64,000 bases of DNA from NCBI GenBank assembly GCA_002269645.1, contig NIVC01003351.1, positions 38,900 to 102,899 on the forward strand, given 5' to 3'. The DNA comes from Macrostomum lignano. Lineage: Eukaryota. The notes under the pieces were generated by a model. The model did not search any database, was not told the DNA's origin, and saw only the letters and a program-made list of their open reading frames with translations. Below are positions 1 through 64,000 of this stretch, piece by piece; the first letter of the stretch is position 1, and each line of letters starts with the position of its first letter. The position numbers and the translations under genes were made by a program.

Positions 1-367
1 GGCCTCAGAGAATCGCCCTCATCCAGCCAGGCCTCAGAGAATCGCCCTCATCCAACCAGGCCTCAGAGAATCGCCCTAGAGAATGGCATTAGAGAATCGG
101 CCTAGAGAATGGCCTCAGAGAATAGCCCCTCATTCAGCCAGGCCTTAGAGAATCGCTCCTCATCCAGCCAGGCCTCAGAGAATCGCCCCTCATCCAACCA
201 GGCCTCAGAAAATCGCCCCTCATCCAGCCAGGCCTCAGAGAATAGCCCCTCATTCAGCCAGGCCTCAGAGAATCGCCCCTCATCCAACCAGGCCTCAGAA
301 AATCGCCCCTCATCCAACCAGGCCTCAGAGAATCGCCCCTCATCCAGCCAGGCCTCAGAAAATCGCT
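1..367. repeat. 30-bp minisatellite GGCCTCAGAGAATCGCCCCTCATCCAGCCA
   Basis: Direct inspection. Confidence 0.95.
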
Positions 368-1109
368 TTAATGAATCGCCCCTTTCCCTTTGTTGCGGCT
401 GTGTGTTATATTTAAGCTGCGACAGGTACTTCTAATGTACTTTCAAACAATTAAGAAGCAAATATATCAAAGCATTTTTGTCTGCATTTTTCAAATGGAT
501 AAAGCACTAAGCATTTGTTTTTGTTAATTTACAATTGCTTAGTTTTATTAGTGTTTAGCAGTGCCATTGCAGTGACATTTTATCGTGCATAAAGGTGGTG
601 TTATCTGCTGGCTGTGTGCGACGGTGATTGACCAATAATAGCGAACTTTGATCTGTGCTTCTTTGAACCAGAACCAGTTCTGTGCTTCTTTCCACAATTC
701 AACTTCGTGTCTTTTTGAAACAAAAATTCTTTCTTTCTTTAAATGTTGCAATTTCGAAACCACAGGAAGTCCTTTATAGTTGTTTTTTATTATTATTTTG
801 ATGACGTCATGTCTCTTATCTTGTTCGGTGTCGGCCTATACATTTCAAATTCAGTATATAAATTCGCGCTCTCAATCTTTACTAACAGCTGCACTGTGCA
901 CAGTATTTTCCTTCTAGAAGCTTCTCAGTAGTTGGTCTAATTTCACTGCATTGGCTTTCCTACTGTTTTGTACCTGTAAGTTTTTTATTCTTTAGTTATA
1001 GGTGCTTGTTTTCAACGTGTGCGCCATCTTTTCTGTTATTCTATTTGCTCTCTTGCTTATGTCCTCTTTCTCGCTGTAGCTCTCCCCTCACAGTCCTCTA
1101 CTAGTTGTA

Positions 1110-2365
1110 ACCCACAGATCTCACTGCCCCCCAGATCTCACTGTCCCCAGATCTCACCGCCCCCACCAGATCACCCCCAGATCTCACTGACCCCCCAGAT
1201 CACCCCCAGATCTCACTGCCCCCCCCAGATCTCACTGCCCCCCCCCCAATCACACCCAGATCTCACTGACCCCCCCCCCAGATCACCCCCAGATCTCACT
1301 GACCCCCCAGATCACCCCCAGATCTCACTGCCCCCCCCAGATCTCACTGCCCCCCCAATCACACCCAGATCTCACTGACCCCCCCAGATCACCCCCAGAT
1401 CTCACTGCCCCCCCAGATCACCCCCAGATCTCACTGCCCCCCAATCACACCCAGATCTCACTGACCCCCCCCCCCAGATCACCCCCAGATCTCACTGCCC
1501 CCCAGATCACCCCCAGATCTCACTGACCCCCCAGATCACCCCCAGATCTCACTGCCCCCCCAGATCACCCCCAGATCTCACTGCCCCCCAGATCACCCCC
1601 AGATCTCACTGACCCCCCCCCCAGATCACCCCCAGATCTCACTGCCCCCCAGATCACCCCCAGATCTTACTGCCCCCCCAGATCACCCCCAGATTACCCC
1701 CAGATCTTACTGCCCCCCCCCAGATCACCCCCCAGATTTCACTGCCCCCCCCAGATCACCCCAGATCTCACTGCCCCCCCAGATCTCACTGCCCCCCCCC
1801 AGATCTCACTGCCCCCCCAGATCACCCCCAGATCTCACTGCCCCCCAGATCACCCCAGATCTCACTGCCCCCCCAGATCTCACTGCCCCCCCCCCAGATC
1901 ACCCCCAGATCTCACTGCCCCCCAGATCACCCCCAGATTTCACTGCCCCCCAGATCACCCCCCAGATCTCACTGACCCCCCCCCCCAGATCACCCCCAGA
2001 TCTCACTGCCCTCCCAGTTCTCCCCGGGCCCCTAGATCTCACTGTCCCCCCCCCCCCAGATCTCACTCCCCCCAGATCTCACTGTGTCCCCCTTGAGATC
2101 TTACTGTTTCCCTCCCATTTCCCTCTCCCTCTCTTAGATCTCACTTCACTCCTAAATCTCACTCTTCACTCTCCCAGATCTCACTTTTCACTTACCTAGA
2201 TCTCACCTTACTCCTAAATCTCACTCTTCACTCTCCCAGATCTCACTCTTCACTTACCTAGATCTCACTTCGCTCCTAAATCTCACTCTCCACTCTCCTA
2301 GATATCACTTTTCATTCTCCTAGATATCACTTTTCATTCTCCTAGATCTCACTCTCCACTCCTAG
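1110..2365. repeat. C-rich CAGATCTCACTG/CAGATCAC minisatellite grading into a CT-rich variant
   Basis: Direct inspection; ends just before the desaturase start. Confidence 0.95.
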
Positions 2366-2444
2366 ATCTCGCTGTTCACCCCACCAACAGAGCGCTGACC
2401 AATACTGCCCCATATTCCCTCAGCAACAGCCGCCCACAGCCGCA

Positions 2445-4207
2445 ATGTCCAACGAGTTCAGCTGGGAGGAGATCCGCAGCCACACGTCGCCAGACAGTCG
2501 CTGGCTAGTGGTTGACAACGCCGTATACGATGTGAGCCGGTGGGCGCAAAAGCACCCGGGCGGCAGTCGCCTGCTGTCGCACTACGCTGGCCAAGACGCT
2601 ACGGAAGCGTTTCGTGCTTTCCATCTCGACCAGTCGACCGTAGCCAAATGGTTGGCGCCATTGCGCATCGGTCGAGTCTGTTCGAACGATCCCGAGCGTC
2701 TAGTTGCTATGCGAACCGATTTCGAACGCTTGCGCAAAGACGCGCAGGCTAGGGGCCTGTTCAAGCCCAGCTTAGTGTTCTACGCCCTGATGCTGGCCCA
2801 CATATTCGCATTGGAGGCCATTGCCTACGCCTGTCTGCGCTTCTGGGGCACCGGCTGGTTGCCTTACATTGTGGCGCTGTGCCTGTACGCTACGGCGCAG
2901 AGTCAGGCTAGCTGGCTGCAGCACGACTTCGGGCACTTGTCGGTGTTTCACAATCGCCGATGGGACGGCTGGCTGCACCAGCTCACTATGAGCTATTTCA
3001 AAGGCGCCTCAGCGCACTGGTGGAAGCATCTGCACTATCAGCATCATTCCAAGCCGAACGTTATGAATAAAGATCCCGACGTTCGCATCCAGCCGCTGTT
3101 CGTTGTTGGGAAAACTATGCCGAAAGAGACTGCGGCTAATCCTAAAAGTCCATACGTGCCCTATCATTTCCAGCACAGGTATTTCTTTGCCATCGGACCG
3201 CCGCTGCTGTTCCCGGTGTACTTTCAAATTGCCACTTTCAGGCACGCCATTTCGCGTCGCTGCTACGTTGATTTGGCCTGCATGGCCCTGTTCTTTGCCA
3301 AGATCGTTGTACTGTACCGGCCGCTGCTGGGTCTGGGCGGCGCTTTCCTTTATTACTTCCTGGTGCGGATGATCGAGAGTCACTGGTGAGTGTCGTGTTT
3401 GTTAGTTTTGAATGTGTGCATGCCGATATTCTGTTATTAACTAGCATGTTATGTTCGATAGTTTACCTGCTAGACTGTTCACTGGTTAGATTATTTACCT
3501 TTAGATAGTTCACCGGTTAGATTGTTCACCTATTAGATTGTTCAACTGTTCGATTGTTCACCTATTAGATTGTTCAACTGTTCGATTGTTCACCTGATAG
3601 ATTGTTCACCTGTTAGATAGTTCACCGGTTAGATTGTTCACCTATTAGATTGTTCAACTGTTAGATAGTTCACCTGATATATTGTTCACCTGTTAGATTG
3701 TTCAACTTTTAGATAGTTAACCTGCTAACTAGTTCACCTGTTAGATAGTTCACTTGTTACTCGTAGATAGTTCACCAGTCAGATAGTTAACTATGTAGCT
3801 TAACCTTCTAGTACCTTCACCTGTTAGACAGCAGCTTCACCTCAACTTTCTCTGTCTCCAGGTTCACTTGGGTGTCGCAGAGCAACCACATCCCCATGGA
3901 GATTGAGCACGACCGCGCTGAGCCTTGGCTGGCCCTTCAGCTGCACGCCACCTGCGACATCGAGAAGTCGCCATTCAACGATTGGTTCACCGGACACCTG
4001 AACTTTCAAATCGAGCACCACCTGTTCCCAACAATGCCGCGTCATAACTATTACAAAATCCAGCCGGATGTGCAACACCTGTGCCAAAAGTACGGCATCC
4101 GGCACGAGATTAAGCCGCTGTGGCGAGCCTTCTGCGACGTTATCGGATCGCTGCGCCACTCTGGCGAAATCTGGCACGCGGCTTATCACGCCCATCATAT
4201 GGACTAA
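2445..4207 (+). CDS. FADS2: Front-end (cytochrome b5 fusion) fatty acyl desaturase, FADS1/2-like; exons 2445-3385 and 3862-4207, 428 aa
   Basis: HPGG heme motif and the HDFGH, HYQHH and QIEHH boxes are present. A GT-AG intron (3386-3861) restores ESHW|FTWVSQSNH in frame. The symbol marks the family only; regiospecificity is unknown. Confidence 0.93.
3465..3830. repeat. ~16-bp TAGATTGTTCACCTGT repeat in the desaturase intron
   Basis: Direct inspection. Confidence 0.9.
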
Positions 4208-4689
4208 GGCTGCAGTGTTCGATTGTCTACTGTCAGTAGCTGATCGGCACATCGGGTGGACTACTTGAGGAGATATTTTATTGTTTCACGCATCATTTCG
4301 TGTGCTGTCATGTTTGTGGATTATATTAATTAATATACATATAAGTAATATTATGGAACTCAGCGTCGAACTTTATTTTTGTTGGACTATGAGCCAATTT
4401 GATATGCCGTTCATTTATTGATTTTGCAAACTTATTCTGTTATGTGTCTCATCTTTGTCATTTTTATTCTGTCGCAATCGGATGCTAAATAGGTTATTAT
4501 TATAGCTTAAGTTTTCTTGCTTTTGTTTTCTGTATTTTGACATCCGCATTCTTGTGCGTCTCTACAAATGCTTTGCTAGCCTGATGTATGAATAAATATT
4601 AATTTAATTTTTCCCCGATTTTAAATATATTGTTGAGCGTGTTTCCGGCAAATCCAGGCATCGGAGAAAGCTCGAGGTCTATATGTACA

Positions 4690-5337
4690 TTCGGAAAGAT
4701 ATTGAGCCAGTGAATCTGTATTCTAAATGTACATTAGGGGAAGAGATTGAGCCAGTGAATCTGTATTCTAAATGTACATTAGGGGAAGAGATTGAGCCAG
4801 TGAATCTGTGGTCTAAATGTACATTAGGGGAAGAGATTGAGCCAGTGAATCTGTATTCTAAATGTACATTAGGGGAAGAGATTGAGCCAGAGAATCTGTG
4901 GTCTAAATGTACATTAGGGGGAAGAGATTGAGCCAGTGAATCTGTATTCTAAATGTACATTAGGGGAAGAGATTGAGCCAGTGAATCTGTAGTCTAAATG
5001 TACATTAGTGAAAGAGATTGAGCCAGTGAATCTGTGGTCTAAATGTACATTAGGGGAAGAGATTGAGCCAGTGAATCTGTGGTCTAAATGTACATTAGGG
5101 GAAGAGATTGAGCCAGTGAATCTGTGGTCTAAATGTACATTAGGGGAAGAGATTGAGCCAGTGAATCTGTGGTCTAAATGTACATTAGGGGAAGAGATTG
5201 AGCCAGTAAATCTGTATTCTAAATGTACATTAGGGGAAGAGATTGAGCCAGTGAATCTGTGGTCTAAATGTACATTAGGGGAAGAGATTGAGCCAGTGAA
5301 TCTGTGGTCTAAATGTACATTAGGGGGAAGAGATTGA
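4690..5337. repeat. 45-bp minisatellite GAAGAGATTGAGCCAGTGAATCTGTGGTCTAAATGTACATTAGGG
   Basis: Direct inspection. Confidence 0.95.
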
Positions 5338-6104
5338 GTTAATCACTTAAACCAGTGCTTATTAGCTCTTTAACAGATAGATCTCTAATATATAACTGAT
5401 AGACCTTAAAATTGGTGAAATTGCCAACTGACATTGTTTTGATAATTATTGACAATTTATTTCAGCTTTTTTATTCAAATTGCGGCCATTTTTATACTTA
5501 AAAAGAGTTTAAAAATTTCTGCACTCTTAGCCACGATTTTTTTCTGCTTTTTAATCGTAAAATCTACCCCTATAAACTCTTGTGCACCTACTTTGCCGCT
5601 GCTGAAACTCAAAATCTAACATGCAGATGCGCCATTCCGATCTGTCTTGGGGCGTTTTTTAACTTTGTTTTCTTTACTTATTGCTGCTAATCTTTAGTTT
5701 GATTTTTTTTGTTAAAAATCACTTCGTTAGAGACTATCCCAGTGTCATTAAATTATTTTATATTTATTATATTTGTCATATTTAGCCTTGACTGTTGTCA
5801 TTTGTACTTAAATTGATGAATATATAAACGCTTCTATTTTGTTTACTGTTGGTGAGCTTCTCCCTTTTATTGCACTTTTATTGTATACTCGCATATACTA
5901 GTATCAATAACGCTTATGCACTTTTACACAGCATACGCTAAGGAAGGTGTTGCACTTCTAAATGCTTTTGTTGAAATTTAAGAAGCAATCATGTTTATAT
6001 TGAGGCTGACTTACTGATACCTTATTTAAAGTACTTCATGTACCTAATTGATTATGCAGAGCGATTTCAATTTTTATTTCAGTTTTCAAAAGGTTTATTG
6101 GTCT

Positions 6105-7674
6105 GGTCAGGATTGGGTAGGCTAGAGTGTCTGATTGGTCAGGATGGGGTAGGCTAGAGTGTGTCTGATTGGTCAGGATGGGGTAGGCTAGAGTGCGTCT
6201 GATTGGTCAGGATTGGGTAGGCTAGAGTGTGTCTGATTGGTCAGGATGGGGTAGGCTAGAGTGTGTCTGATTGGTCAGGATTGGGTAGGCTAGAGTGCGT
6301 CTGATTGGTCAGGATGGGGTAGGCTAGAGTGTGTCTGATTGGTCAGGATGGGGTAAGCTAGAGTGTGTCTGATTGGTCAGGATGGGGTAGGCTAGAGTGT
6401 GTCTGATTGGTCAGGATTGGGTAGGCTAGAGTGTGTCTGATTGGTCAGGATGGGGTAGGCTAGAGTGTGTCTGATTGGTCAGGATGGGGTAGGCTAGAGT
6501 GTGTCTGATTGGTCAGGATGGGGTAGGCTAGAGTGTGTCTGATTGGTCAGGATGGGGTAAGCTAGAGTGTGTCTGATTGGTCAGGATTGGGTAGGCTAGA
6601 GTGTGTCTGATTGGTCAGGATGGGGTAGGCTAGAGTGTGTCTGATTGGTCAGGATTGGGTAGGCTAGAGTGTGTCTGATTGGTCAGGATTGGGTAGGCTA
6701 GAGTGCGTCTGATTGGTCAGGATTGGGTAGGCTAGAGTGCGTCTGATTGGTCAGGATTGGGTAGGCTAGAGTGTGTCTGATTGGTCAGGATGGGGTAGGC
6801 TAGAGTGTGTCTGATTGGTCAGGATTGGGTAGGCTAGAGTGCGTCTGATTGGTCAGGATGGGGTAGGCTAGAGTGTGTCTGATTGGTCAGGATGGGGTAG
6901 GCTAGAGTGTGTCTGATTGGTCAGGATGGGGTAAGCTAGAGTGTGTCTGATTGGTCAGGATGGGGTAGGCTAGAGTGTGTCTGATTGGTCAGGATTGGGT
7001 AGGCTAGAGTGTGTCTGATTGGTCAGGATGGGGTAGGCTAGAGTGTGTCTGATTGGTCAGGATGGGGTAGGCTAGAGTGTGTCTGATTGGTCAGGATGGG
7101 GTAGGCTAGAGTGTGTCTGATTGGTCAGGATGGGGTAAGCTAGAGTGTGTCTGATTGGTCAGGATTGGGTAGGCTAGAGTGTGTCTGATTGGTCAGGATG
7201 GGGTAGGCTAGAGTGTGTCTGATTGGTCAGGATTGGGTAGGCTAGAGTGTCTGATTGGTCAGGATGGGGTAGGCTAGAGTGCGTCTGATTGGTCAGGATT
7301 GGGTAGGCTAGAGTGTGTCTGATTGGTCAGGATTGGGTAGGCTAGAGTGCGTCTGATTGGTCAGGATTGGGTAGGCTAGAGTGTGTCTGATTGGTCAGGA
7401 TTGGGTAGGCTAGAGTGTGTCTGATTGGTCAGGATTGGGTAGGCTAGAGTGCGTCTGATTGGTCAGGATGGGGTAGGCTAGAGTGTGTCTGATTGGTCAG
7501 GATTGGGTAGGCTAGAGTGTGTCTGATTGGTCAGGATGGGGTAGGCTAGAGTGTATCTGATTGGTCAGGATGGGGTAAGCTAGAGTGTGTCTGATTGGTC
7601 AGGATTGGGTAGGCTAGAGTGTGTCTGATTGGTCAGGATGGGGTAGGCTAGAGTGTGTCTGATTGGTCAGGATT
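6105..7674. repeat. 34-bp minisatellite CTGATTGGTCAGGATGGGGTAGGCTAGAGTGTGT
   Basis: Direct inspection. Confidence 0.97.
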
Positions 7675-8397
7675 TCTATTATATTCATTTATGTCAAACG
7701 GCTTTGATATAATTACTTGGGATGGCAATTTTACTAATTGATATAAAAGCAAGAATTGTATTTTAATATCTATACTGCACCTTTATTCAAAGTACTTAAT
7801 GCTTCTATGTGATGATATATTGTGAGTCTATGTATTGCAATTTTGCCAATAATCATTTTTTGCAGGCATGAGAATAAGCTCGCTTTTAGACATAAATCGC
7901 TCAGTTACAATCGTACCCATATACACGATCGTCTATATTCGGGTTTTGTATTGAAGAAGTTATTTTTATTCGTAATTTAAATATTTTTTCTATCAGCTTT
8001 TTATCTGTTTAGTGTTGAATTTAGCAAGGCAAAAAGCACATCTTTATCTTGTCCTGCATAACCCAACTATTGAGAATAACTGCTTTGATTAAGTGTTACA
8101 TTTGCTTGCTTTTGCCATTGGTATTCAAAATTGATTGCTTAGTATTTACTGTTAGTAGTATTTTGTCAATTTATTTTTAAGTGGCGCTGCTTCTACAGTG
8201 GTTTGTAGTCTATTATTACACCTGTACCCTGCCCCAATTGTTATTGTTCAGTTTTCAATCTGGTTTAATAATATAATAAACATCTAGCTGCTAACTGTCG
8301 CTACGAACTTATCCTTTGCGATCAAGTAGAAAATTTTGTAATTGATATGCTTATCATATCCGGCTGATAGGGTCGTGTCAGTATTAGAGTGTGGTGA

Positions 8398-9611
8398 TGT
8401 CTGATTGGTCAGAATGGGTAGGCTAGAGTGCCTGATTGGTCAGGATGGGGTAGGCTAAAGTGTGTCTGATTGGCCACGATGGGGTAGGCTAAAGTGTGTC
8501 TGATTGGTCAGGATGGGGTAGGCTAGAGTGTCAGATTGGTCAAGATGGGGTTGGCTAGAGTGTCAGATTGGTCAAGATGGGGTTGGCTAGAGTGTCAGTT
8601 TGGTCAGGATGGGGTTGGCTAGAGTGTCAGATTGGTCAGGATGGGGTAGGCTAGAGTGTGCCTGATTGGTCAGGATGGGGTAGGCTAGAGTTGCCTGATT
8701 GGTCAGGATGGGGTAGGCTAGAGTGTGCCTGATTGGTCAGGATGGGGTAGGCTAGAGTGTGCCTGATTGGTCAGGATGGGGTAGGCTAGAGTGTGCCTGA
8801 TTGGTCAGGATGGGGTAGGCTAGAGTGTGTCTGATTGGTCAGGATGGGGTAGGCTAGAGTGTGCCTGATTGGTCAGGATGGGGGTAGGCTAGAGTGTGCC
8901 TGATTGGTCAGGATGGGGGTAGGCTAGAGTGTGCCTGATTGGTCAGGATTGGGTAGGCTAGAGTGTGTCTGATTGGTCAGGATTGGGTAGGCTAGAGTGT
9001 GTCTGATTGGTCAGGATGGGGGTAGGCTAGAGTGTGCCTGATTGGTCAGGATTGGGTAGGCTAGAGTGTGTCTGATTGGTCAGGATGGGGTAGCTAGAGT
9101 GTGCCTGATTGGTCAGGATTGGGTAGGCTAGAGTGTGTCTGATTGGTCAGGATGGGGGTAGGCTAGAGTGTGTCTGATTGGTCAGGATTGGGTAGGCTAG
9201 AGTGTGTCTGATTGGTCAGGATGGGGGTAGGCTAGAGTGTGTCTGATTGGTCAGGATTGGGTAGGCTAGAGTGTGCCTGATTGGTCAGGATGGGGTAGGC
9301 TAGAGTGTGTCTGATTGGTCAGGATTGGGTAGGCTAGAGTGTGTCTGATTGGTCAGGATGGGGGTAGGCTAGAGTGTGTCTGATTGGTCAGGATTGGGTA
9401 GGCTAGAGTGTGTCTGATTGGTCAGGATTGGGTAGGCTAGAGTGTGCCTGATTGTCAGGATGGGGGTAGGCTAGAGTGTGTCTGATTGGTCAGGATTGGG
9501 TAGGCTAGAGTGTGTCTGATTGGTCAGGATGGGGGTAGGCTAGAGTGTGTCTGATTGGTCAGGATTGGGTAGGCTAGAGTGTGCCTGATTGGTCAGGATG
9601 GGGTAGGCTAG
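8398..9611. repeat. Second array of the same 34-bp family
   Basis: Direct inspection. Confidence 0.97.
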
Positions 9612-10626
9612 TCTCTAAAGTTCCGTCGACAAACTGATCGTTGTTATAAAAGTATGTTAGCTTAGTATCGTTTACTAAATCATATTGCATGCTCAGGTGC
9701 ATCTCTGCCCATTTGGCAGCAGCTTGAATTTGTACTCAAGAGTGAGAGAGGGTGTACACCTAGCTACTTACCCGAATGGACTCAAAGCCTAGCGGCCAAC
9801 AGCAGCAGCGCCAGCCAACCTCACTTGCCAGCGGCAGCGGCGGCCTCTTTAACTGGCTATTCGGCCTGAATCCGGACAGCTATCCCCGCTCGGTGAATTA
9901 TTATTCCAGCTACGCCAGCGAAACGCCCGCCCTCGGCTGATGCAGGCGTGCCCACTACTGTTAGTAGTAGAGACAGCAGCGATTCGCCTAATATTCACTT
10001 CCGGCCACTGCATCCAGCGCCTCTCCTATACTACTGAGCCAGATGACGTCAGCCGCTCAGTCACCTTTAATTAGCATTCACGGCGGCGACGAGTCTTTGA
10101 AATCGGCCGCCGAACTGTTCGGCGCTCGCCGACGTCGCGACTCGGAAATGTTTCGCGATTTGAACGCTAATGCGCCCAATAATTTCTAGGCGTAACTGAT
10201 CGTACGGTGGGGTAGCGGGTTCAGAAGTAACGAGAATTTCGTTCTGCATGAGTAACCTAAATCGAATCTATCAGCCTGTATGCATCAGTGATGACTCTAC
10301 ATGACAGTCCAGACCTCAAGATAAAAATATTACAACAGTTTTTTGTCGCTTGTTCTCTAGACCTGAAAAAACGTTGAGAACTTTACTGACTAGACTAAAA
10401 AGTGCTTATAAGTGAGGCTATGGAACTTTTGACACAACAAAATAGATTGTCATGGACAGAAACTTTTCATTATCATGGCGCCGGTCTGGTTGGCAAACTT
10501 CGGCCCGCGAAGCCTCTCTATCCGGTCCTCGTGTCCTTTGTAACTTCACAATAGCAATCTTCTCTCTCCTCTCTTCTCCCCTCTCCTATTTCATCAATTC
10601 TCTCCTTTTGTCCTCTGTCTTCTCAG

Positions 10627-10985
10627 GTTCTCTATCTGGCTTTTGCCGACCCCTGATGTCACCGATGCATGCAGGCGAGTTGCCATCCATTGGGTGATCA
10701 TGGTAGTACCGGTTTTTCTGTCTATTCTAAAGGCTATTCTTAATTCTACTATATTTTATTTTATATACTCTGCGCTATCTAATGACGAAATTTCTGTGTC
10801 CGCTATGTTTAGTTTTTCAGGCCGCGCTATACTTTCTACTTATATCAGTAGACGAACTCGGACATACATCCTTTAGTGTTGTAGTTAGCCAAGCACAAAG
10901 AAGAAGTAAAAAGAAGGATATCACCAATCCGGTATACTTGGCAACTCGAATGGATCAGCCCATGAAGGCCAACCCCCCCCCCTAA
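10627..10985 (+). CDS. Possible 3' exons (10627-10702, 10821-10985) of an unidentified membrane protein
   Basis: A long pyrimidine tract plus CAG acceptor sits at 10626. Phase-0 splicing ATG|GTAGTA..TTTTCAG|GCC gives a hydrophobic helix (HWVIMAALYFLLISV). No family recognised. Confidence 0.3.
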
Positions 10986-11654
10986 GGCACAGAGAGTGTA
11001 CATGCCTGACGATCAGAAAGTCAGGGCCGCTGTACACCCTGCGTGAGCGTGTGCATGAGAGCGTGCCTGCGTACAGTATTGGCGCGCTTGTATTGTGCTC
11101 AGGAGTCAGCGGAATGGGCAGAATTGCCGTCAGCTCTGGTTTTGAGACGATGTCGTCGTCTAAGGCGTTGCGCCAGGGTGCAATTTTATTATGGGGGATT
11201 ATGCTCGTAAATTTACCATTGAAGTTCACAGACCACGGACCAAAGCTACATTAAATTTGCGATAAGACCCATCTGCGATGTGTGTAATCATTTTTTCGCT
11301 TTTTAAATCGCTTTATATTCGAGTTGATCGTGAGTTAAACGTGTAAACAAGCGCGTATTATATTCGCATAATAATATTTCATAATTGCGAGTCATCGTTT
11401 TGTACAGCAAACTAAGTACATCGCAACCTCTGCTGCGTGCACTGTAGGTCGCTTTAAATCTTGTGATATTATATAGCAAGCACCATTGAGTAACTCTTAA
11501 TAGTAGTTAAGCTCCTCAATACAGTAATTATTGTAATTTTATCCATGCTATCAAACATTTATGCTTGTAAAAATAAACATTTTCGAGTCATTTTACATTA
11601 TTCTAGATATTCTGTTCATTTTGGTTGTTTCAATTGCTCCGTCATACAAAATTA

Positions 11655-12772
11655 AATCTCCTGATTGGCCACAGTCTTGTCTTATCTTTCCTAACTGATT
11701 ACCTTCCTTCCCCTGGACCTCTGATTGGCTGCAATCTCCCCTACCTCAATTCTTCTGATTGGCTGCAATCTTTCTCCCCCCCCTCTAGTGCCTCTGATTA
11801 ACTGCAATCTCCCCCCCCCTTAGTGCCTCTGATTAGCTGCAATCTCCCCCCTTTAGTGCTCTGATTAACTGCAATCTCCCCCCCTTAGTGCCTCTGATTA
11901 GCTGCAATCTCCCCCCTTTAGTGCCTCTGATTGGCTGCAATCTCCCCCATAGTGCCTCTGATTAACTGCAATCTCCCCCCTTAGTGCCTCTGATTGGCTG
12001 CAATCTCCCCCATAGTGCCTCTGATTAACTGCAATCTCCCCCTTAGTGCCTCTGATTGGCTGATATCCCCCTAGTGCCTCCGATTGGCTGCAATCTCCCC
12101 CCTTAGTGCCTCTGATTGGCTGCAAGCTCCCCTTAGTGCCTCTGATTGGCTGATATCCCCCCTAGTGCCTCCGATTGGCTTAAATCTCCTTCCCCTTAGT
12201 GCCTCTGATTGGCTGATATCTCCTTCCCCTTAGTGCCTCTGATTGGCTGATATCCCCCCTAGTGCCTCCGATTGGCTGCAATCTCCCCCCCCCTTAGTGC
12301 CTCTGATTGGCTGCAAGCTCCCCTTAGTGTCTCTGATTGGCTGATATCCCCCTAGTGCCTCCGATTGGCTGCAATCTCCCTCCCCTTAGTGCCTCTGATT
12401 GGCTGCAAGCTCCCCTTAGTGCCTCTGATTGGCTGATACCCTCCTAGTGCTCCGATTGCTTCAATCTCCTTCCCCTTAGTGCCTTGATTGGCTGATATCT
12501 CCTTCCCCTTAGTGCCTTCTGATTGGCTGATATCCCCCCTAGTGCTCCGATTGCTGCAATCTCCCCCCTTATTGTCTCTGATTGGCTGCAAGCTCCCCCT
12601 TAGTGCCTTGATTGCTGCAATCTCCCCCTCAGTGCTTCTGATTGGCTGCAATCTTTGCTGCTCTAATTGGCTGTACTTCCCACCTTCCATCCAAGCCTGT
12701 GATTGGCTATGGCATTTCTCTCCCTCTTCCAAGCCGCCGCCTTTCCTTCCCCTCCATGCCCCTCCAGCCAAT
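11655..12772. repeat. ~30-bp minisatellite CTCTGATTGGCTGCAATCTCCCCCTTAGTG
   Basis: Direct inspection. Confidence 0.95.
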
Positions 12773-13756
12773 NNNNNNNNNNNNNNNNNNNNNNNNNNNN
12801 NNNNNNNNNNNNNNNNNNNNNNNNNNNNNNNNNNNNNNNNNNNNNNNNNNNNNNNNNNNNNNNNNNNNNNNNNNNNNNNNNNNNNNNNNNNNNNNNNNNN
12901 NNNNNNNNNNNNNNNNNNNNNNNNNNNNNNNNNNNNNNNNNNNNNNNNNNNNNNNNNNNNNNNNNNNNNNNNNNNNNNNNNNNNNNNNNNNNNNNNNNNN
13001 NNNNNNNNNNNNNNNNNNNNNNNNNNNNNNNNNNNNNNNNNNNNNNNNNNNNNNNNNNNNNNNNNNNNNNNNNNNNNNNNNNNNNNNNNNNNNNNNNNNN
13101 NNNNNNNNNNNNNNNNNNNNNNNNNNNNNNNNNNNNNNNNNNNNNNNNNNNNNNNNNNNNNNNNNNNNNNNNNNNNNNNNNNNNNNNNNNNNNNNNNNNN
13201 NNNNNNNNNNNNNNNNNNNNNNNNNNNNNNNNNNNNNNNNNNNNNNNNNNNNNNNNNNNNNNNNNNNNNNNNNNNNNNNNNNNNNNNNNNNNNNNNNNNN
13301 NNNNNNNNNNNNNNNNNNNNNNNNNNNNNNNNNNNNNNNNNNNNNNNNNNNNNNNNNNNNNNNNNNNNNNNNNNNNNNNNNNNNNNNNNNNNNNNNNNNN
13401 NNNNNNNNNNNNNNNNNNNNNNNNNNNNNNNNNNNNNNNNNNNNNNNNNNNNNNNNNNNNNNNNNNNNNNNNNNNNNNNNNNNNNNNNNNNNNNNNNNNN
13501 NNNNNNNNNNNNNNNNNNNNNNNNNNNNNNNNNNNNNNNNNNNNNNNNNNNNNNNNNNNNNNNNNNNNNNNNNNNNNNNNNNNNNNNNNNNNNNNNNNNN
13601 NNNNNNNNNNNNNNNNNNNNNNNNNNNNNNNNNNNNNNNNNNNNNNNNNNNNNNNNNNNNNNNNNNNNNNNNNNNNNNNNNNNNNNNNNNNNNNNNNNNN
13701 NNNNNNNNNNNNNNNNNNNNNNNNNNNNNNNNNNNNNNNNNNNNNNNNNNNNNNNN
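12773..13756. other. Assembly gap (984 N)
   Basis: Run of N between two different minisatellites. Confidence 1.
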
Positions 13757-14240
13757 TGCCTACTCTCTCCTCTGCCTACTCTCTCCTCTGCTTACTCTCT
13801 CTTCTGCTTACTCTCTCCTCTGCCTACTCTCTCCTCTGCTTACTCTCTCTTCTGCTTACTCTCTCTTCTGCTTACTCTCTCCTCTGCTTACTCTCTCCTC
13901 TGCCTACTCTCTCCTCTGCTTACTCTCTCTTCTGCTTACTCTCTCTTCTGCTTACTCTCTCCTCTGCTTACTCTCTCCTCTGCCTACTCTCTCCTCTGCT
14001 TACTCTCTCTTCTGCTTACTCTCTCCTCTGCCTACTCTCTCCTCTGTTTATTCTCCCGCTCTCTACTCTCTCCTTTGCCTACTCTCTCCTTTGCCTACTC
14101 TCTCCTTTGCCTACTCTCTCCACTGCCTACTCTCTCCGCTGCCTACTCTCTCCTCTGTTTATTCTCCCTGCTCTCTACTCTCCCCGCTCTTTATTCTCTT
14201 ACGCTCTCTACTCTCTTACATCTTCTCCTCTCCCCCGCTC
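13757..14240. repeat. 16-bp TACTCTCTCCTCTGCY repeat
   Basis: Direct inspection. Confidence 0.95.
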
Positions 14241-14771
14241 TCTACTCAAACTGTCAACGCTGTCTCATATTTTTAAGTACATTTAGTACTTTCAACTTTC
14301 TTCCTTTCTAGTTCTGTACTTTTTAGCCAAACGAGTTCACCAGGACAGAGAATTGCCAAGAACTGTGTCTCTCTAACTCTAGCAGATGAATCTAAAAATC
14401 TAATTTTCAAAAAAATCTAGCCAAAAATATAGGCGGCTAAGGCTGCATCTAAAAGCAAATGCCAGCAGTTGAATTCGCGTCTGCTATTTCTATTTGCTAT
14501 TTTCTCCGAGCATATGCGCCAAGCTTATCTTTTATGTCTCTATTCCATACTGCTAGGCAGCCCCCTGGCTTCCCACCCACCCAGCCAATCGATTTCTGAT
14601 GCTGATGAGGCATCCCAGCTGCTTTCTGGAAGCTGTTCGCGGGTTTAAGCCTTTCGGTCCCGTCTTCCGCTTCTCTGATCTTTAAAGGCTCGTCCTATGG
14701 TGTCTTAAAGCAAGGAGAATCTGGATTGGATATTTTTCTCCTTTTGAAACTAAATTTTTTAAACTAAAACA

Positions 14772-15250
14772 AAGAAATACGTTTCTGCAGCCTATGGCCG
14801 GCACAAGTGCAGGCTAATCAATACAAATACGTTTCTGTAGTCTATGGCCAGTGCAGGGTAATAAATACAGATACGTTTCTGCAGTCTATGGCCGGGCACA
14901 AGTGCAGGGTAATAAATGCAAATACGTTTCTGGAGTCTATGGCCGGGCACAAGTGCGGGTAATAAATACAGATACGTTTCTGCAGTCTATGGCCGGGCAC
15001 AAGTGCAGGGTAATAAATGCAAATACGTTTCTGGAGTCTATGGCCGGGCACAAGTGCGGGGTAATAAATACAGATACGTTTCTGCAGTCTATGGCCGGGC
15101 ACAAGTGCAGGGTAATAAATGCAAATACGTTTCTGGAGTCTATGGCCGGACACAAGTGCAGGGTAATACGTAAATGCATATACGTTTCTGTAGTCTATGG
15201 CTTGGCAAAGTGCAGGGTAATAAATACAAATATGTTTCTGTAGTCTATGG
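14772..15250. repeat. ~52-bp minisatellite ATACGTTTCTG..CTATGGCCGGGCACAAGTG
   Basis: Direct inspection. Confidence 0.93.
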
Positions 15251-15697
15251 CCCGCTTAAGTATCGAATAAAGAAACTTCCTTATTTACTAGCAAGCTCAG
15301 TTCCTATCCAGATAGGTTTTTAGTATTTCTCGACCGCTTCCTTTCCTATTTATCGCTTCGTTTTCCCAACCCCAACTGTCACCTGATGCTAATTCCTTTT
15401 AAAACTCCTAAGATCCCGATATCATGGTCTTTTTAACTGTCTACGCCTCTGACTGACTGACTTTCTTACTTGCTTTCAGCTGTTGCCAATAAGCACGACC
15501 CCATCTACCCCGCCATCCCAGTCGGATCTGCCACGCGCCCAACAGAAGAAAATCGTCAAAGACTCCCAAGAAAAGTTGCCGATGCACAAAAATACCTTTT
15601 TACTTTTGGGGTTCAATGGCTTTATTTGTATAGTTTTGAGAGTGAAAGCTTTTACAGTGGTTGATGAAATGTGAGAAGTACATTGATTGTGTAAATA

Positions 15698-16870
15698 TGC
15701 GAGTGACTGACGGAGTGAATAGTAGAGTGACTGACGGAGTGAATAGTGTAGTGCCTGACGGAGTGAATAGTAGAGTGACTGATGAAGTGAATAGTAGAGT
15801 GCCTGATGGAGCGAATAGTAGAGTGACTGACGGAGTGAATAGTAGAGTGACTGACGGAGTGAATAGTGTAGAACCTGACGGAGTGAATAGTAGAGTGACT
15901 GACGGAGTGAATAGTAGAGTGACTGACGGAGTGAATAGTAGAGTGACTGACGGAGTGAATAGTAGAGTGACTGACGGAGTGAATAGTAGAGAGACTGACG
16001 GAGTGAATAGTAGAGTGACTGACGGAGTGAATAGTAGAGTGACTGACGGAGTGAATAGTAGAGTGACTGACGTAGTGAATAGTAGAGTAACGGACCGAAA
16101 GAATAGTAGAGTGACTGATAGAGCGAATAGTAGAGTGACTGATGGAGCGAATAGTAGAGTGACTGACGGAGTGAATAGTAGAGAGACTGACGGAGTGAAT
16201 AGTAGAGTGACTGACGGAGTGAATAGTGTAGAACCTGACGGAGTGAATAGTAGAGTGACTGACGGAGTGAATAGTAGAGAGACTGACGGAGTGAATAGTA
16301 GAGTGACTGACGGAGTGAATAGTAGAGTGCCTGACGGAGTGAATAGTAGAGTGACTGACGTAGTGAATAGTAGAGTAACGGACCGAAAGAATAGTAGAGT
16401 GACTGATAGAGCGAATAGTAGAGTGACTGATAGAGCGAATAGTAGAGTGACTGATGGAGCGAATAGTAGAGTGACTGACGGAGCGAATAGTAGAGTGACT
16501 GACGGAGTGAATAGTGTAGTGCCTGACGGAGTGAATAGTAGAGTGACTGACGGAGTGAATAGTGTAGAGCCTGACGGAGTGAATAGTAGAGTGACTGACG
16601 GAGTGAATAGTAGAGTGACTGACGGAGTGAATAGTAGAGTGACTGACGGAGTGAATAGTAGAGTGACTGACGGAGTGAATAGTAGAGTGACTGACGAAGT
16701 GAATAGTAGAGTGACTGACGGAGTGAATAGTAGAGTGACTGACGGAGTGAATAGTTGAGTGACTGACGGAGTGAATAGTGTAGTGCCTGACGGAGTGAAT
16801 AGTAGAGTGACTGACAGAGTGAATAGTAGAGTGACGGACTGAGTGAGCTATAAGGTGACCGACGGACGGA
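15698..16870. repeat. 24-bp minisatellite AGTAGAGTGACTGACGGAGTGAAT
   Basis: Direct inspection. Confidence 0.97.
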
Positions 16871-16918
16871 GTGAACAGAAAAGTGAATGAATTTAATAAA
16901 GAGTGAAAAGTACAGAGT

Positions 16919-17224
16919 ATGGCTGTCATTAGAATAATGTGGCCCGCAAAAATCGGTAGAAAACATTTAAAAAAGCAACAGAAAAATGCAGAAATTATAT
17001 TGAAGCAACTGCACGACCAATTTTCGTTCATCACAAGAAAGCACAAGGAGAGGCAAAAAGAACAACCGGCTCTCGCTGCCAGAAGAGGCGGCACATGTAT
17101 TTCCAAGAAACACCAACAAAGCACAGGCCAGCAACAGAGCAGCATGGAGGAATTATCCAATTTTTCCCGCTTCGATCTTATCCGACGATCGTCGAGCTGT
17201 CCGCGGCAGTTCCAATTCAATTAG
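16919..17224 (+). CDS. Possible terminal exon of an unidentified gene (another candidate exon starts at 15480)
   Basis: Non-repetitive open frame ending LIRRSSSCPRQFQFN*, between minisatellites. There is a CTTTCAG acceptor at 15479. No homology recognised. Confidence 0.2.
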   Translation: MAVIRIMWPAKIGRKHLKKQQKNAEIILKQLHDQFSFITRKHKERQKEQPALAARRGGTCISKKHQQSTGQQQSSMEELSNFSRFDLIRRSSSCPRQFQFN

Positions 17225-17582
17225 TTTCTCGGAAAGGCGACACGTCGAAGGTCAGCTGGGGACGCTGCCCCCCCCCCTCCTCCCATTTGGTGGGTTCTGT
17301 TTGCTAGAGAGAGCTGAGGGAACAGCGCATTTTTGTTCTAATTAAACGCATGCAAAATCGGATTTTCGGGCAAAAGCAAAAAAGGGAAAGAAAGCGATAA
17401 GATGTCGTATAATTATTATTTTTGCTGAGCTGGTCACAGGTGCTTTGTGCTGTTTGAGTTCAAAGCCAGTGGGTTGACGAAGAACAGTTTGGACAGACAA
17501 ATGAGCATTAATCATTTAGTTTGAGATTCAATACCCGTTTCATATCCACGAGTCAGTTGAGATATGTTTGAAACAGTTGAAA

Positions 17583-18560
17583 GGATTGAGATTCTATGGG
17601 TGAGATTCTAATGGGTGAGATTCTAAGGGGTGAGATTCTAATGGGTGAGATTCTAATGGGTGAGATTCTAAGGGGTGAGATTCTAATGGGTGAGATTCTA
17701 ATGGGTGAGATTCTAAGGGGTGAGATTCTAAGGGGTGAGTTTCTGAGGGGTAAACTTCTAAGGGGTGAGATTCTAAGGGGTTGGATTCTAAGGGGTGAGA
17801 TTCTAAGGGGTGGGATTCTAAGGGGTGAGATTCTAAGGGGTGAGATTCTAAGGGGTGAGATTCTAAGGGGTGAGATTCTAAGGGGTGGGATTCTAAGGGG
17901 TGGGATTCTAAGGGGTGAGATTCTAAGGGTGAGATTCTAAAGGGTGAGATTCTAAGGGTGAGATTCTAGGGGTGAGATTCTAGGGTGAGATTCTAAGGGG
18001 TGAGATTCTGAAGGTGAGTTCTAATGGATGAGATTCTAAAGGGTGAGATTCTAAGGGTGAGATTCTAGGGGTGAGATTCTAGGGTGAGATTCTAAGGGTG
18101 AGATTCTAAAGGTGAGATTCTAAGGGGTGGGATTCTAAGGGGTGAGATTCTAAGGGGTGGGATTCTAAGGGGTGAGATTTTAAGAACTGAGATTTTAAGA
18201 ACTGAGATTCTAAGGGGTGAGATTCTAAGGGATGGGATTTTAAGAACTGAGATTCTAAGGGCTGGGATTCTAAGGGGTGAGATTCTAAGGGGTGAGATTC
18301 TAAGGGATGAGATTTTAAGGGGTGGGATTCTAAGGGGTGAGATTCTAAGGGATGAGATTTTAAGAACTGAGATTCTAAGGGGTGAGATTCTAAGGGGTGG
18401 GATTCTAAGGGGTGAGATTCTAAGGGGTGGGATTCTAAGGGATGAGATTTTAAGGGGTGGGATTCTAAGGGGTGAGATTCTAAGGGATGAGATTTTAAGA
18501 ACTGAGATGCTAAGAAGTGAGATTCTAATGGGTGAGACTCTAAGAGCTGAGATTCATAGA
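17583..18560. repeat. ~15-bp GGGTGAGATTCTAAG repeat
   Basis: Direct inspection. Confidence 0.95.
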
Positions 18561-19002
18561 GCTGACGTTTGAAGAAGTTAAAGTTGGAACATTTCCGAAT
18601 ATCACACTGTGGATTCTGCTAATCAATAGGCAATGCCTTCGGGCGGCTTTTTACTGTTTCAAAAATTGTTGTTTAATAATTATTTTTTTATTATAATTCA
18701 AAAAGCTCTTATAATTTTCCAATACAAAACTTGAAGAATTCGCATATATAACTACTATTGGTAGAACCTAAAAATACGAAAAAAATACTCAATTTATTCG
18801 ATCTTTCAGTGTCTACATTGTACAAAAAAGACAAAACTGGCAGACAAACTCTAACAATACGATAAAATGTAGAACTATTTGAATACAAAACTAAATGATT
18901 TGAAAAATGCTCACAGTTGCAATACAGATAACGATTGCTAATATGATAAAAGCAAATGTTATGCCTTAAAAGGAGTTCAAAGGCGATAGAGGGAGGGTGG
19001 TG

Positions 19003-20148
19003 TCAGTGTCTCTAGAAGCATGTCAGTGTCTCTAGAAGCATGTCAGTGTCTCTAGAAGCATGTCAGTGTCTCTAGAAGCATGTCAGCGTCTCTAGAAGCA
19101 TGTCAGTGTCTCTAGAAGCATGTCAGTGTCTCTAGAAGCATGTCAGTGTCTCTAGAAGCATGTCAGTGTCTCTAGAAGCATGTCAGCGTCTCTAGAAGCA
19201 TGTCAGTGTCTCTAGAAGCATGTCAGTGTCTCTAGAAGCATGTCAGCGTCTCTAGAAGCATGTCAGCGTCTCTAGAAGCATGTCAGTGTCTCTAGAAGCA
19301 TGTCAGTGTCTCTAGAAGCATGTCAGTGTCTCTAGAAGCATGTCAGCGTCTCTAGAAGCATGTCAGTGTCTCTAGAAGCATGTCAGTGTCTCTAGAAGCA
19401 TGTCAGTGTCTCTAGAAGCATGTCAAAGTCTCTAGAGTGGTGTCAGTGTCTCTAGAAGGTAGTCAGTGTCTCTAGAAGGTAGTCAGTGTCTCTAGAAGGT
19501 AGTCAGTGTCTCTAGAAGGTAGTCAGTGTCTCTAGAAGGTAGTCAGTGTCTCTAGAAGGTAGTCAGTGTCTCTAGAAGGTAGTCAGTGTCTCTAGAAGGT
19601 AGTCAGTGTCTCTAGAAGGTAGTCAGTGTCTCTAGAAGGTAGTCAGTGTCTCTAGAAGGTAGTCAGTGTCTCTAGAAGGTAGTCAGTGTCTCTAGAAGGT
19701 AGTCAGTGTCTCTAGAAGGTAGTCAGTGTCTCTAGAAGGTAGTCAGTGTCTCTAGAAGGTAGTCAGTGTCTCTAGAAGGTAGTCAGTGTCTCTAGAAGGT
19801 AGTCAGTGTCTCTAGAAGGTAGTCAGTGTCTCTAAAAGCATGCCAGTGTCTCTAGAAGCATGTCAGTGTCTCTAGAAGGTAGTCAGTGTCTCTAGAAGCA
19901 TGTCAGTGTCTCTAGAAGCATGTCAGTGTCTCTAGAAGGTAGTCAGTGTCTCTAGAAGGTAGTCAGTGTCTCTATAAGCATGTCAGTGTCTTTAGAAGCA
20001 TGTCAGTGTCTCTAGAAGGTAGTCAGTGTCTCTAGAAGGTAGTCAGTGTCTCTAGAAGGTAGTCAGTGTCTCTAGAAGGTAGTCAGTGTCTCTAGAAGGT
20101 AGTCAGTGTCTCTAGAAGGTAGTCAGTGTCTCTAGAAGCATGTCTGTG
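19003..20148. repeat. 20-bp GTCAGTGTCTCTAGAAG(CAT/GTA) minisatellite with two variant blocks
   Basis: Direct inspection. Confidence 0.97.
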
Positions 20149-20209
20149 TCTCTTCATGTATGTCAATATTTCTGAGAAGTTTGGTCATATATAAAAGCTC
20201 CAATTGCAG

Positions 20210-24473
<4,264 letters not shown>

Positions 24474-25195
24474 TCTAGCAACTATTCAATTCAAGCGCTT
24501 ATTTCTGATGGACAAACAAACTAAAAAGCTTGAAGGCTTGAGCAGAGATATGATGGGTTTTTGCGGATGTCTTCCGTATTTAAAAATGAAGAAAGAAAAA
24601 ATCCAGCTGGCTATTTTGTTTTTTTCCAAGCCAAACAAGTTTGAGTATTGTACACTGCTCTCCTGTCTCTCCGTCTCTTCTATTCATCTATCAATTGTTT
24701 CAGCTCTCCAGTCCAACCCCTGCAGTGCTTTACTTTACTGCCGAGATTTTATTTCACTGACTGAAGCCTCAAACTTAAATGCGCCGAGTTACGCGGTACA
24801 AACGCCCACTCAAAGTCAGAGAATACAGTAATTTATAAACAATGTTCTCAACTGTCTCCCTCAGATACCTGCAGCTAGTTGGTGGGGGTATTGCACTTGC
24901 ACAAAAGCTTTTACAGTCTATCTGTATCTCGAATAATGTCGAATATAGAGCTGCCAACGACCGCCAATATGGCAGTAAAAGGGACCTACAACAGATAAGT
25001 ACAAGAAAGTTTGATGTGCGACGGAAGCCCCCCCCCGTCCCCCGTGTCTCTGGGGGTGACGCAGAGGTATTTATTCGATACAATGGAAGCTTTTATGTCA
25101 GAAAACACAAAGTTGAACGCGAATAATAATTATTGCAAGTAAAAAACACCTACACTCAGCGACATCTTACAGTTTCTCTCACGAAACCAGAACTC

Positions 25196-25502
<307 letters not shown>

Positions 25503-26083
25503 TTATACGAGTACTACACATTAAAGAGACGCCACGTAGGTTTACCCAATCAAACACTATTAGCTACATGAAATGTCAAACGCACATCTGCCCCACCGTC
25601 TATACTGCTGTCTCTGGAATGCATAGCTGTCAGGCATAAGTCTCTATATGCCCTTAAAACCCCAGCAAAGCAAACAGGCGGAGCTGCCCAGATAAGAAAT
25701 CCACATATGCCCGGCTGCAGCTGTATAATCCGACCACTTTAGGATGCAATGCGACCGAATTCGGCAATTTCAGTTTTGTCGCGGAACCACTTCGGCAAAT
25801 GGTCGTCTAGCGGAGTTGCAGTTTGACATGCACGCGCTCCGGAATAGAAAAACATATCCCCAAGCGTTCTTGGGCTTCCCCAAGGGAATTAAAACGAACA
25901 CAGCAGTTCGAATCTGTAGAATGAATATATTTATGCACAGCCCCACTCGATATTTTGGTTTCGAGTTTGAATTCAAACTTTTCAATTTCGACAATTTCTG
26001 AGCTTCCGAATTAGTCGGTCAGATTTATACTAAATGCCTCTTCGTTGTCAACAAAGAAACATTAGTAACCTTGTTAGATTATT

Positions 26084-27350
26084 ATGCAGAAGCTTCTGCT
26101 GCTATCTGCTACTCACTACTGACTATGACCTGCAGCGTGCAATGTGAGTGACGGTTCTTTAGCTCGAATTATAATAGAATTTCAGTTACTGCAGTTGACA
26201 GGCACTAAAGTAAAAACACTCAAGTAACAGACTAGTTTACAGACACTTCAGTCAACAGACTAGTTTACAGACACTTCAGTTAACAGACTAGTTTACAGAC
26301 ACTTCAGTTAACAGACTAGTTTACAGACACTTCAGTTAACAGACTAGTTTACAGACACTTCAGTCAACAGACTAGTTTACAGACACTTCAGTTAACAGAG
26401 TCCTAGTTTGCAGACACTTCAGTCAACAGACTACTGGCTTACAGACACTTGAGTCAACAGACTAGTTTACAGACACTTCAGTCAACAGACTAGTTTACAG
26501 ACACTTCAGTTAACAGACTAGTTTACAGACACTTCAGTTAACAGACTAGTTTACAGACACTTCAGTTAACAGACTAGTTTACAGACACTTCAGTCAACAG
26601 ACTAGTTTACAGACACTTCAGTTAACAGAGTCCTAGTTTGCAGACACTTCAGTCAACAGACTACTGGCTTACAGACACTTGAGTCAACAGACTAGTTTAC
26701 AGACACTTCAGTCAACAGACTAGTTTACAGACACTTGAGTCAACAGACTAGTTTACAGACACTTCAGTTAACAGACTAGTTTACAGACACTTCAGTTAAC
26801 AGACTAGTTTACAGACACTTCAGTTAACAGAAGAGTTTACAGACACAGTCACTGTTGCATTATTAGTGCAACCCTATGCATCAAACTTACTTTTTTACCC
26901 ACAGTCTCATCCGCAAGCATTGACTGCTTCGTCTGCGAGTCAATCAACGGCTCCAATCCAGCCTGTCACGACCCGTTTGACTCCCGACCAGCCGCCGGCG
27001 CCCAGCTTGTCCAGGACTGCCGTCAGGGTCGTTTAGGTCGATCTGGCCAATTCCCAGCGCGCTACTGCTTCAAGCTCAAAGGTCGCCAGCAGTCCAACGG
27101 TCAGCAGGTGCTGATTCGACGGTGCTCAATTGACACACTAATAGAGAATTCTAAGAATAGCCACTGCGGTCGGTTTGCCGTCACTAAGTCGCTAATTGGG
27201 CAGGCTGAACAATCTGATGATAGCAGAGAATATTTTGACGGATGCGTGTCAATGTGCCGCTACGACGGCTGCAACGGCGCCGCAGCTGATAGCGCCAGTT
27301 TGCTTACTAATGCGCTCCTCGCACTGACGCTCGTTTTAGCTCGCTTATAA
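26084..27350 (+). CDS. Quiver/sleepless-like Ly6/uPAR three-finger protein, probably GPI-anchored; exons ~26084-26143 and 26905-27350
   Basis: The exon reads IDCFVCES..NPACHDPF..C..YCFK..RRC..HCG..GCVSMCRYDGCN and ends in a hydrophobic C-terminal tail. The GTGAGT donor at 26144 is in phase with the acceptor at 26904. The start of exon 1 is uncertain. Confidence 0.8.
26225..26845. repeat. 28-bp CAGACTAGTTTACAGACACTTCAGTYAA repeat in the Ly6 intron
   Basis: Direct inspection. Confidence 0.95.
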
Positions 27351-27397
27351 AGTTTTGAGCGCCTCATGTGTGACCGTGAATTTTTACTCAGCTTGGT

Positions 27398-28170
27398 TTT
27401 GTTTGCCGCTCATTACAGGCTGCTTGCTACAGGCCGCTCATTACAGGCCGCTCATTACAGGCTGCTCATTACAGGCCGCTCATTACAGGCTGCTTATTAT
27501 TACAGGCTGGTCATTACAGGCTTGCTCATTACAGGCTGCTTATTTTTACAGGCTGGTCATTACAGGCTTGCTCATTACAGGCCGCTCATTACAGGCCGCT
27601 CATTACAGGCTGCTTGCTACAGGCCGCTCATTACAGGCTGCTTATTATTACAGGCTGGTCATTACAGGCTTGCTCATTACAGGCTGCTTATTTTTACAGG
27701 CTGGTCATTACAGGCTTGCTCATTACAGGCTGCTTATTTTTACAGGCTGGTCATTACAGGCTTGCTCATTACAGGCCGCTCATTACAGGCTGCTTGCTAC
27801 AGGCCGCTCATTACAGGCTGCTTATTTTTACAGGCTGGTCATTACAGGCTTGCTCATTACAGGCCGCTCATTACAGGCCGCTCATTACAGGCCGCTCATT
27901 ACAGGCTGCTTGCTACAGGCCGCTCATTACAGACTGCTCATTACAGGCCGCTCATTACAGGCTGCTCATTACAGGCCGCTCATTACAGGCTGTTCAATAC
28001 AGAATGCTCATTACAGGCTGGTCATTAGAGGCCGCTCATTACAGGCTGGTCATTAGAGGCTGGTCATTACAGGCTGGTCATTAGAGGCCGCTCATTACAG
28101 GCTGTTCATTACAGGCCACTCATTACAGACCGCTTTTATTACAGGCCACTCACTAAAGGCCACTCATTAC
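27398..28170. repeat. GCTCATTACAGGC-based repeat (13-16-bp variants)
   Basis: Direct inspection. Confidence 0.95.
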
Positions 28171-28744
28171 AGTAAAAATGCAGAATTATTTTTCGACCTT
28201 CGCACTATTGCGAATTGACATATATACTACTAATTAATAAGTAGCTTACGAGTACAGCAATAATAAAAAATAATGCAAGGTTAACACTTTCAAATTGATT
28301 TAATTGACTAAGTTTTGCTCATTGAATCAAGCTGTATATCAGTAATTTACATTTGTTTCATTTATCCTATCAGTCTTTAGTGCATTGTGTTGGAGCGAAA
28401 AATTAATGATTTAGCCATATGCTAGAATAAAAATAATTCTAGAAACAAAATACTTTGGAAGCTGTAACCAAGAAATAAGAAAAATGGATTTTTTGGTGAA
28501 CTATTGAAGTGTCACACAGGTTCACGCCATTCAAATACTGTACATTCTTTACATAGGTACTAAAAATAATACAAAAAATGCAGTCAATTTGTTCGGAAAG
28601 AAACTTGACCAGCAGTTCAGCAGGTACTTTTGTTAATTACTGCAGTCATTAGCGCGTTTCTGTCTGCTTGTAAATCATTGTTTGCTTTAATTTTTTGGCA
28701 CATTGTAAAACTAACCCTAGACTTGGTAAACTTTAAGTTTTCGA

Positions 28745-29255
28745 AATGATCCCAAATTCCCATAACTATCCAAAATGATCCCAAATCCCCATAGCTATCT
28801 AAAATGGTCTCAAATCCCCATAACTATCCAAAATGATCCCAAATCCCCATAGCTATCCAAAATGATCCCAAATCCCCATAGCTATCCAAAATGATCTCAA
28901 ATCCCCATAGCTATCCAAAATGATCCCAAATCCCCATAGCTATCCAAAATGATCCCAAATCCCCATAGCTATCCAAAAAGATCCCAAATCCCCATAGCTA
29001 TCCAAAATGATCCCAAATCCCCATAGCTATCCAAAATGATCCCAAATCCCCATAGCTGTCCAAAATGATCTCAAATCCCCATAGCTATCCAAAATGATCC
29101 CAAATCCCCATAGCTATCCAAAATGATCCCAAATCCCCATAGCTATCCAAAATGAACCCAAATCCCCATAGCTATCCAAAATGAACCCAAATCCCTATAG
29201 GTACCCAAAATGATCCCAAATCCTCTCCAAAATATCCAATATGATCCCAAATCCC
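28745..29255. repeat. 29-bp CAAAATGATCCCAAATCCCCATAGCTATC repeat
   Basis: Direct inspection. Confidence 0.95.
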
Positions 29256-29300
29256 AGCGTCACTCCGATTGTAGCGATAAATCAAATTATTTGTCAGTGA

Positions 29301-31879
29301 TCACACGGTAAGATCGCTGGGATCCCAGTTATCATTAGGTATGTGCGTCACCTCCGTGGCGTCTCGCACGTACGGATTGTTGGCGTCCCCCTCCGGTCGG
29401 GGAGCCGCTGCCACCCAAGATGGTCGCAGTCGATCCAGTGCGTCGCTGGCCTCGCCGTGAACAAAGACCAGCAGTTCCAGACGGTTAAGCGCCTCTCGCA
29501 TCACCTGACGCTTCTCAGTTCGAGACATGGGCGGCAGGGGCACCCCGCCAACTGAGATGCTCGGCTCGATGCCGTCCGCTCGCATCTCCTCGGCTGGCAC
29601 GATTAGATCTTCCTCCGTGGTCGGATTGCGATACTCCGCCTGCGATTGAAAATGTGAACTTTCGATACATATCGGCTCGTAATCTTAATTTCATTTTTAA
29701 CATAATTTCGATACATTTCGGCTCGAAACCTATAAGTTGATGGAAATTTTATGATAGATATATCAGAGCGCAATTTTCATAGTGATTCAAGTTATTTTTC
29801 GATACATATCGGATTGGATATTTATTTCGATACATATCGATCCAAAATCTTTTTAATTTAAGATATTTTCGATACATATCGGAGCGAAATTTTATCTTGA
29901 TTAAAGTTATTTTTTATACATATCGGATTGAATATTTATTTATTTTTATTATTTTCGATACATATCGGCAAGAAATAATACACCTATGTAATTATTACCT
30001 TATAGTGCGCCATTGACATGTTAAATCCGGTGCGCATCTCGTCTAAATAGGTCTCTTGAATTTTCTGATACTTATTCCAGAAGAGTGTACGGTTCTTGCC
30101 GTCTCGCATGACTAGAAATTTGAGCAGATTGAGACCAGCTAGAAGAGCCTCGCCCTCCTCCAGCATATCCGACACGGCGCCCCTAGGCAGGCTAAACGCT
30201 TTCTCAAGCATTCTCAAAGCAGACGAACCGGTGAACAGGTCCACCTGTTGACAGGTTTTACCAGAGTCAGCCAATTCAATAGCTAAAGCGATTTGATCTT
30301 TTAGCCGGCTGATGAAGAAGCCACGGCAGCTGGGATGGTCCTGAGAGTGGAGGCTGCGCAGGATGGCTCGATGCCGGCCAACGGGTCCGATAGCGGCAAA
30401 GATGGCGGACAGGCAGTCCAGGGCCAGCTTCCGGCAGTCGGAGGCTGGGTGATGGATGAGGCAGTGCTGCAGTGAGGACCAGAATTCGACAAACTCCTCG
30501 AGATCCCATAGGCCGGGATCGAGAGAGTCCGGGCTGAGCAGCAGACGGTTGAGCACGGTTAGGGAGGCTCGCGCTGAGGCCGACAGCTCGGCTGATAGGG
30601 AAGCTGAGAGCACCGGAAGGAGGCGCCTCATCAGGTAGGCGCTGGAGTACACCTGCCCAGTGACGAGTTGTTGGTCAACTGTCATTGCTAGAAAGGATAC
30701 TAAATAAGATGAGAACAGTCTGCTCCCCTGATGGGGATATAATCCCACACACACCTGATAGAGGGGATATAATCCCAGACACACCTGACAGATGGGATAT
30801 AATCCCAGACACACCTGATAGATGGGATATAATCCCACACACACCTGATAGATGGGATATAATCCCACATACACCTGATAGATGAGATATAATCCCAGAA
30901 ACACCTGATAGATGGGATATAATCCCAGACACACCTAATAGATGGGATATAATCCCACACACACACCTGATAAGGGGGATATAATCCCACACACACCTGA
31001 TAAGGGGGATATAATATAGGACAGTGAACATCCCACACTCACCTGAGGAAAAGCAGCGCCAACCCCGCAGGCTCCAGTCAGAACAACAAACGCCAAAGCC
31101 AATCTGGCCTGAGAGGATGCAGTGACGTCATCAACAGACCCATCCAGCACCAGATCGACCAGGCGATGGCCCAGCACACCAGTTAGCAGTTTGGTGACTT
31201 CCGCAGCTAATTCGCAAGCATCGGATTTAAGCCGCTGATCTTTACCGGTCCAGCACAGATCCGCAGGTAGAAGCGGTTTCTCCAGCAATTTAAGCCCATT
31301 ATTAGTCACAGCTCGAACTAGTCTATTCGGCGGATTCGAACCCGCGTCCTGCAACAAATCGTTTATGAATTGCACTAGCTGACTAGTTAATCTCAGAGCT
31401 CGTTGAGTCTCCGGATCTGACTGCATCAAGGCTAATTCTTCGCCTTCAAGCTGAGGCGGAGGATCTTCGCAGGACTGAATATGAGCGCCGAGAACTTCGA
31501 GAGCAGCCTCTGCGCTAGCGGCGCCAGCCCGACTCAAGCAATTCCTAACCGACGGAATCAAGTGCTCAAATCGGCAATCGTCTTTAAAACAGTCTAGCGC
31601 TTCCATCAGCACCAGGAGGACTTCTTTGGCGCTGCCGATTTTTGATACCCGATCTCTGAGCACAGTTGAGCATAGGACAAATAATACAGGCTGATTCTCA
31701 AGATTCCCCTGAGTCAGATAGAGCGACAGGCATCGGGCAATGTCCCATGCTTCTATAGCCAAGGCTTCATCTGTGGCTGAGTCCAGACATCTGCGCAGCC
31801 TCTGTTCGTCATCTGCAGCTAGGCTCTGCTCAACTTCCGCTGTTAGCGGCAGCTGCGGTTTGGGCGCTTCGGGATCCAT
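29301..31879 (-). CDS. GLMN: Glomulin (YAP-binding/ALF4/glomulin family); exons 31879-31043, 30652-29999, 29639-29301, 609 aa
   Basis: Phase-0 GT-AG joins give FPQ|VYSSAYL and HYK|AEYRN. GFNMSMAHYKAEY..SISVGGVPLPPMS..QVMREAL parallels the glomulin C-terminus; KEVLLVLME matches the N-terminal region. Confidence 0.85.
29655..29970. repeat. Degenerate repeat with the palindromic core CGATACATATCG in GLMN intron 2
   Basis: TTTCGATACATATCGG-like units recur several times. Confidence 0.8.
30728..31020. repeat. ~30-bp CACCTGATAGATGGGATATAATCCCACAC repeat in GLMN intron 1
   Basis: Direct inspection. Confidence 0.93.
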
Positions 31880-32016
31880 GCATTCAGATTAGTTTTGATG
31901 TTATGGCGGATGGGACCTTTTTGAACGTCTGATTATGAGAATTCATAACTATACGAGCGTACAGAAGTTTATAACATACCCTGCTAAGCCTGCATATCTG
32001 GACAGTCTCATCTGCC

Positions 32017-33415
32017 TATCTACTCTACAATTCTACCGGCGTATATCTACTCTACAGTTCTACTGGACAATATATACTCTACAGTTCTACCGGACAATAT
32101 CTACTCTACAGTTCTACTGGACAATATATACTCTACAGTTCTACCGGACAATATCTACTCTACAGTTCTACCGGACAATATCTACTCTACAGTTCTACCG
32201 GACAATATATACTCTACAGTTCTACCGGACAATATCTACTCTACAGTTCTACCGGACAATATATACTCTACAGTTCTACCGGACAATATCTACTCTACAG
32301 TTCTACCGGACAATATCTACTCTACAGTTCTACTGGACAATATATACTCTACAGTTCTACTGGACAATATATACTCTACAGTTCTACTGGACAATATCTA
32401 CTCTACAGTTCTACCGGACAATATCTACTCTACAGTTCTACCGGACAATATCTACTCTACAGTTCTACCGGACAATATCTACTCTACAGTTCTACTGGAC
32501 AATATATACTCTACAGTTCTACCGGACAATATCTACTCTACAGTTCTACCGGACAATATCTACTCTACAGTTCTACCGGACAATATCTACTCTACAGTTC
32601 TACCGGACAATATCTACTCTACAGTTCTACCGGACAATATCTACTCTACAGTTCTACCGGACAATATCTACTCTACAGTTCTACCGGACAATATATACTC
32701 TACAGTTCTACTGGACAATATCTACTCTACAGTTCTACCGGACAATATCTACTCTACAGTTCTACCGGACAATATCTACTCTACAGTTCTACTGGACAAT
32801 ATATACTCTACAGTTCTACCGGACAATATCTACTCTACAGTTCTACCGGACAATATCTACTCTACAGTTCTACCGGACAATATCTACTCTACAGTTCTAC
32901 CGGACAATATCTACTCTACAGTTCTACCGGACAATATCTACTCTACAGTTCTACCGGGCAATATATACTCTACAGTTCTACCGGACAATATCTACTCTAC
33001 AGTTCTACCGGACAATATCTACTCTACAGTTCTACCGGACAATATCTACTCTACAGTTCTACCGGACAATATCTACTCTACAGTTCTACCGGACAATATC
33101 TACTCTACAGTTCTACCGGACAATATCTACTCTACAGTTCTACTGGACAATATCTACTCTACAGTTCTACTGGACAATATCTACTCTACAGTTCTACCGG
33201 ACAATATCTACTCTACAGTTCTACCGGACAATATCTACTCTACAGTTCTACCGGACAATATCTACTCTACAGTTCTACCGGACAATATCTACTCTACAGT
33301 TCTACCGGACAATATATACTCTACAGTTCTACCGGACAATATCTACTCTACAGTTCTACTGGACAATATCTACTCTACAGTTCTACCGGGCAATATATAC
33401 TCTACAGTTCTACCA
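32017..33415. repeat. 27-bp TCTACTCTACAGTTCTACCGGACAATA minisatellite
   Basis: Direct inspection. Confidence 0.97.
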
Positions 33416-33894
33416 GCCATGGTAAGGATAATGATACTTGATAAAGATAATAAAAGCAAAAATATGAAATTCAAGCACACCTGCACACCTATGAGTCACG
33501 GAGACTCTAAGCAACTTCAAGTAGCTTGTAAAGTTTTGTTATTTAACACAATGTGCTTCATCGCAAGCATTAAAAGATCAACGCGTTCTTTCTTGCAATC
33601 ATAATTAAAGATGGTACATAACGAGCGACAAATGTTGAAACGAACAAGAAAATTGGAAGTGCAAACATTAGCAGAGCTATTTAATTGCGAAGTACACTAA
33701 CATAATTAAGATTTAGTGCAAAACCAATATCAGGGCGAACTAATTTTCGCTCATAGACCACTGAGAAACCTCAGATTTTTTATCTCAATTTCAAGTTGCA
33801 CAGCTTTGAAGTTTCTGGAGTACAAGGCAACATACACAAGTCCATTAACAAAATCAAGCTTCAGTCGAGTTCACATAAAAAATGATTAGTAGAA

Positions 33895-34926
33895 TCACTG
33901 GAACACCTGGTCAGTAGGATCATCAATATAAGCCGGCAGATCCGAATGCAGCCGCTGTCTCATCTTGGCCTGCAGCTTGCTAACATACTTAGAACTGTTG
34001 TTAGCCCGCAGTCGAGGCGGCGGCACATAAGCCGGATTGTCGAACAGGCAAGGACCAGTGAAGCTACCGGACCAGATTCGAATTGGTCGAAGAACGCAAC
34101 GAGGCCCGATCTCGGCCATGTCGCCAGTTTCATTCACGATCTGATAATTTCTAAGCCAGATTCGACCGTCTAGCCAAGCTAATAGCATCACGTGATCAAC
34201 GAATGGTTTGCTACGCGGATGAGACCGCGGCACGTTGAATACCTGGGTGAACAGTTCTTTAACTAGGCGAAGCTGAGCATTCGATTCGAAAGCCGAATCA
34301 AAAGCGACGATGTGTCGGGAGCCTTTCAGACAGTTGCCAGTTAGCTTCAGTTCGCTCATAGTGTGAACATTTTCAACTAGAAACTTCACGCTTGGCCCAG
34401 TGCCAACCCGGCTAATCCACATGTACAGATCCTGCTTCCGCCTGGTTTCCACGTACATCACGTGACTAGCATTGCGCATCTCGGCAATTTCGTTCAACAA
34501 AATTAACTGATCTTTGCCAGCAAACTTGGAATCGGATTTCGCCTGAGGCAGTAGGGCTTGAAAATCTTTCAACAGATGCCGGCCAAGATAGGAGACGCCG
34601 CGTGAAGCTACTGTAAGTAGCCTCTGCCGGTTGGTCCATTCTGATTTTTTAACAGCGTCGCCACCGCTGCGCACTTTTGGAGGCAGCACGCCTGGCTGCT
34701 TGAGCGGATTCTCAATGTGTCGGGTGGCCTGAGACTGTTTAGCTTTTTTTCCCGGCTTCAAGTTCATTGTCTGTTTCTTCTTTGATTTTGCTTGCACCTT
34801 GTCTGGCATAATCTGCTTTGGTGGCAACTTTTTCTCTACAGACACATTAGCACTTGCAGTTTTCTGCTTCTTGGCCACTGGTTGGCCATTGGCAGAAGCT
34901 CCGAGCTGTTGTTTTGATCGCTTCAT
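33895..34926 (-). CDS. BRIX1: Ribosome biogenesis protein BRX1 (Brix domain), intronless, 343 aa
   Basis: Motifs WTNRQRLL..SRG, DLYMW, GPSVKFLVENVHTMSELKLTGNCLKGSR, KPFVDHV, IWLRNYQI and EIGPR are present. Confidence 0.96.
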   Translation of the reverse strand: MKRSKQQLGASANGQPVAKKQKTASANVSVEKKLPPKQIMPDKVQAKSKKKQTMNLKPGKKAKQSQATRHIENPLKQPGVLPPKVRSGGDAVKKSEWTNRQRLLTVASRGVSYLGRHLLKDFQALLPQAKSDSKFAGKDQLILLNEIAEMRNASHVMYVETRRKQDLYMWISRVGTGPSVKFLVENVHTMSELKLTGNCLKGSRHIVAFDSAFESNAQLRLVKELFTQVFNVPRSHPRSKPFVDHVMLLAWLDGRIWLRNYQIVNETGDMAEIGPRCVLRPIRIWSGSFTGPCLFDNPAYVPPPRLRANNSSKYVSKLQAKMRQRLHSDLPAYIDDPTDQVFQ

Positions 34927-35622
34927 GCAGCAAAAAGAAGCCAGTTTAAAGTATATTCCAAGGTCAAATATGAGCTTTTAAATGCCATCAAATTACTAGA
35001 ATTTGAGCACCTTTTCAGGGACAGAAAGAATGCCCATTGTCAATACTTGATTTTGTTAATTTAAAACAAACTAGGTAAGAACACTTATAGTTCATAACTG
35101 ATAAGACTTGCGATGGTACTAAATTAAATAGCTTGTAAAAGTCTTATACATTTTTAAAGACAATACAGAATGTCTTAAACTAAACAAAACTACATATTGC
35201 ACTTTGGGCATATTTATTTTATATATGATATACCAAAACTAATAAGAACTATAATGTAGTGTCATTTTAACCAACTATTAATCAAGTTATTTTGAATATT
35301 ACTAACATTTATTAGAATGGCAAATCACCTTTGCCATTTCTATGAATAAGATCTTAATGAAAAGCTAAAAGTGCTTAATGACCAGGTATTTAAACTTTTG
35401 CTAATCAACTTTGTTTGCAATGCTCTTGCTTATATTTATATTTGTGCCACTTTTAATCAATGCACCATATGGTTGCCCATATATACCCAACACCCATCCA
35501 ACTTATCCAAACTGGATGGGTGAAATAGCTGCTAGCCAAGGTAAGTTGCAAAATTGAAAATGCGAAAAATGAAAAATTGGGAAAGGAAAAAAAGGAGAGG
35601 AAGAGAAAAGGAAAAGAAAGGA

Positions 35623-36293
35623 CCCTATTGGAATAAGTTTCAAAAACCAGCAGATGCGCAACACGGGTGCCAAAATTGTGCCCTCAAAAGCGCGACACGA
35701 CACTAAATTTTGTTGACTGGGGGGCAGTGACACGCGACGCAACACCAATATCTGTTGACCGAATGACCGGGGGGACGGGGGACGCCACAGCAGCCATGTT
35801 GCAATTGACAATTCCCATTCTGCCGTTCACTCCCAACACCGAGACCATGGGGCGAGGGACGAGAGTATTCCTTTTAATTTTGCGGAAAAAGAAAAGAAAT
35901 TTAAAAACAATAAACAGTAACACAACAAAGGTACAACACTTAGAAAAACAGCGCACGCATTGTAACTAACAAGTAACATTTCTAAAAATTATATTTGAAG
36001 TATTAGTTACTTTACTGTCAAAATAAAAAAGAACAATTCAAGAACTAGTTATTATCAAACATGTTTGAAACATTTAAATACCAAGAAACAACCGTGAACA
36101 TATTACAATGAAACACAGTTTGCAAGGTTTTGGCTACAGGTCTAGGCCGCGACGCGACGCATGACGACACCAGGTTTCCAGTGTTGTGCGACGCGACACA
36201 CCACTTGACACCACTGTCGCGCAACGCGACACCAGGAGAATCCGAAAATGCGACGGACGGTCGTCCGCGTTTTGTCAACTTATTCCAATAGGG
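35623..36293. mobile_element. Non-autonomous DNA transposon (MITE), 671 bp
   Basis: Perfect 17-bp TIR CCCTATTGGAATAAGTT; 8-bp TSD AGAAAGGA at 35615-35622 and 36294-36301. Confidence 0.9.
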
Positions 36294-38611
36294 AGAAAGG
36301 AGGGAGAAAAGAGAGAGGAAAAAAGGAGAGAAAGAAAAAGAGAAAAAAAGAGAAAAAGGCAAGAAAAGTCATATACAAAGTTAAAATTAAGTCACAATTA
36401 GGGGAACTAAGTTGCTATCAAGAGGAACTAAGTTGCAAATCTGGACAAAACTAAATTGCATTGGACAGGTAAAATTTTGAGGTTGGGCATGTATGTGGTT
36501 GCCCATTTTATAGGTTAGAAAGTAGGTATATTTTAAACCTTATTTGTATTTCATACTACCATTGCTCTTTCCTAAAGAGATACCTGTTACTTTGAGTTCC
36601 TTGAGAATAATCAAAAAAGGTATAAGACTAAGATGGCTACATACCAAGATGGCCATAATATTGCATGTCTATTATATCCACTCTTCATTTAATATTAATT
36701 AGAAATGTAACATCTATTGTTATATTATTTTTATATAGCATGTTTAATCACTCATATTTATAAATATTAAAACAATAATGGATTTGAAAATAATTACCTC
36801 TTATACAAAAACTTTAATCTTTTTTAGTGTTTATGCCAATTTAGGCTTATTCTTTATCATTATATCCATCTGATCTATCGCTATTATTAGTTTATCAAGA
36901 AACCATTGCTAGTAGTAATGCTATATAAAAATGAGATTAACATGCAACAAGGTTTTTATTTTGTACTAGGCTATATATTTGTTGCATTTAGTAGTAGATA
37001 AATATCCATAGGTCAGGTTATAATAAAAGCTGAAGCCAAAAGGAATTATTATTATAATAGAGATTATTGTAGTATCTATCTCCTTAGACCTAAGATTTGA
37101 AGATCTATACCTAATATAAATTATTAGACCCTATCAATAAGAAATAAGTGAAATATAAAGACCTAGGCTAGGATTATCATTATTGATTTAGACATTTAAA
37201 GCTATGGCCATCTTGGTGTATGGCCATCTTGGTCATGTGCCATCAAAATAACATATAGCAAAACATAAAATATGCTGACAGTGACTAAACAATTGTCCCC
37301 CAATCGATTTCTAAAATAACTTAACACATATCAAAGCATAAACAATAACATACATTGTTCATATGCTCTACTATGTGTTCAGCTGTTTTAGAATTTAAAA
37401 GCAACTATGAGAAAAATATAGAATGAGAAGTTTGACACAGATTGCTTTTTCCACTTTTTTTCTATATGTTAGGTCTATAGGCCCTAGTTCAAAAGTTACA
37501 AGTGCTTAAAGTTCAAAAACATGATGGGACCCAATTGTAGAACGACCCGAAGGCATAACTATAAGAATACATTATTTTTTATTAAAAATATTATGCCTAG
37601 CTTGACTCATTGACTAGCCTAGGTTTAGGCTAAGGGCCTAGGGTGTAGGTCTCATAGGCCTATCAGGTCTTGGTCAGGGCAAAGGCTAGACTTAGAGTTC
37701 TAGTTCTGGCATTGGAACCCATTTTTTAATGGCTTTGGATCTAGCAATGGTATTCCTGTAGTGCAGTTTATGGGTATAATATAGCAGAAACATTTTAATT
37801 TTTTGACAGGTGGTTTATATTGAGATTTTGTTCAAAATAGGGCCTGAGATCAAAACAAAATGATGAGATTCAAAAGAAGATACTTCTAATGTTCAAAGAT
37901 GTCATTAGTATTAGTAGATAACTGCCTGCAGAAGACTGCCCGATCCATAGCTATTAGAAAATGGGTTGCAGTGCTGGAACTCTAGCCATTGCTCTTGGTC
38001 AGTGGGTTAGGGCACCATTAGGCCACAAGCCACATATTGTATTGTAGTGTAGGTCTAAATAAAAAAAGTATATAATTATAGCATTGTACACCACACCAGT
38101 TGCGTAATTTTTGCCCATGTGACCTATACTATAGTCAGTAACTTCAGTGTTTTTTACCTTCAAGTTACAGTTTAGATCAACATCCATAAATGAAAATGGG
38201 CGAGAGTGGAGTGATCTATCCAGAGTGTCGCGTTGGAGTTGGCGCGCGAGGATTTGAGTTAAAAAACAGTAATTTTTAAAAAAGAATTTGGATCCAAATT
38301 AAAGCAGATAAAAAACATTTCCTTTAATTTTTTTGAAAATTCTTTAACTTTCATTGCTTTTTAGCATTTGCTTTTTTATACAATTTTGTTATTTTTAAAG
38401 AATTAAAACTAGTTTTTAAAACTAGTCAACGAAAAAATATTGTATTGCATGACGACGAGTGTATAGTATAGTGTTGTTCGGTAGCCGCTAGAGAGCTAGT
38501 TGAGTTTAGAGCCTTAGAAAGAAATCGTTGTAAATTTGCAGGCTAAAATTACAGTGAATTTTTTTCTGATCAAGTCCTTAAAAATTAAAGTAGTTAATAA
38601 TTTGTATTGTC

Positions 38612-41600
38612 ATGGCTGATGTTCTTTCAATAATTCGAGACTACACTATAAAAAATAAAGAAATAGTAGAAAAAGATGATGAAGTTATCTTTGGAGACTT
38701 TGCCTATCCTAAGAGTACAAAGACTAATTACATTATATGGGGGTAAGTAAATTTAGTATGGTTGTATTTAAATTCAGTATATTAGATGGTAGTATGTAAT
38801 CTTTATTCCCATTTAAGTTGAGTATAACCATAAGTAGGGACTCCAGCCCAGTGAGATTTTGATAGTTATTTTATTAGTACTTTTTAACTGTATTTGATAA
38901 AATTTATTTGCCTGCTTTTGAAATTTGTCAAGTAAAAAAAGTTATAAATCTTTTTACAATAATTGTATTTGTATGTTACCATTTTCATTGATAATGTTTT
39001 CAATGATTTTGAAAAGTAGACCTATTTATATTTTGGCAATTTTGCCTAGTAGTATTATTACTATTAAGTAGGTTACTATTACTACTATTTTGGGTTAATA
39101 AGTAGTATTGTATAAACAAGCAATTGTTATTTATTATTATGATAACTATTTAAACAATATATATATGCAATCCTGATTTATACTGACTATTTCTATATGA
39201 CTTACTTTTTGAGTTTGACCAAAAATGTCATTTATATATGAAAAAACCCTAAAACAAAATTAATACAATTTTGGATAAATAGCAAAAATTATTAAGGCTT
39301 ATTATAATACCTATGGCGAAATCCAAAAACATGGGATAAAATGGTAAAACAAATCTGCGGACATTTGATGGAAAGTAATGTATCTAAAAAAGGTTTTTGA
39401 AAGATAGATAGGTCTTTAGAAAATAGTTCTGGATAAAAACTATTGTTTTCATGCTTTATATTGTTGAATAAATAAGAAAAAACCACAAAAAATCATTTTG
39501 AAAGTCCAAGTTGACCGATTTGCAATTTTTTGTTTTACGTTTTTTCATTATTAAACAATTAATTTTAAGACTTGTAGGCCTTAGAGCCCTATTGCAGCCA
39601 ATGGCCATTTTCGTGGACGGCGTCTGGCGCGGATTGGCCTGGCGGCGGCGCGGCGCATGGCGGCGGCGCGCGGTGGCGTGGCGTATGGCGGCGGTGTGGC
39701 AGGTGCTTCGGCGACTGGTGGCAACAAAGGGCCGGGTCAACGTCGATTGATGCGAGCCATTGACTGATTAATTGAACCAAATCACTGATCCTGGGGACTG
39801 GCCCTGGCGCGGGAAAGGGGGGCGTCCGGCGCGGTTCAGACCTTGGCTGCAATAGGGCCTTAGAGAAGGCTAATTTTTTACTACTTACAAAACAGAAAGT
39901 AATCTGTGTTTTACTTTTTATTCAATTCAAAAAGATGAAGTATTTCTACGGATTTCAAAGTTTTTCTAAAACCATATAAACTCGCAAAAATTCATACTAA
40001 TATAAAGTGCAAAGTTTGCCAGCAAACATCTTTCTCTAAAAGTAAATATATCACTAATTCCTTGTTGCAAAATAATATTTAAGTTGTTTTCTTTCATTTG
40101 AATATTAACTTGCATAGTATTAGTATTTGTAATATGCCTATATTTAGACTTAAAAATTTTGGATAAAAAATGGTACCACAAAATGTGAACCCGACATCCA
40201 AATCAGATGCTTACTGTATGCTCATTAAGTGACGAAGAACAATGAAATTACACTAAAACATGTATCATTGCGGTGTATATGCAGGAAAAAAAGAATTTTC
40301 CAAATCGCTTTAGTAGAAGCTGAGTAAAATGCAATTTTCCAATCCTTATAGGAATTCCAATGTGTTACCTGGCTTCCAAATTAGATGCTTACTATATGCT
40401 CATTAAGCGACAAAGAACAACGAAATTATACTAAAACATGTATCATTGCGATGTATATGCAGGAAAAAAAGAATTTTACAAATCGCTTTAGTAAAAGCTG
40501 AGTAAAATGCAATTTTCCAATCCTTATGGGAATTCCAATGTGTTACCCGGCTTCCAAATCGGATGCTTACTGTATGCTCATTAAGCGACGAAGAACAATG
40601 AAATTACACTAAAACATGTATCATCGCGGCGTGTATGCAGGAAAAAAAGAATTTTCCAAATCACTTTAGTAGAAGCTAAGTAAAATGCAATTTTCCGATC
40701 CTTTCGGGAATTCCAATGTGTTACCCAGCTTCCAAATCAGATGTTTACTGTATGCTCATTAAGCGACGAAGAACAATGAAATTACACTAAAACATGTATC
40801 ATTGCAGCGTGTATGCAGGAAAAAAAGAATTTTCCAAATCGCTTTAGTAGAAGCTGAGTAAAATGCAATTTTCCGATCCTTACGGGAATTCCAATGTGTT
40901 ACCCGGCTTCCAAATCAGATACTTACTGTATGCTCATTAAGCGACGAAGAACAATGAAATTACACTAAAACATGTATTGTCGCGGCGTGTATGCAGGAAA
41001 AAAAGAATTTTCCAAATCGCTTTAGTAGAAGCTGAGTAAAATGCAATTTTCCGATCCTTACGGGAATTTGTATGTTTAAATAATAAACTTACGTTGAACA
41101 CAATTTATTGCAAACAAACTCTACAAAATACACGTTGTCAAGAGTAACGAAAGTGATAAACAAATAAACCCTTGAAAATAATGTTAAATATGTTGTAGAA
41201 TTATAGAGTGTAACATTATAAAATAGTTAAAGTTATTAAAATACATTATTATAGCTTTTCTATCATTTTTATTAGACTCATTTTAGGTCGTAATTAAACT
41301 TACTATTTTAACAAATCATTTTATTAAAAATAAAGCTATACAAAAATAATTTGTGCTTTAATAGACTTTTTTACCTTTTAAAAACTTGAATAAATTTATT
41401 TTATAGCTTTATTGCTTTCAAATTGCCAAATAACGAATTTTCATAAAACTTGCCCCCAATTTTTGGATTTCACCCTATATATTTACATTCCTAAGAACCT
41501 AAGAGCCAATTTATGTCTAATTACACTTAAACAATTTTTACCAAAATGTTTTTGCAACTTTTAGTTCAATGCCTTAAATGTCCTAACATTTAGTAACTTT

Positions 41601-44600
41601 ACTTGATATATAACTTTCTTGTAAGGATGTTATTGCAAAATTAATGTTAGATTGATTGACATAATTTGTTTTTAAATATAGGCAAAACATTTTAGTAATT
41701 TTAAGTATCTAAAGCTTTATTTTAAAATTGGGACACACATTAATATATGTAACTAATATTTAGGACTTAGAGACAAAAGAAACAACAAAGTGCAGCAACA
41801 AAAATATCGAATGCATTATTTAAGCTTTTTTTAATTTTAGTCCAGATGCACTTCAAGCACAATTTTGCTTAATATAAATATCAACTAGGAGTGCTCGCAA
41901 TGTCAATTAAAAACAAGGGATATATTATGTATTGTTGTTGCCAAGATAGGCATAGAAATAGAAAAAGGCAAATAACTTATTTTTTGTTTATCATATCTTT
42001 AATTGAACTATAAAAATGAAAACTTTTAGATAAAAAAAGCTCTTAGATGCATGTAAAGATAGCTAAAATATAGTCTGCATTGAAAATCTTTGTTAAACAG
42101 AACACTCATTTATTTGAATCATTTGTCTGAATATCTATTGGAAATCACTATATCAAAAATGAATTCAAAAGACATAAAATGTAGCATTTTGTTTTTTAAT
42201 ATGCTTTCATATTTTAAAAGTTTTATTTCTTTTATGTTTTTAATTTGTTTAGGTTTCTTGATTTTTTCATATTCAAAAGTACATTCAAAATACTTGGAAA
42301 TATTTCTAAAAAAAGTAAGACATTTTTTGGATTTAGATCATACATGCGCAACCTCCAAAATTCAGTCGGCCATGCGACTTAGTTTTAACAAAAATGCGAC
42401 GTAGTTTTTGGCCAAAAATGCGACTTACATGTAATTAAAAAAACCATACTTGACAGTAAAAATAAACATAATAAAAGTAATAGCTTTTCACTGCCAGACT
42501 TTTGACAGAGAGTCAAATTTTGGCAGTCTAAAGTCAGTAACCCAGTATGTCTATAAGCAATAATCCTTACCTTTTTTATTTACATTGATTCCTATATCCC
42601 ATTTGCTATTTCTATCTATTTTCTAGGGTCTTAGTCTATATACCTATGTATCTAAGATCTATATATCCCATTTCTTTTATATTTATCTAGAATCCTATTG
42701 GTTTAGATTTTGTGCCTTATCCCACTATTCTAAGTCAGGATTTCAACTTCAAACTAGTTTATCATTTAATATATAATTTAGTATACATTGTGTTAGTATA
42801 TATCAATAAAGCCATAGTAGAGCTGATATTAATATATTCTGGTTTAAGTATAGACATTTCAGGTTTTATAATTTAAGTAATCAAGTTTCATGTCTCTGCC
42901 TTTCTAAGCTTTCAATTATATTGCTACCAATGAGAAAAATCAAAACTAGATTTTCATTTTCATTTTTAAAAGGTTCTGTTAAAAATAATCTTTTAATATT
43001 AATTAAAAAATCAGTTTTAAACTGTCTCTATTTTGTCTATTGGCATTGTGTCTGTTTATTTTGAGAATAAAATTGTTTATTTCACTTAGGGTTTACATCT
43101 CTCTTTTGCAATTTTAAAAGCAACTATCTAAAATTTATATAAAAATAATTGATAATAAAAAAACTTGACAAAGGCATGAGCATTTGCTTGAGTTAGTCAG
43201 TGAGTAAGTCACTTATTCCAGACGGTCAAACAAAAGTAATTAGCCCATTGCCTTGGCAATAAATAATTGGCTAAATTGTAATAGAAGCACATGTCAGACT
43301 TTGCATATTTTTGGTGAGAGAGAGGTAGGTAGAGAGAGAGAGAAGAGAAGAGAGGTCATTGCATTTTATAAATTTAGTATATATACCACCAGTTTCAAGC
43401 CTTTGGGCTCTTTGTCAGGCCAAAAATTAGTGTGTAATGCAATGCAAGTTAGTCTCTCAAGTATTCTTTTTCTCAGTATGATAAAATGGATGAGCAGCTG
43501 TACATATGTGGGATGTACATTTAAAACACTGTTCAGTCTGGCTCTACCTTGTCCCAGAGGTTTTCAACCAGTCAGTTTAAGTGAATTTTATTTGTTAGAG
43601 AGGAGAGAGAGAGAGAGAGAGAAAAGGAGCTATTACATTTGTCTTATGTATACACCAATTCATAAACATAGGTCATGGTTTTGGCAACTTTTTTATATAC
43701 AATAAAAAAAGTCGAATTTATATTAATTGAACAAAATGCTGCACCATCTCCACACCCAACTGACCAGTACCAACCGGCCAGACAGCAGCAAGGACTACTA
43801 CACTCTAGAGTGCATTCTCTACCTGCTCCGCAATGTCCGGCACAACCATGCCCAGTATGTGCGCACAGCCGCAGCCGCCGGTGTGCCAGTTGTTCGTCTG
43901 CCCGACCGCCGAGACCTGCTCAACTATCTCACTGGCAAGTCGGCCACTTCGGACAAGATTGATCGATCAGCTCCGCTGGACATGTCGGCGCAGAGGCCGG
44001 TGGCTGCAGCGGCAGCAGCTGGTGCGTCTAGTATGGAACCGTCTGTTCCCTCTGCTGCCGCCACCGTCTCCACTGATGCCTCTGCCGCTCTGTCAACAGT
44101 GGATCTTGACGCCGTCAGATCTGCAGACGCTGCCGATGTCTCGTCGTCGGCCGTCTCCGCCGATCACAGCGACTCGCATTCGTTGGCTAAACGGGCCAGA
44201 ATCGATTTAGATTCGAGTGGTGCCAATGATGCTACTAATAGTAGTAGCGAAATTGTTGCGCAATCGTCTACTGCGGCTGCAACTGATGCTTCCGGACTGC
44301 AGGCTGGCTCAGCTGCCCCGGCTCAGACGGCGGTTAGCGAAGCTGATCAGCTGGCAGCTGTGCAGCGGTCGATGAAGGAGCGAGAGAGATTAGCGGCTAA
44401 ACTGGTTGACGAGACTGGCGCTGCTAGGCCTGCAGTGCTGCCGGAGAGATTCGAAGGATCAACGCTTAGTCAGGTATAAATATGTTATTGTTGCCCTCAT
44501 TATCTAATTATCTTTTTTGCCGTCATTTTCTAATCATCAGTAATTTCCCTCATTATCTAATCATTATTAATCGCCCTTCATATCTAATTATCATGAATTG

Positions 44601-47600
44601 CCCTCATTATCTAATCTTTTTGCCGGCATTATCTAATTATCATCAATAGCCCTCATTATCTAATCATCTTTAATTGCCCTCTTCTAATGATCATTAATTA
44701 CCCTTATTATCTAATCGTCATTAATTTCCGTCATTATCTAATCATTATTAATCGCCCTTCATATCTAATTATCATGAATTGCCCTCATTATCTAATCTTT
44801 TTGCCGGTATTATCTAATCATCTTTTTTGCCTTCATTATGTAATGATCATTAATTGCTCTGATTATATAATTATCATTAAATGCCCTGATAATCTAATCA
44901 TCTTTATTGCCGTCATAATCTAATTATTATCAATTGCCCTAATTATCTAATCATGATTAATCGCCCTCACTGTCCCAACTCGCGAATCTCCAGGTGATGA
45001 CAATCGAGAAAATCCACGCTCTCCGAGCGAAGCGCCGAGTGAAAATTCGTGACAGCATCAAACCGGACGAGAGCGGCGGCACCCTGGCTGGCGCCGATTC
45101 TGGCGCCATCGGGGGCAGCTTTTTCAGCGAAGATCTCAGCCTGTTACGCGATCTCGTGTCGCGCGAGCGACTGCATCGCGACAGGAATTCCTGTCTGCAG
45201 GCGGCAACGAGAAACTTTGCCGACTCTGTGCTCAATGGCGTGCTGCGGGCCGTGCGAGCGCGCGAGGAGGGCGCCAATGCCATTGCTAACTCGTCCGCTG
45301 TGACTGCTTCTGGAGGTGTAAGTATGTCTGAGCGAGTTGAGGTCATAGTTTGACTTGATTTGATAGACTAGGTTTACGGGCCAGCCTTCCAGATCCTCAG
45401 TTTCTGTGCCAGCCTCCCAGATCCTCGGTTGCTGTGCCAGCCTCCCAGGTCCTCAGTTTCTGTGCCAGCCTCCCAGATCCTCGGTTGCTGTGCCAGCCTC
45501 CCAGGTCCTCAGTTGCTGTGCCAGCCTTCCAGATCCTCGGTTGCTGTGCCAGCCTCCCAGATCCTCAGTTGCTGGGCCAGCCTCCCAGATCCTCAGTTGC
45601 TGGGCCAGCCTCCCAGATCCTCAGTTGCTGGGCCAGCCTCCCAGATCCTCGGTTGCTGGGCCAGCCTCCCAGATCCTCGGTTGCTGGGCCAGCCTCCCAG
45701 GTCCTCAGTTTCTGGGCCAGCCTCCCAGATCCTCGGTTGCTGTGCCAGCCTCCCAGGTCCTCAGTTTCTGTGCCAGCCTCCCAGATCCTCGGTTGCTGTG
45801 CCAGCCTCCCAGGTCCTCAGTTTCTTTGCCAGCCTCCCAGATCCTCGGTTGCTGTGCCAGCCTCCCAGGTCCTCAGTTTCTTTGCCAGCCTCCCAGATCC
45901 TCAGTTTCTGGGCCAGCCTCCCAGCTCCTCAGTTGCTGGGCCAGCCTCCCAGAGTGTCAGTTGCTGGGCCAGCCTCCCAGAGTGTCAGTTGCTGGGCCAG
46001 CCTCCCAGAGTGTCAGTTGCTGGGCCAGCCTCCCAGAGTGTCAGTTGCTGGGCCAGCCTCCCAGATCCCTAGTTTCGAGTGCAGTATCTCTCCGATCAGA
46101 CCCTTAAACTAACGAATTTCTCCTGCTCCAAACCTGCAGCATCATCACCAGCATTCGCGCCAGTCGGTGGGTTCGAATCCCGCGCACCAGCAGCGACCAA
46201 CGCAGCACCTGGCGTACAGTCGGTACGATCAGGAGAAATTCGCTAATCGAGACGAGGCGGCAGATTTTTTTAAAATCGACACTGTCGGCGGCTGGGGCAT
46301 CGACATGTTGGGCAGGGGACCGGCAGGTCCAGGCGGCGATGCCAGCGCCGCCAGAGGAGGACCCGGCGGCGTCGCGAGGCCCTCGGATCCCAGGCGGATG
46401 CAGCAGCAGAGGCAAAGCTTTGGTGAGGGATATTTATACTTACCTATATTCTTTTATCCGCAACTATCTTATCTGGCTGAGAGCTCCTCCATTGGTTGGG
46501 TCAAACTCTGCTGGGAATCCCACTGTGAGATCATATTCTCTGCTGGGAGTCTTACTGTGAGATCATATTCTCTGTTGGGAATCTTTGTGAGATGATATTC
46601 TCTGTTGGGAATCTCACTGTGAGATCATATTCTCTGTTGGGAATCTTTGTGAGATGATATTCTCTGTTGGGAATCTCACTGTGAGATCATATTCTCTGTT
46701 GGGAATCTCACTGTGAGATCATATTCTCTGTTGGGAATCTTTGTGAGATGATATTCTCTGTTGGGAATCTCACTGTGAGATCATATTCTGTGCTGGGAAT
46801 CTCACTGTGAGATCAAATTCTCTGTTGGGAATCTCACTGTGAGATCATCTTCTCTGCTGGGAATCTCACTGTGAGATCATATTCTCTTCTGGGAATCTCA
46901 CTGTGAGATCATCTTCTCTGCTGGGAATCTCACTGTGAGATCATATTCTCTTCTGGGAATTTCACTGTGAGATCATATTCTCTGGTGGGAATCTCACTGT
47001 GAGATAATCTCTGCTGGGAATCTCACTTTTAATCCAACTTCCTAGTCGAGAGTTTGATCATGAGAGTTTATGTGATAAGCTAGAATCTCATATTTTAGAA
47101 GCAACCCCATGCACGTCACAAGCATAAAAATTATTCTATTCAGTGTCTAGGAGCTGTAGGGGTTGTAGAGTAGCGGTTAGACCGTCGGACTCCCGACTAA
47201 AAGGTCGGGGGTTTGATTCCTGATACTACTGGAACAATTTGTGTCTTTGAGCAAGACACTTCAACTCTACATTGCTTCAGTTCACCCAGCTGTAAAATGG
47301 GTGCCAGCATTAGCTGGGGTAATTGAGGGTGTGTGGCGACCCCCAGTCCTTGGACTGAACAGCCGTACGCAGCCTTCCGATGCGCCGCGCAATAGCTGCG
47401 GCTGAGCTGTCGGTTGCACATCTGGCCCATTTGGGGCAGGTGTAATCAATCAATTAATCAGATTCAGTGTCTGCAATGTACTACTCACAATAGGACTCGA
47501 ATGTATGCACCGAGCTTCACCTGTTCCTGTTCACCCCGCAGGCTCCGGCACTCCCCGGACGCCAGTTCCAGCTTCGCCGCTAGTTGGCAACTTGTCGACG

Positions 47601-48131
47601 AACTCAACACCGTCCAGTCAGCAGAAGCGCACAAGCCGAACTCCTATCATAATCATACCGGCCACCGCTAGCCTCATCTCTATGCTCAACGCTAAAGACA
47701 TCCTGCTAGAGAAACGATTTGTTTCTATCGAAGATAAACGCGCCGCAGGCGCTCGTCGAGAAAACGAAGCACTGATTCAACGAATGCGACCGGACGGCAC
47801 TACAACGGTGCCGTTTCGCGTTGTTGACCAGCCGCAGAAGCTCACAGCGGACGAGTGGTCGCGGGTTGTGGCCGTGTTCGTCCAGGGCCCGGCCTGGCAG
47901 TTCAAGAACTGGCCAATCGGCGGCGGCAATCCTGTGGACATTTTTGCCAGAGTGAAGGCTTTCCATTTGAAGTTTGCCGACATGCCAACTGATGCCAATG
48001 TGCTGCAGTGGAATGTCACCGTGCTGCAGCTGGATCGGCACAAGCGGCATCTGGACAGAGCGGTGCTGCAGCAGTTCTGGGATGAATTGGATCTGTTTAT
48101 GCGGAAGCACAAGACTCATTTGAGGTTTTAA
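38612..48131 (+). CDS. CDC73: Parafibromin (PAF1 complex); exons 38612-38742, 43768-44473, 44994-45317, 46140-46422, 47542-48131, 677 aa
   Basis: Motifs [26 protein letters not shown]|[45 protein letters not shown] and [16 protein letters not shown] are present. All four introns are GT-AG and phase-compatible. Confidence 0.95.
39587..39857. mobile_element. GC-rich MITE, 271 bp, in CDC73 intron 1
   Basis: Perfect 15-bp TIR CCCTATTGCAGCCAA; 8-bp TSD CCTTAGAG at 39579-39586 and 39858-39865. Confidence 0.9.
40195..41068. repeat. 178-bp tandem repeat, ~4.9 copies, in CDC73 intron 1
   Basis: The equivalent AATC(A/G)GAT anchor recurs at 40201, 40379, 40557, 40735 and 40913. Confidence 0.95.
44490..44968. 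repeat. Degenerate CCTCATTATCTAATCAT repeat, CDC73 intron 2
   Basis: Direct inspection. Confidence 0.9.
45375..46068. repeat. 28-bp GCCAGCCTCCCAGATCCTCGGTTGCTGT repeat, CDC73 intron 3
   Basis: Direct inspection. Confidence 0.95.
46515..47030. repeat. 32-bp GGGAATCTCACTGTGAGATCATATTCTCTGTT repeat, CDC73 intron 4
   Basis: Direct inspection; contains the ATCTCA/TGAGAT hairpin. Confidence 0.95.
47158..47460 (+). mobile_element. tRNA-derived SINE with a CORE/Meta-like central domain, in CDC73 intron 4
   Basis: tRNA-like head with A box (TAGAGTAGCGG) and B box (GGTTTGATTCC). The central block TTGAGCAAGACACTT..CACCCAGCTGTAAAATGGG resembles conserved SINE domains. There is an (AATC)n tail. Confidence 0.8.
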
Positions 48132-48644
48132 TCTGTATTAACAAAACTATATAACTGTATTGATAGTTACTGTTCAAGCCTTAGTTAATCATTTTATGAC
48201 AGAGGGGGGGGGTGTCTCACCGTGTTTGCCAGCTGCATTCAACTATTGATTAAATAATCCAACTAATAATTTTCGCTATTTTATATTAACTACTGATATC
48301 CATGCTCTCTTATTAGTAGTCTATATGCAGGTTATATGAAAAGGTTTCGTTTTAAATAAAATAATACAGAAGGACTGTCTTGTCATCTTTTGTAAATAAA
48401 TTCATTCGCTAATATTATATATTATGTTATTAATGCAGAAAAATTAAATAAACCACAACACATACTACTGTTGCTAACTACCCGCCAGTTTAATTCTATG
48501 CGACCATAATACAAGCTTTGTGCGAGTGTTTTGTTCTGCAATTTGTGTAAATCTATATGCTTTGTTTATTGACTTGATATTCATTTTTAGTTCAGTAAGT
48601 TGATTTCAAATTTAAAACCAATTTTAATTTTAACCATCTTACTA

Positions 48645-48992
48645 CACGTGTATCTCCGCAATTCCCCCGTGTGCCTTGGCACCTCCGCAATTCCCCCGTG
48701 TGCCTTGGCACCTCAGCAATTCCCCCATGTGCCTTGACACCTCCGCAATTCCCCCGTGTGCCTTGGCACCTCAGCAATTCCCCCATGTGCCTTGACATCT
48801 CAGCAATTCCCCCGTGTGCCTTGGCACCTTAGCAATTCCCCCGTGTGCCTTGGAATCTCAGCCATCCCCTCGTGAGCCTTGGAATCTCAGCAATCCCCCC
48901 GTGAGCCTTGGAATCTCAGCAATCCCCCCGTGAGCCTTGGAATCTCAGCAATCCCCCCGTGAGCCTTGGAATCTCAGCAATTCCCCCGTGAG
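48645..48992. repeat. ~30-bp CTCAGCAATTCCCCCGTGTGCCTTGGCAC repeat
   Basis: Direct inspection. Confidence 0.93.
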
Positions 48993-49819
48993 CCGAAAAG
49001 AAAGCAACTTACAACTCGACTTGTGTTTGTCTCCGCAGCTTCTAAACAAACTGCCTACAAGTCAGCGAATGACATTGCATGCATGCTGCCACCAGCTCAA
49101 AAAGACTTTACAGAAACAGCTATTCGACGAAAGATAATATGATCGCATTAAGAAGAGGCGCAGGCAGAGAGAGATCGTCTTGTTTAATCTACGTTGCTAT
49201 AGTGACAACAGGTAAAGACGGCAGATCTTACTGACTGAAGTTAAGTAGCTTGAAAAGCAGCATATTGAAACGTTTCTAATGTATGTAACGCGTGTTCAAT
49301 GCGCATAGGCTGGTGTTATCTACTCGTATAGAAGCTTAATAGGACCGGGGGTTTGGTGTTAGCGATAATGCATCACCTAAGCAACGGGGCTTCTATGCTG
49401 CCAATACCCGTAGTTAAGGCAACTCCTAGCCCTACTAAAATGCCAGCAACTTTGAGTTCTTGCATGGTGTTAAAGCTCGAAAAAAAGCTTTTTCTGGAGT
49501 TTAATTTTTTGAAAGTTAAATCAAGTTACAAAAGAAGAGTTCTTTAATATTTATTTTCAAGCCCATGGCTGCGGATAGTCGAGCTAGCTTTGCTGGCAGG
49601 CTCCGCATGGAGACTAACGTAAGTTTCGTCAGGTCTAGCTTACTTTTCTGTAAATGCCTACTGTAGAAGACAAGAGACCTTACGAGCGTATTTTATGCCA
49701 ACTTAAATATTCAAATGACATCAACTTTCTGGTGGTACCGCCATCTTCAGTTGCATGGTCATTGTTTTTGTCTTTAGTTGATCACTGCTGTTTTGAGTTG
49801 ACCACTGCTTTCTTGATCA

Positions 49820-50291
49820 CACCCATGTCCTGAAGCGATCGCAGGCCCCTGTCCTGAAGCGATAACACCCCTGTCCTGAAGCGATCGCACCCCTGTCCTT
49901 AAACGATCACACTCCTGTCCTGAAGCGATCGCACCCCTGTCCTGAAGCGATCACACCCCTGTCCTGAAGTGATCACACCCCTGTCCTGAAGTGATCGCAC
50001 CCCTGTCCTTAAACGATCACACCCCTGTCCTGAAGCGATCGCAGGCTCCTGTCCTGAAGCGATCACACCCCTGTCCTGTAGCGATCGCACCCCTATCCTG
50101 AAGTGATCACATTCCTGTCCTGAAGCGATCACACCCCTGTTCTGAAGCGATCACACCCCTGTCCTGTAGCGATCGCACCCCTATCCTGAAGTGATCACAC
50201 CCCTGTCCTGAAGCGATCACACCCCTGTCCTGAAGTGATCACACCCCTGTCCTGAAGCGATCACACCCCTGTCCTGAAGCGAACACACCCC
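49820..50291. repeat. ~22-bp CCCCTGTCCTGAAGCGATCACA host minisatellite, interrupted by the Polinton
   Basis: The array stops mid-unit (..ACACCCC) at 50291. Confidence 0.95.
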
Positions 50292-50338
50292 AGTAGAAGG
50301 CATGAGGGGGCTTCTGGGACAAAATTTTTCACGTCCTC

Positions 50339-50565
50339 CATAATCCACCTAAATCCATCCATATTATCCCTGACAGAATCAGAAAAAAAGGGGGGTCGCA
50401 CTCGCTCACAAAACCTCCTCCATAATCCCATTAAATCCATCCACATTATCCCTGACAGAATCAGAAAAAAAGAGGGGCCGCACTCGCTCACAAAACCTCC
50501 TCCATAATCCCATTAAATCCATCCATATTATCCCTGACAGAATCAGAGCATTATCCCTGACAGAA
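50339..50565. repeat. 82-bp subterminal tandem repeat (~2.6 copies) in the putative Polinton TIR
   Basis: CATAATCC anchor at 50339, 50421 and 50503. Confidence 0.9.
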
Positions 50566-50768
50566 TCAGTGCATAACAGGTGTCCACTAACACCTGTTAT
50601 GCTCACTGACACTGACATAATCCACTAACATCCACCCAGAAACAATCAGAAAAAAATCTGCATTCTTCTCCCCACATTCAATTCGCAACGTGCTACCACA
50701 TCCCTAAGACTTTAAATCATCAGCGCAGGGTCCTCACCCTTTGAAAAAAATCTAAATTCTCAATAAAA

Positions 50769-51005
50769 ATGTTTCCAGTTGTCTCTCCAGGTTCTTATTA
50801 CAAAACGCACGAGCCTAATTACAAGAGTAAGTACCAATGCAAGAAGGAATCCAGCGAATACATGAGAAAATATTGGCCCGACGTTGATATCAATGTCCCT
50901 AATATTAATCTAGCTCTCCAAAGACACTGGTTTGAAAAACACGGAGTAGTCATTAATAATTTTGACAGCTATTATAACTTTGCTGAAGTTATAAGGCAGT
51001 TGTAG
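50769..51005 (+). CDS. Orphan 78-aa ORF near the Polinton left end
   Basis: Non-repetitive ORF with the same TAAAAATG start context as the other viral genes. Confidence 0.45.
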   Translation: MFPVVSPGSYYKTHEPNYKSKYQCKKESSEYMRKYWPDVDINVPNINLALQRHWFEKHGVVINNFDSYYNFAEVIRQL

Positions 51006-51228
51006 TAGCCAACTACACTACAAGGTTGTACCCTGTAGAGTGCAGACGCAAGATCTAAAAAATACTGACAAAATCATGTGCAGCATAAAGCGGCTCGTAT
51101 TTGTAAGCGATGGCTTACTGATAGTAAAGCTATTTGAACATGGCGCGAATTCCTCACATGGTGGACTAGAAAATGTCGCCATGTGCAAGGCAAGGACTTG
51201 GTGCAAGGGCGTATAAATAGCAGTTCCA

Positions 51229-51349
51229 CTCAGCTGGCTAGAGGTGGAGCCGACCTCGCGTGGCTATGACTGACTGACGAGGGCAAAAAAGCACAAAACC
51301 GGTCTCAGTCTGCCCCGCATGGTTCGATTCCCACTGATAACATGATTTT
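51229..51349 (+). promoter_or_regulatory. Pol III type-2 internal promoter-like boxes and TTTT terminator flanking the hammerhead
   Basis: D-arm/A-box-like CTCAGCTGGCTAGAGG (51229-44), exact B box GGTTCGATTCC (51321-31), TTTT at 51346-49, and TATAAATA at 51212-19. Confidence 0.5.
51258..51318 (+). ncRNA. Type-I hammerhead ribozyme fold (variant, G12>A)
   Basis: Stem I GACTGA(51268-73)/TCAGTC(51305-10), core CTGACGA(51274-80), stem II GGGC-A6-GCAC, then AAAA where GAAA is expected, palindromic stem III ACCGGT and the GTC cleavage triplet (51302-04). Stem I extends as GCGTGGC/GCCCCGC. Confidence 0.7.
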
Positions 51350-51860
51350 CACGAACGTTCGTAAAAATCATGTGCAGCATAAAGCGGCTCTCAGTGGTTA
51401 CATGATTTTTACGAACTTTCGTAAAAATCATGTGCAGCATAAAGCGGCTCTCAGTGGTTACATGATTTTTACGAACTTTCGTAAAAATCATGTGCAGCAT
51501 AAAGCGGCTCTCAGTGGTTACATGATTTTTACGAACTTTCGTAAAAATCATGTGCAGCATAAAGCGGCTCTCAGTGGTTACATGATTTTTACGAACTTTC
51601 GTAAAAATCATGTGCAGCATAAAGCGGCTCTCAGTGGTTACATGATTTTTACGAACTTTCGTAAAAATCATGTGCAGCATAAAGCGGCTCTCAGTGGTTA
51701 CATGATTTTTACGAACTTTCGTAAAAATCATGTGCAGCATAAAGCGGCTCTCAGTGGTTACATGATTTTTACGAACTTTCGTAAAAATCATGTGCAGCAT
51801 AAAGCGGCTCTCAGTGGTTACATGATTTTTACGAACGTTCGTAAAAATCTTGTGCATAAC
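51340..51860. repeat. 60-bp palindromic tandem array, 8 essentially identical full units
   Basis: Unit = TTCGTAAAAATCATGT + 26-nt loop + ACATGATTTTTACGAA + CT. Confidence 0.98.
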
Positions 51861-52270
51861 AGGAATTCGCACGAATTCAACTGTGCAAAATAGCATTTTT
51901 CTGAGAAAGACTAGTGCGCAGTTGGATTCGCGCCATTTCCTGTCTTAACAGGAATTCGCACGAATTCAACTGTGCAAAAAAAGCTTTTTTTTCTGAGAAA
52001 GACTAATGACAGACTTGGGTTTGTTATGTGCGAATACTTGCGAAGTTAACCAACTTTTGACATAATAAAACAATAGACTGAGCACAGATTATCTTTTTGT
52101 GTCCGATTTCTTTTGTGTTTTCAATCCTTTCACTAAATACTGGTTAGAAAAAAAATAATGCTTGGTCAGTCAAAAAAGCGTGAGGTTGCCTACTAATAAG
52201 TAATATGACTAGATAAAATATACTAAAAATTCGAAATAGAACTGAAATAAAATATTTAGTTATTTTAACA

Positions 52271-53134
52271 TCACATTCTCTCAATGATTAACGTCAATAC
52301 AAACTCTTCACCGTTGAAATCAACACCCATCCCATCTTCAGTCTCAAACTGTAGCACAATCTCGTGAATCTCCTTATTACTCAATACAACTCTTTTCACT
52401 GGATTTGGTTTCTCTACCACCATCTGTCCTCCAGCAACAGAGTTGGAGATGTTGTACAAAATATTCGTTCGCTTTCCCTTAAATACCCAATCAAGACTGA
52501 GATTGCTTCTGATTAGAATATTCAAACCCTTTACAATGTCTGCAATATTGGGTGCTAAGAACAAACCGCTTACATTTTCCCGGACCATTCTAACAGTCCC
52601 CGATGCTTGAGTGGCGGTCTGCGCCGCGGATTCTGCCTTATAAACTTTCTTCTCGAATCCTAGTTCCCTATACCAAGTGTCATCTTTAAACTCAACCTCC
52701 GCATTTTTGTGAACTTGCATGACCACTCTCATTACAGTGAGATCATAGGTTAGTTTGACAGGGAACAGTTTCTTCTCTGGCTTACTCGCATCAGGTGTCT
52801 CAAAATGGCCTCTCTTAGTAAAGACATTTTCTAGAAAGTTATTGTAGGTATCCACACTTTGCGTGCTCACATGGAATACCACAGGGTCTTCTGCTGCACC
52901 TTTCCATTTGTAATAAAACTTATTATTTGCTGCCATCACATTGGGAACGTTTGACCAACCAGTGAAGTCGTTAAGATAGACATGGTAATTAGCACCTGGA
53001 TCAAGGCGAATCGCCTGCTCTAATTTTTCAACAAATATCCCGTTTGAGTCATTAATTCGCCCGGTTATTGTAATAGGAATGCTCTCCTTAGAGTGTGAAA
53101 CAATGTTGTTTAGTCTTTCGGCTATAGCTTCCAT
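52271..53134 (-). CDS. Minor capsid (penton-like, single jelly-roll, PX) protein
   Basis: Motifs WSNVPNV..NNKFYY, ELGF, ADIVKGLNILIRSN, ILYNI..G.MVVEKP and VDFNGEEFVLTLIIER match Polinton mCP; adjacent to the MCP. Confidence 0.85.
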   Translation of the reverse strand: MEAIAERLNNIVSHSKESIPITITGRINDSNGIFVEKLEQAIRLDPGANYHVYLNDFTGWSNVPNVMAANNKFYYKWKGAAEDPVVFHVSTQSVDTYNNFLENVFTKRGHFETPDASKPEKKLFPVKLTYDLTVMRVVMQVHKNAEVEFKDDTWYRELGFEKKVYKAESAAQTATQASGTVRMVRENVSGLFLAPNIADIVKGLNILIRSNLSLDWVFKGKRTNILYNISNSVAGGQMVVEKPNPVKRVVLSNKEIHEIVLQFETEDGMGVDFNGEEFVLTLIIERM

Positions 53135-53156
53135 TTTTTTCACCCACAAAAAATAT

Positions 53157-54442
53157 TTAAACTTTACTGGATGAATTGTTGATCATGTTAAGCTTCACCT
53201 TCCTCTCAAATGCATAGATAATGTACAGGTCCACGGGTGTTGCGGTAGTCCTTTCAATGTTAGTCACGATATTCACAGGGCTGTTATCAGTAGGCATTTG
53301 TCTGGCAGACACATCAGCGCCAAACATCGGATATAGAGTTCCATATTGAAGAGCAGTGATAGCAATTCCATTGTTCTCTTTCACAGCCAAGTCGACCAAC
53401 TCGCTGTAAAATTTGCTAATCTTGTTCTGACTGAAATCTCCATTTTGTGGCAGTGCAGGGTAAAGATTATCACTGATTTCATGCTGAATGGACCGCACGT
53501 CTCCATGCATGTAGCGTATGATGCTATTTGGGTTTCTCATATTAATAATGATATACCTTGGATTGCTGCATGATCCCTCTTTAATGCAGATATTTGTTCT
53601 AGTTTCGTTTCGCTCATCTCGACACATGTAGGCTGTGTATGCAACATCAATGTCCTTCTCTATTGCCTTAAGATAATCCGCTTTTAGTGCAGTCTTTGGC
53701 TCAATGACTTCCAAATACAGCTCGATTCCGGTTAGCTTCACCTCCATCCTTGTGTGGTCCGCCCCAGTCCACAACACTCTACTGCGATCATCTCTAGTCA
53801 TCCTAAATGTGTAGCTAAAGTTACTAGTCAGTCGATTAAATGTATTACAGAATCCACTCATGAATCTCAATGGTACAAATACATCAACAGACCGATACTG
53901 CGGGTTCTTAGCAGCATCATCTGCACCTTGCAATGCATAGTTGTATCTCTTCTTCCTATTTTTATAGCCACTGTCATTGATATCTCCTTCTTTTTCATCT
54001 GCAATAAAACCCGCACCACTTCCCAATTGAATAAAATCAGGATTCTCGTCAAACAATGAGCGTCATAGACAATTCCAAAGTTGGCGATTCGCTCCAACTC
54101 AGTGCTCCCATTCGATACACTAAACTCCTTGAACATGTACGCCCAAAAGTTACTGATCAGAGCCACATCCGCATCATGCTTGTCAACGTTAGCACGAGCC
54201 GCATCCGCACCACCTTTTGTCTTGAATTGAAATGTCATATGGAAGCCGCTCTTAAGACTGTGCACACTAACCAGAGACGAACATCCATTGTATGTAAATG
54301 TCAGTGTTTGACCTGGACCCAAATTAGTTTCATTCTGGTTCTCGTGACTCGGAACTCTAACTTGTGTCGCTTTGATTGTGCTATCATCACTCAAAATAGG
54401 CTTGTTAATTTTGTAGAAAACTGGTGTCAGTGGGTCGTTCAT
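53157..54442 (-). CDS. Major capsid protein (double jelly-roll, PY), ~428 aa, one frameshift near 54057
   Basis: N-part (DDSTI..NLGPG..LTFT..NFWAYMFKEF..NGSTELE..G) and C-part (FVPLRFMSGF, NPRYIII, YP, FYSEL, YPMFGADVS, DLYIIY) join by adding one T. Confidence 0.88.
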
Positions 54443-54472
54443 TTTTTAACTAAAAATAAAATAAAATAAGAA

Positions 54473-64000: not shown

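Follow-up and report, generated by a model that had tools for sequence, protein, structure and literature searches.

A hammerhead ribozyme motif carried in a Polinton of Macrostomum lignano lies in a solo LTR of a TRIM with a predicted LTR-retrozyme design

Introduction

What is a hammerhead ribozyme fold, framed by sequences that resemble RNA polymerase III (Pol III) promoter boxes, doing inside a Polinton? The question is raised by a stretch of 64,000 nucleotides from the genome of Macrostomum lignano, hereafter the window. Motifs resembling A and B boxes are familiar in a DNA virus from the adenovirus VA RNA, and the schistosome Sm-alpha repeat, a non-LTR element, reportedly brings together tRNA-derived sequence and a type-I hammerhead. 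The first-pass annotation of the window had proposed that the module might be a viral Pol III RNA of about 120 nt, self-cleaving or VA-like, or else a retrozyme or SINE that the Polinton carries along.

The answer bears on how retrozymes are classified. They are split into LTR elements of plants, with type III ribozymes, and non-LTR elements of animals, with type-I ribozymes and a link to Penelope elements, a division that is kept in the accessible part of a 2026 preprint (bioRxiv 10.64898/2026.07.22.740005). As far as the available text of three earlier papers goes, metazoan hammerhead repeats are described as having neither LTRs nor primer sites nor polypurine tracts (PMC4918200, PMC7229834, PMC7761336).

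Results

The motif has the form of a canonical type-I hammerhead

Re-examination of the sequence bore out the type-I topology and the coordinates first assigned to the motif. Stem I pairs 51268-73 with 51305-10 (6/6 pairs), the core begins at 51274, stem II carries an A6 loop and has one position without a pair, the palindromic stem III occupies 51298-303, and the predicted cleavage site lies directly after 51304. A relaxed type-I descriptor has this motif as its sole site in the 64-kb window and finds nothing in 5000 shuffles of the 138-nt segment originally pointed out; on the 13.7-kb Polinton stretch it is satisfied in 5 of 300 shuffles, and in none of 300 once stem I must reach at least 6 bp and the loop of stem III must measure 4 nt. 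In an Rfam search, which had been suggested as a check, the HH9 model matches over its full length in the window (24.6 bits, E 0.0077) and scores 32.7 and 32.2 bits in free copies described below, always under the gathering score of 52; the stem III of the motif is shorter than that of the model. Rfam matches to miRNAs in the window were set aside as a product of the palindromic array (Table 1).

Some details of the original description needed adjustment. The extension of stem I exists, with six pairs in place of the seven that had been counted, and the interruption described as a bulge is unpaired, as stated, in the form of a 3x1 internal loop. The fold had been likened to the minimal hammerheads of Penelope-like elements; with a 6-bp helix I, a 4-bp helix II and a short palindromic helix III, it is the canonical metazoan type I. 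Two defects noted earlier, a non-consensus base at core position 12 (51295) and the missing pair in stem II, were found again on re-reading. The topology is kept, and the window copy is, judging from these two defects, likely to be inactive.

Table 1. Coordinates of the LTR, its parts and the surrounding Polinton in the window
Feature	Coordinates	Strand	Remarks
Polinton left terminal inverted repeat	50292..51032	+	extent taken from sister copies
Solo LTR of the TRIM, family A	51102..51339	+	238 bp here, 230 bp in free copies; first and last bases identical to the 14 free LTRs
18-bp local duplication	51183..51200	+	in a subset of Polinton-borne LTRs, in no free LTR
TATA-like box	51212..51219	+	sequence motif only; first base differs in free copies
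tRNA D-arm-like segment, degenerate A box	51229..51243	+	free copy matches host tRNA-Ile D-arm at 14/15
Helix I extension and internal loop around the ribozyme	51258..51318	+	51258-64 with 51312-18, 6/7 pairs
Canonical metazoan type-I hammerhead	51268..51310	+	Rfam, descriptor and shuffle runs, core survey, folding
Exact Pol III B box within T-arm-like segment	51321..51331	+	sequence
LTR 3' end	51330..51339	+	without 10 bp that include the LTR's own T4 run; full in 13/14 free LTRs
Right-hand copy of 5-bp target site	51340..51344	+	left copy lost in window LTR
Polinton 60-bp palindromic tandem array, 8.6 copies	51340..51856	.	LTR insertion target; supplies TTTT 51346-49
Degraded Polinton coding region	52271..64000	.	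contig ends at 64000, right end beyond it

The hammerhead is part of an LTR element

A search of the host genome gave 42 candidates, 40 of which were scored. Of the 40 matches, 39 are copies that hardly differ from one another, and the remaining one is a partial match that belongs to a second family; a search with the upstream part returned 39 matches. The 39 LTRs of this family, family A, are divided between 14 free copies at 8 sites and 25 copies that are borne by Polintons at one site. The free LTRs measure 230 bp each and begin and end with the same bases at all 8 sites, five of which hold a solo LTR, while the other three hold arrays of 2, 3 and 4 LTRs. Six interiors of 160-162 bp are each flanked by LTRs, with n+1 LTRs for n interiors, and the two-LTR element at C3053 (about 230 + 160 + 230 bp) is non-coding and shorter than 1 kb. 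A 5-bp target duplication is perfect at seven of the eight free sites and holds in 4/5 bases at the eighth; a 5-bp match is easier to get at the four sites that lie in tandem repeats, and the duplication is perfect at all four that lie in unique DNA. Two bases into the interior there is a primer site of 10 nt complementary to the 3' end of host tRNA-Glu plus CCA, and at the interior end a polypurine tract (14 nt, 13 of them purines) abuts the next LTR. The LTR termini are TG..TA, not TG..CA, and the 390-nt unit contains neither AATAAA nor ATTAAA. The LTRs of a single insertion differ at 1-7 positions, and the element was recently inserted.

Thus, on the combined evidence of the LTR ends, the primer site, the polypurine tract and the 5-bp target duplications in its sequence, the element is a TRIM, and 51102-51339 of the window is one of its LTRs standing alone. 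The hammerhead is present in each LTR, with a canonical core in 11 of the 14 free copies and, counting free and Polinton-borne LTRs together, in 23 of 39, so that the loss of the core residue from every copy, which had been envisaged as fatal to the hammerhead, is not observed. A longer tRNA-Glu primer pattern, with which we looked for an autonomous partner LTR element, found none: it gave 12 matches, and the seven inspected are tRNA-derived copies or unrelated DNA. A CRISPR-like repeat-spacer reading was rejected, since only the host flanks vary, whereas the interiors are almost the same throughout.

The same arrays might instead be read as a Penelope-dependent non-LTR retrozyme, a 390-bp tandem repeat in which partial units merely mimic LTRs. 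A type-I hammerhead with a palindromic helix III and tandem units of about 390 bp are typical of such elements, according to the accessible text of two reports (PMC7229834; bioRxiv 10.64898/2026.07.22.740005). The ends fixed at all eight free sites, the excess of one LTR over the interiors and the 5-bp duplications speak against it, as do the primer site and polypurine tract placed exactly at the junctions, which metazoan retrozymes lack as described in the same text. This reading is already largely refuted, and we give it hardly any credence.

The ribozyme is nested between pieces of tRNA-like sequence

In the free element, the ribozyme is placed between the D-arm-like and the T-arm-like sequence. 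The D-arm-like segment recognized upstream in the first-pass annotation was found again, its A box being degenerate: the two halves (TRGCY and YGG) both occur but overlap, the 5' A-box bases differ, and family B, described below, is without a matching D-arm. In free LTRs, this segment doubles as the 5' arm of a helix whose other strand is the LTR's 3' end; the A-box region may be kept partly for pairing. The exact B box downstream was confirmed in the sequence; it is kept in most LTRs of families A and B, and the 21 bases that start with it agree with host tRNA-Leu or tRNA-Lys at 16-17 positions.

ARAGORN found no tRNA in the element, and whole-LTR alignments to four host tRNAs are weak, with family A at best at 5 of 500 shuffles. 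A single origin from tRNA-Leu was considered and not established: the search pattern favoured Leu by design, and among the seven host sequences compared tRNA-Lys and tRNA-Ile fit parts equally. The likeness to tRNA is genuine in pieces, with no single donor tRNA established.

Two copies of the motif are predicted to fold as a double hammerhead

When the 43-nt motif is co-folded with a second copy of itself, the double hammerhead equals the energy minimum, at -34.3 kcal/mol, whereas a monomer would adopt the hammerhead at -7.0 kcal/mol against -15.6 kcal/mol for a rival fold. For the window copy, the corresponding values are -20.3 kcal/mol as a double hammerhead and 0.0 kcal/mol as a monomer. 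The canonical metazoan type-I form is described, in the accessible text, as cleaving poorly as a monomer and working as a dimer (PMC4209133), and the ribozyme of the free element is predicted to work only as a dimer.

The 390-nt unit that runs from one cleavage site to the next is strongly folded, with z scores of -5.8 as a linear and -5.3 as a circular molecule (65% paired) and 0 of 100 shuffles as stable in each case. Helix I runs on into a long arm, in which the region of the "A box" pairs with the T-run and the LTR end. This long outer helix amounts to -22.2 kcal/mol in the free element and to -8.2 kcal/mol in the window copy; in the same sense, the 130-nt window segment is no more stable than its shuffles (z -0.76), compared with z -4.49 for its free equivalent.

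Sequencing runs offer a weak hint of a unit-length RNA. Three runs from three studies, whose RNA nature is a guess, each contain one 420-base contig that spans the free-type unit completely and deviates from it at 0-2 letters; in run X1, likewise guessed to be RNA, the 420-base contig joins back by 390. Such a 390-base contig loop would also be expected of DNA, of array read-through or of an ordinary LTR transcript with terminal redundancy. The three runs yielded no contig of the Polinton type and the unique 3' flank was not covered, which is no evidence either way given that contigs drop rare variants; a fourth run, of a kind not known, contains the Polinton-type variant with flanks. Tandem arrays, for their part, need no circle, since Helenus elements have them too. 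The T4 run right behind the B box could act as a Pol III stop before the primer site.

The Polinton carries the LTR as a passenger

The Polinton setting of the motif is upheld by hallmarks found across the window and sister copies taken together. The window element has capsid-like, A32-like, pPolB, protein X-like and protease-like matches; only protein X and endonuclease VII stand above the Pfam cut-offs, and the capsid, ATPase, pPolB and protease matches fall below them in the window and in the sister copies. The latter show an integrase (E 2e-10), terminal inverted repeats of 260-740 bp and a 6-bp target duplication, which is complete in 3 of 4 copies and holds in 5/6 bases in the other. The preceding part of the window (1-50291) contains host genes for a fatty-acid desaturase, a glomulin-like protein, Brix and CDC73, among which lie many short-period tandem repeats with strong GC skew.

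All 25 Polinton-borne LTRs share one insertion position in the 60-bp array. The left copy of the 5-bp target is kept in 13 of them, perfectly in C864 and with one base off in the other 12, and all 25 are short of 10 bp behind the B box, a stretch to which the T4 of the LTR itself belongs. The TTTT at 51346-49 was thus correctly located in the first-pass annotation and wrongly counted as part of the module: it lies outside the LTR and comes from the Polinton repeat. The core is canonical in 12 of these copies and shares the position-12 substitution in 11, while the other 2 have neither stem III nor a cleavage site left. Broken cores, 13 in number, are distributed over 11 distinct host flanks, so that the spread of the Polinton likely continued in the absence of an intact ribozyme. 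The 11 position-12 copies cluster together with weak support, and their substitution may be one inherited event; among the free LTRs 3 of 14 cores are broken, a comparison in which the copies are not independent. In three related Polintons (C3033, C87 and C957), the adjacent Polinton DNA is shared and another ORF stands where the array and LTR would be.

The simplest reading of these sequences, we infer, is one insertion into the Polinton terminal repeat followed by passive copying, and this passenger history of the LTR appears to us highly probable. The hammerhead module is not a Polinton gene. The proposal of a viral self-cleaving or VA-like RNA is not supported, in view of the LTR ends and target-site traces, the frequency of broken cores, the proposed terminator outside the element and the absence of the insert from the three related Polintons. 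Likeness to the adenovirus VA RNA goes as far as A/B-box-like motifs in a DNA-virus-like element; the motifs here, by contrast, are those of a solo LTR of foreign origin, which decays within the Polinton. The other early suggestion, that of a retrozyme or SINE as a passenger, was right in essence; its kind, however, is a solo LTR of an LTR-type element, not a SINE or a Penelope-type repeat.

The solo LTR might nevertheless have been domesticated by the Polinton, to serve as its promoter or as a gene for a short Pol III (VA-like) RNA, with or without cleavage. As many as 25 Polinton copies carry it, the match to the TATA box is better in them than in the free copies, the B box is kept in 23 of the 25, and the array provides a T-run 7 bases beyond the LTR end. 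Yet a core broken at so many flanks, the loss of the outer helix together with the unremarkable folding of the window segment, and an insert that related Polintons do without speak against it, and a solo LTR gives no second hammerhead in cis. We consider domestication very unlikely, and retain passive carriage.

Several observations concern the Polinton itself. The 60-bp tandem array, which lies just inside one Polinton end, contains an imperfect palindrome of about 34 bp, and we take it to resemble the hr origin/enhancer repeats of baculoviruses. In several copies, the last bases of the LTR have been overwritten by the array. The coding block is inverted relative to the array/LTR end in C2068, C754 and C317 as compared with the window, C958 and C4162, suggesting recombination between terminal repeats or between copies. 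Near the Polinton end there is cargo that varies from copy to copy, namely a PARP catalytic domain (L045:2204-2899, - strand, E 5e-26), a RING finger (L114:6128-6808, + strand, E 1e-7) and an ORF without a Pfam match (L046:1948-2673, - strand). A sister Polinton encodes, beside the integrase, a phospholipase A2-like domain (PF08398, L099:1994-2503, - strand, E 2e-13), presumably as expected of adintovirus-type elements.

An older family keeps the ribozyme

The same hammerhead occurs in a second family, family B, which consists of older solo LTRs of 183-246 bp (e.g., L121:1516-1735, L161:1341-1578 and L170:1455-1698). It was sampled from 281 candidates, of which 40 were scored and 30 retrieved, and from 21 of 43 exact pattern matches. 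The termini are TG..CA in the better-kept copies, and the 5-bp duplications have decayed. Core, helix I, loop II and palindrome are common to both families, and the B box and T-run are also retained in family B, while the remaining LTR has diverged. The outer helix differs from that of family A: in 7 of 8 copies, the outer arms of family B pair better with each other than in both cross-family combinations, and in one the cross-family pairing is as good. Most copies have no Watson-Crick pair closing stem II, which makes ribozyme activity in this family doubtful.

Searches for further carriers were negative within their scope. For a two-LTR element of family B, a pattern of LTR end plus primer gave 0 matches, and one of purine tract plus LTR start gave 53 matches, compared with 15 for the control, none of the 26 loci checked being an LTR. 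Among viral contigs, a loose pattern of hammerhead plus B box matched at least 120 stretches, and none of the 80 loci examined has the type-I fold, a sample that is no survey of Polintons; a family-specific pattern had 0 matches in metagenome contigs. By eye only, we noticed an apparent intact type III hammerhead in the consensus entries of two wasp LTRs, Helenus-2_SyJa-LTR and Helenus-2_SyUm-LTR, in the supplement of the Helenus paper (PMC10886601). This motif lies downstream of the tRNA-like part, its loops 1 and 2 are complementary, and the text of the paper, as far as it was available, makes no mention of it (PMC10886601). The wasp LTRs suggest that the combination of a hammerhead with a Helenus-type LTR recurs.

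The two families bear on whether the element is simply an ordinary Helenus-type TRIM with a normal terminally redundant transcript, its hammerhead having arrived with a fragment of a SINE or retrozyme from which the LTR was made and no longer having a part in transposition. All the structural hallmarks fit this, and insertion of a SINE into an LTR has been proposed as the origin of such elements in the accessible text of Kojima (PMC10886601). The unfavourable fold of the monomer and the imperfect stem II of family B point the same way. Against it stand the core, helix I, loop II and palindrome kept across two families whose LTRs have otherwise diverged, the canonical core of most free copies, and the strong folding of the unit from cleavage site to cleavage site. 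On balance we regard an ordinary TRIM as unlikely, and favour a ribozyme with a role in the free element.

Discussion

In this study, we have described a hammerhead module that is found in two settings, as a probably inactive passenger in a Polinton and as part of each LTR of a free TRIM, in which two copies of the hammerhead would cut out a unit-length RNA. Taken jointly, we hold these two statements to be probable. A cycle for the free element can be outlined by analogy with plant retrozymes and with metazoan circles. Transcription would start in the 5' LTR, either by Pol III through the tRNA-like boxes or by Pol II through the TATA-like box. The hammerheads of the two LTRs would then pair through the palindromic helix III, so that cleavage would require two LTRs, and a 390-nt RNA would be released and probably circularized by a host ligase; circles of metazoan retrozymes are ligated in vitro by RtcB, according to the available text (PMC7229834). 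Host tRNA-Glu would prime reverse transcription by the enzyme of an autonomous LTR element, the integrase of which would make the 5-bp duplications, and copying of a circle would yield solo, two-LTR and multimeric inserts. We rate the chances of such a retrozyme cycle as somewhat better than even.

The closest counterparts in design are the plant LTR retrozymes, as presented in the accessible text of Cervera et al. 2016 (PMC4918200). Both are non-coding LTR elements with a primer site, a polypurine tract and one hammerhead per LTR, both occur in solo, two-LTR and multimeric forms, and the unit RNA of both is highly paired with a long LTR arm. The plant ribozyme is of type III, whereas the present one is of type I and of the dimer kind, in an animal genome. 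The plant elements are primed by tRNA-Met rather than tRNA-Glu and make duplications of 4 bp rather than 5 bp, their LTRs of 300-400 bp and units of 600-1000 nt exceed the 230 bp and 390 nt found here, and tRNA-like boxes flank the ribozyme only in the present element.

In the case of Helenus/TRIMp3 (Kojima 2024, PMC10886601), the likeness, within the portion of the paper available, concerns the LTR: these TRIMs are shorter than 1 kb, and towards its 3' end their LTR contains a B box and sequence resembling a tRNA; a primer site and a polypurine tract are shared as well, as is the occurrence of solo LTRs and of tandem arrays. Unlike in Helenus, the hammerhead here takes the place of the anticodon and variable arms, ARAGORN finds no tRNA, and the duplication measures 5 bp, as in Ajax, against 4 bp in animal Helenus. 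A ribozyme is named in the main text of that paper in the title of one reference only (PMC10886601). With the metazoan non-LTR retrozymes (PMC7229834, PMC7761336, bioRxiv 10.64898/2026.07.22.740005, as far as accessible), the element shares a canonical type-I hammerhead, a unit within their range of 170-400 nt and the dependence on dimers reported for some of them. They differ in having no LTRs, primer site or polypurine tract and in making longer duplications, while the present element has all the LTR hallmarks. In the schistosome Sm-alpha repeat the tRNA is complete, according to the available text (PMC4918200); in the present element only remnants of a tRNA are left, and they enclose the ribozyme. 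All together, the sequence comparisons indicate that the element combines a Helenus-like LTR with the design of a plant LTR retrozyme.

The free retrotransposon is thus predicted to cut its own RNA, a design that is described for plants and that we did not find described for animals in the sources available. Within the open literature, neither an LTR retrozyme from an animal nor a Polinton with a hammerhead came to light; Repbase and most subscription papers lie outside this scope, and an earlier description is possible. To the Polinton the LTR is a passenger, whose main use is to mark lineages. For the retrozymes, the plant/animal split is broken by an LTR element that is found in an animal and has a type-I ribozyme, and retrozymes are tied to Helenus/TRIMp3. 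More tentatively, and at less than even odds in our judgement, animals may have an unrecognized class of LTR retrozymes, Pol III-type TRIMs with a hammerhead in or beside a tRNA remnant and with circular intermediates, which would then have two or more origins (with type I in this element and an apparent type III in the wasps) and whose LTRs Polintons could ferry between sites or hosts. From an experimental point of view, the element offers a recently inserted, testable system of 390 nt in which to ask whether an LTR element can do without its usual transcript ends by means of a cleaving ribozyme and a circular RNA, and whether dimerization through helix III acts as a gate that requires two LTRs.
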